NCBI GenBank assembly: GCA_038328755.1
Contig: JBBQMH010000002.1
Span: forward strand, 12,175 to 76,174
DNA: 64,000 bases
DNA from: Candidatus Limnocylindrales bacterium
GTDB taxonomy: Bacteria; Chloroflexota; Limnocylindria; Limnocylindrales; CSP1-4
Direction: 5' to 3'
The position numbers and the translations under genes are program-made. Positions 1 to 64,000 of the stretch are shown here, piece after piece. Position 1 is the first letter of the stretch, and the number at the start of each line of letters is the position of its first letter. The notes beneath the pieces are model-generated. The model worked only from the letters and a program-made list of their open reading frames with translations, was not told where the DNA came from and did not search any database.

Positions 1-588
1 CATATCAACCTGCATGCACCCGAGACACGGGCGCGCTACGAGGCCGAGGCCCTCGCCTTCCACGAGGCGGTCCCCGGCCATCACCTCCAGATCTCCATCG
101 CCGAAGAACTTGGCGACCTGCCGGCATTCCAGCGGGTACTCGGATCCAACGCATTCTCCGAGGGCTGGGGGCTGTACACGGAGCGGCTGGCCGAGGAAAT
201 GGGCCTGTATTCCTCGGTCATGGACCGCTTCGGGATCCTCTCGTTCGACGCCTGGCGGGCGTGTCGACTGGTCGTCGACCCCGGGATGCACGCGCTCGGC
301 TGGACGCGTGACCAGGCGATCGAGTTCATGCGCGAGCACACGGCACTCGACGACGGCAACATCGCAAACGAGGTGGATCGCTACATCGCCTGGCCGGGCC
401 AGGCGCTGTCCTACAAGCTCGGCCAGCTTGAGATCCTGCGTCTGCGGGCCGAGGCCGAGGTCCAGCTCGGCGACCCGTTCGACATCCGGGCCTTCCACGA
501 CGTCGTCCTCGGCTCGGGAGCGGTTGGCCTCGGTACACTCGATCTCATCGTCCGCGCCTGGATCGCCAGCCAGGACGCCACCAGCTAG
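1..588 (+). CDS. DUF885 family protein, C-terminal part (5' end outside window)
   Basis: Frame +1 is open from nt 1. The translation ([52 protein letters not shown]) shows the HExxPGHH motif and C-terminal core I associate with DUF885 proteins. Stop TAG at 586-588. Confidence 0.75.
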
Positions 589-660
589 CTCCGGGCAAGG
601 AGTGCCCTGCCGGGTGCAAGATCGGCGCCAGCCAGCCAGCCAGCCCGCCATGAAGGTGTC

Positions 661-1894
661 GTGATGCTTTCCGCGCTGTCACGCCTGCGCGATGCGGCAT
701 CCGCCACGGCCGAGGCGCTCGCGAATCCGTCCGTCAAGCGGGTCCAGGCGGGCTTCATGCTCGGTGTCGGCGCCGATGCCGCGTTGATGGTGCTCCTCGC
801 CGTCACCGCCTATGGCAGGAGCGGGGCGATCGGCGTGGGTCTGATCGGTGCGGCCAGGATGTTGCCGATGATCGTCTTCGGTCTGGCCTCATCGGCGCCG
901 CTGGCGCGCTGGCGCGCCGATCAGGTCCTCACCGGCCTCGCCGTTGTCCGGGCGGCCGCAGCCATCGGGGCCTTCGCCCTCCTCGTCGCCGGCGCGCCGG
1001 ATCTCCTGCTCTATGTGATCGCTGGTGTTCTCGGCGCGGCGGCGGCAATCGTGACCCCCGTCCAGTACACGCTCCTGCCTGCCCTGGCGCGTACACCGCG
1101 CGAACTCGTCGTCGCCAATGTCGCCACGGCTTCGGCGGAGTCGATCGGGTCATTTGCCGGTCCGCTGGTCGCGGGCGCGTGTATCGCCCTCGGGGGCTCG
1201 TGGTTGATCGGGCTGAGAGCAGCACTCGGACGTGACCGGCTACACCCTTCTGCAACGAAGCTGCCGGAACGAGGATCGCGGACCGGTCATGGCGCTGCTT
1301 GAGGCGTCCATTGGCATCGGGGCGCTGGTCGGGAGCCTGGTCACGCCAACGGTGATCCTGGTCCTCGGAACTCGCGGCGCCCTGATCGTCATCGGGGCAA
1401 TCCTGCCGATTACAGCCCTCATGGTCACACTCCTCGCCCGGCGTTTCGGGAGCAGCGAGGCGATCTCGAGTGCCACGATCGACAGTCTGCGGCGGGTCCG
1501 GGCGTTCCGGGTCCTGCCACTGACCGGTCTCGAGCGCCTGGTGATGGGTTCCGTCGAGGTCAGGTTCGAAGCCGAAGAGATCCTGATGGCCAAGGGCGAG
1601 CCCGGTGACCGGTTCCTCCTCATCGAGGAGGGAACGGTGGAGATCTCCGATGAAGGACGGGTCCTGCGAGAGCTCGGTCCGGGTGCGGGACTCGGTGAGA
1701 TTGCACTCCTCAGGGGTGGGACCAGGACCGCCACGGCCCGTGCACTCACCGCGGGTCATGCGCTGGCGATCGACGTCGAGACGTTCCGCGCCGCCGTGGC
1801 GGGCCCGGCCGCATCCGCCGCAGCCGAGCAGATCATCGAGGAGCACCTCGCTCATTCGGAGTCTGCCGCCGCGACGCACCGACCGACGGGCTGA
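661..1894 (+). pseudogene. MFS transporter fused to a cyclic-nucleotide-binding domain, apparently frameshifted with an internal deletion
   Basis: Two overlapping ORFs lie in different frames (661-1302 and 1232-1894). The first encodes about 5.5 MFS-like TM helices. The second begins mid-protein with a late-MFS motif (LLQRS..EDRGPVMALLEASIGIGALVGS), two TM helices and a complete cNMP-binding domain (FLLIEEGTVEI, GPGAGLGEIALL, RTATARA). Together they are clearly shorter than a 12-TM MFS plus a cNMP domain. Confidence 0.55.
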
Positions 1895-1954
1895 AGAAGG
1901 GCGCGTCCGCGCCTACACTGGCACGGACCCGTCCGACGATCTCGCGAGGACACG

Positions 1955-3691
1955 ATGGCCGACCGACCGCTCCCCTACGACCGCCCTACTGATCCGGGAA
2001 AGCGGCATTCTGCCGCCCTGACGGACGGCCCCGACCGTGCCCCGGCGCGCGCGATGCTGAAGGCGATCGGTTTCACCGACGACGATCTGGCCCGTCCGCT
2101 GATCGGCGTGGCGACGACCTGGATCGAGACGATGCCCTGCAATTTCAACCAGCGTCGCCTGGCCGAATTCGTCAAGGAGGGCATCCGCGAGGCCGGCGGC
2201 ACGCCGATGGAGTTCAACACGATCTCCGTCTCCGACGGAGTGTCCATGGGCACGGAGGGCATGAAGGCCAGTCTGATCAGCCGGGAGGTCATTGCCGATT
2301 CGATCGAGCTCGTCGTCCGCGGACATCTCCTCGACGGCCTCGTCTGTCTCGTGGGCTGCGACAAGACCATCCCGGGCGCGGCGATGGCCCTGGCCCGCCT
2401 CGATGTGCCGGGTCTGATCCTCTACAACGGGACGATCTATCCGGGCACCTACAAGGGCAAGGACCTGACGATCGTCTCGGTCTTCGAGGCGGTGGGTGCA
2501 TATCGGGCCGGCAAGATCTCCATCGAGGAGCTGTACGAAATCGAGAGCGCGGCGTGCCCTGGTGCCGGGGCGTGCGGCGGCCAGTACACCGCGAACACGA
2601 TGAGCGGGGCGATGGAATTCCTCGGGCTCTCGCCAGGTGGACTCAATAGCATCCCCGCCGAGGATCCGAAGAAGGACCGGGCATCAAAGCAGGTCGGCGA
2701 GCTGGTGATGACGCTCGTCCGCCACGACATCCGGCCGAAGCACATCGTGACCAGGAAGGCCATCGAGAACGCCATTGCGTCGGTGGCGGCGACGGGCGGC
2801 TCCACGAACGCGGTGCTCCACATGCTGGCGATTGCCCACGAGTTCGGGATCCCGCTCGAGATCGATGAGTTCGGTGTCATCGCCGACCGAACCCCGGTCG
2901 TCGCGGACATGCTCCCGGGTGGGCGCTACACGGCCGCGGACATGTACGACGCGGGTGGCGTCGGGCTCGTCATGCGCGAACTCCTCAAGAAGGAGCTTCT
3001 CCATCCAGACGAGAAGAACGTCGATGGTCGAACGATCAGGAAGATCGCTGCGGCTGCCGTTGAGACCGAGGGCCAGAAGGTCGTCGTCCCGATCGAGAAG
3101 CCGCTCAAGCCGGTCGGCGGGCTGACCATCCTGCGGGGCTCGCTGGCGCCCGACGGCTGCGTGGTCAAGCTGGCCGGCCACGAGCGCCTGCACCACCGCG
3201 GGCCGGCTCGCGTCTTCGAGTCCGAGAGCGACTGCTACAAGGCCGTATCGGCAGGCCGGATCGTGCCCGGCGATGTCGTTGTCATTCGCAACGAGGGCCC
3301 GGTCGGCGGGCCCGGGATGCAGGAAATGCTGAGCGTCACGGCGGCCCTCGTGGGCGTGGGCCTTGGCGACTCGGTCTCGCTGCTGACCGACGGTCGCTTC
3401 TCCGGCGGGACACACGGCCTGATGATCGGCCACGTGGCTCCCGAGGCGGCCCTGGGCGGACCCATCGCCCTGATCCGCGAGGGCGACGACATCGAGATCG
3501 ACGTTGAGACCAAGCGGCTCGATCTCCACGTCGACACGGCGGAGCTCGAGCGGCGCTGGGCCGCCTGGGCACCCCCGCCGCCCCGCTACGCGTCGGGCGT
3601 CATGGCCAAGTACGCGGCGCTCGTGTCGTCTGCCTCCGAGGGCGCGGTCACCACCGGCTCACGGCTGCGTGACGCGCTCGGGCGCGTCTAG
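1955..3691 (+). CDS. ilvD: dihydroxy-acid dehydratase
   Basis: 578-aa ORF with IlvD/Edd hallmarks: [63 protein letters not shown]. Confidence 0.95.
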
Positions 3692-3694
3692 GCG

Positions 3695-3931
3695 ATGACC
3701 GAGACACCGCTGCCGCCGGACCCGACGGCCTACGATTCGGAGCGCAACGAGCATGCTCGAAAGCGAGGCCTGGCCGCGCCGTATATCGCCGGCGGACGTG
3801 ACCCGGATCCCGACCCCGGACTGGCCGAGGAGCGGCGCTACCTCAGGATTCTCCTGCTCATGGTGATCGCGCTCGTCCTGTCGGGGTTCGTGGTCGGCAT
3901 CGCTGGTGCGCTCCTCGGGTTCTCGGTCTAG
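3695..3931 (+). CDS. small membrane protein (one C-terminal TM helix), hypothetical
   Basis: 78-aa ORF starting 4 nt after the ilvD stop. Charged N-terminus followed by a hydrophobic helix (ILLLMVIALVLSGFVVGIAGALLGF). No recognisable family. Confidence 0.4.
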   Translation: MTETPLPPDPTAYDSERNEHARKRGLAAPYIAGGRDPDPDPGLAEERRYLRILLLMVIALVLSGFVVGIAGALLGFSV

Positions 3932-3945
3932 GCCTAGATGGCAGA

Positions 3946-4458
3946 TCAGCCGTGATGGACCGAGCTGAACGTGTTGTCGTAACTGCCGAGCGAGGCGTAT
4001 TGGGAGTTGCAGCAGAAGTACCAGCCGGTGCCCGCATAGAACCAGTCGGTGAAGAGATGGCCGGCCTGCGAGTTGACGCTTCGGAGCGAGCTGATCCGGT
4101 CGTTCCAGCCGAGCAGGGCCAGCACCGTATAGTCCTCCGAGACGTACATGTACGGCCCGGCGTAGGTCATGTAGTCGTAGATCACGACGTAGTCGGTCGC
4201 CGTCGCGGCCAAGAGGGACGCCACGCGCGTCTCGAGCCGTTGGGGATCCCTGTAGCAGTTGATGACCGGATAGGCGAAGTCCTCGCAGTAGTAGTTGGCG
4301 ACTTCGACCGGCTTGATCGGCTGGCCGTCGAGGTAGGCCACCAGCAAGACGGACCCGCTTTCCGAATCGGTCGTGGCCGCAACCGGGATGGGCGCGAGGA
4401 CTACGGCAGCAAGGACGACGGCAGCGCCCATTCGTCGGCAGACCCACGGGCTGAACAC
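3946..4458 (-). CDS. secreted beta-gamma-crystallin-type protein
   Basis: N-terminal signal-like segment (AAVVLAAVVLAPIPVAA). Two Greek-key signatures of the form [YF]xxxx[YF]xG ... S: IYDYMTYAG...NDRISSL and LFTDWFYAG...NTFSSV. Confidence 0.6.
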   Translation of the reverse strand: MFSPWVCRRMGAAVVLAAVVLAPIPVAATTDSESGSVLLVAYLDGQPIKPVEVANYYCEDFAYPVINCYRDPQRLETRVASLLAATATDYVVIYDYMTYAGPYMYVSEDYTVLALLGWNDRISSLRSVNSQAGHLFTDWFYAGTGWYFCCNSQYASLGSYDNTFSSVHHG

Positions 4459-4508
4459 GGCATGAACCTCCCTGGGGACGCCTTCCTCTCAGTACCCTTG
4501 GCGACGCT

Positions 4509-6095
4509 ATGGGTTGGACTGCCCTCGGTAAACCCGGCATTACCCTTGCCAACCGCGTCGTCGAGGGTTCTGCCGGGTTGAGGCAGCTGGGCCGCCGCTA
4601 CACACTGGGTCGAGCGGCCCTGGTGGTCGCTGCCGCGGCGGCCTTTGTGACCGGCCTGTCCGCGATGTCGGCGGTGCTACTGGGGGAGGCAGATCCAGGT
4701 GTCCTGGCGGGAGGTCCGGGCGAGGTCGTCGTGGCCGTGTCGGCGACGGGCTACGCCTGGCGGGAGGGGATACGCCCGGGCCAAGTTGTCGTCTCCGTCG
4801 CCCGCTCCGACGATCCGGCCGGCTGGCGGATCGAGACGCGCGACGCCGGTCGGCTCCACGTGGCTGAGGCAGCGGCAGCCAACGATGGCCTCCGGGCGAG
4901 CTCGCCGTTTGCGGTTGCATCGCTCATCTTCGGTGCCGTCGCCGTCCTGCTCTTCGGCACCCACCGGCGGTGGGTCCTTCCCACTGCCGCAATCGCCCTG
5001 GTTCTCGGGTCAGCCCCGCTGGTCCTCCAGGGCAACCCGGCGCTCTCTACCCTCGCCGTGGGCGCCGCGATCGTCGTGCCGGCAGCCTGGGCGATCGCCA
5101 AACTGCCTCGGCCTTTGTTTGCCGTTGCTGCCGCAGGGTGCGCCACGGCCACCATCGGTTACTGGATGGTCGCGCGCCTCAACGGCCTGCCCGGCTACGA
5201 CGAGCTCGAGTGGCTCCGCGGGAATACAGCCGTCATCGGCGCTGGGCTGCTCGTCGTGGAGCGAGGTGTCCTTCCGCGACTGGCCGGAGAACCGATCCAC
5301 ATGATCCGGCCGAGGCCCTTCGACGCCGCGGCCCTCGCGCTGTTAACAGGCGTCGCGCTGGTCCTCGTCTACTTCTTCTCGGTGCCAGCCATCGTCGTCG
5401 TAGTCCTGGCGGCCGTCGGCGTCCTAGCCCTGCCCACGGTTAGGCGGCGGTTCCGGCCCATCGCGGACACGCTCCTGGCGGACGTTCGCAGCCACGCCGC
5501 CGTTCAGGGGGCAGAAGAGGAGCGAGCGCGGGTGGCCCGCGAGATCCATGACGTCCCGCTCCAAGAGCTGATCGGTGTCTTGCGCCGACTGGAGGTGATG
5601 CCGGGTGCCGAGCGCGAGAGCGACGACTTGCGCGCCGTCACGAGCCACCTCCGGAACGTGGCGATGGACCTGCGCCCCCCTGTCCTCGACGACCTCGGGC
5701 TGCCGGCCGCGCTCGCGTCCCTGGCCGAGGAGCTGACAACCGCCGAGCTACCCGTGGTCGTCGAGCTCGACGACAAGACGGGGTTCACGCCCGCGGAACG
5801 CCCACCCGCCGACGTCGAGCTCGCGATGTTCCGGATCGCTGCGGAGGCCGTCGGTAACGCCATCCACCACGCCCGGGGGACCACGATCGCAATTCGGGCC
5901 GAGATCGGACCAACGCGGGTCCACGTGGACGTGCGGGATGACGGCATCGGTATCTCGTCCGGGGCGGCGCGCGCGGCACGAGGCAAGCACATGGGCATCG
6001 CCTCGATGCGCCGCCGAGCCGAAGCCATCGACGCCGACCTGATGGTTCGGCGGGTCTCGCCCGGCACGCTCGTGCAGGCGGTCTGGGAAGCATGA
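4509..6095 (+). CDS. sensor histidine kinase (NarL class, HisKA_3), multi-TM sensor
   Basis: N-terminal TM helix, PDZ-like external stretch (GIRPGQVVVSV) and several further TM helices. H-box AREIHDVPLQEL. HATPase_c motifs (AVGNAIHHA, DDGIGI, GMGIASM). Confidence 0.85.
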   Translation: MGWTALGKPGITLANRVVEGSAGLRQLGRRYTLGRAALVVAAAAAFVTGLSAMSAVLLGEADPGVLAGGPGEVVVAVSATGYAWREGIRPGQVVVSVARSDDPAGWRIETRDAGRLHVAEAAAANDGLRASSPFAVASLIFGAVAVLLFGTHRRWVLPTAAIALVLGSAPLVLQGNPALSTLAVGAAIVVPAAWAIAKLPRPLFAVAAAGCATATIGYWMVARLNGLPGYDELEWLRGNTAVIGAGLLVVERGVLPRLAGEPIHMIRPRPFDAAALALLTGVALVLVYFFSVPAIVVVVLAAVGVLALPTVRRRFRPIADTLLADVRSHAAVQGAEEERARVAREIHDVPLQELIGVLRRLEVMPGAERESDDLRAVTSHLRNVAMDLRPPVLDDLGLPAALASLAEELTTAELPVVVELDDKTGFTPAERPPADVELAMFRIAAEAVGNAIHHARGTTIAIRAEIGPTRVHVDVRDDGIGISSGAARAARGKHMGIASMRRRAEAIDADLMVRRVSPGTLVQAVWEA

Positions 6096-6778
6096 CTATC
6101 CGCATCGCCTTGGTCGACGATCACGCGATGGTCGTCGAGGGCCTGGAGGCCGCGCTCTCGCGTTTCGACGAGGTCGAGCTCGTCGCTCACGGCGCGACCA
6201 TGGAGGAAGCCAGCGAGCTGCTCCAGCGCGATGACATTGACGTCGTCCTGCTCGACGTTCGGCTCCAGGACGGCAACGGGCTGCAGCTGTTGGCCCAGCG
6301 CGGACCACGAGAGCGCCCGAAGGTCCTTGTCGTCTCGTCGTTCAAGGTCAGCCAGTACGCAGCGGCGGCTCGGAAGTTTGGCGCGTCAGGCTTCGTCCTG
6401 AAGGCCGTCCCGCTGCCGGCGCTCGTCGAGGCCACCCGGATCGTGGCTGCCGGTGGGGAGGTGTTCAGCGCCGAGCAGCTCGAAAGCCGCTTTGTCACTC
6501 TCTCATCTCGGGAGCGCGAGGTCCTTCGACTGGCGATGGACGGCCTCTCGAACAAGGAGATCGGGGCCAAGATAGGCCTCCACCGTAAGACGGTCGAGGC
6601 CTATCTCTCGAACATCTTCGAGAAGTACGAGATCCGCGGTGGCCGGATCGAGCTCTCGATCCGCGCGGCCGAGGAGGGTTGGCTCGACATCCAGCCGCCC
6701 GAGGAGCCGTCGGCGCGGAGCCGTCGGCGCGGAGACGACGGCCCGGAAGGTCGAGCCGGTAGCGCCGAAGGCACCTGA
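6092..6778 (+). CDS. response regulator, LuxR/NarL family
   Basis: REC domain (IALVDDHAMV, VVLLDVRLQDGNG) plus a LuxR HTH (SSREREVLRLAMDGLSNKEIGAKIGLHRKTVEAYLSNIFEKY). ATGA start/stop overlap with the kinase gene. Confidence 0.9.
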   Translation: MTIRIALVDDHAMVVEGLEAALSRFDEVELVAHGATMEEASELLQRDDIDVVLLDVRLQDGNGLQLLAQRGPRERPKVLVVSSFKVSQYAAAARKFGASGFVLKAVPLPALVEATRIVAAGGEVFSAEQLESRFVTLSSREREVLRLAMDGLSNKEIGAKIGLHRKTVEAYLSNIFEKYEIRGGRIELSIRAAEEGWLDIQPPEEPSARSRRRGDDGPEGRAGSAEGT

Positions 6779-7030
6779 GGCGACCGCCCGACTGACGCCG
6801 ACCCTGGGGCCACCATCGTGTTCGTCATCGCTCAACGCGTCGTCGGCGCGAGGGTTTTGCCTACTAGATCAGATCGGTCGGCGGAGGTAGCGTCGTGGTC
6901 GAGGCGGTCGGCGGCCGCGACAAGTCACCTCAGAACCCAAGCGTCCCTGTCAACAGTCCAAGTGACAAGTCCCGCTCAGGGACCTACGGTTGATCGACCG
7001 AGCGAGAACGATCGAGAAGGAGACCAGCCC

Positions 7031-7648
7031 ATGAAGATCCGCGTTCTTGTTCTTGCGTGCCTGATGACCTTGATGGTACCGATGACAGCCGTGGCAGCAA
7101 ACGGCAAGAAGGCATCTCTCGCTCTTCCCGATCCCTCGCAGGTCACGGCTGCTGAAACCCCGGCCGGCCAGGCCGAAGGAGGGATGACGGTCACCCTTTT
7201 CAGCCCAGCGGGTACAGTTCTCAGGGTCGAGACGACCAAGCTCCCCTACGGGGTCGGAGCTGGTGTTGTTGCACCTGGTATTGCGCCCATGTCGGCATCC
7301 GGTTGCTTGAATGTCGACGCCTGGCGGAACAAGTACACGCTCCTGGGCTTTCTCGCCTACCGCTGGCACCAAACGAAGTACTTCTGCTGGTCGAGCGGGG
7401 CGGTCAATAGCGTGACAGTCGGTTCCTATGTGTCTGACAACGATGGCACCAACTACTACCGTGGTCTCCTCAGCGACGATAATTGGTACTTCTCCTGGAA
7501 CGGCAATTCTCATGGAGGCCACTATTCCATCCGCCAGGCAATCATGGAGAACTGCGTTCCGGTCTTCGGCTGTCTGAGCACGAGCAATCCCTACGTCAAG
7601 ATCTGGGCCCACGCCGATGGCAACTACAGCTATGAGGCAGGTGGATGA
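7031..7648 (+). CDS. secreted hypothetical protein with four Cys
   Basis: Internal ATG at 7031 preceded by GAAGGAG. Sec-type signal MKIRVLVLACLMTLMVPMTAVAA. Codon usage is visibly less GC-rich than the flanks. No family recognised. The 6818 start in the ORF track adds an Arg/Ser-rich, non-protein-like leader. Confidence 0.6.
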   Translation: MKIRVLVLACLMTLMVPMTAVAANGKKASLALPDPSQVTAAETPAGQAEGGMTVTLFSPAGTVLRVETTKLPYGVGAGVVAPGIAPMSASGCLNVDAWRNKYTLLGFLAYRWHQTKYFCWSSGAVNSVTVGSYVSDNDGTNYYRGLLSDDNWYFSWNGNSHGGHYSIRQAIMENCVPVFGCLSTSNPYVKIWAHADGNYSYEAGG

Positions 7649-7935
7649 CGTCGCAACCCTCCCCTGGGACGGCGATGGGGTCGAAGATCGTTGTCGTCGC
7701 GATCCTGGTGGCTTCGCTCATCCTCGTCCCAGAGTTGACCGGATCTGAGCGCATCGTTGGTCTCGTCGGCTCCGCGATGGTCGCGGGGGTGGCAGCCTTC
7801 TACGCCCGGCAACGGCAGGCCCTCATCGGGTCCGGATGGATGTGGTTCTCACTGGCGATCGCGGCGTTATGGCTGATTGGGCTCGGTGTGCTGCTCTTCG
7901 CTCCGCTTCCGCCCGGGGGCTCGAAAGCAACGTAG
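7645..7935 (+). CDS. small three-TM membrane protein, hypothetical
   Basis: 96-aa ORF whose ATG overlaps the stop of the preceding gene (ATGA). Three hydrophobic helices (IVVVAILVASLILV, IVGLVGSAMVAGVAAF, FSLAIAALWLIGLGVLLF). Confidence 0.5.
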   Translation: MTSQPSPGTAMGSKIVVVAILVASLILVPELTGSERIVGLVGSAMVAGVAAFYARQRQALIGSGWMWFSLAIAALWLIGLGVLLFAPLPPGGSKAT

Positions 7936-7989
7936 CGAGCCATATGCTCGAATCGCAGAAGAGCAACGAGACCCAAACGCGGGGGAGCG

Positions 7990-8015
7990 GTGTGGGGTGC
8001 GGCCGCACCCCACAC
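7990..8015 (+). terminator. perfect 26-nt GC-rich palindrome, candidate intrinsic terminator or protein-binding site
   Basis: GTGTGGGGTGCGGCCGCACCCCAC AC lies 55 nt after the stop at 7935 and is followed by GGTTTGTGG. A weaker outer stem (GCGGGGGA / TCCCCCGC) flanks it. Confidence 0.35.
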
Positions 8016-8286
8016 GGTTTGTGGAGGCACGATTCCCCCGCTCGTGGAACGAGAGCGTCCTGTCGTCTGAAGACACTCAGATGCCTCCTAGAATCCGGAC
8101 GTAATTCCTAGGGAGGTTGTTCACAAGGGCCTGTCCGCTGTCGATGGTTTCCCTCTCTGGGGATCAGAGCTACGCGTGGCGTTAGCACATCGCGACGGAG
8201 CAAGGGTTGTGCCGGATTGTCGACCTGTCCCGGGGCGCCGAAGGTCGAGGTGCATCTCGCTCAGACCAAACGAGAGGAACGCGCAA

Positions 8287-9147
8287 ATGCGAAGACAGAT
8301 GATCCTTTTCGTTTCATTGATGATCGCGGGGAGTGTCGTTGCGCCTGCAACAGCCCTGGCTGCCCCAGCGCCCGGTCGCAGCGACCTCAGCGACATCACG
8401 AGCAGCCCGATCGGTCGGGAGATGGCCAGAGAGGCAGCCGAGCACCGAGTCCGTCTCGGTGCCCCCAGACAACCGCTCCGGGTCCTACGCGACCAGGCTG
8501 GTTACCTTGTCGTCCCGGCCGACACCGAGGTCATCCCCGTGTCGATCACCGATGAGTCGGGGCGGAACATCGTGATGTATGCACCCACGGTCACGGCATC
8601 GGCAACCGACGTCGTCGATCTCGCGCCGGACGGTGCATTGAGTCAGTCCTGGACCCAGGTTGGCGCGAACTGCTACGCACGGATCAGCGACAGCTGGTCA
8701 TGGATGGATCATTGCGCGCGGATCTTTGTGCTGAGCAACGATGGCGACGGGTCGAAGGACTATTACGCGCTGCAGCACTACGCCACGGCGGCCGCGAATT
8801 CGCCCTGGCGTCTTTGGTGGGGCAAGATCTCGTCCTTACCGATCGTGACGGGGAGTTACGGCGCGCAAACCTGGGTTGACTGGAGTCCGAAGAGCGATTA
8901 CTCGGGAAACTGCCGGCCGATTGGGCTTAGCGTCAGCGCGCTGGGATTCGGCCTTGGCTTCTCGACGCAGCAATGCGAGGCTTATCACTTCACAAAGGAC
9001 AACCCCGCCGTCAATTACTCTCTCCAAGGGAACTGGTACGTCGGGCCGAACACTAACCGTGAGCTCGCATACGAGATTGCCGTGAGCGTTGCCCAGGGCA
9101 AGAGCGCGGCGTGGACCGTCCCAGCCGAAGTGCACGGAGGACTTTAG
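8287..9147 (+). CDS. secreted hypothetical protein
   Basis: ATG at 8287 after GAGAGGAA. Signal peptide MRRQMILFVSLMIAGSVVAPATALA. Four Cys. No family recognised. Confidence 0.6.
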   Translation: MRRQMILFVSLMIAGSVVAPATALAAPAPGRSDLSDITSSPIGREMAREAAEHRVRLGAPRQPLRVLRDQAGYLVVPADTEVIPVSITDESGRNIVMYAPTVTASATDVVDLAPDGALSQSWTQVGANCYARISDSWSWMDHCARIFVLSNDGDGSKDYYALQHYATAAANSPWRLWWGKISSLPIVTGSYGAQTWVDWSPKSDYSGNCRPIGLSVSALGFGLGFSTQQCEAYHFTKDNPAVNYSLQGNWYVGPNTNRELAYEIAVSVAQGKSAAWTVPAEVHGGL

Positions 9148-9151
9148 TGAG

Positions 9152-9703
9152 ATGGCCCGAAGGCTCGGGCTTGGTGCTGTCGGCCTGGCCGCCGCGGCGA
9201 TCGCGGCGTGTCAGGCAACAGCCCTGCAACCACCGACTCTGCAACCACCGACCATCATGCGAGCGGGGGTCGCCGCCAGCGTGAGCACTGACGGCTCCTC
9301 GGTCCATATCACCTTCGTTTCCGGGCCGCCCGTGACGCTGTCGCTCGACGGACTTCGGCTCGTGACCGGAGGGGTCGGTGGCGAGCTCGTGATCAGCGGT
9401 TCTGACGCGGACGGCCCGTTCCTGGCAGGCTTCACGACTCAAGATGGGCTCCGGGCCAACTGCTACGTCGACAACGCTCAAGGGATCAATCGCGGTCAAT
9501 ACCTCCAGCTCCGCGGGATCCTCTGGCAGAAGTCACCAGCGATCGACGATCCCGAGAAACCGGGCACCGGCCAGGCGTATCCCGGTGGGACGCGTTTCTG
9601 CTTCGATGAATCGGGGGCAGTCCGGGCGGTGCTGGCGCCCACGGCGTTGCCTCTGGCTTCGTCTCCGGATCCGCCCACGGTGGCGCCCGGATCCTCGGAT
9701 TGA
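9152..9703 (+). CDS. putative lipoprotein
   Basis: ATG at 9152, 5 nt after the previous stop. Signal with lipobox-like AAIAAC (MARRLGLGAVGLAAAAIAACQ). No family recognised. Confidence 0.55.
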   Translation: MARRLGLGAVGLAAAAIAACQATALQPPTLQPPTIMRAGVAASVSTDGSSVHITFVSGPPVTLSLDGLRLVTGGVGGELVISGSDADGPFLAGFTTQDGLRANCYVDNAQGINRGQYLQLRGILWQKSPAIDDPEKPGTGQAYPGGTRFCFDESGAVRAVLAPTALPLASSPDPPTVAPGSSD

Positions 9704-10399
9704 CGGCTTCACGACGACAGCGAAACAGTACTGGTCGTTCGTGTCGGCGGGGAGCCTCTGCGGCACGAACGACTACCCGTTCCAGGCTCGCACGATCGTT
9801 GGTACCTAACGCTGTGGCACCACACAGATTCAACGCCCAGACACTCGCAGCTCTCTTCGCAATTGCGATCGGCCTTTCGCTTGCCGGAGTTCTCTGGGCG
9901 GTCCGCTCGCGAGCGCCACGCGCACGAAGATTGAAACTCACTTGGCCATTGGTGGTGCCGGGTCCTGGGGGACCACACTGCCGAGCTTCGCGAATGGGCC
10001 GGACGCAATCCTGGAGTCCGTCGAGCCGGCGGACGCCCCTGTCGGCCTAGTCGTCCTCGGAATCTCAGCATCTGATCCCCAGGAAGGCGCCGTGGGCACG
10101 GCGGCAACCCATCCGCTGCCATGACTCGAGCTCCGGCCGGTCGCAGGTACCGTGGTGACGTCGCGCAGCGGGGCGTCGCCCTATGTCCAGATTGTCGTCG
10201 GCGTTCGCCTGACGGGCCCCGCGGAAGGTCGGATCAGCGGGCTCCGTGTCCGATACCGAGTCGCTGGCCAGCTCTTCGAGACAGCGCTCGCCGACGAGTA
10301 GATCGTGCAGCCGACTCCCGCGTGAGGATTCCATACCCGGCTCGGTGGGCATGTCTGCTCGTGGTCACGACCGATGCTGGGCCAGCCCCGCGCGAACCC

Positions 10400-10575
10400 G
10401 CCGGGTTCGGGGCTCTCGCGGTCTTGGTCTCGCAGTCCGCCCCGGACGCCGATTTACGCCCTGGCAGTTCTGTACGGGCGTGCTCATCGCCCCGGCAGTC
10501 GTCGAGACTGCGGCACACTGCGTGATGGGGCGAACGGGGCTGCTCGACGTGGTGATCGGGGTGTCCGATCTCTGT
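10400..10575 (+). pseudogene. fragment resembling the N-terminal His-box region of an S1 (trypsin-like) serine protease
   Basis: Frame +1 reads PWQFCTGVLIAPAVVETAAHCVMG, matching the chymotrypsin-family pattern C-G-G-[ST]-L-I...V-[LV]-T-A-A-H-C. No start, Asp or Ser catalytic regions follow, and the surrounding frames are Arg-rich junk. Confidence 0.35.
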
Positions 10576-10606
10576 CAGCGTCCTCGATCATCTCGACCTT
10601 GCAACG

Positions 10607-11149
10607 ATGTTGCGCCCGAGATTCGATCGGGCTCTCGCGCTCGCCCGTCTAAGGCAGCTGGGCATCTCGCCCGATTCGGCTGGGAGCGACCTGTCTGGCG
10701 GCGAGCAGGCCCAGGTCTCGCTCTCAATCGCGCTCGGGACGCACGCCGAGATTCTGCTGCTCGACGAGCCACTCGCAAGCCTCGATCCTCTCGCACGCCG
10801 CGACCTGCTTGAAGTCGTGCGCGATGCAGTTGTGGGCGGTTCATCGACTGTCGTTCTGGCCTCCCACCTCGTAGCAGACGTTGACCAAGCGTGCGACCAG
10901 GTCGTGGTTCTCGGCCGGGGAAGCAAGCTGCTTGATACCTCAATCGCCCATGCTCTGGCGACGCACGCGATAGTCACGACTCCCCTTGTGTCGCCACACG
11001 ACATCGTCGGGCGATCCAGCGGCAGAGCCGGTGAGGCCCTGGTGCTCGTCAACGGCCGCCCAACGGGTAGCGAGCGTGTGCCGACTCTCGAGGAGATCGT
11101 GCTCGGCTATCTCGCGTCTGCACGGGCAGCGCAGGTGGACGAGACATGA
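10607..11149 (+). pseudogene. ABC transporter ATP-binding protein lacking its N-terminal third (no Walker A)
   Basis: The ORF starts just before the ABC signature (LSGGEQAQV) and has Walker B (ILLLDEPLASLD) and an H-loop region (VVLASHL). No Walker A or Q-loop is encoded upstream in any frame. ATGA overlap with the downstream permease. Confidence 0.6.
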
Positions 11150-12072
11150 TCAAACAGAACGCACGGTTGATCCTCAAGTCGCTGCGGTTTGAGGCGTCAG
11201 TTATGGTGGCTGTGAGCTTCCTGCTGGGGGTTCTCCTCCTTGGCGAAGGCTGGCGCCTGCTGTCGCTCAACGTGTCTGCTTGTGCAGACGCGGCGCCACC
11301 CACCGACTGCGCTGTTCGACAAGCCGAGTTCGACGGGCAGTTCATGACCGTGGTCGGCCTCCAGCTTGCGGCGGCGCTTGCCACCGTGTTCGGTGGTCTG
11401 GCCCTTGGGGCTGCGATTGTTGGGCGCGAGATTGAGCGCGGGACCACGTCGCTGGCATGGTCGCTGGCAAGATCGCGGATCCGGTGGCTCCTCGCACGCT
11501 GGCTCGTCGTGGGCCTTGTAATCCTCGCGTTGTCCTACGTCGTGGGCTTGGCCACCGAGCCGATGGCAGTCGCCATGCGAGCCACCGGTCGTGTCGGTGC
11601 CTTCGATGGCATCGAGGTTCGAGCACCGATCCTGGCGCTGCGAGCGGCAGTCGCGTTTACTCTGGCCGTCCTGACAGGCGCGCTCCTCGGGCGCGCGCTG
11701 CCTGGCCTGCTCGTCGCGGCACTCCTCATTCCGTTGCTCGTCCTCGCGGTTGACCAGGGGATGGGAATGTGGCTGCGATCCGAGGCCAGAGCGATTGACA
11801 TCAACGCAGTCAACACCGCGAGGATCACCGATACCGAGTGGCGGGACCTCGGGACCGGTCGCGTACTCAGCCGCCTCGAATACCTGACGATGACTCCTCC
11901 GCCGGGCGCTCCGCCAGATTGGGATACCACGACCTTCGAGCCCATCCCCCTTGGCGTTCCGGACTCAGAGGCAGGGGCATATGTTGCGGTGGAAAGCCTG
12001 CTGCTCGGAGGGGTGGCAGCCGTGCTTTTGAGCGTTGCCTGCGTCGCCGTCGAGCGGCGGAGACCGTACTAG
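11146..12072 (+). CDS. ABC-2-like membrane permease
   Basis: 308-aa polytopic membrane protein with a large first external loop. Translationally coupled to the ATPase remnant. Confidence 0.6.
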   Translation: MIKQNARLILKSLRFEASVMVAVSFLLGVLLLGEGWRLLSLNVSACADAAPPTDCAVRQAEFDGQFMTVVGLQLAAALATVFGGLALGAAIVGREIERGTTSLAWSLARSRIRWLLARWLVVGLVILALSYVVGLATEPMAVAMRATGRVGAFDGIEVRAPILALRAAVAFTLAVLTGALLGRALPGLLVAALLIPLLVLAVDQGMGMWLRSEARAIDINAVNTARITDTEWRDLGTGRVLSRLEYLTMTPPPGAPPDWDTTTFEPIPLGVPDSEAGAYVAVESLLLGGVAAVLLSVACVAVERRRPY

Positions 12073-12282
12073 GCGGACGGCGAACGCCCTTGACTGACAG
12101 CAACTCAGATGTGCCTTGACACTGGGTTCGTAGTACGCACGGAAACCCTCGTCAAGCTGAACCTAGCCCTTGCTGCCCACGTGGAAGCCGGACATCGCGC
12201 GCATGGAAATGGGGCCACTCGATACCCTGACGCTGTTGATGTTGCAGTCGACAGCGGAGGAACGCCCGTGGCCCCGGCGGAT

Positions 12283-12445
12283 AGTTTGGCACGCCTGCGG
12301 AAGGCCCTGATATCGAACCGAGCGTCGGGAGGCGCCCGTGACCCAGCTGTGCCGGGAGGCCGGCATCAGCCGCAGCCGGTTCTATGAGCTCCGGGCTCGC
12401 TATCGGGCCTACGGCGAGGCCGGCCTGCGGCCCAAGCCACGGCGG
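12283..12445 (+). mobile_element. remnant of an IS (IS481/IS3-type) transposase N-terminal helix-turn-helix, frameshifted and truncated
   Basis: Frame 2 reads VTQLCREAGISRSRFYELRARYRAYGEAGLRPKPRR, the typical transposase HTH ending in the P-x-x-R-R motif. Frame 1 just upstream reads SLARLRKALIS. No integrase/DDE core follows before the next gene at 12729. Confidence 0.45.
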
Positions 12446-12728
12446 GGTGGCCAACGTCTTGTGCCGGGCCGGTCGCGGGCGACGCTTGGCCAGCCTCGCC
12501 GCGGCCGAAAGCCTGGCCGCCTCCGAAGGTGGCTCCCTGACCGAGCGGATCCCCGTGAGATCAGATCGATCGAGCGGGCCACGACCGTCCATAATCGCAC
12601 GCAGGGCCGGACACGGGCCAGCGTCTTCTTCAACGAGCAGCCCCAGATTCTGCGGCAGATGGGAGCGTGAGACGATGACCGCCATGACACCTGACCTGTC
12701 CGGCCGGAACGTGGGCCGCAAGGTCTAG

Positions 12729-14162
12729 ATGACAGCCGGCCAGGACGAGCGACCCAGCGCCGCGATCCCCGAGGAGACGTGGGGCGAGGCCCACGAACGC
12801 CTCGTCGCAAGCCTCGTCGAGCTGATCCGGATCCCGACGGTCAATCCGCCCGACCCACCCGGGCCCGAGCTTGAAGCCGCCCGGCTCATCGAAACCTGGC
12901 TGGTCGAGGCCGGGCTCGAGCCGACCGTCTACGAGCCTGTCCCGGGTCGCGGATCCGTCGTCGCCCGACTTCGCGGCGACGGAACAGGCGGAGAGCCGCT
13001 GCTGCTCCTGTCACACCTCGATGTCGTGCCCGCACCCGCGGGTCGCTGGACCCACGATCCGTTCAGCGGCGTGATCGAGAACGGCTATGTCTTCGGCCGC
13101 GGGGCCGTGGATATGAAGGACCTCGTGGCGATGGAGGTCGAGGTCATGCGGCTCCTTGCCGCCGAGACCCGGGCGGGCGGGCGTGATCCTGCTCACGATC
13201 CCGTGCCCGGACTGCGCCGCGACGTGCTGCTCGCGGTCACGGCGGACGAGGAGGCGGGCGGTGTGGACGGCGCCGGCTGGCTGGCGGACCACCATCCAGA
13301 GCACCTCCTCGCGGCCGGTGCCCTCAACGAATCGGGCGCGGTCAGCATCGACGTTGGCGGGCGGCGCCTGTACCCGATCCAGGTCGCCGAGAAGGGCTAC
13401 GCCGCCTATGTGATCACGGTTGAGGGGGCTTGGGGCCACGGATCGATGCCGCGACCCGACAACGCGGCCGTCCTGGCGGCCGACGTCGTCCAGCGACTGT
13501 CCGTTCCCGGAACGCCCTCGATCAGCCCGGTCATGCGCGAGTTCTTCGAGTCCGCCGCGGGTGCGCTCGGTGGCGAGGTCGGGAGCGTCCTCCGGGCGAT
13601 CGCCTCCGGTGACGCAGCACGCGCCGAAGTTGCGATCGACCGACTGTGCACCCCGGTCTACGCCAGGGCCGCTCGCGCCCTGGTGCGCGACACGATCTCC
13701 CCGAACGTCGTCCACGCCGGGATCAAGTACAACGTCATTCCCGGCGAGGCCGTGATCGAACTCGATTGTCGATTGCTGCCGGAGACTGATGAGCCCGCGA
13801 TGCGAGCCGAGATCGAACGGCGCCTGGGGCCGGAACTTCTGACTGCCTGCCGGATCGAGCTGATCACGGCGGCCCCCGCTGTCGTCGCGTCGGCTGATAC
13901 CGAGCTCTATCGGGTCCTGGCCCAGGCGGTCCGGGACCACGACCCGGAAGGTATCCCGATCCCCGTCATGGCCCCGTTCTCGACCGACAACAAGACCCTC
14001 GCCCGGATCGGCGTGCCGGCGTACGGCTTCTCACCCCTTCGACTGGACCCGGGTGAGGCCTACCTCGAGCGCTTCCATGGCGTGGACGAGCGGGTTGGAC
14101 TCGAGGCGCTCCGCTGGGGATTGCCGGTCCTGTACGACGCCGTTCGCCGCTTCTGCGGCTGA
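12729..14162 (+). CDS. M20/M25/M40 family metallopeptidase (ArgE/DapE-like)
   Basis: 477 aa with LLLLSHLDVVPA, WTHDPFSG, GRGAVDMKD and a TADEEAGG metal-ligand region. Confidence 0.85.
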   Translation: MTAGQDERPSAAIPEETWGEAHERLVASLVELIRIPTVNPPDPPGPELEAARLIETWLVEAGLEPTVYEPVPGRGSVVARLRGDGTGGEPLLLLSHLDVVPAPAGRWTHDPFSGVIENGYVFGRGAVDMKDLVAMEVEVMRLLAAETRAGGRDPAHDPVPGLRRDVLLAVTADEEAGGVDGAGWLADHHPEHLLAAGALNESGAVSIDVGGRRLYPIQVAEKGYAAYVITVEGAWGHGSMPRPDNAAVLAADVVQRLSVPGTPSISPVMREFFESAAGALGGEVGSVLRAIASGDAARAEVAIDRLCTPVYARAARALVRDTISPNVVHAGIKYNVIPGEAVIELDCRLLPETDEPAMRAEIERRLGPELLTACRIELITAAPAVVASADTELYRVLAQAVRDHDPEGIPIPVMAPFSTDNKTLARIGVPAYGFSPLRLDPGEAYLERFHGVDERVGLEALRWGLPVLYDAVRRFCG

Positions 14163-14199
14163 TCCGGGGGGCCGGCCGGGCCGAACCCCCCCCCGGATC
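14161..14199. terminator. GC-rich hairpin between convergent genes (bidirectional terminator candidate)
   Basis: GATCCGGGGGG-(loop)-CCCCCCGGATC, 11-bp arms with G and C homopolymer runs. It lies between the stop at 14162 (+) and the stop at 14206 (-). Confidence 0.5.
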
Positions 14200-14205
14200 G
14201 TCGAG

Positions 14206-15255
14206 TCACGCGCCGTCGCGATCGTCAGGCGTGCGCTCGGGAGCCATCGACAGGCGCCTGCGCGACACGGCAAGGACGCCAGCGGCCGCGGTAACCGCCA
14301 GGATCGCGAGGACGAGGGTCGGGGCCCCGGGTATCGTGCCGCTCGATTCAACCGTCGCCGTCGGAGGCAGCGTGGTGGCCGCCGTCGGAGGCGGCGTAGG
14401 GGCAGCTGCCACAGTCACCGCGAGCTGGCCTCGAAGCTCACCGCCCGGATTGGCGGCAGTGTGAATGTTGACGTAGGTACCGCCGGCGGCGATCGCGGCC
14501 ACGGCGCCTGCCATGTCGGCCACGCTTCCGGTCGGCATCAGGTCAGCGGAGGTCAGTGTCCCGGTCATCGGGCTGGGCCCGACGGCGAGCGGGAGCATGA
14601 CTCCACCGTTGGCTCCAACGTTGCCGAGATGAATGTGTGCCGCGGCCGCCGCCCCTGACAGACCGCTGTAGGCGACGTAGTAGGTGATGGTCGATCCATC
14701 GGCGCTGATGACGACCCAGGTATTGCCGGATGCCGATGTCGCGACGCCCGGTACCTCCTGGCTACCGGATAGCGAGCCGACGTGGGCATTGCCCTTCGAG
14801 ACGACCTGGCCTCGGATCTCGCCGCTGGGATTGGCGGCGGTGTGGAGGTTGGTGTAGGTATTGCCGGCCTTGATCGCGGCGACCGCCTCGGCGAATGTCG
14901 TGATCGCGCCACTGGGCGTGAAATTGGCCGCGGTGAGTGTGCCGACCATCGGGCTGGCCGACGCGACCAGCGGCAGGATCACGCCGCCGTTGACGCCGAC
15001 GGCGCCGGTGTGGATGTGGGCCGCGGCAAGGGCACCGGACAGGCCGCTGTACTCGACGATGTACCAGATGGTCGCGCCGTCGGCGGAGATGACCACCGTG
15101 GCCTCGCCGGTCGCGGCCGTGGCGACAGGCCCCACCTCCTGCGCTCCACCGATGGGACCGCCGAACGCGGCGGTCGGAGGATTTGCCGCAAGGGCCAGGG
15201 GCGCGGTCGCCAGGAGCGCGGCGATGGCGACGATGAGAGAGAGACGGGCACGCAT
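14206..15255 (-). CDS. secreted, C-terminally anchored protein with two CHRD domains
   Basis: Start at the internal ATG 15255 after GGAGGA. Signal MRARLSLIVAIAALLATAPLALA. Two repeats carry the CHRD signature (LSGALAAAHIHTGAVGVNGGVILPL, LSGAAAAAHIHLGNVGANGGVMLPL; NLHTAANPSGEIRGQ, NIHTAANPGGELRGQ). Pro/Thr linker, then a TM helix plus RRR at the C-terminus. Confidence 0.8.
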   Translation of the reverse strand: MRARLSLIVAIAALLATAPLALAANPPTAAFGGPIGGAQEVGPVATAATGEATVVISADGATIWYIVEYSGLSGALAAAHIHTGAVGVNGGVILPLVASASPMVGTLTAANFTPSGAITTFAEAVAAIKAGNTYTNLHTAANPSGEIRGQVVSKGNAHVGSLSGSQEVPGVATSASGNTWVVISADGSTITYYVAYSGLSGAAAAAHIHLGNVGANGGVMLPLAVGPSPMTGTLTSADLMPTGSVADMAGAVAAIAAGGTYVNIHTAANPGGELRGQLAVTVAAAPTPPPTAATTLPPTATVESSGTIPGAPTLVLAILAVTAAAGVLAVSRRRLSMAPERTPDDRDGA

Positions 15256-15381
15256 TCGATTCCTCCTCTGGTCGGTCCATGGGCCTCTGGATCGTGCCGC
15301 AGGCTCGACACCCACCTATACGCCGTGCGTCCCGGATTGGATTTCTGAGATCCGGCGACCACGGGCGGGCGTATACAGGTC

Positions 15382-16164
15382 ATGACCGCATCACGCGCCT
15401 TCGGCCGCTCGATCCGACGGCCCCATCATTTCTTCGCGACGGGGATCGCTGGCGCGGTCGTCCTGCTCATGGCGGCCGCTGGCGCCTCGGCCGCGACCTA
15501 CACCGTTCAGGCCGGGAACTACGAGTTCGTCGCGCCCGGCGGAGGGTCATCGATCACGATAGCCGTGGGTGACAAGATCACGTGGGTGGCAAGCGGAGAC
15601 CCGCACACCGTCACCAGCGGTGCGCCCGGTTCGATCAACAACCGGTTCCTCGATCACCCCGCATCGGTCGGTTTTCTCATCAGCGGGGACACGTTCACCG
15701 CGACGTTCTCGTCGAGCGGGACCTTCCCGTACTTCTGCGAGGTTCACCCCGAGCAGATGTCCGGCGTCGTCAAGGTCGTGCCCGCCGGGTCGACCACTCC
15801 CGCTCCGACCGTCAGGGCCACTCCACGACCGACGCCCCGGCCGTCGAAGCCACCAACGCCCGTGCCGACCGCGACCGCGCCGGCGCTACCCGGGCCGTCG
15901 CCGAGCCCAACCGAGGCTCCATCTGCCAAGCCCCAGCCAAGCGCGTCCCTGACTGCACCCGGCCCATCGGTGCCGCAAGGATCCACGACCCCATCGGGCC
16001 CGGATGGCTCGCCGGCGTCTGGCTCGCCGGCGTTGAGGCCGACGCCCGCCGCCGAGGCGGCCGAAGACAGCACGGGTCCGGGCATCATCATCGTCGGGCT
16101 CCTGGCGGGTGCCCTCGCGGTTGCCCTCATGATTCGATCCCGGCGAGGCGCCGGCATCCGCTGA
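15382..16164 (+). CDS. plastocyanin/pseudoazurin-like blue copper protein with a C-terminal membrane anchor
   Basis: N-terminal RR-containing signal (SIRRPHHFFATGIAGAVVLLMAAAGASA). Cupredoxin ligands GDPHTV ... YFCEVHPEQM. Long Pro/Ser/Thr linker, a TM helix (IIIVGLLAGALAVALMI) and RSRR. Confidence 0.8.
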   Translation: MTASRAFGRSIRRPHHFFATGIAGAVVLLMAAAGASAATYTVQAGNYEFVAPGGGSSITIAVGDKITWVASGDPHTVTSGAPGSINNRFLDHPASVGFLISGDTFTATFSSSGTFPYFCEVHPEQMSGVVKVVPAGSTTPAPTVRATPRPTPRPSKPPTPVPTATAPALPGPSPSPTEAPSAKPQPSASLTAPGPSVPQGSTTPSGPDGSPASGSPALRPTPAAEAAEDSTGPGIIIVGLLAGALAVALMIRSRRGAGIR

Positions 16165-16165
16165 C

Positions 16166-16753
16166 CTACTCGGACGTTCGGGCTGTTCGGATGAGGCGAC
16201 CCCGGCGGGAGATGGCGTGGGTCGCGAGCGACGCGACACCCATCGCCACGAGGGCGCGCTCGGCGGTCGGCAGAGGCCGAACCGCGGTCAGGAACTGATC
16301 AGCCCGGGCCCGGTCGACGACCCGCAGGAGGGCGTGGCCACGCTGGGTCAGCACGAGCAGCCGCTGGCGTCGATCCTCGGGCTCCTCCTGCCGTTCGACC
16401 AGGCGCCGATGAACGAGTCCATCGACGAGCCGACTCGTGGCGGACGGCGACCGCGCCAGCGCTTCGGCCAGGTCCCCGATCGTCGTTGCGGTGCCCTCCG
16501 CCAGGACGTACAGGGCGGCAAGCTGCGTGAAGCCAAGTCGAAGCTCGCCGAGCTGGGACGCAAACCCGATCACGAGTTCCCGCCACAGCGCGCGGCCCAT
16601 CGCGACGCGCTCCGAGATCTGGCGGACGTTCGGGCTGCGCGGACCTGATGCGAGAGCCGAGGACCCAAGATCCGCCTCGAAGCGGCGGGCAATGGCCCGG
16701 ACACTCACGGCTCGGGTCCGGCGTCTGGGTTCAACGGGCAGGGTCATGCGCAC
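16166..16753 (-). CDS. MarR family transcriptional regulator
   Basis: Winged-HTH core (LGFTQLAALYVLAEGTATTIGDLAEALARSPSATSRLVDGLVHRRLVERQEEPEDRRQRLLVLTQRGHALL). Start uncertain (GTG 16753 or a downstream ATG). Confidence 0.8.
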   Translation of the reverse strand: MRMTLPVEPRRRTRAVSVRAIARRFEADLGSSALASGPRSPNVRQISERVAMGRALWRELVIGFASQLGELRLGFTQLAALYVLAEGTATTIGDLAEALARSPSATSRLVDGLVHRRLVERQEEPEDRRQRLLVLTQRGHALLRVVDRARADQFLTAVRPLPTAERALVAMGVASLATHAISRRGRLIRTARTSE

Positions 16754-16781
16754 CCATCGTACCGCGGCCCATCCCAGGTCG

Positions 16782-16797
16782 CATGCATTAGTGCATG
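16782..16797. promoter_or_regulatory. AT-richer palindrome in the divergent MarR/fabD intergenic region, candidate operator
   Basis: CATGCA-TTAG-TGCATG has perfect 6-bp arms. It stands out from the GC-rich surroundings and lies between the divergent regulator and the fabD operon. Confidence 0.3.
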
Positions 16798-16895
16798 GAC
16801 TTCACGCTCATGGTCTCCTGGTCGGGGCACTATTGGAGCCACCGTCGCCCGGCGGCGTTCCGTCGCGCCAGCCGGCCGGCCACTCGCAGGAGATC

Positions 16896-17864
16896 ATGAA
16901 CCAGGTCGCATTCATCTTCCCGGGCCAGGGCTCGCAGGCCGTCGGCATGGGCCAGGCACTTGCGGAATCATCACCCGCCGCGGCGGCGGTCTTCGCGGCG
17001 GCCGATGCCGCGCTCGGCGGCTCCATCAGCAGCCTCGCCTGGAACGGGCCCGAGGCGGACCTCAACCAGACCGAGAACGCCCAGCCGGCACTCCTGGCCG
17101 CATCGATCGCCTACCTTGAGGCGCTTCGTGAGCGCTGGACCGGTCTCGGTGTGCCAGAGCCGGTCCCGGCATACATGGCCGGCCACTCCATGGGCCAGTA
17201 CACGGCGATGGTCGCCGCCGGCGTGATCTCGCTGGCCGACGGTGTCCGACTCGTCCGCGAACGCGGCCGTCAGATGCAGGCGTCGGGGCAGGGCCGCGAT
17301 GGGGCGATGGCCGCCATCATCGGCCTCGATGACGCCGCGCTTCCCGAGCTGATCAGCCGCGCCGCGACGAGCGGCACGTTCGGCGTCGCGAACCGGAACG
17401 CTCCCGGCCAGGTGGTCGTATCCGGCGACCGATCGGCGATCGAGGCCGGGGCCGAGATCGCCCGGACCCTCGGTGCGAAGCGCGCCATCGTCCTGCCGGT
17501 GAGTGTCGCGGCGCACTCCCCGTTGATGATCGAGGCTGCCGCTGCGATGCGCCGAATCCTCGCCGACGTCGCGTTCTCGGATCCGGTGGTCCCCCTCCTC
17601 GCCAACGCGGATGGACACGTCCTCGATACGGCCGAAGCCTGCCGCGCCGAACTCGTGGAACACCTGACCGCCGGGGTCGACTGGATCCGGGTCGTCGAGA
17701 TCATGGCCGCGGCGGGTGTCGACGCATTCGTGGAGGTCGGGCCTGGACGCGTCCTGACCGGACTCACGAAGCGGATCGCCACGGAGGCCCTTGTCTTCGC
17801 CCTCGATGACCCCGGAGCACCAGGCCGACTGGCAACGCCGGACCTGGCGACCACCATCCAATGA
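16896..17864 (+). CDS. fabD: malonyl-CoA:ACP transacylase
   Basis: Internal ATG at 16896. MNQVAFIFPGQGSQAVGMG, active-site GHSMGQY, and NAPGQVVVSG. The long 16437 ORF start is antisense to MarR and not protein-like. Confidence 0.9.
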   Translation: MNQVAFIFPGQGSQAVGMGQALAESSPAAAAVFAAADAALGGSISSLAWNGPEADLNQTENAQPALLAASIAYLEALRERWTGLGVPEPVPAYMAGHSMGQYTAMVAAGVISLADGVRLVRERGRQMQASGQGRDGAMAAIIGLDDAALPELISRAATSGTFGVANRNAPGQVVVSGDRSAIEAGAEIARTLGAKRAIVLPVSVAAHSPLMIEAAAAMRRILADVAFSDPVVPLLANADGHVLDTAEACRAELVEHLTAGVDWIRVVEIMAAAGVDAFVEVGPGRVLTGLTKRIATEALVFALDDPGAPGRLATPDLATTIQ

Positions 17865-17917
17865 ACCCCCGCGACTCCGCGAGCCGCTGACCGACCCGCA
17901 TCAAGGAGCCCAGCATC

Positions 17918-19192
17918 GTGCGCACACCCGATTACCAGCGCCGCGTGGCCGTCACCGGACTCGGCGTCGTCAGTCCCGTCGGAAACGACGTCCCGACCGT
18001 CTGGAACAACCTCCTGAAGGGCGTCTCGGGACTCGGTGAGATCACCCGTTTTGACGCATCCGGCTATGACCATCGTTCGGCCGGCGAGGTCCGCGGATTC
18101 GAGCCGACCGACTGGATGGAGGCGAAGGCGGTCCGCCGAAGCGAAAGTGACATCCACTTCGGCGTGGCCGCGGCCAAGCAGGCTCTGGCCGATTCGGGCT
18201 TCGAGATCACGGACGAGAACCGGACCGAGGTCGGCGTCGTCTACGGCTCGGGCGCTGGCGGACAGCGCCTGATGATCGACTCCTACCGGACGCTCCATGA
18301 GAAAGGTCCCAATCGAGTTCCGCCCACGTTCATCGCCAACGCGCTCGTCGACTCAGCCTCAGGGATGATCGCCATCGAAACCGGGGCAATCGGTCACAAC
18401 ATCTGCATCGTTTCCGCCTGCGCCACCGGCACCCACAACGTCGCTGAGGGGGCCGAGGCCATCCGGCGCGGCGACTGCATCGCGGTGATCAGCGGCTCCA
18501 CCGAAGCTCCCCTCATCGAGGTGGCCCATGCCGGCTTCGGGAACATGCGCGGCCTCGGCTCGCCTCGGCCCGGCGAGGATCGGGCGACGGTGTCCCGACC
18601 GTTCGACCTGACGCGGAACGGGTTCGTGCTCGGCGAGGGCGCCGGCGGTCTGTTCCTGGAGGACCTCGAGTTGGCGAAAGCCCGCGGGGCGAAGATCTAT
18701 GCCGAGGTCGTCGGATACGGCTCGGCAGCCGACGGATGGGACATGATCCAGCCCATCGAGCACGGAACCGGCTCGGCCCGGGCGATGAAGATGGCGCTCG
18801 ATCGACGCGGCGTGCCCGCCGACGAGGTGGATCTGATCAACCCGCACGGGACCTCGACGCCGGTCGGCGATGCGCGGGAGACCGAGGCCATCTGGACGGT
18901 CTTCGGCGACCGGTCGGCCGGAGCCCGGCGCTCGCTCGCGATCAGCGCGACCAAGTCGATGACCGGCCACATGATGGGTGCGGCCGGCGCATTCGAGGCC
19001 TTCGCCACGGTCATGTCGATCGCCACCCAGACCGTGCCCGGCACGCTCAACTACCGCGACCCCGACCCGGCCTGCGATCTGTGGATCGTGGACGAGACCA
19101 TCGAGGCACCCATCCGCTACGCCCTTTCGAACAACATCGGGCTGGGCGGCCACAACGGGGCTGTCATCTTCAAGCGGTACGACGGAGATTGA
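17918..19192 (+). CDS. fabF: beta-ketoacyl-ACP synthase II (KAS II), copy 1
   Basis: GTG start after AAGGAG. RRVAVTGLGVVSPVGN, catalytic Cys (VSACATG), both His (NPHGTSTPVGD, KSMTGHMMGAAG), and NNIGLGGHNGAVIF. Confidence 0.9.
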   Translation: MRTPDYQRRVAVTGLGVVSPVGNDVPTVWNNLLKGVSGLGEITRFDASGYDHRSAGEVRGFEPTDWMEAKAVRRSESDIHFGVAAAKQALADSGFEITDENRTEVGVVYGSGAGGQRLMIDSYRTLHEKGPNRVPPTFIANALVDSASGMIAIETGAIGHNICIVSACATGTHNVAEGAEAIRRGDCIAVISGSTEAPLIEVAHAGFGNMRGLGSPRPGEDRATVSRPFDLTRNGFVLGEGAGGLFLEDLELAKARGAKIYAEVVGYGSAADGWDMIQPIEHGTGSARAMKMALDRRGVPADEVDLINPHGTSTPVGDARETEAIWTVFGDRSAGARRSLAISATKSMTGHMMGAAGAFEAFATVMSIATQTVPGTLNYRDPDPACDLWIVDETIEAPIRYALSNNIGLGGHNGAVIFKRYDGD

Positions 19193-19201
19193 CCCGGCCC
19201 T

Positions 19202-20524
19202 GTGAGCGGCCAGCGCGCCGGTACAATCGCCCAACCAGCCGCCCGCGAGGTGTCGCCCGTGCCTAGCCAGGATCCAGCCCGCCGAGCCGTCGTGACCGCG
19301 ATGGGCGCCATCACGCCCATCGGCAACGACGCCGAAACGTTCTGGGCGAATCTGCTGGCCGGAGTCTCCGGTGGCGGACCGATCACGACGTTCGATACGA
19401 CGCACCACGACGTGAAGATCGCGGCCGAGGTCAAGAACTTCGATCCAACGGACACGATGGACCGCAAGATGGCTCGCCGGATGAGTCGGTTCATCCACTT
19501 CGCCGTGGCCGCGGCAACCGAGGCGATCGAACGATCAGGCATCGACTTCTCGACCTGGACGCCCGAGCAGCGTGATCGCGTCGGCGTGGTCCTCAATACC
19601 GGCGGCGGCGGCATGGAGCAGGTGGTGGAGGGTGCCCGAGTGCTCTTCGACCGCGGCCCGGGGCAGGTCAGCCCGTTCGCGATCCCGGCCGTCTCGGGGA
19701 GCATGGCCGCGGCCCAGGTCTCGATGAAGTACGGCCTGACCGGACCGGTGATCACCCAGGTTGCGGCTTGTGCCTCGGGCGTCATCGCGTTCCAGGATGC
19801 CCTTCGACTCATCGCCAGCGACGAGTGCGATGTGGTCATTGCCGGCGGCTCGGAAGCACCACTCCTGCCGATGGCGTTCGCAGCGCTCGGCAACATGGGC
19901 GCGCTGTCCAAGCGCAATGACGATCCGGCCGGCGCCTCGCGACCCTTCGACCGAACCCGGGATGGGTTCGTCTTCGGCGAGGGGGCCGGCGTATTCGTCG
20001 TCGAATCGGCCGCCCACGCCATTGCCCGAGGCGCAACGATCCTGGCCGAGATCGCGGGTGCGTCCCTGACCGCCGATGCGTTCCACATCTCTGCGCCGGA
20101 GCCGACAGGGCGCGGCGCGGCGCGGGCGATGGGCAACGCGATGCGGCACGCCGGGATGGGACCCACCGACGTCGACTACCTGGTGGCCCATGGGACCTCG
20201 ACGCCGCTCAACGACGTGACCGAAACAAAGGCGATCAAGCGGGCGTTCGGCGAACGCGCTGCGTCGCTTCCGATCTCATCGCCGAAGTCGATGGTGGGCC
20301 ACATGCTCGGCGCCGCCGGCTCGATCGCCGGAATTGCGGCCATCGGTGCCATTCGCGACGGCTGGATCGCCCCGACGATCAACTACCGGGAGCCTGATCC
20401 CGAGTGCGACCTCGACTACACGCCGAACGTCAAGCGCAAGCTGCGGGTCGACACGGCAATGATCAATGGCTTCGGGTTCGGCGGGCAGAACGCGGTTGCG
20501 ATCTTCCGGCGGTTCGAGGGCTAG
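19202..20524 (+). CDS. fabF: beta-ketoacyl-ACP synthase II (KAS II), copy 2
   Basis: RRAVVTAMGAITPIGN, catalytic Cys (VAACASG), both His (VAHGTSTPLND, KSMVGHMLGAAG), and INGFGFGGQNAVAIF. Start uncertain (GTG 19202, 19250 or 19259). Confidence 0.9.
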   Translation: MSGQRAGTIAQPAAREVSPVPSQDPARRAVVTAMGAITPIGNDAETFWANLLAGVSGGGPITTFDTTHHDVKIAAEVKNFDPTDTMDRKMARRMSRFIHFAVAAATEAIERSGIDFSTWTPEQRDRVGVVLNTGGGGMEQVVEGARVLFDRGPGQVSPFAIPAVSGSMAAAQVSMKYGLTGPVITQVAACASGVIAFQDALRLIASDECDVVIAGGSEAPLLPMAFAALGNMGALSKRNDDPAGASRPFDRTRDGFVFGEGAGVFVVESAAHAIARGATILAEIAGASLTADAFHISAPEPTGRGAARAMGNAMRHAGMGPTDVDYLVAHGTSTPLNDVTETKAIKRAFGERAASLPISSPKSMVGHMLGAAGSIAGIAAIGAIRDGWIAPTINYREPDPECDLDYTPNVKRKLRVDTAMINGFGFGGQNAVAIFRRFEG

Positions 20525-21037
20525 TCAGTCGCGGAGTCTTCGCCCTTCGAAGGACTCGAAGGCCTCGGCCAGCGACGACGGGACCGGGATCGGACGCTCC
20601 GCCCGGTAGTCGTACGACACCAGGACCGAAGCGGCGACCGCCACGAGCCGCGCGGATCCGTAGCGGCTCTTCGGCGCCGTGATGCGGTGGACCATCTGGA
20701 AGCTCGACCGGCCGATGTGCTCCACCCGCGTCTCCACGACGAGGGCCTCGCCGTAATAGGCCTGACTCCGATACGTGACCCGGATCTCGGCCAGGATCAT
20801 GGCCTCCTCCGCCCCATGGACGCCGAGCTGGAACGGTTCGCCGGTCACCGTCTCGTAGTAGGCGGCGCGGCCGATCTCCACGTAGGTGAGGTAGGCGGCG
20901 TTGTTGACGTGGCCCATCGCATCGGTGTCCGCGAGGCGCACCTCGACCCCGTGGACGTGAGCGAAATCCCCCGGCAGATCACGGGCATCGTCGCCGCCGA
21001 CGGCGCGCGACCGGGGCGCAGGCGCTGGTTGGTTCAT
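20525..21037 (-). CDS. acyl-CoA thioesterase, 4HBT/YbgC hot-dog family
   Basis: 170 aa with VRLADTDAMGHVNNAAYLTYVEIGRAAYY, typical of 4HBT-fold thioesterases. Confidence 0.8.
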   Translation of the reverse strand: MNQPAPAPRSRAVGGDDARDLPGDFAHVHGVEVRLADTDAMGHVNNAAYLTYVEIGRAAYYETVTGEPFQLGVHGAEEAMILAEIRVTYRSQAYYGEALVVETRVEHIGRSSFQMVHRITAPKSRYGSARLVAVAASVLVSYDYRAERPIPVPSSLAEAFESFEGRRLRD

Positions 21038-21082
21038 GAGGCGAGTGTACGGCGCAGATCGCCGCGGTCCGGATCCTGGGCG

Positions 21083-21832
21083 CTATTCCCAGCGGAACAT
21101 CCGGATCGCGAGAGCCGCGGACCCGACACCCCAGACGAGGAGCGTGAGAACCGATCGAGCCTGGTCAACCGGCCCCCCGAGGGCGGCCCGGAAGAGATCG
21201 GCGAGCGCGGCAGCCGGTAGCACGTTGGCGATGGCTTCGAGCGGCGCCGGAAGGTGGTCTACGGGCAGGACGATGCCGCCGATCATCAGGAAGATCAGGA
21301 ACAGCGCGTTGGCGAGCGCGAGGGTCGCTTCGGCTCGAAGTGTTCCGGCCAGCAGCAGGCCCAGGCCGGCGAACGCCAGGGTCCCGAGCAGCAGGGCCAG
21401 TGTGAACATCGCCACGGACGTGCCCGCTGGAACCGTCCAGCCGAGCAGCCCGATCGCCATCGCGAGGAGGACGGCCACCTGGAGCAGTTCGAGGACGAGG
21501 ACGGCGGCCAGCTTTGCGGAGACGAGTCCCCAACGCGGCAGCGGCGATCCGCCAAGCCGTTTGAGGACCCCATAGGACCGTTCGTAGGCCGTCGCAATTC
21601 CCAGGTTGACGAGGCCACTGGCGATGACCGCGAGGGCGAGCGCTCCCGGCAGGAGGAAGTCGACCGGGCGACCGGCGATGCCGGGCACGATCCCGACCGT
21701 GGCGAAGAACAGGAGGACGCCGGCGGGGATGACCATCGTCACGAGCACGTTCTCGCCGCGGCGGGCCGTCAGCCGCAGCTCCTGGGCAGCAAGCGCGGAC
21801 ACCGCCCGGATTGGCGCCGCGGGGCGGCTCAC
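21083..21832 (-). CDS. ABC-2 type transporter permease
   Basis: Six-TM ABC-2 type protein. The most plausible start is GTG 21832, which overlaps the ATPase stop (GTGA). The 21955 ATG in the ORF track would overlap the ATPase by more than 120 nt and adds an Arg-rich leader. Confidence 0.75.
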   Translation of the reverse strand: MSRPAAPIRAVSALAAQELRLTARRGENVLVTMVIPAGVLLFFATVGIVPGIAGRPVDFLLPGALALAVIASGLVNLGIATAYERSYGVLKRLGGSPLPRWGLVSAKLAAVLVLELLQVAVLLAMAIGLLGWTVPAGTSVAMFTLALLLGTLAFAGLGLLLAGTLRAEATLALANALFLIFLMIGGIVLPVDHLPAPLEAIANVLPAAALADLFRAALGGPVDQARSVLTLLVWGVGSAALAIRMFRWE

Positions 21833-22866
21833 GCGGCGGACTCCACGGCGTCCGTGCGCTCTGCCGATCGGTCGCCCGTCAGCTCGAGATAGCGTTCCTC
21901 GAGGGTAGCGGCGGCGGCTCGAAGCTCGTGGATCTGGATCGAGGTGGCTGCGCACCAGGCGGCCACCGCCGCGATCAGCGGCGGATCCGGAGGCGCTCCG
22001 TCGATCACCAGCGAGCCGGGCGATCGTCCCGGGTCGGCCATCGCAATCGATCCGGGTACGGACGCGGACACCGCCGCGCCGAGTGACGACAGCTCGCCGG
22101 CGTCGAGCCCACGATCCAGGCGGATTCGAAGACGCGGTAGCGCGCCGGCGGCGAGGTCGGAGGGCGACCCATCGGCGACGATGTGACCGCCATGCAGGAT
22201 CAGGACGCGGTCCGCCAGTCGCTCGACGTCGCCCAGGTCGTGGGTCGTCAGCAGGATGGTCCGGCCCTCGGCATGCAGGCCGGCGATGAGATCACGCGTC
22301 GTCCGTCGGGCCTCCGGGTCCATCCCGGCAGTTGGTTCGTCGAGGACCAGGATCTCCGGGTCGCCAACCAGCGCGAGCGCCAGGGCCAGGCGCTGACGCT
22401 CTCCACCCGACAACCGTCGGGCCCGCGTACCCGCGACCGCGTCCAGTCCGACCAGCCTGAGGAGCCCATCCACTCCGGCCGGATGAGCGGGCTCGTGGAA
22501 TGCCGCGTACAGGCGCAGGGCCTCCCGCGGCGTGGTCCGCGGGTCGAGGCCCCCGCCCTGGAGCATCAGTCCGACACGCGACCGGAGAGCCGGACCGCCG
22601 AGTCGCGGGTCCATGCCCAGCACGCGAACGTCCCCGTCATCGGGGGCTCGATAGCCCTCGAGGATCTCGACTGCGGTGGTCTTCCCGGCGCCGTTGGGGC
22701 CGAGCAGGGCCACGACCTCTCCGTGGGCGATCTCGATGCTGATCGCGTCGAGGACGGTCCGGCCTCCATAGCGCTTGGTCACGCCATGGAGCGCGAGAGC
22801 CGGCGCGCTCGATGGGTCGAGCGCGAGAGCCGGCGCGCTCGATGGGTCCGAGCCCCCGACGGTCAC
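21829..22866 (-). CDS. ABC transporter ATP-binding protein (DrrA/NatA-like) with a C-terminal extension
   Basis: Walker A GPNGAGKTT, signature LSGGERQRL, Walker B ILVLDEPTAGMD, H-loop LLTTHD. The GTG start overlaps the upstream thioredoxin-like stop (GTGA). Confidence 0.9.
   Translation of the reverse strand: MTVGGSDPSSAPALALDPSSAPALALHGVTKRYGGRTVLDAISIEIAHGEVVALLGPNGAGKTTAVEILEGYRAPDDGDVRVLGMDPRLGGPALRSRVGLMLQGGGLDPRTTPREALRLYAAFHEPAHPAGVDGLLRLVGLDAVAGTRARRLSGGERQRLALALALVGDPEILVLDEPTAGMDPEARRTTRDLIAGLHAEGRTILLTTHDLGDVERLADRVLILHGGHIVADGSPSDLAAGALPRLRIRLDRGLDAGELSSLGAAVSASVPGSIAMADPGRSPGSLVIDGAPPDPPLIAAVAAWCAATSIQIHELRAAAATLEERYLELTGDRSAERTDAVESAA
22789..22848. repeat. perfect 30-bp tandem duplication inside the 5' end of the ABC ATPase gene
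   Basis: GAGCGCGAGAGCCGGCGCGCTCGATGGGTC occurs twice in direct succession (22789-22818 and 22819-22848). This gives an in-frame duplicated decapeptide, DPSSAPALAL x2. Confidence 0.9.
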
Positions 22867-23417
22867 GGACTGGTGGCCGCGGGTCCGGTGATCAGGGCGT
22901 AGAAGCGGTCGAACTCCGGGGCCGTCAGCTCGCCCACCTGGATGCCCCGTAATACCCCGTCACGGTCGATGAAGTAGGTCTGGGGCCGGGCAACGGCACG
23001 GTACGCGGCCCGGATCGCCCCGTCGGGGTCATCGACGGTTGGCCAGGTCGCCCCCTGGTCGCGGATGAAGTCCTGGGCAGGGGCGGGCGGATCGAACATG
23101 AGGACGCCCACGAGCGCCAGCCCTTCGGCGGCGTGCGCCGCGGTCCTGTCGATGAACAGCGCGAACTCGTCGCGGCAGGGAACGCACGAGGGTCCCCAGA
23201 AATTGACGATGACCGGGCGTCCGCGATACGAGGCGAGGGTGAGGGGCTGGCCGTCGAGGGTCGTTCCCTGGAATGCCGGGGCTGGCTGCCCGATGGAGAT
23301 GCCCGACGGCGCCGCCGGCCCGCCACCCGGCGCGATGGTACTGAGCGCGATCAGGACGACCGTCGTGAGCAGGGCCAGGACAACCGCGACGATGACGGGG
23401 CGCCGCCGAGGATCGAT
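22863..23417 (-). CDS. membrane-anchored TlpA/ResA-like thiol:disulfide oxidoreductase (5' end uncertain, no canonical start codon)
   Basis: The frame is open from the stop at 23451-23453. It reads DPRRRPVIVAVVLALLTTVVLIALS (TM anchor) ... GRPVIVNFWGPSCVPCRDEF (thioredoxin CxxC) ... QTYFIDRDGVLR. The only ATG/GTG/TTG codon in frame is GTG 23111, which lies downstream of the CxxC. I provisionally place the start at ATC 23417. Confidence 0.65.
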   Translation of the reverse strand: MDPRRRPVIVAVVLALLTTVVLIALSTIAPGGGPAAPSGISIGQPAPAFQGTTLDGQPLTLASYRGRPVIVNFWGPSCVPCRDEFALFIDRTAAHAAEGLALVGVLMFDPPAPAQDFIRDQGATWPTVDDPDGAIRAAYRAVARPQTYFIDRDGVLRGIQVGELTAPEFDRFYALITGPAATSP

Positions 23418-23439
23418 GTGTGAACCCGTGACCGGCCCC

Positions 23440-24513
23440 TTACTTGACTGTCAGCGTCCCGGTCATCTGCGGGATTGGATGGATCGAGCAGATGAAGACA
23501 TACGTACCCGGCGCGAGACCCTTGTACGAATAGGTGGTGGAGTCGCCACCATTGATCACGGCCTGGTTCTCGACCTCGGTGGTCTTGTCGGCAGCTCGAA
23601 TCGCGATGTCATGGGTGACGCCCGGCGGATCGGCATTCGTGAAGTCGATGGTGAAGGGCGTATTCGCCGGCACGGTCAGGCTGGTGATGTCATAGGCGAT
23701 GTCCTTGGCCGTGATCTTGAACGCGGTGCCAGGCGCTTCAGCCGCCCCGGATGGCGCGGGGCTTCCCGCCACGCCGTCGGCGGCCGTGTCGCTACTGCCC
23801 TTGGGCGGGATGATCCCGGCCTGGGCGAGGACAGCCAGCACGAACAGCGCAGAACCGACCTGGAGCAGGCGTCGCGGCCAGCGTGGTGGCGGGCCGTTCT
23901 CAAGATGACCGGTCTCGTCGGCCTGGACCGCCTGCGCATATTCGGTCTTGGCGTCAGGCAACCAGCCGAGCAGGGTCGTGATGAAGATGATCAGGCCCGC
24001 CGCGAGGAGCCAGCCGCCGAATACCAGGCCCGCCATCAAAGCGGCGGTCCCGAGGGCGCCGAGGACCGGTCTGAACGACGGACCCGGCATGTGAACACCC
24101 GGCGGGGGCCCGGCATGGACGACAGCCGGCAGGGTCTGGGCGTTCGTCGCGTGATCGAAATCACGAATGGCCTCGCGGCCCCAGTAGAGCAGCGTGAGGG
24201 CGAGAACGACCAGTCCGATGACGACCGCATCGCCACCCACGATGAGCCCCCACATCTGGGCTGCAAGCCCAACCGCCAGGAAGACGGGGGCGTACGTCGG
24301 ACCGGGCATGTGGACGTCCGGCGGCGTCACCGGCGTCAGACGAGCCGGTGCGCGCCGCTTCGGTCCCGCGGTGGCGAACCGACGCGCGGTGAGGAGGAAG
24401 AACAGCACCACGAGGGCAAGGAGCGCCACCGGAATGAGCTTGATCAGCTCGCCCCAGTCGGGCGTCACCACCTGCGCGAGCAGGTCCAGGATCGACTGCC
24501 AGAGCTCCTGCAT
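23440..24513 (-). CDS. polytopic membrane protein: duplicated CtaF (subunit IV) C-half-like modules fused to a C-terminal cupredoxin domain
   Basis: Six predicted TM helices. A module is repeated twice (VHMPGPTYAPV + 2 TM; VHMPGPSFRPV + 2 TM). It resembles, from memory, the PHSWWP loop and TM3-4 of actinobacterial CtaF. Ser/Ala/Pro linker, then a blue-copper domain (GVTHD ... FICSIHPIPQMTGTLTVK). Confidence 0.7.
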   Translation of the reverse strand: MQELWQSILDLLAQVVTPDWGELIKLIPVALLALVVLFFLLTARRFATAGPKRRAPARLTPVTPPDVHMPGPTYAPVFLAVGLAAQMWGLIVGGDAVVIGLVVLALTLLYWGREAIRDFDHATNAQTLPAVVHAGPPPGVHMPGPSFRPVLGALGTAALMAGLVFGGWLLAAGLIIFITTLLGWLPDAKTEYAQAVQADETGHLENGPPPRWPRRLLQVGSALFVLAVLAQAGIIPPKGSSDTAADGVAGSPAPSGAAEAPGTAFKITAKDIAYDITSLTVPANTPFTIDFTNADPPGVTHDIAIRAADKTTEVENQAVINGGDSTTYSYKGLAPGTYVFICSIHPIPQMTGTLTVK

Positions 24514-24529
24514 CGAGTGCCGGTCGCCC

Positions 24530-24724
24530 TCAGTCCTCGGTCGAGCCGGCGATCAGGACGTAGAACATCATCGCCGATGCCACGCCGAGAGCAGCCAGCA
24601 TCGTCACTCCCGCCCACTCGATGTGGTAACCAAGGGGAACGGCGCCGAGCGCGTAGAGCGCCCCGGTTGTGATGAAGGCGAGCGCGACGATCGCGACGTT
24701 CCTCGGATGGCGGAGTGCATGCAT
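24530..24724 (-). CDS. small two-TM protein resembling the N-terminal half of actinobacterial cytochrome oxidase subunit IV (CtaF)
   Basis: 64 aa; ATG preceded by GGGGGAGGG. The sequence IVALAFITTGALYAL..HIEWAGVTMLAALGVASAMMFYVL recalls the VEWAGTTALALTGG region of mycobacterial CtaF (from memory). It sits between ctaE and the CtaF-like fusion gene. Confidence 0.5.
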   Translation of the reverse strand: MHALRHPRNVAIVALAFITTGALYALGAVPLGYHIEWAGVTMLAALGVASAMMFYVLIAGSTED

Positions 24725-24739
24725 GCGCGTTCCCTCCCC

Positions 24740-25387
24740 CTACAGGAAGTACAGGATCGAGAAGAGAATGATCCAGACGACATCGACGAAGTGCCAGTAC
24801 AGGGATGCGGCCTCGACCGCGTCGTGGTGGCGGGATGAGAACTGGCCGGACATGCCGCGGTAGAGAACGACACCAAGCATGATCACGCCACCGAAGACGT
24901 GCGCGCCATGGAAGCCGGTGAGCGTGAAGTAGGTCGTCCCGAACGGGCCGGATCCCATCGTCAGGCCTTCATGGAACAGGAGGCTGTAGTCGTACGCCTG
25001 CAACAGCAGGAAGGTGATCCCGAGGATGAAGGTGACGGCCATGTTGCGAAGGAAGCCGCGTCGGTCATCCCGGCGGATCGCCCAGATCGCCATCTGCAGC
25101 GTCACCGAACTCACGATCAGGATGACGGTGGCGACGAGGATCAGCGAGAACGGATTGAGGATGCTGGCGAATTCCTGGGGCGGCCACTCCTTGACGCCGT
25201 TGACATCGACGAAGTTGGCCCGCGTACTGAAGTAGGCAGCGAACAAGCCGGCGAAGAACATCACCTCCGAAGTGATGAACAGGATCATCCCGAGGATCGG
25301 GTTGCTGATCCCACCACGGACATCGTGGGCCAGGCTCGCCATCGGGCTGTGCTCAATGGGCGTCAGGGCGTGGGTATCGGCGGTCAC
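24740..25387 (-). CDS. ctaE: cytochrome c oxidase subunit III
   Basis: GTG 25387 after GAGGGAG. NPILGMILFITSEVMFFAGLFAAYF, TGFHGAHVFGGVIML and YWHFVDVVWI are typical of COX3. The longer 25621 ORF start would overlap ctaD. Confidence 0.9.
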   Translation of the reverse strand: MTADTHALTPIEHSPMASLAHDVRGGISNPILGMILFITSEVMFFAGLFAAYFSTRANFVDVNGVKEWPPQEFASILNPFSLILVATVILIVSSVTLQMAIWAIRRDDRRGFLRNMAVTFILGITFLLLQAYDYSLLFHEGLTMGSGPFGTTYFTLTGFHGAHVFGGVIMLGVVLYRGMSGQFSSRHHDAVEAASLYWHFVDVVWIILFSILYFL

Positions 25388-25403
25388 GTTGATGAGTGCT
25401 CCC

Positions 25404-27035
25404 TCAGTGTCCCGACCGCCCGTGGCGGGCATCGAAGACCGGCCGCTCCGAGCGGATCTCGGGCAGGTGATCGAAGTTGTACGGCGGTGGCGGTGACGAC
25501 GTGGCCCACTCGAGCGTGTTGCCCTCCCATGGGTCGTCGCCGGCGATCTTGCCGTTCCGGAGCGAGATGAAGACGTTCCAGATGAACGGCAGGATGGAGG
25601 CGGCGATGGTGAAACCACCAACGGTGGCGAGCAGGTTCAGGTCGTTCCAGCCCGCATCAGATGCGTAGTCGGCGATCCGTCGGGGCATGCCCTCGAGCCC
25701 CAGCTGGTGCATCGGGAAGAAGGTCAGGTTGAAGCCGATGAACATGAGGACGAAGTGGAGCTTGCCGAGGCCCTCGTCCAGCATCCGTCCGGTCATCTTG
25801 GGGAACCAGTAGTACAGGCCGGCGAAGATCCCGAAAACGGATCCACCGAAGAGGACGTAGTGGATGTGAGCGACCACCCAGTACGTGTCATGCAAGGCGA
25901 AGTCCACCGGGACCGAAGCGCTGAAGGCGCCGTTGATGCCGCCGATCAGGAACATCGTCAGGAAACCGATCGCGAAGACCAGCGGCGTGGAGAGCGACAG
26001 CTGTCCGCGGAACATCGTGAATACCCAGTTGAACATCTTCACGCCCGTAGGAACGGCGATGAGGAAGGTCAGCAGGCTGAAGAACGGCAGGAAGACCGAG
26101 CCCGTGGTGAACATGTGATGGGCCCAGACCGAGAAGCCAAGAGCGCCGATGGCGGCCGTGGCGAAGATGAACGCCTTGTAGCCGAACAGCGGCTTGCGGC
26201 TGAAGACCGGCAGGACCTCGCTGATCACGCCCATCGCGGGCAGGATCATCACGTAGACGGCCGGGTGCGAATAGAACCAGAAGATATTCTGGTACAGGAT
26301 CGCGCTGCCCCCGCCGAACGGATCGAAGAAATGGCCACCGTAGTTGCGGTCGATGAACAGCATCACCAGTGCACTGGTGATGACAGGCGTCGCCATGACC
26401 ACGAGGACGCTCGTCACGAGCACGGTCCAGACCATGATCGGCATCCGGAAGAGGGTCATGCCCGGCGCACGCATCTTGAAGATCGTGACCAGGAAGTTGA
26501 TGCCGCCGAGGATCGAGCTGGTCCCGATCAGGATGAGCGACACGATCCACAGATCCTGCCCCGAGCCCGGGGACTTCAGCGGGCCGTCCAGCGACAGCGG
26601 CGGGTAGGACGTCCAGCCGGCCGCGGCCGTGCCGCCAGTGAAGAAACTCGAGATCAGCAGAAGTCCGCCCAGGGGCAGCATCCAGAGCGACAGGGCGTTG
26701 ATGCGCGGGAAGGCCATGTCCGGGGCGCCGATCATGAGCGGGACGATGTAGTTGCCGAGACCCGCCAGCATCGGGATCACGAACACGAAGATCATGATCG
26801 TGGCGTGCATCGTGAACATCTCGTTGTAGACGTGCTCGTCGGCCAGGAACTGCAGGCCCGGCTGGGCCAGTTCGGTCCGAACGACCAGGGCGAGGATGCC
26901 GCCGATCAGGAAGAACACGAACGAGTTGATGACGTACATGATCCCGATCTTCTTGTGATCGGTGGTCGTCAGCCACTCGTACAGGCGACCTCGACTGTAG
27001 GTCGAGGTCGCCGGGGTGAGGGCGTGGGTCGCCAT
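25404..27035 (-). CDS. ctaD: cytochrome c oxidase subunit I (A-family, A2-type motif)
   Basis: 543 aa; ATG after AAGGAG. Canonical COX1 helices and ligands (HATIMIFVFVIP, WFYSHPAVYVMILP, WAHHMFT, HDTYWVVAHIHYVLFGG). Helix VI has YSHPAV in place of GHPEVY. Confidence 0.97.
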   Translation of the reverse strand: MATHALTPATSTYSRGRLYEWLTTTDHKKIGIMYVINSFVFFLIGGILALVVRTELAQPGLQFLADEHVYNEMFTMHATIMIFVFVIPMLAGLGNYIVPLMIGAPDMAFPRINALSLWMLPLGGLLLISSFFTGGTAAAGWTSYPPLSLDGPLKSPGSGQDLWIVSLILIGTSSILGGINFLVTIFKMRAPGMTLFRMPIMVWTVLVTSVLVVMATPVITSALVMLFIDRNYGGHFFDPFGGGSAILYQNIFWFYSHPAVYVMILPAMGVISEVLPVFSRKPLFGYKAFIFATAAIGALGFSVWAHHMFTTGSVFLPFFSLLTFLIAVPTGVKMFNWVFTMFRGQLSLSTPLVFAIGFLTMFLIGGINGAFSASVPVDFALHDTYWVVAHIHYVLFGGSVFGIFAGLYYWFPKMTGRMLDEGLGKLHFVLMFIGFNLTFFPMHQLGLEGMPRRIADYASDAGWNDLNLLATVGGFTIAASILPFIWNVFISLRNGKIAGDDPWEGNTLEWATSSPPPPYNFDHLPEIRSERPVFDARHGRSGH

Positions 27036-27045
27036 TCCGCGCTCC

Positions 27046-28152
27046 TTACTTAACCGTCAGGGTGCCGGTCATGTTTGCGTGGATCGAGCAGAAGAACGTG
27101 TACGTCCCCGCCGGCAACGGGTCGTAGACGTAATTCGCGCTGCTGCCGCCGTTGACGACTTCCTGATTCGCGACAACCGTGCCGCTGGAGTCGCGGACGT
27201 CGACGTCATGCGTCACCCCGGATGGATCCTGGTTGGTGAAGCTGATCGCGAACGGCGCATCTGCGGGTACCTCGAGGGCGGCCGTGTCGTACTGGATATT
27301 GAGTGCGCTCAGGGTGAGGACCGTGCCGCTCGGTGCCGGCGCGGGCGTCGCGTTGGCCTTCACGATCAGGGCCTTGAGCCAGGTGTCGTAGTCGGCCGGC
27401 GTCAGGGCGATGACCGAGAAGAGCATCCGGCGGTGGCCGGTCCCGCACAACTCGGCACACTGGCCCCGGAAGACCTGGCCGGCTTCGGATGCATCGACCG
27501 TGAATTCGAATCGGTTGGTCTGGCCCGGCACCACATCGCGCTTGAACAGGAAGCGCGGGACATAGAACGCGTGGATCACATCCGGGCTGTCCAGGGTGAC
27601 CTGGACCGACTTTCCGGCCGGGACGGCCATCCCACCCTCGCCCGTGTCGACGTCATAGACGGGAACCAGCTGCGTCGCGACTTTCGACCCGCTGGCATCG
27701 AGATACTCGAACTGCCATTGGAACTGCCCGGCAATCGCATGGATCCGGATATCCGGAGAGGCGCTGACCGCGTTGACGCGGTTCAGGCTCTGCCAGGAGA
27801 TCACGAACAGGAAGAGCACGATCGCGGTCGGGATGAGCGTCCAGATGATCTCGACCGTGTTGTTCCCGTGAGTCTGGACCGGGAGTGACGTGTCGCTCGA
27901 CTTGCGCCTGTAGCGCAGGACGCTCCAGATGATCAGTGCCTCGACGACGACGAAGATCGCCAGGCCAAACGCGAAGACGATGTCGTACAGACCCCGGACG
28001 TTGCGTGCTTCCGATGTGGCGGCTTGCGGCGGATAGAGGGAGGCTCCCCAGCCGCTCAGGAACACGGCGCCCACGAGCGCGACCAGGATTGCGACCACCA
28101 AGCCGGCGACGAGCGCGTCGGGCGCGGGCCGCTTCCTGGGGCTAGTCGACAT
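27046..28152 (-). CDS. ctaC: cytochrome c oxidase subunit II fused to a C-terminal cupredoxin (type-1 copper) domain
   Basis: ATG 28152 after GAGGA. Two TM helices, CuA domain (DVIHAFYVP, CAELCGTGHRRM), Ala/Pro linker, then a roughly 95-aa domain with GVTHD ... FFCSIHANMTGTLTVK (His/Cys/His/Met spacing as in amicyanin). The 28605 ORF start adds a non-protein-like Arg/Ser leader. Confidence 0.9.
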   Translation of the reverse strand: MSTSPRKRPAPDALVAGLVVAILVALVGAVFLSGWGASLYPPQAATSEARNVRGLYDIVFAFGLAIFVVVEALIIWSVLRYRRKSSDTSLPVQTHGNNTVEIIWTLIPTAIVLFLFVISWQSLNRVNAVSASPDIRIHAIAGQFQWQFEYLDASGSKVATQLVPVYDVDTGEGGMAVPAGKSVQVTLDSPDVIHAFYVPRFLFKRDVVPGQTNRFEFTVDASEAGQVFRGQCAELCGTGHRRMLFSVIALTPADYDTWLKALIVKANATPAPAPSGTVLTLSALNIQYDTAALEVPADAPFAISFTNQDPSGVTHDVDVRDSSGTVVANQEVVNGGSSANYVYDPLPAGTYTFFCSIHANMTGTLTVK

Positions 28153-28288
28153 CGGCTGTCCTCGGGTGGATGGAATATGACGGGCGCCGGCAGAGCGGGA
28201 CGTCCCTCCGGCGGGGCGGGGCGCGAACTGGACCTCCCCATGGGGACGGGCCGTTCGACATGATACCCGAGGGCAACAGGTCCGCGCG

Positions 28289-29371
28289 ATGCGCCGGGAC
28301 GCACCGTGGGACGATAGGCTCGTGAACAGGCGCAGCATCGTTCGCGGGCTCGTGGCGCTGGCCAGCGCCGTCGTCGCCGGAGCGATCGCCGTCCCTTTGG
28401 CGGCAGCCCACGGACCCGTTCCGGATGCGCGCCCCGACGCAGTCAATCTGCTGCTCGACTGGGAAGTCGAGCCGCTGGTGGCGCTGCCCCTGCTCATCTC
28501 CGCTGTCGTGTGGTGGCGTCTCCTGGCGAGGGTCGATCGGCTCCACCCCGACCATCCCGTTCCCGCCTGGCAACGCTGGGCGTTCATCGCCGGCCTCGCT
28601 GCCATCGCCTTCGCCCTGCTGTCCGGCGTGGCCCGCTACGACACGACCCTGTTCTCGCTGCACATGGTCCAGCACCTGCTGCTGACCCTGGTCGGTCCGC
28701 CGCTCATGGCCATGGGTGCGCCCATCACGCAATTGCTGCGGGCGGTCTCATCATCGACTCGAAGGCAGCGGATTCTGCCGGTTCTGCACAGTCGCGTCGT
28801 GCTGGGGCTGACGCATCCGATCGTCGCCTGGCTGGTCTTCACGGCCGTCATGTGGGGCACCCACTTTTCGCCCCTCTTTGACCTCTCCCTGGAAGATCCC
28901 GTGGTCCACGATCTCGAGCACATGGCCTTCCTGGCGGCCGGGCTTCTGTTCTGGTGGCCGCTCGTCGCCCTGGACCCGGCACCAAACCGGATGCGGCATC
29001 CCGCCCGGATCGCCTACGTCTTCCTGCAGATGCCCCAGAACTCCTTCCTGGCGGTGGCGATTCTGTTTGCCGAGAGCCCGCTCTATCCGCACTACGCGAC
29101 GCTCGGATCGCCCTACGGAATCCTGGCCCTCGACGATCAGCGCCTGGCCGCCGGGATCATGTGGTTCTTCGGCGACGTGATCTTCCTCGTGGCGACGCTG
29201 GCAGTCATGGCCACCTGGATGAGCAGTGAATCTCGATCCACCGAGGCAGCCGACCGACGCACGGACCTCGAGCGGGCAGCCCTGCGCGAGCGGGAGGAGG
29301 TGTTACGGAAGCGACGCGCCGACGTGGCGCCCGATCAGGCTGGCACCGGGGCGTCGATCAGCGAGCGGTAG
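28289..29371 (+). CDS. ctaG: cytochrome c oxidase assembly protein (Caa3_CtaG family)
   Basis: Polytopic membrane protein with LHMVQHLLLTLVGPPLMAMGAP, HDLEHMAFLAAGLLFWWP and DQRLAAGIMWFFGD, typical of Bacillus/actinobacterial CtaG. Divergent from ctaC. Start uncertain (ATG 28289 or GTG 28322). Confidence 0.8.
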   Translation: MRRDAPWDDRLVNRRSIVRGLVALASAVVAGAIAVPLAAAHGPVPDARPDAVNLLLDWEVEPLVALPLLISAVVWWRLLARVDRLHPDHPVPAWQRWAFIAGLAAIAFALLSGVARYDTTLFSLHMVQHLLLTLVGPPLMAMGAPITQLLRAVSSSTRRQRILPVLHSRVVLGLTHPIVAWLVFTAVMWGTHFSPLFDLSLEDPVVHDLEHMAFLAAGLLFWWPLVALDPAPNRMRHPARIAYVFLQMPQNSFLAVAILFAESPLYPHYATLGSPYGILALDDQRLAAGIMWFFGDVIFLVATLAVMATWMSSESRSTEAADRRTDLERAALREREEVLRKRRADVAPDQAGTGASISER

Positions 29372-30372
29372 CGCTCCGGGTCCACGTTGCCGCCGCTGAC
29401 CACGGCGACGACTGTCCCCTCGAGACTCTCGAGGCCCAGCTCGACCGCATGATGGACCGCGGCGGCCAGCGACAGCGCGCCCGATGGCTCCACGACGAGG
29501 CGCGCCCCCTCCGCGGCGAGGCGCATCGCGCTCGCAATCTCGGCATCCGTGATCGTGATGATCCCGTCCAGCAGGCGAGACAGATGGGCGAAGGGTCGCC
29601 GGCCGATGGCCTGGGTACGCGTTCCATCAGCGATCGTCCGGGCGGTCCTGGCCCCCTCCCAGCGGACGATCCGGCCGGCTTCCAGTGACTCGGCAGCGTC
29701 GGCGGCGAGCTCCGGCTCGACGCCAATCACACGGGCCCCCGGGTGCAGGGCTCGAACGGCGACGGCGACGCCGCTGGCGAGTCCTCCCCCGCCGACCGGC
29801 ACGAGGACGAGCGCGAGGTCAGGCACCGCCTCGGCGATCTCCAGGCCGCAGGTGCCCTGGCCGGCAATGACCCGGTCATCGTCATAGGGCGGGATCAACA
29901 CGAGGTCCCGCTCCCGGACGAGGCGGTCGGCCATCTCCTCGCGCGCACCGCTCTCGACCGCGACGGTCACGATCTCGGCCCCATCGGCGGCAACGCGCGC
30001 GCGCTTGATCGCGGGAGCGTCCTCCGGCATGACGATCGTCGCCCTGATGCCGAGAAGCCGGGCAGCCCGCGCCACGCCCTGGGCATGGTTGCCCGACGAG
30101 TGGGTGACGACCCCGCGGCTGCGCGACTCCGCATCGAGCTGAGCCATGGCGTTGTAGGCACCGCGGATCTTGAAGGCCCCGATTGGCTGGAGCGATTCGG
30201 CCTTCAGCAGGAGCCGCGGGGGACCGGCCGCGTATTCGACCAGCGGTGTTCGGAGCGCGATCCCGTCGAGTCGTCGGACCGCGGCGCGAATGTCGTCGAT
30301 GGTGACGAGCGGCTCCTCGTCGTCGCCCAACGGCTTCCCCGTGGTCGGGTCGAGGACCACGAATCGGGTCAC
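29335..30372 (-). CDS. PLP-dependent threonine/serine ammonia-lyase (short, catabolic-type threonine dehydratase)
   Basis: PLP-lysine motif LQPIGAFKIRGAYN, SSGNHAQGVA and the glycine loop VPVGGGGLASG. About 345 aa, so no C-terminal regulatory domain. GTG 30372 overlaps the upstream stop (GTGA). Confidence 0.85.
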   Translation of the reverse strand: MTRFVVLDPTTGKPLGDDEEPLVTIDDIRAAVRRLDGIALRTPLVEYAAGPPRLLLKAESLQPIGAFKIRGAYNAMAQLDAESRSRGVVTHSSGNHAQGVARAARLLGIRATIVMPEDAPAIKRARVAADGAEIVTVAVESGAREEMADRLVRERDLVLIPPYDDDRVIAGQGTCGLEIAEAVPDLALVLVPVGGGGLASGVAVAVRALHPGARVIGVEPELAADAAESLEAGRIVRWEGARTARTIADGTRTQAIGRRPFAHLSRLLDGIITITDAEIASAMRLAAEGARLVVEPSGALSLAAAVHHAVELGLESLEGTVVAVVSGGNVDPERYRSLIDAPVPA

Positions 30373-30707
30373 CTCGGGCCGGATCTCGCGCAGTCGATGC
30401 AGGTGGCGGCCCACGGAATGGCCTCGAGGCGAGCGGCTGCGATGGCCTTGCCACAGTTTCGGCATGTGCCGTAGGTCCCTGCATCCAGCTGGGCGAGCGC
30501 ATCCTCCACGAGCGCCAGCTGCGCACGCTCGTGATCGCGAAGGGCGAGGTCGCGCTGCTGCTCGAAGACATGGGTCGCCGCGGCCGCCTGCGATCCATAC
30601 GTCATCTGCCCGGGGCCTTCGATCGGTTCACCGAGGGATTCCCGGAGACGTGTGGCCTCGGCCTCGAGGGCGGCACGGGTGGCGGCTGGCTCCGGAAGGC
30701 TGGCCAT
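30369..30707 (-). CDS. DksA/TraR family C4-type zinc-finger protein
   Basis: 112 aa with a coiled-coil N-terminal part and CRNCGKAIAAARLEAIPWAATCIDC. Confidence 0.8.
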   Translation of the reverse strand: MASLPEPAATRAALEAEATRLRESLGEPIEGPGQMTYGSQAAAATHVFEQQRDLALRDHERAQLALVEDALAQLDAGTYGTCRNCGKAIAAARLEAIPWAATCIDCARSGPR

Positions 30708-30795
30708 GTGGTGATCCTATCGCGCGGCGCCACCTCGCGGGCGGCTCTGCCGTCGCGGGCACGCGGGTAACGTGCTGCCGACGGTCCGGACGAAC

Positions 30796-31593
30796 CTAGA
30801 TCCGTCCGGCGCCCGAGCTGTCCGTCGTCAGGCGCGAAGCAACAAACACCGGGATCACCGACAGCAGGATCGCAGCGAGGCCGGCGACGTTGACCAGCGG
30901 GACCTGGTTGGCCAGCCGGAAGCTCTGGAAGATCCAGATCGGCAGCGTGGTGACGCCACCGGCCGTGAAGATCGTGACGATGACCTCGTCAAACGACAGT
31001 GCAAAGGCCAGGAGCGCTCCGGCCAGCATCGCCGACCGAATCGCCGGGAAGGTGACCCGCCGGAAGGTCTGCCAGGCATCCGCGCCGAGGTCCGCCGACG
31101 CCTCTTCGAGTGACGTCCCGGTTCGGCGCACCCGCGCGATGACGTTGTTGTAGACGAGGACGACGCAGAACGTGGCGTGGGCGACGACGATCGACAGGAG
31201 GCCGAGGGGAAGGCCGGTCGTGGCAAACGTCGTGCTGAGTGCCATCCCGGTGACGATCCCGGGCAGGGCGATCGGGAAGACCACCACGAAGGAAACGGCC
31301 TCACGACCGAAGAACTCGTAGCGAGCGACGGCGAAGGCCGCGAGCGTGCCCAGTACGAGGGCGATGCTCGATGCCGCCACGGCGATGCCGATCGAGGTCA
31401 TGAACGCGGCCCGCAGGCCGGTGTTCTCGAGGGCCGCCTCGACCCAGCGAGTGCTGAAGCCGGACGGTGGCCACGAAGTCGTTCCGCTGGAGTTGAAGGC
31501 GTAGGCGATCACCACCACGAGCGGGACATAGATGAAGAGCAGGACGGCGACCGTCGAGGCGCGCAGCGCGAACCGGCCGAGCCAGCGGCTCAC
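30796..31593 (-). CDS. ABC importer permease (PotC-like)
   Basis: Six-TM BPD_transp_1-type permease with the EAA loop (LEEASADLGADAWQTFRRVTFP). 4-nt overlap with the upstream permease. Confidence 0.85.
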   Translation of the reverse strand: MSRWLGRFALRASTVAVLLFIYVPLVVVIAYAFNSSGTTSWPPSGFSTRWVEAALENTGLRAAFMTSIGIAVAASSIALVLGTLAAFAVARYEFFGREAVSFVVVFPIALPGIVTGMALSTTFATTGLPLGLLSIVVAHATFCVVLVYNNVIARVRRTGTSLEEASADLGADAWQTFRRVTFPAIRSAMLAGALLAFALSFDEVIVTIFTAGGVTTLPIWIFQSFRLANQVPLVNVAGLAAILLSVIPVFVASRLTTDSSGAGRI

Positions 31594-32477
31594 AGGGACG
31601 AAAACGCGCCGAGACGGCGCGCCACCAGCAGGTACACGAGCATCACCCCGAGTGGCGCGAGCGACAGCGCAGCAGCAAACGGGAGGTCTGGCGCCCCGAA
31701 GTTAAGGAAGATCAGGTTGCCCACGAACTGGGTCGTCGTGATCAAGGACGGCGCGACGTAATCGCCGAGCGTGAGTGAGAAGGTGAAGATCGACCCGGCG
31801 GCGAGCGCCGGAATGACCAGCGGGAAGATGACCCGCCGGAAGCTCGTGAAGGCACGGGCGCCCAGATCGGACGAGGCCTCCAGGAGCGAGGACGGGATCC
31901 GTTCCAGGCCCGCGTACAGCGGCAGGATCATGTACGGCAGCCAGAGGTAGGTGAAGACCAGCCACAGGCCGATTTCGGTCTGGCCCGGGCCACGCAGGCC
32001 CAACGGACCAAGGAGCCAGTTGAGGAGTCCCTCCTCGGACAGGATGAGGCGCCACGAGTAGGCCTTGATGAGATAGCTGGACCAGAGCGGCATCAGAACG
32101 GCGACGGCCAGGAGGCCACGGACGCGCGGCGATGCGACGCGCGCCATGTAGAACGCGATCGGAAACGCGAGCACCGCGCAGGTCAGGGTCACCGTGGCCG
32201 CCATGGTCACCGTTCGCAGGAGCACCGTGCCGTAGAGCGGAGTGGTGAGCAGCTCGACGAAGTTGTCCAGCGTGAACGTCCGCTGGACCAGGCCCGTGAA
32301 CTCGTCGCGCTGCCAGAACGAGTTGACGAAAAGCACAGCCAGTGAGCCGAGGTAGGCGACGACGAGCCAGGCCACGGGCGCGGCGAGCAGCAGCGCGAGG
32401 CGAACGCGTGGCCGGGCGTGCAGCCACGCCGCAAAGCGGCGCGCAAGGGATCCCTGGTTGAGGGGTTGGGCTGTCAT
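31590..32477 (-). CDS. ABC importer permease (PotB-like)
   Basis: EAA loop LLEASSDLGARAFTSFRRVIFP; polytopic. Confidence 0.85.
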   Translation of the reverse strand: MTAQPLNQGSLARRFAAWLHARPRVRLALLLAAPVAWLVVAYLGSLAVLFVNSFWQRDEFTGLVQRTFTLDNFVELLTTPLYGTVLLRTVTMAATVTLTCAVLAFPIAFYMARVASPRVRGLLAVAVLMPLWSSYLIKAYSWRLILSEEGLLNWLLGPLGLRGPGQTEIGLWLVFTYLWLPYMILPLYAGLERIPSSLLEASSDLGARAFTSFRRVIFPLVIPALAAGSIFTFSLTLGDYVAPSLITTTQFVGNLIFLNFGAPDLPFAAALSLAPLGVMLVYLLVARRLGAFSSL

Positions 32478-32541
32478 GTCCAGTTCGAGACGAGGGCCCG
32501 GGCGTGAAACGCCCGGGCCCTCAGTTCATCACCTCGGGCGA

Positions 32542-33723
32542 TCAGCCCTTGATTTCGGTCCAGGCCTTGACCCAGTCGTCAAAGCCCTTGCACTTGACAT
32601 CAGTGCGGCCATCCACACAGGCCGTTTCCGGGGTCTGCCAATACCAGACGTCCTTCCAGAAGGCGTCGTCGTTGGCATGGAAGAAGTCGCAGTTGTCCTG
32701 ATCGGCCTGCGACAGCCCGCAGGACTTGCTGTTGCCGGGTGCCTCGCCGAACCACGAAGCGATCTGCGCGTTCACCTCGGGCGAGACGATGTGGTTGAGC
32801 CACTTGTATGCGCAATTGAGGTGAGTGGTCTTGGAGTTGATCATCCATGTGTCGGACCAGCCGGTGGCCCCTTCGACCGGCTTGATCACGTTGACTGGGA
32901 TGGGCGGATCCTCGGACTGGAGCAGGTAGCTGATGACCTGCCAGGTCGTGCCGATGGTCGCGTCGCCCGACTCGAAGGCCTGCTGCTGCTTGGTGTAGTC
33001 AACCCAGTACTGGCTGATGTTCGGCTTCTGCTGCTTGAGCAGATCCACGACGGCCGCGAACTGCGTGTCGTCGAGCGCGTACGGGTTCGTGATCTTGAGG
33101 TCGGGCTTGGTGCTCATGAGGACGACGGCCGCATCTGCGATGTAGATCGGCGCGTCGTAGACGGACACCTGCTTGCCCCACGATGGGTTCGCGTCGAACA
33201 TCTGCGCCCACGAGGTCGGCGCAGTCGCGATCTTGTCGGTCCGCCACATCAGCAGGTTGGAGCCCCGGCCGTGTGGCGCCCCGTAGTGGACGCCATCGAC
33301 GGTGTTGTACGGCTTGTCCTTGAGCGCCGGGAAGATGTCGGCGTAGTTCGGTACCAGATCCATGTTGACCGGCTGGACATAGCCGGCCCGGACCAGGCGG
33401 AGGCTGGCGTCGCCGGACGCCGAGATCACGTCGAACTTGGTGGGATTGGTCGAGAAGAGGCTGAACGCCTCATCGGACGTCCCGAACACCTGGACCGTGA
33501 CCTTGCAGCCGGTCGCATCCTCGAACGGCTTGACCCAGTTCTGCGTCGGGTCGTACGACCCGTCCTCGGCATAGCCCGGCCAGGCCAGGACCGAGAGCTC
33601 ACCTTCGCCATCCCCGACGGCCGTGGGCAGGTTGATCGTCGGCGCTGCCGTCGCGCCGCCGCCGCATGCAGCGGCCACGAGGGCGACGACGCCGACGATC
33701 GCCGTGAGCCTTCCCTTGATCAT
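32542..33723 (-). CDS. ABC substrate-binding lipoprotein (PotD/PotF-like, polyamine type)
   Basis: ATG 33723 after GGAGGAGGG. Lipobox VALVAAACGG. Family-1 solute-binding fold features (VLAWPGYAEDG, FDVISASGD). Confidence 0.8.
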   Translation of the reverse strand: MIKGRLTAIVGVVALVAAACGGGATAAPTINLPTAVGDGEGELSVLAWPGYAEDGSYDPTQNWVKPFEDATGCKVTVQVFGTSDEAFSLFSTNPTKFDVISASGDASLRLVRAGYVQPVNMDLVPNYADIFPALKDKPYNTVDGVHYGAPHGRGSNLLMWRTDKIATAPTSWAQMFDANPSWGKQVSVYDAPIYIADAAVVLMSTKPDLKITNPYALDDTQFAAVVDLLKQQKPNISQYWVDYTKQQQAFESGDATIGTTWQVISYLLQSEDPPIPVNVIKPVEGATGWSDTWMINSKTTHLNCAYKWLNHIVSPEVNAQIASWFGEAPGNSKSCGLSQADQDNCDFFHANDDAFWKDVWYWQTPETACVDGRTDVKCKGFDDWVKAWTEIKG

Positions 33724-33746
33724 GTTCCCTCCTCCATGTCCCCGCG

Positions 33747-34889
33747 TCACCCTTGGACGCGCAGGGCGTGTTCCCGCTTCCAGATCAGACGCACCGGGCG
33801 ACCCTGCGCCGCGAGCGCCTCCATCGATGAAGTGGCTAGATTCTGCTGGGTCACGACGAGCTCGGCGCCCGCTCCCAGCACGACGACATAGCGTGTTTCC
33901 GAGCCGAGATACACAACGTCGCGAATGGTGCCGTCGGCAGACATCTCATCCGCGTCTACACTCGCACCCGGCTCAGCCAGGTGGATCTTCTCCGGACGGA
34001 CCGTGTAGATCCCGGGCTGGCCGATGATCTGCGCCGCGACCTCGTCGCGAAGCAGATTCGACGTCCCGACGAACCCGGCGACGAAGGCGGTCGCCGGGCG
34101 CTCATAGAGGTCCGCCGGGGTTCCCACCTGTTCGATCCGGCCGTGGTTGAAGACCGCCAGGCGATCGCTCATGGTGAGCGCCTCGTCCTGGTCGTGGGTG
34201 ACGTAGATGAACGTGATGCCCACCTGCTGCTGGATCGACTTGAGCTCGATCTGCATCTCCTCCCGGAGCTTGAGGTCAAGCGCGCCGAGCGGCTCGTCCA
34301 GCAGGAGCACGCGGGGCCGGTTCACGAGCGCGCGGGCGAGCGCTACACGCTGGGCCTGCCCACCCGAGAGCTGCCCCGGCTTGCGCCCTTCGTAGCCTTC
34401 GAGCCGGACCATCCGTAGCGCCTCGGTCACGCGATCCACACGCTCCGCCTTGGGCACCTTTCGGACGACGAGGCCGTAGGCGACGTTCTCGCCAACGGTC
34501 ATGTGCGGGAACAGGGCGTAATCCTGGAAGACGGTATTGACGTCGCGCTCGAACGGTGGCTTGCCGGAAACGTCCTCGCCGTGCAGGAGGATCCGGCCAC
34601 GCGTCGGCAGTTCGAATCCGGCGATCATCCGGAGCGTCGTGGTCTTGCCGGAGCCGGACGGCCCGAGCATCGAGAAGAACTCGCCGTCGGCGATCTCGAG
34701 GTCGATGCCGGCGACCGCGACGATGGGAGCACCGGGCCCCGACCCAATCGCCTTGGCCACTCTCCGGCCGGCGGCATCGCCGCCAAACTGCTTGACGACG
34801 CCCTCAAGGACGACGGCGGGCATGGAGGCGGACAGGTTCGCGGAGGTGCGGCCTGCAGGTGTGCCGTCGGCGATCGCGGGGCTCGACAT
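33747..34889 (-). CDS. ABC importer ATP-binding protein (PotA-like)
   Basis: Internal ATG 34889. Walker [36 protein letters not shown], and a C-terminal TOBE-like domain. The upstream part of the 35048 ORF is not protein-like. Confidence 0.9.
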
Positions 34890-35085
34890 GTGCGGTCGAC
34901 TTCTCCATACGGTTTCCCGCCGCTGTCTGGCAGCCGGGGATCGCGATTCGAGGCGATGGGGCCGATCGGCATCGGTCCTCGCACGATTGACCCACTCCAC
35001 GCATGAGCGGGTCGCCGCACTATCCGGTCCGCCGCTGCCGCGTGTCAAGCCAATTCGGAGCGCGACCGACGTAGACTGCGCTGCC

Positions 35086-35622
35086 GTGCACGCACCACCG
35101 ACGTTTCGACGCGCCGCGCGCTATGTCCTCGCGACTTTCCTTGCGCTGGCCGTCCTCGGGTGCTCAGCGGATCCGGACTCCACGCCGGCGATCACCGCCG
35201 GCACCGCCGATCAGCCACGGACCGTGATCATCGTGGCCAAGGACTACTCGTACATTCCACCGATCGTGGATCTGGTCCCGGGCGAGCACGTCGTGCTCCA
35301 GATCGTCAACGGGGGGCTCATCGTTCACGAGATCGTGATCGGCGGGATGGGCGTGCAGGACGCCTGGGAGGCGGCCGAGGCGGCAACGATCGGGGCTCCG
35401 CCGGGCCCGACACCCGTGGTCTCAGTCAGCCCGGATCTGGCGGGGCTGCGAGTGGTGGTCCAGACCGGCCAGCGGGTCGATGTGCCATGGACCGTCCCTC
35501 TGACCGCGGGCACGGAGGCCGGCGGCTGGTTCGTTGGCTGCCACATCCCCGGCCACTGGGCGGAAGGGATGGTTGTTCCGGTCCGATTCGTCGGTCGCGA
35601 CGGGCAGCCGCTGAAAACGTAG
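35086..35622 (+). CDS. azurin/auracyanin-like cupredoxin lipoprotein
   Basis: GTG 35086. RR-containing signal with a lipobox ([20 protein letters not shown]). Cupredoxin ligands LIVHEIV ... [12 protein letters not shown]. Confidence 0.65.
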
Positions 35623-35724
35623 CGGTCGCTCGGCGCGCACCATGCGGTGGAGGCCGGTGGTACGCTTCGAGCACCTTCAACGGGCGGGCAAACGCGCAGT
35701 GACGCGAGAGGAGATTTCGAGCCA

Positions 35725-36012
35725 ATGACCTATGTGATCGCCGAGCCTTGCGTCGACGTTCTCGACCTGTCGTGCGTCTCGGTTTGCCCGGTTGACTGCA
35801 TCCACTACGAAGAAGGCGTCGATCGAAAACTGTTCATCGATCCGAACGAGTGCATCGACTGTGGCGCGTGTGAGCCCGAATGCCCGGTCAATGCCATCTT
35901 CCCCGAGGATCAGGTTCCCACCGAGTGGGCAGGCTACATCCAGATGGATGCGACCTGGTTCACGGATCGCGACGCCGCGCGCGTCGCGGTGGATGCCGCC
36001 AAACCGCAATAG
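35725..36012 (+). CDS. fdxA: 7Fe-type ferredoxin ([3Fe-4S][4Fe-4S])
   Basis: MTYVIAEPCVDVLDLSCVSVCPVDCI ... CIDCGACEPECPVNAI, the classic FdxA cysteine pattern. Confidence 0.9.
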   Translation: MTYVIAEPCVDVLDLSCVSVCPVDCIHYEEGVDRKLFIDPNECIDCGACEPECPVNAIFPEDQVPTEWAGYIQMDATWFTDRDAARVAVDAAKPQ

Positions 36013-36054
36013 CCGGGGGCCGATCCATGGATGATCGGCCTGAGCGCTAGGCGC

Positions 36055-36309
36055 ATGACCTACCGGGGGACCTTCGATTGCCTCTGGTGTGGCGCGCACC
36101 ACGAGGTTCGAGCCAGCGACGACCTGGAGGGCTGGGCCCACCTCTGTCCGGACTGCATCGGGCGGGCGGGCGACAACGAGTTCCTGCGGTTCCGCCTGCG
36201 TCATGGACTGCAGGATCGGGCGACGGCCGCTCGGCCAACCACGGCCCAGGACGGGAGGCCTGACGCCGCCGGGCCGCGCACTTCGAAGCCGCGGGACCCA
36301 GGTACCTGA
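36055..36309 (+). CDS. small putative zinc-ribbon protein, hypothetical
   Basis: CLWCG ... CPDC pairs, high GC3 in frame, and a disordered Pro/Arg tail. No family recognised. Confidence 0.4.
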   Translation: MTYRGTFDCLWCGAHHEVRASDDLEGWAHLCPDCIGRAGDNEFLRFRLRHGLQDRATAARPTTAQDGRPDAAGPRTSKPRDPGT

Positions 36310-36364
36310 GGCGTCGCTCGGGTCCATGCCGGCAATGACCCGAGCGCGTGGCATACTCGCGCCA

Positions 36365-37225
36365 ATGTCCCCACTCGCTGAGCGCACGATCGCAACCGTC
36401 GGTTCGGGAGTGATGGCCGAAGCCATCATTGCCGGGCTTCTTCGGGGTCGTCTGGTCGAGCCGCAGCGACTGGTCGCGAGTCACCCCAGGGCTGAGCGAC
36501 GCGACCATCTCACCTCCACGCACGGCATCCGGACGGTCGATTCGAACCTCGAGGCGATCGCGGGCGCAGATGTCGTGATCCTGGCGATCAAGCCCCAGAT
36601 GCTGGGCCGGATCGGCAAGGAGATCAGTGGGAGCCTGCAACCGGGCCAGCTGGTCATCAGCATCCTCGCCGGCGCCACGACGAAGGCTCTCAAGACAGCC
36701 CTCGGTCACGATCAGATCGTGCGGAGCATGCCGAATACGCCGGCCCGCCTCGGCCGGGGCATGACCGTCTGGTTCGCGACGCCCCAGGTGACCGCGGAGC
36801 AGCGCGGGCAGGCAGCAACCCTGCTCGGTGCGCTTGGCGCTCAACTCGAAGTCGATGACGAAAAGCTCGTCGCCATGGCGACAGCGGTCTCGGGCACCGG
36901 CCCCACGTACGTCTTCCTCGTCATGGAGGCGCTCATCGATGCCGCCGTCCACCTCGGATTTCCGCGCCACATTGCCCATGACCTGGTCATCGAGACGCTC
37001 GAGGGCAGCACGCTCTTCGCCAAGCAGTCCGGGATGCACCCGGCTGAGCTTCGCAACATGGTGACCTCGCCCGGAGGCACCAGTGCCGCCGCCCTGCACG
37101 AACTCGAATCGGGTCGCTTGCGCACGGTCCTGTCCGAGGCTGTCTGGGCCGCCTTCCGCCGGACCGTGGAGCTCGGTGAGCAACTCGAATCAACCCTCGT
37201 CCCGGGGGATGGACCGCCGCGTTGA
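36365..37225 (+). CDS. proC: pyrroline-5-carboxylate reductase
   Basis: Internal ATG 36365. Rossmann TVGSGVMAEAII, AIKPQ, MPNTPA, and VTSPGGTSAAAL near the C-terminus. Confidence 0.9.
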   Translation: MSPLAERTIATVGSGVMAEAIIAGLLRGRLVEPQRLVASHPRAERRDHLTSTHGIRTVDSNLEAIAGADVVILAIKPQMLGRIGKEISGSLQPGQLVISILAGATTKALKTALGHDQIVRSMPNTPARLGRGMTVWFATPQVTAEQRGQAATLLGALGAQLEVDDEKLVAMATAVSGTGPTYVFLVMEALIDAAVHLGFPRHIAHDLVIETLEGSTLFAKQSGMHPAELRNMVTSPGGTSAAALHELESGRLRTVLSEAVWAAFRRTVELGEQLESTLVPGDGPPR

Positions 37226-38205
37226 CCCGCGCGGGATCCGACCATCGCTCCGGCGCCAGCCTCGTGGAGCGGGCGATGCGCGCCGCGCTGCTGGGCCTGT
37301 CGCACCGTCGCTCGATCGGGCGACTCGCCACCCGACTGCCGGTCACTCGTGCGATGGTCGGCCGGTTCGTTGCCGGCGAGACGATGGCTGCGGCGTTGCC
37401 CTCGATCAAGCTGATCGATGCTGCCGGGTACGGGACGACCATCGACATTCTGGGCGAGGCGGTCCGCTCGGCGGACGCCGCTCGATCCGCGGCGAACGGC
37501 TACGTCACGGCCCTCGGTGTCCTCCGGGACCAGGGCCTCGAGCAGAACGTCAGCATCAAGCTCAGCCAGATGGGACTCGCCCTGGACCCGGCACTCGCCC
37601 GCGAGAACGTCGGGCGGATCCTGACGGCCGCCGCCGCTTCGAGCGGTTTCGTCCGGATCGACATGGAGGACCACAGCACGACGGATGCCACGCTCGCCCT
37701 GTGGGACGAGCTCCGGCCGCTCATGGCCGGATCGGGAGACGTTGGGGTCGTGCTCCAGTCGGCACTCCTGAGAACTCCGGCCGATGCGGACCGGCTGATT
37801 GCCGCCGGCGCACGGATCCGCCTCTGCAAGGGCGCCTATCGGGAACCGGCGGCGGTCGCTCATAAGGACAAGGCCGATGTTGACGCGGCCTATCTCGCCG
37901 TGGCCCGGCGTCTCCTGGACGAGGGGAACTACCCGGCCCTGGCGACCCATGACGACGGCATCGTGGACGAACTCATCGCCCATGCCCGGGCGCATGACAT
38001 CGCCCCGGATCGGTTCGAATTCCAGATGCTGTTCGGGGTCCGCCGCGATCTCCAGGAGCGCGTCCTGCGCGATGGCTGGACGGTCCGGATCTACGTCCCG
38101 ATGGGCGAGCAGTGGTACCCGTACTTCATGCGGCGCCTGGCGGAACGACCAGCGAACGTGGTCTTCCTGCTCCGGAGCCTGTGGCGCGAGCGGCGGGCCG
38201 GCTAG
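37222..38205 (+). CDS. proline dehydrogenase (monofunctional PutA-type catalytic domain)
   Basis: RFVAGET, IDILGE, VSIKLSQMG, VRIDMEDH, RLCKGAY, ATHD and EFQMLFGVR are typical of the Pro_dh family. Start is TTG 37222 (TTGA overlap with proC) or ATG 37276. Confidence 0.85.
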   Translation: MTRAGSDHRSGASLVERAMRAALLGLSHRRSIGRLATRLPVTRAMVGRFVAGETMAAALPSIKLIDAAGYGTTIDILGEAVRSADAARSAANGYVTALGVLRDQGLEQNVSIKLSQMGLALDPALARENVGRILTAAAASSGFVRIDMEDHSTTDATLALWDELRPLMAGSGDVGVVLQSALLRTPADADRLIAAGARIRLCKGAYREPAAVAHKDKADVDAAYLAVARRLLDEGNYPALATHDDGIVDELIAHARAHDIAPDRFEFQMLFGVRRDLQERVLRDGWTVRIYVPMGEQWYPYFMRRLAERPANVVFLLRSLWRERRAG

Positions 38206-38735
38206 GCCAGGGCGGGGCTTCGTCGCATGGCCGCGACGATGACGATCACGATCCCGACGCCGATGAGGACATCGCCCACGCTGAACACGTTCGCCATCGG
38301 GACCGCCGCGGGCAGGGCGTAGATGTCCGTCAGGAACCGAACCGCCGGGTCGGCAAGGACGATGCTGTTGGTGTGGTCGCCCGGCCCGCCGAACCCGGCC
38401 ATGGCCAGGGCGCCGGGGTCGGCCGGCATGAACCCGCCGTTCGCCGAGATCGCGATGAGGTTGCTGAGCGCCCCCGCCGCCACGACGACCATCCCGGTGA
38501 GGCGCCAGTTCCGGACGACGGCCACGAAGACCGCCAGGGTCGAGACGACGTAGATCGGCGGGCCGAGGTCGCCCGCAAGACGATCACCCGTTTCGGTGAA
38601 CAGCGCGATCTGAATCAGGAGCCCCCCGACGGCCAGCGGCGCCCAGCGAAAGCCGATGCTCAGGAACCCGTCGAGGCTGCCACGAAGGACCACCCCGAGG
38701 AGGAGCCCGACGGGGATCGCCCAGAGCATGAACAC
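38202..38735 (-). CDS. polytopic membrane protein (DUF5317-like)
   Basis: 177 aa with four or five TM helices. NGGFMP and NVFSVGDVLIGVG resemble what I recall of DUF5317. Confidence 0.5.
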   Translation of the reverse strand: MFMLWAIPVGLLLGVVLRGSLDGFLSIGFRWAPLAVGGLLIQIALFTETGDRLAGDLGPPIYVVSTLAVFVAVVRNWRLTGMVVVAAGALSNLIAISANGGFMPADPGALAMAGFGGPGDHTNSIVLADPAVRFLTDIYALPAAVPMANVFSVGDVLIGVGIVIVIVAAMRRSPALA

Positions 38736-38740
38736 GCGGG

Positions 38741-39247
38741 TCAGGCTCCCCTTGCAGCGAGGATTTCCTGGAGCTGGATGACGTGCTCCTCGAGGTGCGT
38801 GATCACGTAGCGCTCCAGCATTCCGGCCACGGTGTCCGTGCCGCGGACGGGGTGTCGGCCGACGCGAGCAGCGTCTTCGTCGGATATCTCGCGCATGCGC
38901 GCCGCGACCCGAGCCCCATCGGCGGACAGCCGGGCGAACAACTCACGGAGCGGGATCGTCCGGTCTCGCCCGATGATCCCGATCCGGACGGTATCCGCGG
39001 CGACTCGACCGAAGTCCACGGGAGCCTCGCCTGGCCCGTCCACGATGCGCTCCGCCTCGGCGAGCCAGAACGGCAGCATCTCGTCCAGGTGGGCCAGCAG
39101 CTCGGGCGGTCCCCAACTCGCCTCGGCCTCGGTCCCGTAGAGCTCGGCGAGCGGCCATGGAGCCGCCGCCTCGACGCGCGGACGGAGCGCGAGCATGTCG
39201 GCAATGGCGCCTTCGAGGCGGACGGCAGGAGCGGGCAGTTCATTCAT
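38741..39247 (-). CDS. DinB-family (DinB_2) metal-dependent protein
   Basis: Internal ATG 39247. Four-helix-bundle-type sequence with HLDEMLPFW ... VITHLEEHVIQL. The rest of the 563-aa ORF is antisense to hppD. Confidence 0.7.
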   Translation of the reverse strand: MNELPAPAVRLEGAIADMLALRPRVEAAAPWPLAELYGTEAEASWGPPELLAHLDEMLPFWLAEAERIVDGPGEAPVDFGRVAADTVRIGIIGRDRTIPLRELFARLSADGARVAARMREISDEDAARVGRHPVRGTDTVAGMLERYVITHLEEHVIQLQEILAARGA

Positions 39248-39346
39248 GCGCGGAGTTTCGCACGAACCAGGGGTCCGGCTCGACGGCCCGGCTACCATGA
39301 GAACCCAACGACGCTCGAACCAACGAGGCCAGCGAGGTATGCGTCC

Positions 39347-40516
39347 ATGACCGACACGCTGAACCGGGGGGCGGCCAACCAGGCCGGTGCCCATCTCAAC
39401 AAGGATGCCTACGCGGAGGCGAAGGACTTCCTTCCACTCAACGGGCTCGATCACGTCGAGTTCTGGGTCGGCAACGCCCGCCAGGCGTCGGCCTATTTCC
39501 GGACCCTGTGGGGGTTCACGCCCATCGCCTACGCCGGACTCGAGACCGGCGTGCGCGACCGAGCGAGTTACGTCATGCGCCAGAACGACATCACGATCGT
39601 GCTGACCGCCCCGCTGACGCCCGACGGTGAAATCGCGGAGCACGTTCATCGGCATGGCGATGGCGTCAAGGACATCGCCTTCGCGGTCGATGACCCGGCA
39701 GCCGCCTGGCGCGAAACGACCGCCCGCGGCGCGCGCTCGGCGATCGAGCCGGTCGAACTCGATGGCGGCGACGATGGCGTCCTGCGGCGCAGTGCGGTCA
39801 TGACCTATGGCGAGGTTCGCCACTCGTTCATCGATCGAAGCGACTATCACGGCGTCTTTGCGCCCGGGTACCGAAAGGTCAAGAAGCCGGCCCGAGCGGC
39901 CGCAGGTCTGTCCCTGCTCGAGATCGATCACTGCGTGGGCAACGTCGAACTCGGCGATATGAACCGGTTCGTGGATTACTACCGCGACGTGTTCGGCTTC
40001 GCGCAGCTGATCCATTACGACGACAAGGTCATTCACACCGACTACTCGGCCCTCATGTCGAAGGTCATGACCAGCGGCAACGGACGCGTGAAGTTCCCGA
40101 TCAACGAGCCGGCGCCGGGAAAGAAGAAGAGCCAGATCCAGGAGTTCCTTGACTGGTACCTCGACGCGGGAACCCAGCACGTCGCGCTCCGGACCGACGA
40201 CATCGTCGCGACCGTGCGCGCTCTTCGGGACAGCGGGGTCGAGTTCCTGGGCATGCCGCACGCCTACTACGAGACGCTGGCCGATCGGGTCGGCGACGTC
40301 GGCGTCCCGATGGATGTCCTCGAGGAGCTCGGCATCGAAGCGGACCGGGACGAGGAGGGCTATCTCCTCCAGATCTTCACCCGTCCCATCCAGGATCGCC
40401 CGACCTTCTTCTTCGAGATCATCGAGCGCCACGGATCGCGCGGCTTCGGGGTCGGCAACTTCAAGGCACTCTTCGAGGCCATCGAAATCGAACAGGCCCG
40501 GCGCGGCAACCTGTAG
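39347..40516 (+). CDS. hppD: 4-hydroxyphenylpyruvate dioxygenase
   Basis: Internal ATG 39347. LDHVEFWVGNARQASAYF, IDHCVGNVELGDM, SALMSKVM, QHVALRTDDIV, FFFEIIERHGSRGFGVGNFKALFEAIE. Confidence 0.92.
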   Translation: MTDTLNRGAANQAGAHLNKDAYAEAKDFLPLNGLDHVEFWVGNARQASAYFRTLWGFTPIAYAGLETGVRDRASYVMRQNDITIVLTAPLTPDGEIAEHVHRHGDGVKDIAFAVDDPAAAWRETTARGARSAIEPVELDGGDDGVLRRSAVMTYGEVRHSFIDRSDYHGVFAPGYRKVKKPARAAAGLSLLEIDHCVGNVELGDMNRFVDYYRDVFGFAQLIHYDDKVIHTDYSALMSKVMTSGNGRVKFPINEPAPGKKKSQIQEFLDWYLDAGTQHVALRTDDIVATVRALRDSGVEFLGMPHAYYETLADRVGDVGVPMDVLEELGIEADRDEEGYLLQIFTRPIQDRPTFFFEIIERHGSRGFGVGNFKALFEAIEIEQARRGNL

Positions 40517-40582
40517 GACGAGGTCTGGCCGGGTCCGCGAACGGCGAGCCGGTCAGCGACCAGAGGCTATTGGGAGAGAGTC

Positions 40583-42874
40583 GTGACCGTCGCCTCTGAT
40601 CGGCCTCGAAGAATTGGAACCTGGGCACTGACCGGCGTAGCGGTTGCGGCCGCCCTTGGGTTCCTCGCCTGGCGCCTCTTCGGAGTCTCGGACGGGGCCG
40701 TGATCTCGTTCTATGCCGACGCCTGGAGCCCCGCAGGAGCCAAGGTCCAGGTCGAAACCGGCACGCCAGATGGACTCCGGGACGGTGACCTCGTGACGGG
40801 CGTGGCCGGCCATGGCCTCAACGAGTGGCTAGGCTCAGCGATCATCGGCGGCTTCGATCGCCTGCCCTCGGGCGCGTCGTCCGTCCCCTACTCCGTCGTT
40901 CGAGAGGGCACCGCGGTCGAAGTGCGTGTCGGCGTCGGCCGGGTGGACGTGGGCCAGGCGCTGCTCGCCAACTGGAGCGTCCTCGTATTCACGGTGGTCC
41001 TGCAGGCGATCGCCGGCTTCGTCCTGCTGCGCCGGCCCGAGGCGTCGGCTGCCGTGGCCCTCAGCATCGCCGCGGTCGGCGTCACCGGGAGCACGCTGCC
41101 GTGGCTCCTCGGCCTCGGGATCCGGGACATCACCGAGGGCTGGCCCTTCGTGCTCTACGCCCTGACCGCCGGGGGGCTGTACATGCTCCTCTGGCCCGCG
41201 GGGGCTCTCCACCTTCCGCTGGCGATGGCGTCGATCGACGGAGCCCCGCCGCGGCGGACGCTGCAGCTCGTGTACGCCGTTCCGCTGGGGGCATATCTCG
41301 CCGGGCTCGTCGTCGCCCGCGTCGCCAGCCCGTCGGCGACGGCCTGGCTTGGTACCTGGCCGGCCGTCCAGGCCCTGACGATCATCCCAACCATCGTCAT
41401 GGGGCTGATCCTGTCCATCCGCGCGTTCCGCCTTGCGCCGCCGGATGTGCGCCTGCGGCTGCGGTGGGCGCTGATCGGCGGCATTGTCTCGTCCGCGGGT
41501 GGGTTGGTCCTGCTCCTTGGACCGCAACTGCTGACGGGCCGGCCGATCGTGCCCTGGAGTGCCGTCGGACTGCTCGCCCTTCCGCTGCCGGTCGGCCTCG
41601 CGGCCGGCATCCTGCGCCATCAGCTCTTCGACATCGAGGTCATCGTCAACCGAACCCTCGTCTACGGCGGGGTGACGGGATCGATCGTGGCGATCTATGC
41701 CGGCTCGGTCGCGATCCTCGGGACCTTGATCGGCAGCGACACGGGAATTTCCGCTCCCCTGCTCGGGACCGGGCTGGCGGCCGTCGCCGCGCTTCCGATC
41801 CGTGATGGGCTCCAGCGGACGGTCAACCGGTTGATGTACGGCGATCGTGACGATCCATCTCGCGCGATCACCCGGCTCGGGCAACGGCTCGAGGCCACGC
41901 TTGATCCCATCGAGGCGCCCGAGATCATCGTCCGCACGATCGCCGAGTCGCTCCGCCTACCGTGGGTGGGGCTGCGCGTCGGGCCGACCGGCAGAGGTGG
42001 GCGCCTCGTCACCACCGGGCAACCGCCCGCCGGAGATCCGATGACGGTCACGCTCGTGTATGGGGCCGAGACCGTCGGCGAGTTGCTGGTGAGCCCCCGG
42101 TCCGGCGGCGAGCCACTCTCCGCCGCCGACCGTCAGTTGCTGGAGGCACTGGCTCGCCAGGCCGGCGTGGCGGTCCGGGCCTTTGCGCTCACCACCGATC
42201 TCATCGACTCGCGCGGTCGCCTGGTGGCTGCTCGAGAGGAGGAGCGGCGGCGCATTCGGCGGGATCTGCACGATGGACTCGGTCCCTCGCTCGCCGCCAT
42301 CGGCATGCGGGCCGAAGTGGCCGCCGACCTCGTGACCAGCGACCCCGCCGGGGCTCGGACCATGCTCGCTCAACTCCACGGTGAGGTCCAGTCGGCGCTC
42401 GGCGACATTCGACGCCTGGTCGACGCGCTTCGGCCGCCCGCGCTCGACGAACTCGGGCTGGTCGGTGCGCTTCGGGCGCAGGGCGAGCGCCTGGGGCCAC
42501 GGCCGCAGTTCCTCGTGGAAGCCTCCGAGCGGTTCCCGGAATTGCCGGCCGCTGTGGAAGTTGCCGCCTATCGAATCGCGGTCGAAGCCATGACCAACGC
42601 GGCACGCCACGCGGAGGCATCCTCGTGTGTCGTGAAGCTGGCCATCAGCACCCGGGAAACCGCCGGAGACCAGATCCTCGAGGTCGAGGTGTCGGATGAT
42701 GGGCGGGGGCTGCCATCGGCCCTGCGACCCGGCATCGGCCTGCTGTCGATGCGTGAACGGGCCGCGGAAGTTGGCGGCATCTGCGAGATCGGGCCCGGAC
42801 CCGTAAGCGGCACGCTCGTCCGGGCTGCGTTGCCTGTTTCCGGGGCAAACACTGGACACGAGGATTCAGAGTGA
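40583..42874 (+). CDS. sensor histidine kinase (NarL class) with PDZ-like external module, multi-TM region and GAF-like domain
   Basis: 763 aa. GLRDGDLVTGVAG after the first TM helix, about ten TM helices, a GAF-like segment, H-box IRRDLHDGLGPSL, and HATPase_c (EAMTNAARHA, DDGRGL, GIGLLSMRERA). Confidence 0.85.
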   Translation: MTVASDRPRRIGTWALTGVAVAAALGFLAWRLFGVSDGAVISFYADAWSPAGAKVQVETGTPDGLRDGDLVTGVAGHGLNEWLGSAIIGGFDRLPSGASSVPYSVVREGTAVEVRVGVGRVDVGQALLANWSVLVFTVVLQAIAGFVLLRRPEASAAVALSIAAVGVTGSTLPWLLGLGIRDITEGWPFVLYALTAGGLYMLLWPAGALHLPLAMASIDGAPPRRTLQLVYAVPLGAYLAGLVVARVASPSATAWLGTWPAVQALTIIPTIVMGLILSIRAFRLAPPDVRLRLRWALIGGIVSSAGGLVLLLGPQLLTGRPIVPWSAVGLLALPLPVGLAAGILRHQLFDIEVIVNRTLVYGGVTGSIVAIYAGSVAILGTLIGSDTGISAPLLGTGLAAVAALPIRDGLQRTVNRLMYGDRDDPSRAITRLGQRLEATLDPIEAPEIIVRTIAESLRLPWVGLRVGPTGRGGRLVTTGQPPAGDPMTVTLVYGAETVGELLVSPRSGGEPLSAADRQLLEALARQAGVAVRAFALTTDLIDSRGRLVAAREEERRRIRRDLHDGLGPSLAAIGMRAEVAADLVTSDPAGARTMLAQLHGEVQSALGDIRRLVDALRPPALDELGLVGALRAQGERLGPRPQFLVEASERFPELPAAVEVAAYRIAVEAMTNAARHAEASSCVVKLAISTRETAGDQILEVEVSDDGRGLPSALRPGIGLLSMRERAAEVGGICEIGPGPVSGTLVRAALPVSGANTGHEDSE

Positions 42875-43554
42875 CCGACGAAGCGACGGACGCGATCGAA
42901 ACCATCCGGCTCCTGCTGGCCGACGATCACGAAACCTTCCTGTCCGGGCTCAAGGCGCTGCTGGGGTCCATCGCCGGGCTCGAGGTCGTGGCTACCGCAT
43001 CGAGTGGGACCCAGACCGTGGAGGTGGCCGGCGAATCTCAACCCGATGTCATCGTCATGGACCTGAACATGCCCGGGATCGACGGGATCGAGGCGACCCG
43101 GCGAATCGTTGCGACCAGCCCGCACATCGCCGTCCTCGTCCTTTCGATGGACGAGGACGAGGACCAGGTGTTCGGCGCGCTGAAGGCGGGCGCGCGCGGC
43201 TATCTGCTGAAGGGGGCGGACCGAGCCGAGCTCGTCCGGGCCATCCGGGCCGTGGCGCGGGGCGAGGCGATCTTCGGGCCCGCGATCGCCCGCCGCCTCG
43301 TGAGCTTCTTCGCGACCATGCCGGCGATGGACACGACCATCTTTCCGGAACTCACCGAGCGCGAACGCGAGATCCTCGACATGGTTGCACGTGGCTTGAG
43401 CAATCCTGATATCGCCAACCGGCTGGTCCTCGCACCCAAGACGGTCCGCAACCACATTTCGAACATTTTCAGCAAACTCCAGGTAGCCGACCGAGCCCAG
43501 GCGATTGTCCGCGCCCGCGAGGCGGGCCTCGGCGGAGCCACGCGACAGCGCTGA
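42871..43554 (+). CDS. response regulator, LuxR/NarL family
   Basis: REC (LLLADDHETF, VIVMDLNMPGIDG) plus a LuxR HTH (LTEREREILDMVARGLSNPDIANRLVLAPKTVRNHISNIFSKL). 4-nt overlap with the kinase. Confidence 0.9.
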   Translation: MTDEATDAIETIRLLLADDHETFLSGLKALLGSIAGLEVVATASSGTQTVEVAGESQPDVIVMDLNMPGIDGIEATRRIVATSPHIAVLVLSMDEDEDQVFGALKAGARGYLLKGADRAELVRAIRAVARGEAIFGPAIARRLVSFFATMPAMDTTIFPELTEREREILDMVARGLSNPDIANRLVLAPKTVRNHISNIFSKLQVADRAQAIVRAREAGLGGATRQR

Positions 43555-43620
43555 GCTCGCATCGGGCGCCCGGGCTGAATCGGGACGCTGGCCCCGTGAC
43601 GACGGGACGTCGCCCCGCGG

Positions 43621-44040
43621 ATGCTCTCCCCCGACGGCACGAACGCCGACAGGGAGGTCAGCCTGATCAGGTACGGCATCGGGCGTGCGCACGGGTGGAT
43701 CGCGTGGGGGTTCGTGGCCTCGATCGTGATCCAGGTCTTCCTCGTGGGCCTCGCGCTGTTCGATGAGGGCTTCGGCTTCGGACTCCACATGGAGTTCGGC
43801 TTCTCGGTCATCGGACTCGTGGCCCTGGCCGTGCTCCTGAGCGCGGTGGGTGGCGGACTGCCTCGCCGGATTGTTGGCCTGAGCCTGCTGCTGCTCGTGC
43901 TGTATATCGTCCAGACCATGCTGCCTGGGGCGCGCGCCACCTACCCGCTCGTCGCTGCGCTCCACCCGGTCAACGCCCTCCTCCTGCTTGCGCTGGGCGT
44001 CTATCTTGCTCGTGGGGCCGGGCGAGCCCGAGCGTCATGA
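43621..44040 (+). CDS. four-TM membrane protein, hypothetical
   Basis: 139 aa and hydrophobic. Sits between the response regulator and the ABC-2 exporter. No confident family. Confidence 0.5.
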   Translation: MLSPDGTNADREVSLIRYGIGRAHGWIAWGFVASIVIQVFLVGLALFDEGFGFGLHMEFGFSVIGLVALAVLLSAVGGGLPRRIVGLSLLLLVLYIVQTMLPGARATYPLVAALHPVNALLLLALGVYLARGAGRARAS

Positions 44041-44098
44041 CGGGGCGACCAGGCCGGCCGCTGGTTTCATCACGCTGTGACGTCATCCGGAGGCGATC

Positions 44099-44593
44099 GT
44101 GAGTCTGTACGACGTGGTGGTGCTGGGCCACGTTCTGACCGTCATCCTCGGCTTTGGGGGCCATGGCGCATCCGCGTTCGTGATGTTCCGCGTCCGGGCG
44201 GAGCGCGATCGAGCCAGGCTCGCAACGCTGCTCGAGCTGTCGGGATCATCGATCATGTTCACCTCGATCCTGCTGCTCGTGACGATCGTTCTCGGCATCG
44301 CGGCGGCGATCATGGGCGACCACTTCGCGAAGTTCTGGCCGTGGGCCGCGATCAGCGTGCTGATCGTGGTCATCGGCTTGATGACGCCCCTCGCCGGCAT
44401 TCCCATGAACAACGTGCGACGAACCCTCGGGATGACGACCCAGGGCGACAAGAAGGGCGACCCGCCGCGGGTCCCTGGAACCGACGAGGAGCTGGCGGCC
44501 GTGCTGGCTCGCGTGCGCCCCGAACTGCCGGCGGCCATCGGCATCGGGGGGATCGCCATCCTCGTCTGGCTCATGGAAGTCAAGCCGTTCTGA
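44099..44593 (+). CDS. four-TM membrane protein, hypothetical
   Basis: 164 aa and hydrophobic. GTG start; immediately upstream of the ABC ATPase. Confidence 0.5.
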   Translation: MSLYDVVVLGHVLTVILGFGGHGASAFVMFRVRAERDRARLATLLELSGSSIMFTSILLLVTIVLGIAAAIMGDHFAKFWPWAAISVLIVVIGLMTPLAGIPMNNVRRTLGMTTQGDKKGDPPRVPGTDEELAAVLARVRPELPAAIGIGGIAILVWLMEVKPF

Positions 44594-44600
44594 TGCGGGC

Positions 44601-45650
44601 ATGAGCGTCGCGGCCGCACCCACGGCGTCTGCCCCGGCGGCCACCGTCGAGGTCGAGGATCTCGTCAAGGTCTATCCCGGTGGCACGCGGGCGGTCGACG
44701 GGATCTCGTTCAGTGTCGGTCGGGGCGAGTTCCTGGGTCTGCTCGGGCCAAACGGCGCCGGCAAGACCACGACCATCAAGATCCTCGCGACGCTCCTTCG
44801 TCCCACGTCGGGCCGGGCACGGGTAGCGGGCCTGGACGTCACGCACGATCCCGCCGCCGTTCGGCGGCGGATCGGATTCGCGACGCAGGCCGTCACGATC
44901 GACCAGATGGCCACTGGCCGCGAGAACCTCAGCCTCATCGGCCATCTCCACGGGATGTCGGGGCACGAGCTCCGGTCGCGTGTCGAGGAGCTCCTGGAGC
45001 TGATGGGGCTCACGGATGTGGCGCGAAAGTTGGCCGGAACGTACTCGGGCGGGATGCGGCGTCGCCTGGACCTGGCCTCGGCGCTGGTCCACCAACCCGA
45101 GGTGCTGTTCCTCGACGAGCCAACGGAGGGCCTCGACCCACAGAGCCGCCTCGTCCTCTGGGAGGAGCTCGTTCGCGTCAACCAGGCCGGCACGACGATG
45201 GTCCTGACGACGCACTACATGGAGGAGGCGGATCGCCTGTGCGAGCGCCTGGCCATCATCGACCACGGGAAGATCGTGGTCGAGGGCTCGCCAGCGAGCC
45301 TCAAGCGGACGATCGGGGCGGAGACCGTGAGCCTGCGGCTCGTGCCCACCGCTCGGATGGCCCTGCTCGAGGGAGCCACAGATCTGGCGGCCATCCGGTC
45401 GAAGATTGCGGAGCGCCTGAGAGACCTCGATACCGTCTCGGCGATAGAGGACACGGACGAGGGCATTCGCCTGTCGGTCCGGAGTGCCGGGGAGGTCGCG
45501 CCGGAGATCCTGCGTCGGATCGACCTCGACGGGGTCCGCGTCTACGGCCTGACGATGGACACGCCGTCACTCGACGACGTCTTCCTCCACCACACCGGGC
45601 ACCGGATCCGCGCCGAGGAGGCGGACCAGGTGATCCCGATGGGCTGGTGA
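44601..45650 (+). CDS. ABC transporter ATP-binding protein (DrrA-like)
   Basis: GPNGAGKTTT, YSGGMRRRLDLA, LFLDEPTEGLD, LTTHYMEEA, and a C-terminal extension. Confidence 0.9.
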   Translation: MSVAAAPTASAPAATVEVEDLVKVYPGGTRAVDGISFSVGRGEFLGLLGPNGAGKTTTIKILATLLRPTSGRARVAGLDVTHDPAAVRRRIGFATQAVTIDQMATGRENLSLIGHLHGMSGHELRSRVEELLELMGLTDVARKLAGTYSGGMRRRLDLASALVHQPEVLFLDEPTEGLDPQSRLVLWEELVRVNQAGTTMVLTTHYMEEADRLCERLAIIDHGKIVVEGSPASLKRTIGAETVSLRLVPTARMALLEGATDLAAIRSKIAERLRDLDTVSAIEDTDEGIRLSVRSAGEVAPEILRRIDLDGVRVYGLTMDTPSLDDVFLHHTGHRIRAEEADQVIPMGW

Positions 45651-45683
45651 GAGCGTGAGATCGACGACCGGGACCGTCGCGCG

Positions 45684-46466
45684 ATGACGACCTTCGCCGC
45701 GCAAACCTGGTACCTGGGGCTGCGTGCCTGGCGACGGTTCTACCGCGTCCCGGCCAACCCGCTGAGCGTCGTGCTGTACCCGTTGATCCAGCTGTTCGTG
45801 TTCAGCCAGCTGTTCAAGGACATCGTCCAGCTGCCCGGGTTTGCCGCGAGTGGCAACGGAGGCGGAAGCTACCTGGCCTATCTCGCTCCTGGGCAGATCG
45901 CGTTTACGGTGTTCTTCGCGGTCTCGTGGTCGGGCAGCAGTCTCCTGTACGACTATCGCAACGGCATGCTGGACAAGCTGCGCGCCACGCCGGTGGGCCG
46001 CTACGCCATCCTCGCCGGCGAGTTGGTCCCGCTGTTCCTCGAGTGCATGATCATGGCCGGGGCAATTCTCGTGCTCAGCCTGCTTCTCGGGGCGCGGATC
46101 GAAACCGGGATCCCCGGCGCCATCGGGATCCTCCTCCTGTCAGGGGCGTTCGGGGTGGCCTGGGCGGGCACCTCGTTCGTTCCGGCGCTGCTGACGAAGA
46201 ACGAGCAGGCCACGGGAACACTTTCGATCCTGTTCTTTCCGGTCGCCTTCATGTCAACGGCGTTCGTGCCGGTTGCCCTCATGCCCGACTGGCTCAAACT
46301 CGTGAACGACTGGAACCCCATCACCTTCGTCATCGAGGCCATGCGGGCACTGATGACCGTCGGATTCGAGTGGGATGTGATCGGCCGTGCGATCGTCGCG
46401 ATCGTGATCCTCGGGCTGGTGCTCCATTCCGTCACGCTGTGGGCGTTCCGGAGGCTCACCGCCTGA
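45684..46466 (+). CDS. ABC-2 type transporter permease
   Basis: 260 aa, six TM helices, ABC-2 type, downstream of the ATPase. Confidence 0.85.
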   Translation: MTTFAAQTWYLGLRAWRRFYRVPANPLSVVLYPLIQLFVFSQLFKDIVQLPGFAASGNGGGSYLAYLAPGQIAFTVFFAVSWSGSSLLYDYRNGMLDKLRATPVGRYAILAGELVPLFLECMIMAGAILVLSLLLGARIETGIPGAIGILLLSGAFGVAWAGTSFVPALLTKNEQATGTLSILFFPVAFMSTAFVPVALMPDWLKLVNDWNPITFVIEAMRALMTVGFEWDVIGRAIVAIVILGLVLHSVTLWAFRRLTA

Positions 46467-46480
46467 CATCACCCGCTGGT

Positions 46481-47464
46481 TCAGCGTCCCTCGGGCGCCG
46501 GATCGGGACCACCGCTGAGCGACACGACCATGTCCCACAGGCGCCTTCGATCCGCGGCGGATAGCCGGGTCTTCGCAAGGCGATCCAACGGCCTCACTCG
46601 TCGGTCCAGGATCAGGCTCCCGTTGAACTCAGGCGCATCAGTGGTCGTCGCCAGCCAGGTGACCGTGTCAGCGGCTTCGGCTGGGGTCCGGAGGAGCGGC
46701 TTCATCAGGCGATAGAACGACGGCAGGGAGTCCGCGAGGCCGGGGGTATCGGCCCAACCCGGATGCATCGCATGGAACGTGACGCCCGCCCGTGGGAGCC
46801 GACGCGCCCACTCTCGCATGAGCGCAACCTGGGCACGTTTGGCTCGCGCGTACGCTCGCGAGCCGGAGTATGGGGTCGCCTCGAACTGCAGATCGTCCAG
46901 GTCGAGCACCTGCGTGTACATCCCGCCGGAGGTGACGGCGATGACCCGGCCCCCCGGCGTTCGCTGAAGCAGTGGCAGGAGGCTCCCGACCAGCACGAAT
47001 GGGCCGACCACCAGCAGCGCCAGGGTCGATTCGATCCCGTCAGGGCCATTGGTCTGCTCGTGAACGATGGCACCCGCATTGTCGATGACGACGTCGAGCC
47101 GGTCCTCGGTTGCGATGATCTCGGCAGCGGCCGCGCGAACGGATTCGAGTGAGCCCATGTCCGCGACCACGATCGGGAATCGATCCTGGCCGTGGGTCGC
47201 GACCAGCGCGTCCCGCACGCTCTCGAGGCGCTCGCGATTTCGGCCGACCAGGATCACTCGCGCGCCGAGCGCGGCGAGCTGCTCGGCGACCGCACGCCCG
47301 AGTCCGGATGTCGGGCCGGTGACGAGGGCGGTCCGCCCTGCGAGCGAGGCCGGATCCGGGGCGGTCCAGCCAAAGAGCCGACGCCGGACAGCAGGTCCGA
47401 CTCGGCTGAAACTCGCAACGACGGTGAGCTCCAGGAGCCCGTCGAGTGCTGTACGAAGGTTCAT
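46481..47464 (-). CDS. short-chain dehydrogenase/reductase (SDR)
   Basis: Internal ATG 47464. TALVTGPTSGLGRA, NNAG, and a YARAK-type catalytic motif (SGSRAYARAKRA). Confidence 0.85.
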   Translation of the reverse strand: MNLRTALDGLLELTVVASFSRVGPAVRRRLFGWTAPDPASLAGRTALVTGPTSGLGRAVAEQLAALGARVILVGRNRERLESVRDALVATHGQDRFPIVVADMGSLESVRAAAAEIIATEDRLDVVIDNAGAIVHEQTNGPDGIESTLALLVVGPFVLVGSLLPLLQRTPGGRVIAVTSGGMYTQVLDLDDLQFEATPYSGSRAYARAKRAQVALMREWARRLPRAGVTFHAMHPGWADTPGLADSLPSFYRLMKPLLRTPAEAADTVTWLATTTDAPEFNGSLILDRRVRPLDRLAKTRLSAADRRRLWDMVVSLSGGPDPAPEGR

Positions 47465-47624
47465 GTGAGGCACGGTACCAGACTTCCAAACATTGTACAA
47501 AGGCTTGACAACGTGCGTCAGATGCGCAAAGATCGCCTGACGAAGGATTCCACAGTTCCTCAACGCGCGTCGACGCCTTCCTGGTGTGAACCGGCGGTCG
47601 CGGCGCAGATCGGAGACACCGGCC

Positions 47625-48080
47625 ATGCCCATCCTGCGGGAGCACATCCAGACCTCCTTGCCCATCGACGAGGCGTTTGCCTTCGTCGCCGACTTCGCCA
47701 ACTCGAAGGATTGGGACCCGGGCGTCGCGACGGCATCCAGGATCGACGACGGGCCCCTCGGCGTTGGAGCGCGCTTCGACCTCGGTGTTCAGATGCGCGG
47801 CCGCGTCACGCCGATGGAATACGAGATCACGACGTTCGATTCACCGAACCGCGTTGTCCTCACCGGTTCCGGATCGGGCGTTGCCGCCGTTGATGACATC
47901 CGTTTCCAGTCGACCGAAGCCGGGACCGACATCGAGTACATCGCCGACATCCGGCTGCGCGGCCTGATGCGCCTCGTGGAGCCGTTTGCCGGAGGCGCCT
48001 TTGCCGAAATCGGGCGGAATGCCCGTGACGGGATGCAGCGCAAGCTCGCGGAAATCGCGGCGGGTCGCCGGGCATCGTGA
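47625..48080 (+). CDS. SRPBCC (polyketide cyclase/START-like) family protein
   Basis: 151 aa. [21 protein letters not shown] is typical of the SRPBCC fold. Internal ATG 47625. Confidence 0.7.
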
Positions 48081-49357
48081 TGGATATCGCCGTCATTGGA
48101 TCCGGCGTCAGCGGCCTGACCGCCGCCTACGCCCTGCGCCAGGATCACAACGTCGTCGTCTACGAGGCCGATTCCGAGCCTGGGGGCCACGTCAGGACCG
48201 TGCCCGTGGATCGTTCGGGTGGCGCGATCGCGATCGATACCGGGTTCATCGTCTACAACGAGCGGACCTATCCCCGTTTTGTCGGCCTGCTCGCAGAGCT
48301 CGGCATCGCCACCCAGGCGAGTGACATGTCACTGGGTTCGTCCTGCCGCCGATGCGACCTCGCGTTCAGCTCGCGAGGCTTCCGCGGGTTCTTCCCGGAG
48401 CCGTCCATGCTGGGTCGGCCAACCCATCTGCGGATGATGGCGGACGTCGCGCGGTTCTATCGCGATGCCCGACGGACCCTCGATGCTCCTGAACCGACCC
48501 GCGCCTCGCTCCAGGAATGGCTTTCCGAGCACCGCTACGGGCGAGGCTTCCGTGAGCACTTCCTGATCCCCATCGTGGCTGCCGTCTGGTCGACAGCGCC
48601 CGACCGCGTCCTCGAGTTCCCAGCCGACTATCTCCTCCACTTTCTCGACAACCACGGGCTCATCGGCATCGGCAACGCCGTCCAGTGGCGAGTCATCCAG
48701 GGCGGATCGCGCGAATACGTCAGGAAGATCGTCTCGGTGCTCGGTTCCGATGCTGTCCGCACCGGTACCTCGGTCACGAGCGTCGTCCGGGACGGTCGGG
48801 GTGTAACGATCCACGCGGACGGGCTCATGCCGGTACGCTTCGATGCGGTCGTCGTGGCGACCCACGCAGACGACGCCCTGGCCCTGCTCGGTGATGCCGA
48901 CGATCGAGAGCGACGCGCGCTCGGAGGGTTCGAATACTCGACCAGCCGAGTGGTGTTGCACACCGATGAGCGGGTCCTGCCGGCAAATCGACGAGCGTGG
49001 GGCTCCTGGAATATCGAGACCCCGGACTGCCATCGGCCTGGCGACGCCCTGACGATGACCTACCACATGAACCGCCTGCAGTCGCTGGCTGGACCGACCG
49101 AGTATTGCGTCTCGGTCAACCCGAGCCAGGCAATCAGGCCCGGGCGCGTCATCGTGGAGCGCGCGTTCAGCCACCCGATGTACACGTTCCGGACCCTGAA
49201 TGCCCAGGGTGCCCTCCGCTCGCTCCAGGGTCACCGCCAGACCTGGTTCGCTGGCGCCCACCTGGGCTACGGCTTCCACGAGGACGGCTGCCGCTCGGGG
49301 TTCGAGGTCGCCGAGCTGCTGACGGCTGCGGCCGACACGGAGTCCCGGGCAGCATGA
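48077..49357 (+). CDS. FAD-dependent oxidoreductase (amine-oxidase/phytoene-desaturase-like)
   Basis: Dinucleotide fold [18 protein letters not shown] ... VYEA..EPGGH. Start is GTG 48077 or ATG 48080 (overlapping the upstream TGA). Confidence 0.85.
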
Positions 49358-50118
49358 GATCCCACCTGCTCGAAGGCACGGTGCGCCATCAGCGCGCACA
49401 GCCCTTCAAATACGGCCTCGCCCACGACGTGTATTACGCCGCGCTGGATCTCGGCGAGCTCGATCTCGTCGATCGCTCGCTCCGCCTCCTGGGCCGGAAT
49501 CGGCGGAGCGTCCTGGAGTTCCGTGATGCCGATCACCTGCCGGTCCCATCGAGCGACGTTTCGGTCGATATCAAGGGCCGTCTCCGGTCGGAGGGGCATG
49601 ACCCCACGGATTGGAGGATCACGCTGGTCACCAATCTCCGTGTGTTCGGCTACGTCTTCAACCCGGCCAGCTTCTTCCTCTGTCGTGACGGGTCCGGCGA
49701 CCTTCGGATCGTGATCATCGAGGTCCACAACACGTACGGCGAGCGGCACCTCTACACGCTCCGTCCGGAGCAGGACGGAGGACCGTTTCGAGCCGCGATG
49801 GACAAGGACTTCTACGTTTCGCCGTTCATCGAGCCCGACGGTCGCTACGCCGTCTTCGTTCAGGAGGACGCCCGCGGACTGCGGATCGCCATCAATGAGC
49901 GACGCGATGGCCAGCCCCTGCTCAGCACCTCGCTGGTCCTTCGCCGCTTGCCGTTGACCGACAAGTGGCTGCTCCGAATGCTGTTCCGTCATCCGTTCGT
50001 GACCCACAAGACCGTTGCGCTGATCCACTGGCACGCGCTCCACCTCTGGTTGCGCGGCGCGAGGTGGATCCCCCACGTGACACGCCCGTCACAATCACGG
50101 CCGGAGGTGCGCGCATGA
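49354..50118 (+). CDS. DUF1365 family protein
   Basis: [28 protein letters not shown] ... FNPASFFLC ... [10 protein letters not shown] is the characteristic DUF1365 pattern. ATGA overlap with the upstream gene. Confidence 0.8.
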
Positions 50119-51353
50119 ACGAGTCCACGATCACGCGCCGGACCGGTCGGGCGCTGGGTCTCGGAGACCGAATGGCTCGGCGGGTCATGCTGGCCGCAGC
50201 CTCGCGCCTCAAGGTGGGCCAGCTGACCGTGGTCATGCCCGGCGAGCCGGCCAGGATCTTCGGGGATCTCGACTCCCGGCTGGCGGGCGAGATCCACATC
50301 CACGACTCGGCTGCCACGATCCGGATGCTGCTCGGCGGCGACACGGGAGCCGGCGAGGCGTACATGGATGGGCTGTGGTCCAGCCCGGATCTGCCGGCGC
50401 TGCTTCGGCTCGCGTCATTGAACAAGGAGGCCATGGCCATCACCGGCGGCTGGTGGCAGACGCCTCTGCGAACGCGCAAGGCCATCGCGCACCGGATGCG
50501 ACGCAATACCCTGACCCAGAGCCGCAAGAACATCGCGGCCCACTACGACCTGGGCAACGATTTCTATCGGCTCTTTCTCGACGAGACGATGACCTACTCG
50601 AGCGCCGTGTTCGATGCTGCGGATCAATCCCTCGCGGATGCCCAGCGTGCCAAGTACCGGGCCATGGCCGAGCGGGCGGGGCTGAAGAGGGGCGAGAACG
50701 TCCTCGAGATCGGCTGCGGCTGGGGCGGTTTCGCGATCTACGCGGCGGGCGAGCTCGGCTGCCGGGTGACCTCGATCACGATCTCCGCCGAGCAGCACGA
50801 GCTGGCCACCGAGCGGATCGCCGCGGCCGGCCTGTCCGATCGCGCGACCGTTGAGCTGCGGGACTATCGCGAGGTCGAGGGGACCTACGACGCGATCGTC
50901 TCGATCGAGATGCTCGAGGCCGTCGGGGCCGAGTACCTGACCACGTTCTTCGAAGCCTGCGACCGGGCCCTGAAGCCGGGCGGCCGGATGAGCCTCCAGT
51001 CGATCGCCTTCCCCGATATCACCTACGAGCCGCAGCTGCGCGGCGCGAACTGGATCCAGACGTACATCTTCCCGGGTGGATTCCTGCCATCACTGTCCGC
51101 CATCGAGCGATCGCTGCATGGGACGAACCTGCTGATCCGCGACGTTCGTGACATCGCCGACAGCTATGCCCGGACGCTGCAGCTCTGGCGCGAGCGCTTC
51201 CTCGGCCAATTGGATGCCACCCGGGCCCTCGGCTTCGACGATCGGTTCATCCGGATGTGGGATTACTACCTGTCGATCAGCCAGGCCGGATTCGCGACCG
51301 GCCGCGTCCAGGACTTCCAGATCTCACTCGAGAAGGGCCGCGCGCTCGGCTGA
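50115..51353 (+). CDS. cfa: cyclopropane-fatty-acyl-phospholipid synthase-like SAM methyltransferase
   Basis: HYDLGNDFYRLFLDETMTYSSAVF, SAM motif VLEIGCGWGGFA, IVSIEMLEAVG, and FPGGFLPS. ATGA overlap with the DUF1365 gene. Confidence 0.9.
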   Translation: MNESTITRRTGRALGLGDRMARRVMLAAASRLKVGQLTVVMPGEPARIFGDLDSRLAGEIHIHDSAATIRMLLGGDTGAGEAYMDGLWSSPDLPALLRLASLNKEAMAITGGWWQTPLRTRKAIAHRMRRNTLTQSRKNIAAHYDLGNDFYRLFLDETMTYSSAVFDAADQSLADAQRAKYRAMAERAGLKRGENVLEIGCGWGGFAIYAAGELGCRVTSITISAEQHELATERIAAAGLSDRATVELRDYREVEGTYDAIVSIEMLEAVGAEYLTTFFEACDRALKPGGRMSLQSIAFPDITYEPQLRGANWIQTYIFPGGFLPSLSAIERSLHGTNLLIRDVRDIADSYARTLQLWRERFLGQLDATRALGFDDRFIRMWDYYLSISQAGFATGRVQDFQISLEKGRALG

Positions 51354-51399
51354 TCGCGCAGTCGCCGGCCTCGCGGCGTGCGCCAGTTGGCGCCCGTCG

Positions 51400-52190
51400 T
51401 TAGCGGACCCGCCGAACGCGCCAGATCTCCTCGGCCGGCCAGCGCCGAGACCAGGCAATCTGCTCCGCGTCCCGATAGGTGCTGGTCGCATCAGCGGGAG
51501 CCTGGATCTCGAGGAGGTCCTCGACCACGAACCCGTTCTCCCGGAAGAGCCGGATCCATTCGCCGTGCGGCAGCTGGAACGAGACGTCCTCGCCGTCGTC
51601 GAGGCTGTGCATCCCGAAGTAGTCGAGGCTCAGGGTCTCGCCGCCGCGGTCGGCGTCGAGTGGCCAGCAGATCGAGAGGATCGGCGATTCGTGGCTGAAC
51701 GCCAGCAGCCCGCCGTCACGCAGCAGGCGGGCCGCCTCGGGGACGGTGCGATACGGATCTGCGAACGACATGGCTCCGTGGTCGCAGAACACGATGTCGA
51801 AGCTGGCGTCCGGCAGGGGCACCGACTCGGCGCTGGCGTGGACGAGTGGGAAGTCGACGCCCGCTTCTGCCTGGAGTCGGCGGGCATGCTCGAGCTGGCG
51901 CTCGGACAGGTCGAGCCCCACGGGTCGCGCACCGGCCCGCGCCAGGGCGATCGACCACTGGGCGGCGCCGCAACCGAATTCCAGGATGTCCCGCCCAGCC
52001 ACGTTGCCAAGTACATGGAGTTTTGCCTCGGGGATCTGCCAGACGCCCCAGGCCGTGCCGCCACTGTCGGCGAGCTGCGGACCGTGTTTCGCCTGGTACT
52101 CATCGCTCGTGGCATTCCACGATGCGCGGTTGCGGCTCGCGTGGGCCGTGAGGCCGGAAGGCTCGTCTGACGCGATGTTGTCGGTGTTCA
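51400..52190 (-). CDS. class I SAM-dependent methyltransferase
   Basis: Internal ATG 52190. ILEFGCGAAQWS, GLDLSERQL and FDIVFCDHGA motifs. The upstream part of the 626-aa ORF is antisense to the FAH gene. Confidence 0.85.
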
Positions 52191-52239
52191 TCGGCGCAGG
52201 ATACGTCGCGACTGCGGATGCGACCGCTAGACTCGACAC

Positions 52240-53274
52240 GTGCGAGTCGCCCACATCCGTGAACGCAACGGCCCGAAAGGCGCGCGGTGGCGCCTTGCGG
52301 CGGCCATCGATCACGATGGCCTCCGCTGGCTCGATCTCGAGGTCGCCCGGCGGCGCGCCGTGGGTACGGATCCCAACCTCGCCCACGACAGTGCCCTGCA
52401 TCGGCAGCCGCTGACGACGCTGGACGATCACCTCGGGCGCGGGCTGCGGGTCGAGGCCCTGGCAGAGCTGGTCGAGACGTTCAGGCCACGGGGCGGGCCG
52501 GGCGAGGACGACGCGGTCCTCGTGGCCGACGAGGTCCGTTTCGGCCCGCCGATCCTGCGGCCGCCCGGGTTCCGCGACTTCTACGCCTTCGAGCAGCACG
52601 TACGCACGATGTGGGAGCGGCGGGGCGGCGAGATCCCCGAGAACTGGTACCGCCTGCCGGTCTTCTACTTCTCGAACACATCCGAGGTTCGAGGTCCCGG
52701 CGACCCGGTCTGGGCGCCGTTGGGTTCGAACGAACTCGATTTCGAGCTCGAGGTCGGGGCGCTCGTCGATACGCCCGCATTCAACCTCTCCGAAGCGCGA
52801 GCCGAGGAGGCCATCGGCGGCTACTTCGTTCTGAACGACTGGTCGGCACGCGACCTGCAGCGGGACGAGATGCCGGTCCGGATGGGCCCCGCCAAGGGCA
52901 AGGACTTCGCGACCTCGATTGGGCCGTGGTTGGTCACGCCGGACGAGCTGTCCGACGCCCATCCAGCCGGGGCGACGGGGCCCGACCTGGCAATGACCGC
53001 GACCGTGACCGGCGTTGACGGACGAGTCACGCAGGTTTCGGCTGGCCGCTGGTCGGCCGCCCAGTACTCGTTCGGCCAGATGCTCGCGCGGGCCGCGGCC
53101 GACGTGCACGTGCGGCCCGGCGAGATCCTCGGTTCCGGGACGGTCGGCACCGGCTGCCTCCTCGAGGTCAAGGACAGCACTCTGGGCCGGTGGCTTCAGC
53201 CCGGAGACACCGTCACGCTCGAGATCGAGCGGCTGGGCATCCTCAGCACGGCTGTCGTCGCCCGACCGAGCTAG
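52240..53274 (+). CDS. fumarylacetoacetate hydrolase (FAH) family protein
   Basis: FYAFEQHV, LDFELEVG, GYFVLNDWSARDLQ, GPAKGKDFATSIGPW, and ILGSGTVGTGCLLE. Confidence 0.85.
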   Translation: MRVAHIRERNGPKGARWRLAAAIDHDGLRWLDLEVARRRAVGTDPNLAHDSALHRQPLTTLDDHLGRGLRVEALAELVETFRPRGGPGEDDAVLVADEVRFGPPILRPPGFRDFYAFEQHVRTMWERRGGEIPENWYRLPVFYFSNTSEVRGPGDPVWAPLGSNELDFELEVGALVDTPAFNLSEARAEEAIGGYFVLNDWSARDLQRDEMPVRMGPAKGKDFATSIGPWLVTPDELSDAHPAGATGPDLAMTATVTGVDGRVTQVSAGRWSAAQYSFGQMLARAAADVHVRPGEILGSGTVGTGCLLEVKDSTLGRWLQPGDTVTLEIERLGILSTAVVARPS

Positions 53275-53334
53275 CTCCACGGCGCATTCGGCCGGCCTAG
53301 ACTGACTTCCTCACGCGAGGAGGTCAGTCGTTCC

Positions 53335-54564
53335 ATGTACTACGTTCGCAACGGCAGCGTTCCGCCGCAGCGCCACATCCAGCATCGACGGCCCGATGGC
53401 GGGCTCTATGCCGAGGAACTGTTCGGTGTGGAGGGCTTCGCCGGCCGCAGCTCGTTGCTGTACCACCTCGTCCCGCCGACGATCACTCACAGGATCGAGC
53501 CGGTTCGACGAGTCAAGATCGAAGCCGCCGACGAGGACGTCCATCGCCATCACCTCGTGAACGCCTGGGGGCTCGAGCCGCGTGGAGACGTGGTCACGGG
53601 ACGTACGCCGCTGTTCTTCAACCACGATGTCGTGATGGGGATCGTGCGGCCCGCCGGTCCGATGGCCGACGGCCTGTTCTACCGCAATGGCGTCGCCGAC
53701 GAGATGCTCTACGTCCACGAGGGAACCGGGGTCTGCGACACGATCTTCGGGCCGCTGCGCTACGGCCCGGGCGACTACCTGGTCCTCCCGATCGGGACGA
53801 CATGGCGCCTCGATCCGGACGAGGGCTCAGCGCAGCGGATGCTGTGGCTCGAATGCCCCGGCGAGATCGAACCGCCAAAGCGCTACCGGAATGACTACGG
53901 CCAACTCCAGGAGCATGCCCCGTACTACCAGCGGGACATCCGCGCCCCCGACGAGGTAGCGCCGCGCGATGAAACCGGGGAGTTCGTGGTCCACGTCCGT
54001 TCGACCGACATGGTCACCGCCTACCACTACACGACCCACCCGTTCGATCTCGTCGGCTGGGACGGCTATCTCTGGCCGTTCCGCTTCAACATCGCCGACT
54101 TCCAGCCAATCACCGGGCGGGTCCACCAGCCGCCGCCGGTCCATCAGACGTTCCAGGCCCGCGGTTTCGTCGTCTGCTCGTTCGTGCCGCGCAAGTTCGA
54201 CTACCACCCGCTGGCGATCCCGGCGCCCTACAACCATTCGAACATCAACAGCGACGAGGTCATCTACTACGTAGCCGGCAACTTCATGAGCCGCCGCGGC
54301 GTGGATGTCGGTTCGTTCACGGCCCATCCGGCGGGCATCCCCCATGGGCCGCACCCGGGGACAGTGGAGGCTTCGATCGGCCGCGATGCAACCGAGGAAC
54401 TCGCCGTGATGGTCGATACCTTCAGCCCGCTCCACCTCACGAAAGAGGCGATGGCCCTCGACGACGATCGTTACCCGTACTCGTGGCTGCCACCAACCGC
54501 CGCCGAGGCGGCCGCGGAAGCCTCCGACCTCGCGGAGCGAGGCCCGGAGGCATTCCCGGACTGA
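53335..54564 (+). CDS. hmgA: homogentisate 1,2-dioxygenase (short Bacillus-type)
   Basis: MYYVRNGSVPPQRHIQHRRPDGGLYAEELFGVEGFAGRSSLLYH resembles the N-terminus of short-form HmgA as I recall it. Cupin core with HPAGIPHGPHPG. Adjacent to an FAH gene. Confidence 0.8.
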   Translation: MYYVRNGSVPPQRHIQHRRPDGGLYAEELFGVEGFAGRSSLLYHLVPPTITHRIEPVRRVKIEAADEDVHRHHLVNAWGLEPRGDVVTGRTPLFFNHDVVMGIVRPAGPMADGLFYRNGVADEMLYVHEGTGVCDTIFGPLRYGPGDYLVLPIGTTWRLDPDEGSAQRMLWLECPGEIEPPKRYRNDYGQLQEHAPYYQRDIRAPDEVAPRDETGEFVVHVRSTDMVTAYHYTTHPFDLVGWDGYLWPFRFNIADFQPITGRVHQPPPVHQTFQARGFVVCSFVPRKFDYHPLAIPAPYNHSNINSDEVIYYVAGNFMSRRGVDVGSFTAHPAGIPHGPHPGTVEASIGRDATEELAVMVDTFSPLHLTKEAMALDDDRYPYSWLPPTAAEAAAEASDLAERGPEAFPD

Positions 54565-54567
54565 GCC

Positions 54568-54999
54568 TCAGGCCGCGATCGGATTCCTGAAGCGAAGGCC
54601 CGGAAAGCGCGCGAAGCCGCGGTCGGCCGACATCAAGGTTGCCCCGTGCTCGATCGCCAGGGCGGCGATATGCGCATCCATGACCAGCGGGCCTCGGGCC
54701 TGCCCGCTGGCGGCGATGTTCTGGAAGATCTGCCAATGCCGCTCGGTGGGCATGGCGACTCCCACGTTCGGTTGCGCCAGCCAGCCGGTGACGACGTCGA
54801 TCGCGATGTCCGGGCCCAGGGGCGCGGGATACAGCCGCGGGTTGGTCACGATGCGAACGAACGCGAGCAGCGCGACCAGCGGAATCGCCACAGCCTCGGT
54901 TCCACTCAGTGTCGACTCGAGCCACGTACGAGCCGCGGAATGATGCAGGCTCCGGCTGTCGTGTGCGTAGACGAGGAGGTTCGCGTCGATGAGGATCAT
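54568..54999 (-). CDS. vapC: type II toxin, PIN-domain ribonuclease VapC
   Basis: MILIDANLLVYA (first acidic residue), conserved D later (LVMDAHIAALA), 143 aa. 4-nt overlap with the upstream antitoxin gene. Confidence 0.85.
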   Translation of the reverse strand: MILIDANLLVYAHDSRSLHHSAARTWLESTLSGTEAVAIPLVALLAFVRIVTNPRLYPAPLGPDIAIDVVTGWLAQPNVGVAMPTERHWQIFQNIAASGQARGPLVMDAHIAALAIEHGATLMSADRGFARFPGLRFRNPIAA

Positions 55000-55253
55000 C
55001 GATGCATGGGTCCTTCCAACCGCTCGATGAGGCCCCAGATGTCATCGACATCGACGGTTGCGCCGAGATCGAACGGCGTCACCTCGAATGGAGCGGGAGC
55101 TCGCGCTGCCTCGGCCTCAAGCCCCGCTCGGAGGGCCTCGTTGACGATGGCTCGGAAGGGACGCCCGGTCGAGCGGGTGACTCGCTGCAGGCGGGCCGCC
55201 ACGTCATCATCGAGGGTCAGGGTCGTTCGCATCGGCACATCTTGAAGTCTCAT
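54996..55253 (-). CDS. vapB: type II antitoxin (VapB-type, ribbon-helix-helix-like)
   Basis: MRTTLTLDDDVAARLQRV ... is typical of short antitoxins upstream of vapC. Start is ATG 55253 or ATG 55232. Confidence 0.7.
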   Translation of the reverse strand: MRLQDVPMRTTLTLDDDVAARLQRVTRSTGRPFRAIVNEALRAGLEAEAARAPAPFEVTPFDLGATVDVDDIWGLIERLEGPMHR

Positions 55254-55293
55254 CTGAAGGCATCATGATGTCAAGCCCGCTCTGACGAGGAGG

Positions 55294-56016
55294 TCAGGCC
55301 GCGCCGAACTGCCACAGGTCACTGTCATCCCAGTCGTCATTCCCTCCCCAGGACAGCACGCCGTCCTGTAGGGCGAACGGATCGAGCATGAGCGGGTAGG
55401 TTGATCCCGACTCGAAGTCGACGACGATCTCCCCGGCAAGGCGCGGCGGGATCCCGGGAGCGAAGCTCAGGAGGGTGCCCCGGCATGGGGCGGCGAAGGC
55501 CTGGTCATCGTCGCCGAAGAGCCGCCGCAACTCGTCCGGGACCAGGAGGATCGACGATGCCCAGCCGGATCGGTCCTTGATAAGTCGGAGCTGATGGCCG
55601 CTCATCGTCGCGGTCATGACGACCCGTGGCTCGAGCGCCGCCGCCCAGCGGCGGAGGTTAGCGGTGGCGACGTCGCGGATCTGCTCGGCGGTGCACTCCC
55701 AGCGAGTCGCCACCTCTTCGTCGATGAGCGGGAAGGCCGCGCCGAGGTCGATCGCGAAGACGACCGCGATGCCCGGGTCCATCGCGACCCGGACCAGGCT
55801 CTCCCCCTCGGGGTCGATCATGGGACCCGCCAGCAGCGGCACCAGCCGCGGCCGCGCCCATTCCCACGTGACCGGCTTCGGCATTCGCCGTATGGCGCCG
55901 GCCGCGGCTCGCTGCTCGCGGAGGATCTCAAGCACCCGACCCACACTGATCCGCATGGACAGCCGCACCTCTGACCCACCGAGCCGCATTCGCATCCGTG
56001 CCAGCATGTCCGGCAA
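55294..56016 (-). CDS. hypothetical protein
   Basis: 240-aa ORF with protein-like composition and an acidic, Trp-rich tail. No family recognised with confidence. Confidence 0.45.
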   Translation of the reverse strand: MPDMLARMRMRLGGSEVRLSMRISVGRVLEILREQRAAAGAIRRMPKPVTWEWARPRLVPLLAGPMIDPEGESLVRVAMDPGIAVVFAIDLGAAFPLIDEEVATRWECTAEQIRDVATANLRRWAAALEPRVVMTATMSGHQLRLIKDRSGWASSILLVPDELRRLFGDDDQAFAAPCRGTLLSFAPGIPPRLAGEIVVDFESGSTYPLMLDPFALQDGVLSWGGNDDWDDSDLWQFGAA

Positions 56017-56094
56017 CGCTCACCTGGTGGTTATCGGTGGCGGATGTCACCGCCGTAGCTCACGGCGGCAGCATCCGAGCGCCGGGGTGGTACC

Positions 56095-57813
56095 GTGCGC
56101 CCCGTGCTGCACCTTCCGGACGAGACGCCGCGAGCGGGCGCGTCCGCCGAACCCGACCCGCCCGAGGGACCCGTCGAACCCGCAACTCCATCGCCCACGA
56201 GGGGGCGTCAGCTCCGATGGGTCGCGCTGGACGGCATCGTGCCCGGCCTCGGGCATCTGCTCGCTGGCCGCCGACGCCTGGCGGCGCTGTTCGGGATTCC
56301 GATTGTGCTCGCGGTCATCGCGGTTGCCGTCATCGTGGCCGCTATCCCGCTCGGCGTGCTCGCGGCTGACGCACTCAATGCCTTTGCCATCCTCCTCGCC
56401 ATCCAGGGCCTGGTGCTCGTCTGGCGACTCCTGGCCGTTCTCGCCGGTCTTCGTGCAACCTCGAGACCGGACTGGACCCGAATCCAGAATCTCGGGGCAG
56501 TCGCGCTGGTCCTCGCCGTCGTCCTGCCGCAGGCCTATCTCGGGTACGTGACGAACGTGGCGCGCGAGGAGATCGATCGCGTCTTCTCCGGCCAGTCCGG
56601 CGGCGCCTGGGTTCCAGAACCGACGCCTGACCCGAGCGCAACACCGATGCCATCCGGGGTTGCACCCAGCCCTTCGGCCGCACCGGCGATCACCCGCCTC
56701 AACGTGCTCCTGATCGGGGTCGACAGCGGCGTCGGCCGCTCCACGTCACTGACCGACACGATGATCGTGGCCTCACTCGATCCGGTGACCGAGACGGTCT
56801 CGATGGTCTCGATCCCTCGAGACATGGTGGACGTGCCGCTGCCCGACGGGACTGCGTACGCCCCGAAGATCAACGGCATCGATGCTGACGCACGCCACAA
56901 CCCGTCGCGATTCCCGGGCTCGGACGGCTCCGGCCACGATGTCCTGATTGCGGCTGTGGGGACGCTCCTGGGCCTCAAGATCGACTACTACGCGCTCGTG
57001 AACCTCGGTGGGTTCGTCCGGGTCGTGGATATCCTCGGCGGAGTCGACGTGTCGGTCTCACGGGCACTCTGCGACCCGCGCTATTTCGAGTACGGGTTCT
57101 CCAGCGGGTTTTCGATCACGGCCGGGCTGCACCATCTGAACGGGCAGCAGGCCCTGGCCTACGCCCGGATCCGCAAGTCGAGCGGCGAGTCGGACTTCAC
57201 TCGCGCCGCACGGCAGCAGGAAGTGGTCTCCGGCCTTCGAGACGCGATCGTGAAGCGTGGATTCCTGAGCGACCCGGTCGCGCTCCTCCAGGCGCTGGGC
57301 CGGTCGCTGGAGACCAACGTTCCGCGTGATCTCCTGCCGCAGCTTGCTGCAGTCATGAACCGGATTGACCGGACGAAGACGTATCGAGCCGTCATTCAGC
57401 ATCCGCTCGTCAAGGAAGGCTTCGACGTACGGGGGTCGATCCAGATTCCGGACGTTGCTGGGATCCGAGCCCTGGTCATGAAGCTCTTTCCTGCGAGCGG
57501 CACGTTGGCGGACGCTTCGTTCCTTGCCCCGGCTCCGGCGGCCTCGGGCAGCGGTTCATCAACCACCTCCGGGGTGAGAGGCTGCGCGCCTATTCCGACC
57601 GCGCGCCCTACGGCGGCACCAACGCTCGCGCCCCAGCCAAGCGCGACCGCCGAGCCGGCGCCGAGTGGAAGCCCCGAAGCGACGAGTTCGGCGTCACCTG
57701 CGCCAACCGGCTCGGCGGTGCCATCTCCCGCGGCCTCGCCCGCTGCGTCGGCGTCGGTCTCGCCGCCCCCGGCCGCGTCGCCGTCTCCGCTACCTTCGCC
57801 TGCACCGGGCTGA
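56095..57813 (+). CDS. LCP (LytR-CpsA-Psr) family cell-wall glycopolymer ligase
   Basis: N-terminal TM helices. LCP core (NVLLIGVDSG, RSTSLTDTMIVASLDP, VSIPRDM, ALAYARIRKSSGESDFTRAARQQEV). Pro/Ala/Ser-rich tail. Start uncertain. Confidence 0.85.
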   Translation: MRPVLHLPDETPRAGASAEPDPPEGPVEPATPSPTRGRQLRWVALDGIVPGLGHLLAGRRRLAALFGIPIVLAVIAVAVIVAAIPLGVLAADALNAFAILLAIQGLVLVWRLLAVLAGLRATSRPDWTRIQNLGAVALVLAVVLPQAYLGYVTNVAREEIDRVFSGQSGGAWVPEPTPDPSATPMPSGVAPSPSAAPAITRLNVLLIGVDSGVGRSTSLTDTMIVASLDPVTETVSMVSIPRDMVDVPLPDGTAYAPKINGIDADARHNPSRFPGSDGSGHDVLIAAVGTLLGLKIDYYALVNLGGFVRVVDILGGVDVSVSRALCDPRYFEYGFSSGFSITAGLHHLNGQQALAYARIRKSSGESDFTRAARQQEVVSGLRDAIVKRGFLSDPVALLQALGRSLETNVPRDLLPQLAAVMNRIDRTKTYRAVIQHPLVKEGFDVRGSIQIPDVAGIRALVMKLFPASGTLADASFLAPAPAASGSGSSTTSGVRGCAPIPTARPTAAPTLAPQPSATAEPAPSGSPEATSSASPAPTGSAVPSPAASPAASASVSPPPAASPSPLPSPAPG

Positions 57814-57862
57814 CCGGAGCCCGGCGGGCACACGCGCCCGGCTGGAGTGCATCATTACGACC

Positions 57863-58645
57863 ATGACTGAGACCGCCCGAACCACGATCCGGAAACGTAT
57901 CCTCGCAGGCGAGACCCTGTTCGGCGCATGGACGGACACGGCCTCACCCCTGGCCACGGAAATCACGGGCAGGGCAGGGTACGACTGGCTGCTCGCCGAC
58001 CTCGAGCACGGCACGGCAACCGAGGCAGAGCTCCTGCCCGTGCTCCTGGCCGCGGAACTGAGTGGCGCGGCCGCGTTCGTTCGGCCGCAGTCGGGGGAGC
58101 GACTACGGATCGGACGAGCGCTCGACATGGGAGCGGCCGGGATCATGGTGCCCCGCCTCGATACCGCGGCCCAGGCCGAGGAGGCGGTCTCGTTCCTGCG
58201 GTATCCGCCCGATGGCGTGCGCGGCGTGGCACTCCGCACCCGCGGGGCGCGGCTCGGAACCGTCAAGCATGCGGATATCGCGACACTCAATCGAGACATC
58301 GTCGGCATCATCCAGATCGAGACGCCGAGCGCGGTCAGCGAGGCCGATGCCATTGCCTCGATCGACGGGGTCGATGTCCTGTTCGTGGGGCCCGCGGACC
58401 TCTCCCACTCCCTCGGCGTCCCGGGGCGTTTCGACGATCCGACGTACCTCGCGGCCCTGGATACCGTGGTCGCTGCCTGCCGGGCGCATGGCAAGTCGCC
58501 CGGGATCCTGCTCTACGACCACGCCGCGTTCGGGCCGCACCTGGAGCGCGGGTTCCGGTTCGTTGGCCTCGGCTCCGAGGGTTCCTTCATCGCCGAGGGG
58601 GCCAGGGCGGCGCTGGCAGACGCGCGAGCGGCAGTCCGACCGTAG
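57863..58645 (+). CDS. HpcH/HpaI family 2-keto-3-deoxy-acid aldolase
   Basis: Internal ATG 57863. DWLLADLEHG, VRPQSGE, GIMVPRLDT, YPPDGVRG, IQIETP, and DVLFVGPADLS. Confidence 0.85.
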   Translation: MTETARTTIRKRILAGETLFGAWTDTASPLATEITGRAGYDWLLADLEHGTATEAELLPVLLAAELSGAAAFVRPQSGERLRIGRALDMGAAGIMVPRLDTAAQAEEAVSFLRYPPDGVRGVALRTRGARLGTVKHADIATLNRDIVGIIQIETPSAVSEADAIASIDGVDVLFVGPADLSHSLGVPGRFDDPTYLAALDTVVAACRAHGKSPGILLYDHAAFGPHLERGFRFVGLGSEGSFIAEGARAALADARAAVRP

Positions 58646-58661
58646 GGCGCGATGAGCGGGC

Positions 58662-59633
58662 CTATTCGTCCGCGATCCGCAGCTTGCTGGCCCTGAGTGA
58701 CGTCCGACCGGTCTGGGCGATGACCACGCCCCCAAGGATCATGGCGCCGCCAACCAGCTGGATCGGCGAGAGGTGTTCCCCGAACAGAACGGCCGCGAGG
58801 ACGATGGTCCAGATCGGCTCAACCGTGCTGACGAGCGACGCGCGAGCGGCACCGATCCGGTGGGCGCCAGCGTAGAAGGCCTGGATAGCGATGAACGTGG
58901 CCACGATCCCGACGCCCGCAATGCCACCCCAGGCATCGGCCGGGATCTGTCCTGGCAGCACTGGCCGCCCAACCGCGAGGGCGGAGATCCAGAACGCGGT
59001 CGCCGTGGTGGTCATCATCACGGCCCCGGCGGCCAGGGGATGGGCGCCGCCGGCTCCTCCGGCCGATGCCCGTCCCACGCCCGTTCGTCGTTCACCCGCG
59101 AGCCGGGCCGACAGGACGATCCAGACGGAGTAGATGAGCGGCGAGGCGACCATCAGCACCAGGCCCGAGACAGGCGGCGCCGTGGCCGCATCGATCGTGC
59201 CGACGGCCAGTGCCACTCCGGCCAGTGCGAGCCCCAGCGATGCCCACGCGCGGCGACCCTCGAGGCGCCGGCCAAACCGCAGCGCGAGCACGGCAACGAC
59301 CGCCGGGTAGATGTAGACGATCAATGCGGCAAGTGAAGCGGGCACCGTTTCGAGGCCCGCGAAGTAGGTCGACGAGTTGCCCGTGTACAGGACGCCGAGG
59401 GCGATGGCCACATAGACAGAGCGGCGGCTCAGGGTCCTGACGGCGGCTCGGCCTCCGGGTGTGGCGATCACCCAGGCCCAGGACAGTGCCGCGCCGAGCG
59501 TGAACCGCCAGGTCATGAGCGTGTGCCAGTCCACCCCAGCGGCATAGACGGGCTTGGCGAACAGCGCGCCCGACCCGAATCCAAACGCCGAGACGACAGT
59601 CAGCAGGATCCCAAGCACGAACGGAGACGGCAT
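58662..59633 (-). CDS. DMT superfamily (EamA-like) transporter
   Basis: 323 aa, ten TM helices, with a two-fold EamA repeat pattern. Confidence 0.85.
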   Translation of the reverse strand: MPSPFVLGILLTVVSAFGFGSGALFAKPVYAAGVDWHTLMTWRFTLGAALSWAWVIATPGGRAAVRTLSRRSVYVAIALGVLYTGNSSTYFAGLETVPASLAALIVYIYPAVVAVLALRFGRRLEGRRAWASLGLALAGVALAVGTIDAATAPPVSGLVLMVASPLIYSVWIVLSARLAGERRTGVGRASAGGAGGAHPLAAGAVMMTTTATAFWISALAVGRPVLPGQIPADAWGGIAGVGIVATFIAIQAFYAGAHRIGAARASLVSTVEPIWTIVLAAVLFGEHLSPIQLVGGAMILGGVVIAQTGRTSLRASKLRIADE

Positions 59634-59716
59634 CCCGCGAGGCTACCGTGTTTGCCCCGGGCGGGATGGCGCCCACGGAATCGCACTTCTCACAGAACGC
59701 CCTACACTGTTACCTC

Positions 59717-60217
59717 GTGACCAATCTCACTGAACGAGCTGTCTCGGCTCGCCTTCCCAGCGTCGCCGACGCGAAACTTCGCGTCCTTGCGCGCAGGGAT
59801 CCCGTGACGGTCCGCCCCGGCACCAGCCTCGATGCCTGCATCGACGTCATTCAGGACACAGGCAGCGGCGATTCAGTCTTTGTCACGGATGAGGACGGGC
59901 GTCTGCGTGGGGTCCTGACGGAGCGCGACATCTTCGCCCGCCTCGTCGGACAGGACGTTGACCTCAATCGCCCGGTCGAGTCGTTGATGAAGGAGCATCC
60001 ATGGACGCTCCACCTGGACCAGCCGATCCGACATGCCATCGACCTGATGCAGACGGGCCGATATCGCAATGTCCCGCTCGTGGACGACGACGATGTCCTC
60101 GTCGGCGTGGTCCGTCCGGTTGACATCCTCAAGTACCTGGCGGAGGCGTTCCCCGAGGAGCTGCTGAATCTGCCGCCACGCCCCCACCAGGTGATGCCGG
60201 AGACGGAGGGCGCGTGA
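59717..60217 (+). CDS. CBS-pair domain protein
   Basis: Two CBS motifs (VTVRPGTSLDACIDVIQD...VFVTDEDGRLRGVLTERDI; IDLMQTGRYRNVPLVDDDDVLVGVVRPVDIL). Start uncertain (GTG 59717 or ATG 59648). 20 nt upstream of korA. Confidence 0.7.
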   Translation: MTNLTERAVSARLPSVADAKLRVLARRDPVTVRPGTSLDACIDVIQDTGSGDSVFVTDEDGRLRGVLTERDIFARLVGQDVDLNRPVESLMKEHPWTLHLDQPIRHAIDLMQTGRYRNVPLVDDDDVLVGVVRPVDILKYLAEAFPEELLNLPPRPHQVMPETEGA

Positions 60218-60236
60218 CCAACCTCAGAGGCGCCGC

Positions 60237-62105
60237 GTGACCGAGGTCGCCAGGGCGCCCGTCGAGCATCGCGAGGTCGAGCGCGTCACGATCCGGTTCG
60301 CCGGTGACTCGGGCGACGGGATGCAGCTCACCGGGACGCAGTTCACCCGGACCGCTGCAGTGTTCGGCAACGACATCAGTACCTACCCGGACTATCCCGC
60401 CGAGATCCGCGCCCCAACAGGATCCCTGCCCGGTGTCTCCGGGTTCCAGCTGAGCTTCTCATCGACTGCCATCCACACGCCGGGCGATGAGCCCGATGTG
60501 CTCGTCGCGATGAACCCCGCCGCGCTGAAGGCGAACATCGGGGATCTGCCGCACGGCGGGGCGCTCGTGGTCAACCTCGACGCGTTCACGAGCGTGAACC
60601 TCACCAAGGTTGGCTACACCGAGAACCCGCTGAATGACGGCTCGCTGGCCGCCTACAACCTCTTCTCGATCCCGATCTCGACGCTCAACGGCCGGGCGCT
60701 CGACGGCCTCGGGCTGACCAGCAAGCAGGTCGATCAGTCGAAGAACTTCTTTGCCCTGGGCGTGATGTTCTGGCTGTACGAGCGGAGCCTCGAGCCCACG
60801 ATCGAGTGGATCGAGCAGAAGTTCGCGCGCCGACCGGTGATCGCCGAAGGCAACAAGCGGGCGCTCAACGCCGGGTACAACTTCGGTGAGACGACCGAGA
60901 TCTTCCATGAGCGGTACGTCGTTCCGCCAGCCCGACTCCGACCCGGGCGGTATCGCAGCATCACTGGCAACGAGGCAGCCTCGCTCGGCTTCGTGGCTGC
61001 ATCAAAGCTCGCGGGTCGCGGGCTCTTCTACGGCTCCTACCCGATCACGCCGGCCTCCGACATCCTGCATTCGCTCGCCAGCTACAAGCGCTTCGGCGTC
61101 AAGACGTTCCAGGCCGAGGACGAGATTGCGGCGATCGGCGCCTCGATCGGTGCTTCATATGGCGGCGCGATGGGCATGACCGGCACCTCGGGCCCGGGCA
61201 TTGCCCTGAAGAGCGAGGCGATGGGCCTCGCCGTCATGGTGGAACTGCCGCTCGTCATCGTTGACGTCCAGCGAGCCGGTCCGTCGACCGGCATGCCGAC
61301 CAAGACCGAGCAGGGTGACCTGCTCCAGCTGATGTTCGGGCGGAACTCGGATTCACCGATGCCGATCGTGGCGCCGGCGACCCCGAGCGAATCGTTCGAC
61401 ATGGCGATCGAGGCCTGGAGGATCGCGCTCAAATACATGACGCCGGTGGCGTTCGTGACCGATGCCTTCCTCGCCAACGGTGCCGAGCCGTGGAGGATCC
61501 CCGACGTCTCGACGCTCCCTGACATCGCTGTTCCGAACCGGACCGAGAAGGCCGGCTTCTACCCGTACATGCGGGACCCGGAGACACTCGCCCGTCCGTG
61601 GGCGGTTCCCGGCACGCCCGGACTCGAGCATCGGATCGGCGGGCTTGAGAAGGGTGATGTCCTCGGCAACGTCAGCTACGACCCGGACAACCACCAGCGC
61701 ATGCAGGAGCTCCGGCGCGACAAGGTCGCGGGTATCGCGAAAGACATCCCTCCGCTGGATGTGTACGGCGCCGATGAGGGTGATCTGCTCGTGCTTGGCT
61801 GGGGCTCGACCTATGGCGCGATCCGCAGCGCCGTCGAGCGCCTGCAGGGTCGCGGCCTCGCCGTCAGCCATGCACACCTGCGCCACCTGAACCCGTTCCC
61901 CGCCAACACCGGCGACGTCGTGCGGTCGTTCAGGCAGGTCCTCATCCCCGAGATCAACCTGGGGCAGTTGCTGATGCTCATCCGGGCTCGCTATCTCGTG
62001 GACGCAGTCGGCTATAACCGCGTTCGCGGCAAGCCGTTCCGGATCGGCGAGATCGAAACCGAAGTTGAGCGCCTCCTTGCGGCGATGAGGGAGCCCATCG
62101 CATGA
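60237..62105 (+). CDS. korA: 2-oxoacid:ferredoxin oxidoreductase, alpha subunit (fused gamma-alpha)
   Basis: 622 aa. RFAGDSGDGMQLTG, PITPASDI, TGTSGPGIALKSE and DVQRAGPSTGMPTKTEQGDL resemble the mycobacterial KorA type. Confidence 0.92.
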   Translation: MTEVARAPVEHREVERVTIRFAGDSGDGMQLTGTQFTRTAAVFGNDISTYPDYPAEIRAPTGSLPGVSGFQLSFSSTAIHTPGDEPDVLVAMNPAALKANIGDLPHGGALVVNLDAFTSVNLTKVGYTENPLNDGSLAAYNLFSIPISTLNGRALDGLGLTSKQVDQSKNFFALGVMFWLYERSLEPTIEWIEQKFARRPVIAEGNKRALNAGYNFGETTEIFHERYVVPPARLRPGRYRSITGNEAASLGFVAASKLAGRGLFYGSYPITPASDILHSLASYKRFGVKTFQAEDEIAAIGASIGASYGGAMGMTGTSGPGIALKSEAMGLAVMVELPLVIVDVQRAGPSTGMPTKTEQGDLLQLMFGRNSDSPMPIVAPATPSESFDMAIEAWRIALKYMTPVAFVTDAFLANGAEPWRIPDVSTLPDIAVPNRTEKAGFYPYMRDPETLARPWAVPGTPGLEHRIGGLEKGDVLGNVSYDPDNHQRMQELRRDKVAGIAKDIPPLDVYGADEGDLLVLGWGSTYGAIRSAVERLQGRGLAVSHAHLRHLNPFPANTGDVVRSFRQVLIPEINLGQLLMLIRARYLVDAVGYNRVRGKPFRIGEIETEVERLLAAMREPIA

Positions 62106-63151
62106 CCAAAGCCACCAGGAACGAATCGGTCCTCGAGCTGCCCGTCCTGACACGCAAGGATTTCGTCTCGGACCAGGAGGTCCGCTGGTGCCCCGGTTGC
62201 GGGGACTATTCGATCCTCGCCCAGACCCAGAAGGTGATGCCCGACTTCGGGTATGCCAAGGAAAACATCGTCTTCATTTCGGGTATCGGCTGCTCCGGTC
62301 GGCTGCCGTACTACATGAACACCTACGGGTTTCATTCGATCCACGGGCGCGCGCCGGCCATCGCGACGGGCCTGCGGGCCGCCCGGCCGGACCTGATGGT
62401 CTGGGTGATCACCGGCGACGGTGATGCCCTGTCGATCGGCGGCAACCACCTGATCCATGCGATGCGCCGCAACGTCGACATCAACCTGATCATGTTCAAC
62501 AACCGGATCTACGGGCTGACCAAGGGTCAGGCCAGCCCAACCTCCGAGCTCGGAAAGGTCACCAAGTCCACGCCGAATGGCAGCGTGGACCACCCGATCA
62601 GCCCGCTCGGCATCGCCCTGGCGGCGGAAGCCAGCTTCATCGCCCGATCCGTTGACACGCACACGGAGCACCTCCAGACCACACTCGAGCGGGCCGGCCA
62701 CCACCACGGCTCCGTCTTCGTGGAGGTCCTCCAGAACTGCAACATCTTCAACGACGGCGCTCATCGCGAGTTCACGGACCGCGAGGTTCGCGATGACCGG
62801 ATGCTGGTGCTTCAGCACGGCAAGCCGATGATCTTCGGGAAGGAGCAGAACCGCGGGCTCCGCCTGAACGGCCACCGTCCGCAGGTCGTCACCATCGGCG
62901 AGGACGGCGTCACACTGGATGACATCCTCGTCCACGACGAAGACGATCCGCTGTTGGCTGCAATGCTCTCCTCGATCTACTGGCCGGAGTTCCCGGTACC
63001 GGTCGGTGTGATCCGGGCCGTCCAGCGCCCGACACACGCCGAGTTGCTCAACGAGCAGGTCGCTGATGTGATCGCCCGGAAGGGGCCCGGCGACCTCGCA
63101 GAACTCCTGGAGGGCGGAGAGACCTGGCTCGTGAGTGGAGATGAATCATGA
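62102..63151 (+). CDS. korB: 2-oxoacid:ferredoxin oxidoreductase, beta subunit (TPP-binding)
   Basis: RWCPGCGDYSIL, GIGCSGR, GDGDALSIGGNH, NNRIYGLTKGQ. ATGA overlap with korA. Confidence 0.92.
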   Translation: MTKATRNESVLELPVLTRKDFVSDQEVRWCPGCGDYSILAQTQKVMPDFGYAKENIVFISGIGCSGRLPYYMNTYGFHSIHGRAPAIATGLRAARPDLMVWVITGDGDALSIGGNHLIHAMRRNVDINLIMFNNRIYGLTKGQASPTSELGKVTKSTPNGSVDHPISPLGIALAAEASFIARSVDTHTEHLQTTLERAGHHHGSVFVEVLQNCNIFNDGAHREFTDREVRDDRMLVLQHGKPMIFGKEQNRGLRLNGHRPQVVTIGEDGVTLDDILVHDEDDPLLAAMLSSIYWPEFPVPVGVIRAVQRPTHAELLNEQVADVIARKGPGDLAELLEGGETWLVSGDES

Positions 63152-63648
63152 TCTGCCCCGTCTGCCACGCACAGAACTACCAGGGCGACGACTTGTGCGA
63201 CAACTGCGGGGCCGACCTGCGGGCTTCAGACACCCCGGAGCCGGCGACCGGCTTCCGTGGCCCGCTCCTTGGCTTCCATCTCGACGAGCTCGGGGCGCCG
63301 CTGCCACAGCTGATTGACGGTGACGTCGACATCACCACGGCGATCGAACGAATGCACCGCGAGGGCATTGACTGCTTCCTGGTGACCGTGAACGGCGAGC
63401 TCGCCGGGATCTTCACCGACCGTGATGCGCTCCTGAAGCTGGCGGGACGAGATCCCGTGCACCGACCGATCTCTGAGTTCATGACGGCGGATCCCGTGGT
63501 CCTCCGCCACGATGATCCGATCGCCGTGGCGATCCACAAGATGGCGGTCGGTGGCTTCCGGCACGTCCCCATCGTCGAGGACGGCCGTCCGATCGCGGTT
63601 GTCTCGGCGAGCGACATCTTCCGACACATCGCCGCGCGCCTCTCCTGA
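63148..63648 (+). CDS. zinc-ribbon plus CBS-pair domain protein
   Basis: N-terminal CPVC...CDNC ribbon followed by two CBS motifs (CFLVTVNGELAGIFTDRDAL; FRHVPIVEDGRPIAVVSASDIF). ATGA overlap with korB. Confidence 0.75.
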   Translation: MICPVCHAQNYQGDDLCDNCGADLRASDTPEPATGFRGPLLGFHLDELGAPLPQLIDGDVDITTAIERMHREGIDCFLVTVNGELAGIFTDRDALLKLAGRDPVHRPISEFMTADPVVLRHDDPIAVAIHKMAVGGFRHVPIVEDGRPIAVVSASDIFRHIAARLS

Positions 63649-63661
63649 GGCGGGAGCCTTC

Positions 63662-64000
63662 ATGGGCCACGATCCGGTCCCGTCGGCGATCCCGGACGGC
63701 CGGTATGGCGAACGCCTGGTCCGCGCCCAGGAGCTGATCAGGGACGGCGGAGCCCGGGCGATGCTCATCGGGCACGGCGCCGACCTGCGGTATCTGACGG
63801 GCTACCAGACCTGGCCCACCGAGCGCCTCACCATGCTCGTCGTCCCGGCGAAGGGCGATCCCTTCCTCGTCGCTCCAGCTCTCGAGGCAATGGCGGCTGC
63901 CGACAGCCCGGCGGGACGCACCGCGGGACTTCCGGTCGTCGCCTGGGGCGAGACCGACGACCCGTATGCGACGGTGGCATTGCGGCTCGCGGAGGCCCGC
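63662..64000 (+). CDS. M24 family Xaa-Pro peptidase, N-terminal (creatinase-like) part; 3' end outside window
   Basis: Open frame from ATG 63662 to the window end. YGERLVRAQELIRDGGARAMLIGHGADLRYLTGY is typical of the creatinase/prolidase N-domain. Confidence 0.65.
   Translation, partial: MGHDPVPSAIPDGRYGERLVRAQELIRDGGARAMLIGHGADLRYLTGYQTWPTERLTMLVVPAKGDPFLVAPALEAMAAADSPAGRTAGLPVVAWGETDDPYATVALRLAEAR

Follow-up and report, generated by a model that had tools for sequence, protein, structure and literature searches.

Two adjacent genes downstream of ctaE in a Limnocylindrales genome, encoding proteins of 64 and 357 amino acids (here designated s64 and p357), are likely to specify accessory membrane subunits of the aa3-type haem-copper oxidase of this order, with p357 tethering a blue-copper relay domain to the enzyme. 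p357 comprises an N-terminal helix, two hairpins of the subunit III type, a sixth helix, a linker and a type 1 copper domain. Its gene has full-length orthologues in 39 of 41 relatives and in 512 species genomes, all of which are annotated, in every source, only as “cupredoxin domain-containing protein” or “plastocyanin.”

Organization of the locus and architecture of p357

Within the window (the whole 64,000-nucleotide stretch of DNA that was analyzed), the oxidase genes lie on the minus strand in the order ctaC (27046..28152), ctaD (25404..27035), ctaE (24740..25342), s64 (24530..24724), and p357 (23440..24513). ctaC encodes subunit II, with a CuA domain and a C-terminal cupredoxin, and ctaD encodes a subunit I of 543 amino acids (both assigned by Pfam/family matches); the five-helix subunit III encoded by ctaE was identified by Pfam COX3 and NCBIfam, and s64 was taken from the open reading frame list. 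Immediately 3′ of p357, on the same strand, is a gene for a TlpA/ResA-like thiol-disulfide oxidoreductase (22863..23453), followed by ABC ATPase and permease genes. At the other end, ctaG (28289..29371, plus strand; Caa3_CtaG assembly factor, Pfam E value of 5.5e-71) is divergently oriented, and its position is conserved. The spacers are short: 15 nt, with GGGGGAGGG inside, between the ctaE stop and the s64 ATG, and 16 nt between the s64 stop and the p357 ATG. Inspection of the spacers located Shine-Dalgarno sequences for the s64 loci.

Both are genuine, conserved genes. The order ctaC-ctaD-ctaE-s64-p357-TlpA-ABC was present in 80 of the 80 best Limnocylindrales species loci (s64 itself was found by tblastn in 73 of them), and ctaD-ctaE-s64-p357-TlpA was kept in all 20 loci of the genus, so that the neighborhood conservation proposed as a check in the preliminary description was found among relatives. 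The TlpA-like gene is located downstream of p357 in both of the Limnocylindrales families compared. An assembly artefact is ruled out by the same arrangement in 80 independent species loci. A run search identified only DNA metagenomes as sequencing runs containing this sequence and found no RNA runs.

The regions of p357 follow one another on the minus strand as follows. Residues 1 to 42 (24388..24513) form a predicted outward-facing N-terminal amphipathic helix and TM1, with invariant P18, W20, and P28; the AF2 model places helices at residues 2 to 16 and 20 to 48. The first hairpin (residues 58 to 120; 24154..24342) consists of a VHMPGPTYAP loop and TM2-TM3, and the second (residues 130 to 192; 23938..24126) of a VHMPGPSFRP loop and TM4-TM5, with a W-x2-D-x3-E end. 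TM6 (residues 217 to 235) and a flexible linker rich in Ser, Ala, and Pro (residues 236 to 258) occupy positions 23740..23865, as judged from hydropathy and AF2, in which TM6 is a helix at residues 214 to 231 and residues 238 to 259 have a pLDDT of <50. The cupredoxin (residues 259 to 357; 23443..23739) is modelled with a pLDDT of >90, and the mean for the whole protein is 78.7.

The two hairpins are a true repeat: comparison of family alignments for residues 58 to 120 and 130 to 192 gave an hhalign probability of 99.5% and an E value of 2.3e-22, with 43% identity over 60 columns, which is far beyond chance and upholds the original description of a module present twice. In relatives at 30 to 53% identity, a His and the PxS..P and W..D...E motifs of the hairpins are invariant. 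A Foldseek search with the whole AF2 model returned only cupredoxin matches, the helical part being unmatched in the top 50.

The cupredoxin of p357 is predicted, in silico and by the positive-inside rule, to be on the outer (P) side, since alternate loops differ sharply in charge: those preceding inward-to-outward helices carry 12 Lys and Arg residues, compared with 0 in the N terminus and the two hairpin turns. Residues 1 to 42 contain no Lys or Arg, and the following loop contains six. The hairpins of COX3 and CtaF are known to be oriented in the way predicted here, and the external C terminus previously suggested, on the same side as CuA, is thereby supported in silico.

Identity of the hairpin module and the question of a split CtaF

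The hairpin module had been described as CtaF-like, and this was confirmed: p357 matched Pfam Cyt_c_ox_IV (PF12270) at 30.5 bits over two stretches (cut-off of 26.9), and a six-frame search matched both copies. The best stretch aligned residues 141 to 185 with profile positions 80 to 123, covering the C-terminal half of the model only, while hairpin copy 1 aligned with positions 37 to 122 at 19.7 bits. A precomputed PF12270 match is present in most close relatives of p357.

The more specific suggestion, that the module recalls the CtaF loop and TM3-4, agrees with the PF12270 match, but a better match was found in TM1-2 of COX3. A hairpin profile built from diverse relatives (A5) matched residues 8 to 65 of Rhodobacter sphaeroides COX3 (1m56_C) with an E value of 1.7e-8 and fourteen further COX3 sequences at 3.6e-7 to 7.9e-6. 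The alignment with COX3 is in register through an H-x3-PSxWP loop, two helices, and the W-x2-D-x3-E end. A5 also matched Thermus I+III (residues 544 to 599), the C terminus of QoxB (residues 579 to 622), and mycobacterial CtaF (residues 88 to 127). A profile built from close relatives only (A2) found the same COX3 targets at E values of 0.05 to 0.8, and its search did not find the CtaF match. On the basis of these profiles, the description that suits the module best is the hairpin formed by TM1-2 in canonical subunit III.

This hairpin is missing from both the five-helix CtaE and the 12-helix CtaD of this operon. CtaE covers only positions 78 to 255 of the 258 in the Pfam COX3 profile and matches the NCBIfam model aa3_CtaE_Actin (E value of 1e-46), and CtaD has no C-terminal hairpin extension detectable with the hairpin profile. 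In the whole genome, that profile found no copies other than the two in p357. TM3-7 of subunit III are thus encoded in ctaE and the hairpins in a different gene, unlike the single seven-helix chain. Elsewhere in the Chloroflexota the hairpin occurs at the C terminus of CtaD, free-standing, or inside a full COX3. In actinobacteria, CtaE and CtaF together constitute subunit III, with CtaF supplying TM1-2 at the III-IV interface (PMC8361435).

s64 is a candidate two-helix subunit with marginal resemblance in sequence to the first half of CtaF (TM1, EWAG loop, and TM2). It is 61 to 66 amino acids long, each of the 21 loci examined has it, and its GY.(I/V)EWAGVTML core does not vary. Its earlier comparison with the N-terminal half of CtaF is borne out in that the top PDB match of the s64 profile was Mycobacterium tuberculosis CtaF (8hcr_H, residues 11 to 50), but the E value is a marginal 0.054, and a Pfam scan of s64 and 19 orthologues gave noise only. 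Against the CtaF-cupredoxin of the sister family, the s64 profile reached an hhalign probability of 16%, aligning TM2 with TM2 only. A CtaE-s64 read-through fusion was considered for modelling and rejected, as a 5-residue linker cannot join an outer-side to an inner-side terminus and p357 is in another frame.

The preliminary description held that subunit IV is split between the two genes, which proved too simple. The sister family has an unsplit CtaF, in which a fifth helix and a cupredoxin extend the four-helix chain, encoded directly after ctaE in the ctaCDE operon. It also has a full-length p357 orthologue, whose gene lies outside that operon, flanked by ctaG and TlpA, at a distance of 5 kb from a cytochrome c-cupredoxin gene. 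A clean split of one CtaF gene is therefore rejected. Because the sister family has both proteins, p357 is a distinct, order-wide paralogue and not merely the C-terminal half of a split gene. Further, the first 120 residues of p357 already align with TM2-TM4 of CtaF, so that s64 and p357 overlap in what each resembles. The presence of a CtaF-cupredoxin after ctaE in the sister family also suggests that a CtaF-type subunit tethering a cupredoxin to the oxidase is a recurring design.

The actinobacterial CtaF of the bcc-aa3 supercomplex (Mycobacterium smegmatis, M. tuberculosis, and Corynebacterium glutamicum) is similar to the proteins described here in being encoded with a five-helix CtaE. Its C-terminal half (loop and two helices) matches the p357 module, and its N-terminal half, which s64 resembles marginally, also has the EWAG loop motif. 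CtaF, however, is one four-helix chain of about 130 to 140 amino acids with no extra domain, whereas two genes are present here, encoding two helices (s64) and six helices plus a cupredoxin (p357), and p357 has a tandem hairpin, one extra helix at each end, and an outer type 1 copper domain. COX3 and its fissions and fusions (Thermus caa3 I+III and the C-terminal helices of Bacillus subtilis QoxB and Escherichia coli CyoB) contain the equivalent of the p357 hairpin. We found no solved or described case of tandem subunit III hairpins or of a hairpin joined to a redox domain.

Copper domains and the source of electrons

The larger protein had been predicted to end in a type 1 copper domain, and Pfam, auracyanin matches, and invariant ligands all support this, copper binding itself being predicted. 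Pfam Cupredoxin_1 matched residues 259 to 356 (46 bits), and the Copper-bind family was also matched (21.2 bits). No substitution of the predicted ligands H301, C342, H345, and M350 was seen among 27 close and 23 diverse relatives, and these residues fit the type 1 set (His, Cys, His, and Met, with C-x2-H-x(2-4)-M spacing); the same ligands were found in five paralogous domains. The best PDB match by sequence was auracyanin B (1ov8; E value of 6.4e-9), and the best Foldseek matches were also auracyanins (6kol and 1qhq, as well as 2aan), with an E value of 4e-9 and a target-normalised TM-score of 0.65 for 6kol.

A second cupredoxin in the complex, also proposed previously, was recovered by Pfam at the C terminus of CtaC (residues 421 to 518 of the long open reading frame, at about 27052-27345), where it is 56% identical to that of p357. 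The ligand motif is present in 60 of 67 ctaC orthologues, and four have no cupredoxin domain. The third paralogous cupredoxin is fused to the only class I cytochrome c domain detected in the genome (84% complete), in a Rieske/cytochrome b operon; 37 of 41 relatives share this fusion. The three cupredoxins are 44 to 56% identical. Other anchored cupredoxins are encoded in the window and could serve as mobile carriers, so a relay need not be direct.

The suggestion that copper centres stand in place of cytochrome c gains support from the fusion of the sole cytochrome c domain to a cupredoxin, with the qualification that a genome of this completeness may not include the gene for a soluble cytochrome c. 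Judged from the encoded domains, the oxidase probably draws its electrons from tethered copper centres and not from a free cytochrome c.

Tethered carriers have precedents of several kinds. Auracyanins A and B of Chloroflexus and Roseiflexus, in the same phylum, are similar to p357 in having the His/Cys/His/Met set, in being membrane tethered, and in feeding terminal acceptors. Unlike p357, they are separate proteins, anchored by a lipid or by one helix, and their partner is alternative complex III, while the copper domain of p357 is the C terminus of a six-helix oxidase-type subunit whose proposed partner is the Rieske/cytochrome b complex. In caa3-type oxidases and the actinobacterial dihaem QcrC, as proposed here, a carrier tethered to complex III or IV replaces a diffusible one; in those systems haem c domains do so, either as fusions to subunit II or as QcrC itself, whereas the putative carriers here are copper domains, on CtaC, on the CtaF-like subunit, and on the cytochrome c of complex III. 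The SoxE sulfocyanin of the Sulfolobus SoxM supercomplex is a membrane-anchored cupredoxin that is encoded, and associated, with a haem-copper oxidase. AcoP of Acidithiobacillus ferrooxidans is comparable in these respects (PMC4059628 and PMC10804444). Both AcoP and SoxE differ from p357 in having a single-helix anchor and no subunit III/CtaF module, and both belong to unrelated lineages. No published account of p357 emerged from literature searches on Limnocylindria and on cupredoxins, auracyanins, oxidases, and fusions.

Proposed role of p357 and alternatives

We infer copper binding by p357, its association with the oxidase, and its place in the electron path from the genomic evidence above, and the likely role of s64 and p357 as accessory oxidase subunits could be fulfilled as follows. 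At least one p357 hairpin would dock beside CtaE and CtaD, completing subunit III. The sixth helix would take the chain to the outer face, where the linker of ∼25 residues would hold the auracyanin-like domain within reach of CuA. This domain may take electrons from the Rieske/cytochrome b complex, via its cupredoxin-ended cytochrome c subunit, and pass them to CuA directly or via the cupredoxin fused to CtaC, and such a relay would replace diffusible cytochrome c. The hairpins of p357 cannot all be needed to complete subunit III, as the oxidase operon of the sister family has its own CtaF-cupredoxin and p357 is encoded elsewhere.

A more ambitious arrangement, to which we give little credence, is an all-tethered copper relay in an obligate complex III-IV supercomplex with p357 as the bridge. 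One hairpin would then lie in the oxidase beside CtaE, and the other would dock into a further partner, which could be the Rieske/cytochrome b complex or another oxidase monomer. The p357 copper would have the cupredoxin of the complex III cytochrome c on one side and CuA or the CtaC cupredoxin on the other, and electrons leaving haem c would cross two or three copper centres before arriving at CuA, all without a diffusible carrier.

Alternatively, p357 could be a free-standing membrane-anchored carrier, a polytopic analogue of auracyanin that shuttles between a bc-type complex and the oxidase or other partners, with hairpins retained as an anchor from a CtaF-like ancestor. The location of the sister-family gene outside a ctaCDE operon that has its own CtaF-cupredoxin is consistent with such a carrier, as are the best matches of the copper domain to auracyanins, which are mobile carriers, and the retention of p357 even where CtaC has no cupredoxin. 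Six helices with two strongly conserved hairpins of the subunit III type nevertheless exceed the needs of a tether, the hairpin is part of the oxidase core in every characterized context, and p357 is within the oxidase operon in all 80 best species loci. A free carrier is therefore unlikely.

It is still more improbable that p357 is a biogenesis factor, handling copper with CtaG and the TlpA-like thioredoxin and metallating CuA or the fused cupredoxins instead of serving in a redox relay. The TlpA-like gene is always next after p357, and in the sister family p357 is flanked by ctaG and TlpA and separated from the structural genes, as might be expected of such a factor. Its ligands, however, are the invariant, canonical, tight-binding type 1 set; up to an E value of 1, neither p357 nor its orthologue in the sister family had a Pfam match to a copper chaperone family (PCuAC or Sco); and the paralogous domains are fused to the bona fide redox subunits CtaC and cytochrome c. 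Finally, spurious similarity is common for short transmembrane segments and s64 has no Pfam match, but the view that the CtaF/COX3 likeness and the internal repeat are chance hydrophobic features, and that s64 is not a gene, is refuted by the repeat (E value of 2e-22), by the COX3 profile matches (1.7e-8) with the HxxxPSxWP motif and W..D...E end in register, by the 80 species loci, and by the conservation of s64 sequence, length, and position, with Shine-Dalgarno sequences, in 21 of 21 loci.

Under the preferred assignment of p357 as an accessory oxidase subunit, the hairpin gains a new state. It was known earlier in subunit III, at the C terminus of subunit I, and in CtaF; in p357 this mobile element is duplicated in tandem and anchors a putative redox domain. 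The analysis corrects the annotation of a large protein family, and the three paralogous domains, at defined positions, lead to testable predictions on the order of potentials and on supercomplex architecture. The Limnocylindria are uncultured aerobes that abound in soils, sediments, and lakes. An aerobic chain wired almost wholly with tethered copper centres may provide them with a route from quinol to oxygen that depends on copper and needs little haem.

The oxidase operon and its conservation

The genome is a 2.38-Mb metagenome-assembled genome (MAG; 84% complete), and the window, on its contig C2, carries ctaC (27046-28152), ctaD (25404-27035) and ctaE (24740-25342) on the minus strand, followed on that strand by a 64-aa ORF with two helices (s64; 24530-24724) and a 357-aa ORF (p357; 23440-24513). 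Spacers are short throughout the s64/p357 junctions: 15 nt containing GGGGGAGGG precede the s64 ATG, and 16 nt precede that of p357. Divergent from ctaCDE is ctaG (28289-29371, plus strand), and p357 is followed by a gene for a TlpA/ResA-like thioredoxin (22863-23453, minus) and then by ABC transporter genes. The order ctaG (opposite strand), ctaC, ctaD, ctaE, s64 where found, p357, TlpA, ABC transporter is kept in all 80 of the best species loci of the window's family. Named homologues were from Chloroflexota without exception, mostly labelled Limnocylindrales or Limnocylindria. The same operon occurs at 49 to 62% identity at loci L052, L059, L066, L067 and L075, in MAGs assigned to Sulfomarinibacteraceae, Eisenbacteria, Patescibacteria, Deferrimicrobiaceae and Dormiibacterota; mis-binning or mislabelling of Limnocylindrales contigs is the probable cause. 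The TlpA-like frame is open from just past the p357 stop codon, but a canonical start codon first occurs at 23111 (GTG), past the N-terminal half; relatives keep the whole frame, with tblastn covering residues 1 to 195.

The small ORF is a real gene, kept in position, length (61 to 66 aa) and sequence [GY.(I/V)EWAGVTML] at 21/21 loci examined and found by tblastn in 73 of the 80 species loci. When its profile was compared with 177,635 PDB sequences, the top match was Mycobacterium tuberculosis CtaF (oxidase subunit IV), residues 11 to 50, with EWAG in register. This agrees with the preliminary description, in which s64 resembled the N-terminal half of CtaF, but the E value was 0.054 and Pfam scans of s64 and its orthologues gave no family match; the homology is likely rather than established.

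The tandem hairpin and its copper domain

Hydropathy gives p357 six helices, with which an AlphaFold2 model (mean pLDDT, 78.7) agrees. The predicted CtaF-like module was recovered by Pfam (PF12270 Cyt_c_ox_IV, 30.5 bits against a cutoff of 26.9, in two stretches), and its duplication by hhalign of two family subalignments, residues 58 to 120 against 130 to 192 (probability 99.5%, E = 2.3e-22, 43% identity). Residues 259 to 356 form a Cupredoxin_1 domain (46 bits), modeled as a confident β-sandwich after a disordered linker (residues 238 to 259). The blue-copper assignment is borne out by type 1 ligands H301, C342, H345 and M350, invariant among close and among diverse relatives, and by auracyanins as both the closest structures (6kol and 1qhq) and the top PDB sequence match (auracyanin B, E = 6.4e-9). 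Lys and Arg number 12 in the loops ahead of TM2, TM4 and TM6 and 0 in the N terminus and two hairpin turns; the N terminus and cupredoxin are therefore predicted to face outward, as originally proposed.

Several comparisons identify the repeated module with helices 1 and 2 of canonical subunit III. A profile from close relatives matched these weakly. When 1.84 billion representative proteins were searched, 76 clusters reached E ≤ 1e-30, and full-length relatives at 33 to 53% identity retain the N-terminal helix, both hairpins, a further helix and the cupredoxin, distant ones with the loop VHLPGPSPWPF. The diverse-relative profile matched Rhodobacter sphaeroides COX3 residues 8 to 65 (E = 1.7e-8) and mammalian COX3 (E between roughly 1e-7 and 1e-6). 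Weaker matches were to residues 544 to 599 of the fused Thermus subunit I+III (E = 1.2e-4), the C-terminal helices of QoxB from Bacillus subtilis (E = 3.6e-4) and residues 88 to 127 of mycobacterial CtaF (E = 0.022). The COX3 TM1-2 matches agree with the situation in Mycobacterium smegmatis, where CtaE and CtaF together equal canonical subunit III and CtaF supplies the TM1-2 equivalents (PMC8361435). The window's CtaE spans only COX3 profile positions 78 to 255, its CtaD has no extension, and a hairpin profile search of the 84% complete genome found no further hairpins. Other Chloroflexota carry the hairpin at the end of CtaD frames of 614 to 698 aa, in small frames of 74 to 145 aa or in full-length COX3; among the Chloroflexota compared, the tandem form is confined to the window's family and a sister family.

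The sister family and the copper domains of the oxidase

In sister-family genomes (1.0 to 1.4 Mb), ctaC lacks a cupredoxin and ctaE is directly followed by a 280- to 284-aa protein (L024:5472-6314 and L025:4956-5810), residues 7 to 127 of which match PF12270 positions 11 to 126, nearly the whole model (24.4 bits): an unsplit four-helix CtaF, then a fifth helix and a cupredoxin. These genomes also encode a 361-aa full p357 orthologue with both hairpins, between ctaG and a TlpA-like gene; no s64 gene adjoins it, and a cytochrome c-cupredoxin gene lies 5 kb away. This makes the tandem-hairpin protein a distinct paralogue found throughout the order. Residues 20 to 120 of p357 align to CtaF positions 37 to 122 (TM2 to TM4), and the duplicated CtaF-like module stands, but to read s64 and p357 as a split CtaF oversimplifies. 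Sister-family ctaC has, upstream and in divergent orientation, a gene for a 418- to 433-aa protein (L025:431-1687 and L024:946-2247) in which three tandem EfeO-like cupredoxin repeats (HEFLVV...CNI.GHYK.GM) sit behind a membrane anchor.

CtaC carries a cupredoxin in 60 of 67 orthologues and clearly lacks it in 4; the copper domain of p357 is thus the constant one. In the four Limnocylindrales species represented by L086, L090, L092 and L102, a short Pro/Thr/Ala tail without cupredoxin closes CtaC, while p357 is retained. At L096, L100 and L109 the ctaC ORF is broken or misframed, and several genes appear as split tblastn matches, probably from assembly frameshifts. The second copper domain linked to the oxidase thus sits on CtaC in some lineages and on CtaF in others. 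Among the cupredoxins compared (p357, 23443-23739; CtaC, 27052-27345; contig C17; L021/L025), p357 is 56% identical to CtaC within the genome and 54% identical to the cytochrome c-cupredoxin within the sister family, and the p357 domains are 42% identical across the two families. Domains are thus closer within a lineage than orthologues are between lineages, which suggests gene conversion, repeated domain transfer or coadaptation.

Proposed electron path and role

Outside the window, a Rieske/cytochrome b operon (C17:18507-23108) encodes split N and C parts of cytochrome b, a Rieske protein and a cytochrome c subunit. The last (C17:20583-21641; 352 aa) is membrane anchored and monoheme (CARCH), and its C-terminal type 1 cupredoxin, paralogous to those of the oxidase operon, is 46% identical to that of p357; next comes a gene for a Kelch-like membrane protein of 485 aa. 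The cytochrome c subunit holds the sole class I cytochrome c domain to exceed threshold in the 84% complete MAG, and its cupredoxin fusion is full length in 37 of 41 relatives and in 11 of 11 high-quality genomes. A second ctaCDE oxidase (C23:21317-24985, also outside the window; CtaD 49% identical to the window's) has no hairpin gene and a CtaC without cupredoxin. Its 622-aa CtaD has an N-terminal extension of ~90 aa, apparently two extra helices, and a 145-aa EfeO-type cupredoxin-like protein (HEFVVV...CNLLAHYGKGM) is encoded ahead of the operon. The window's plus strand also encodes a plastocyanin-like cupredoxin with a C-terminal helix anchor (15382-16164) and a lipoprotein cupredoxin (about 35086-35622), so either could be a mobile copper carrier.

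Tethered carriers (caa3 oxidases, actinobacterial QcrC, AcoP and sulfocyanin) are already known, as are splits and fusions involving the subunit III hairpin. The literature searched yielded no account of a blue-copper domain borne on a tandem hairpin or of the three-cupredoxin arrangement (CtaC, p357 and cytochrome c); databases give the p357 family generic names only.

What speaks most strongly against a role confined to completing the structure of subunit III is the sister-family arrangement. With p357 encoded apart from ctaCDE there, the protein might instead be a free polytopic electron carrier, which we consider unlikely; its position between ctaG and a TlpA-like gene likewise keeps alive a biogenesis factor, a far less probable reading. 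We favor, with moderate confidence, s64 and p357 as accessory oxidase subunits; that they associate physically with the enzyme, that copper is bound, how the copper centers are ordered and what the second hairpin does are all inferred. A more ambitious reading, which we consider unlikely, has the two hairpins joining two complexes into a supercomplex whose copper relay is tethered throughout. On the favored reading, one p357 hairpin would lie beside CtaE and CtaD and complete subunit III, in the place where actinobacterial CtaF supplies TM1-2. Docking would thereby tether an auracyanin-like type 1 copper domain outside the membrane, near CuA, with electrons probably supplied by the bc-type complex through its cupredoxin-tipped cytochrome c.
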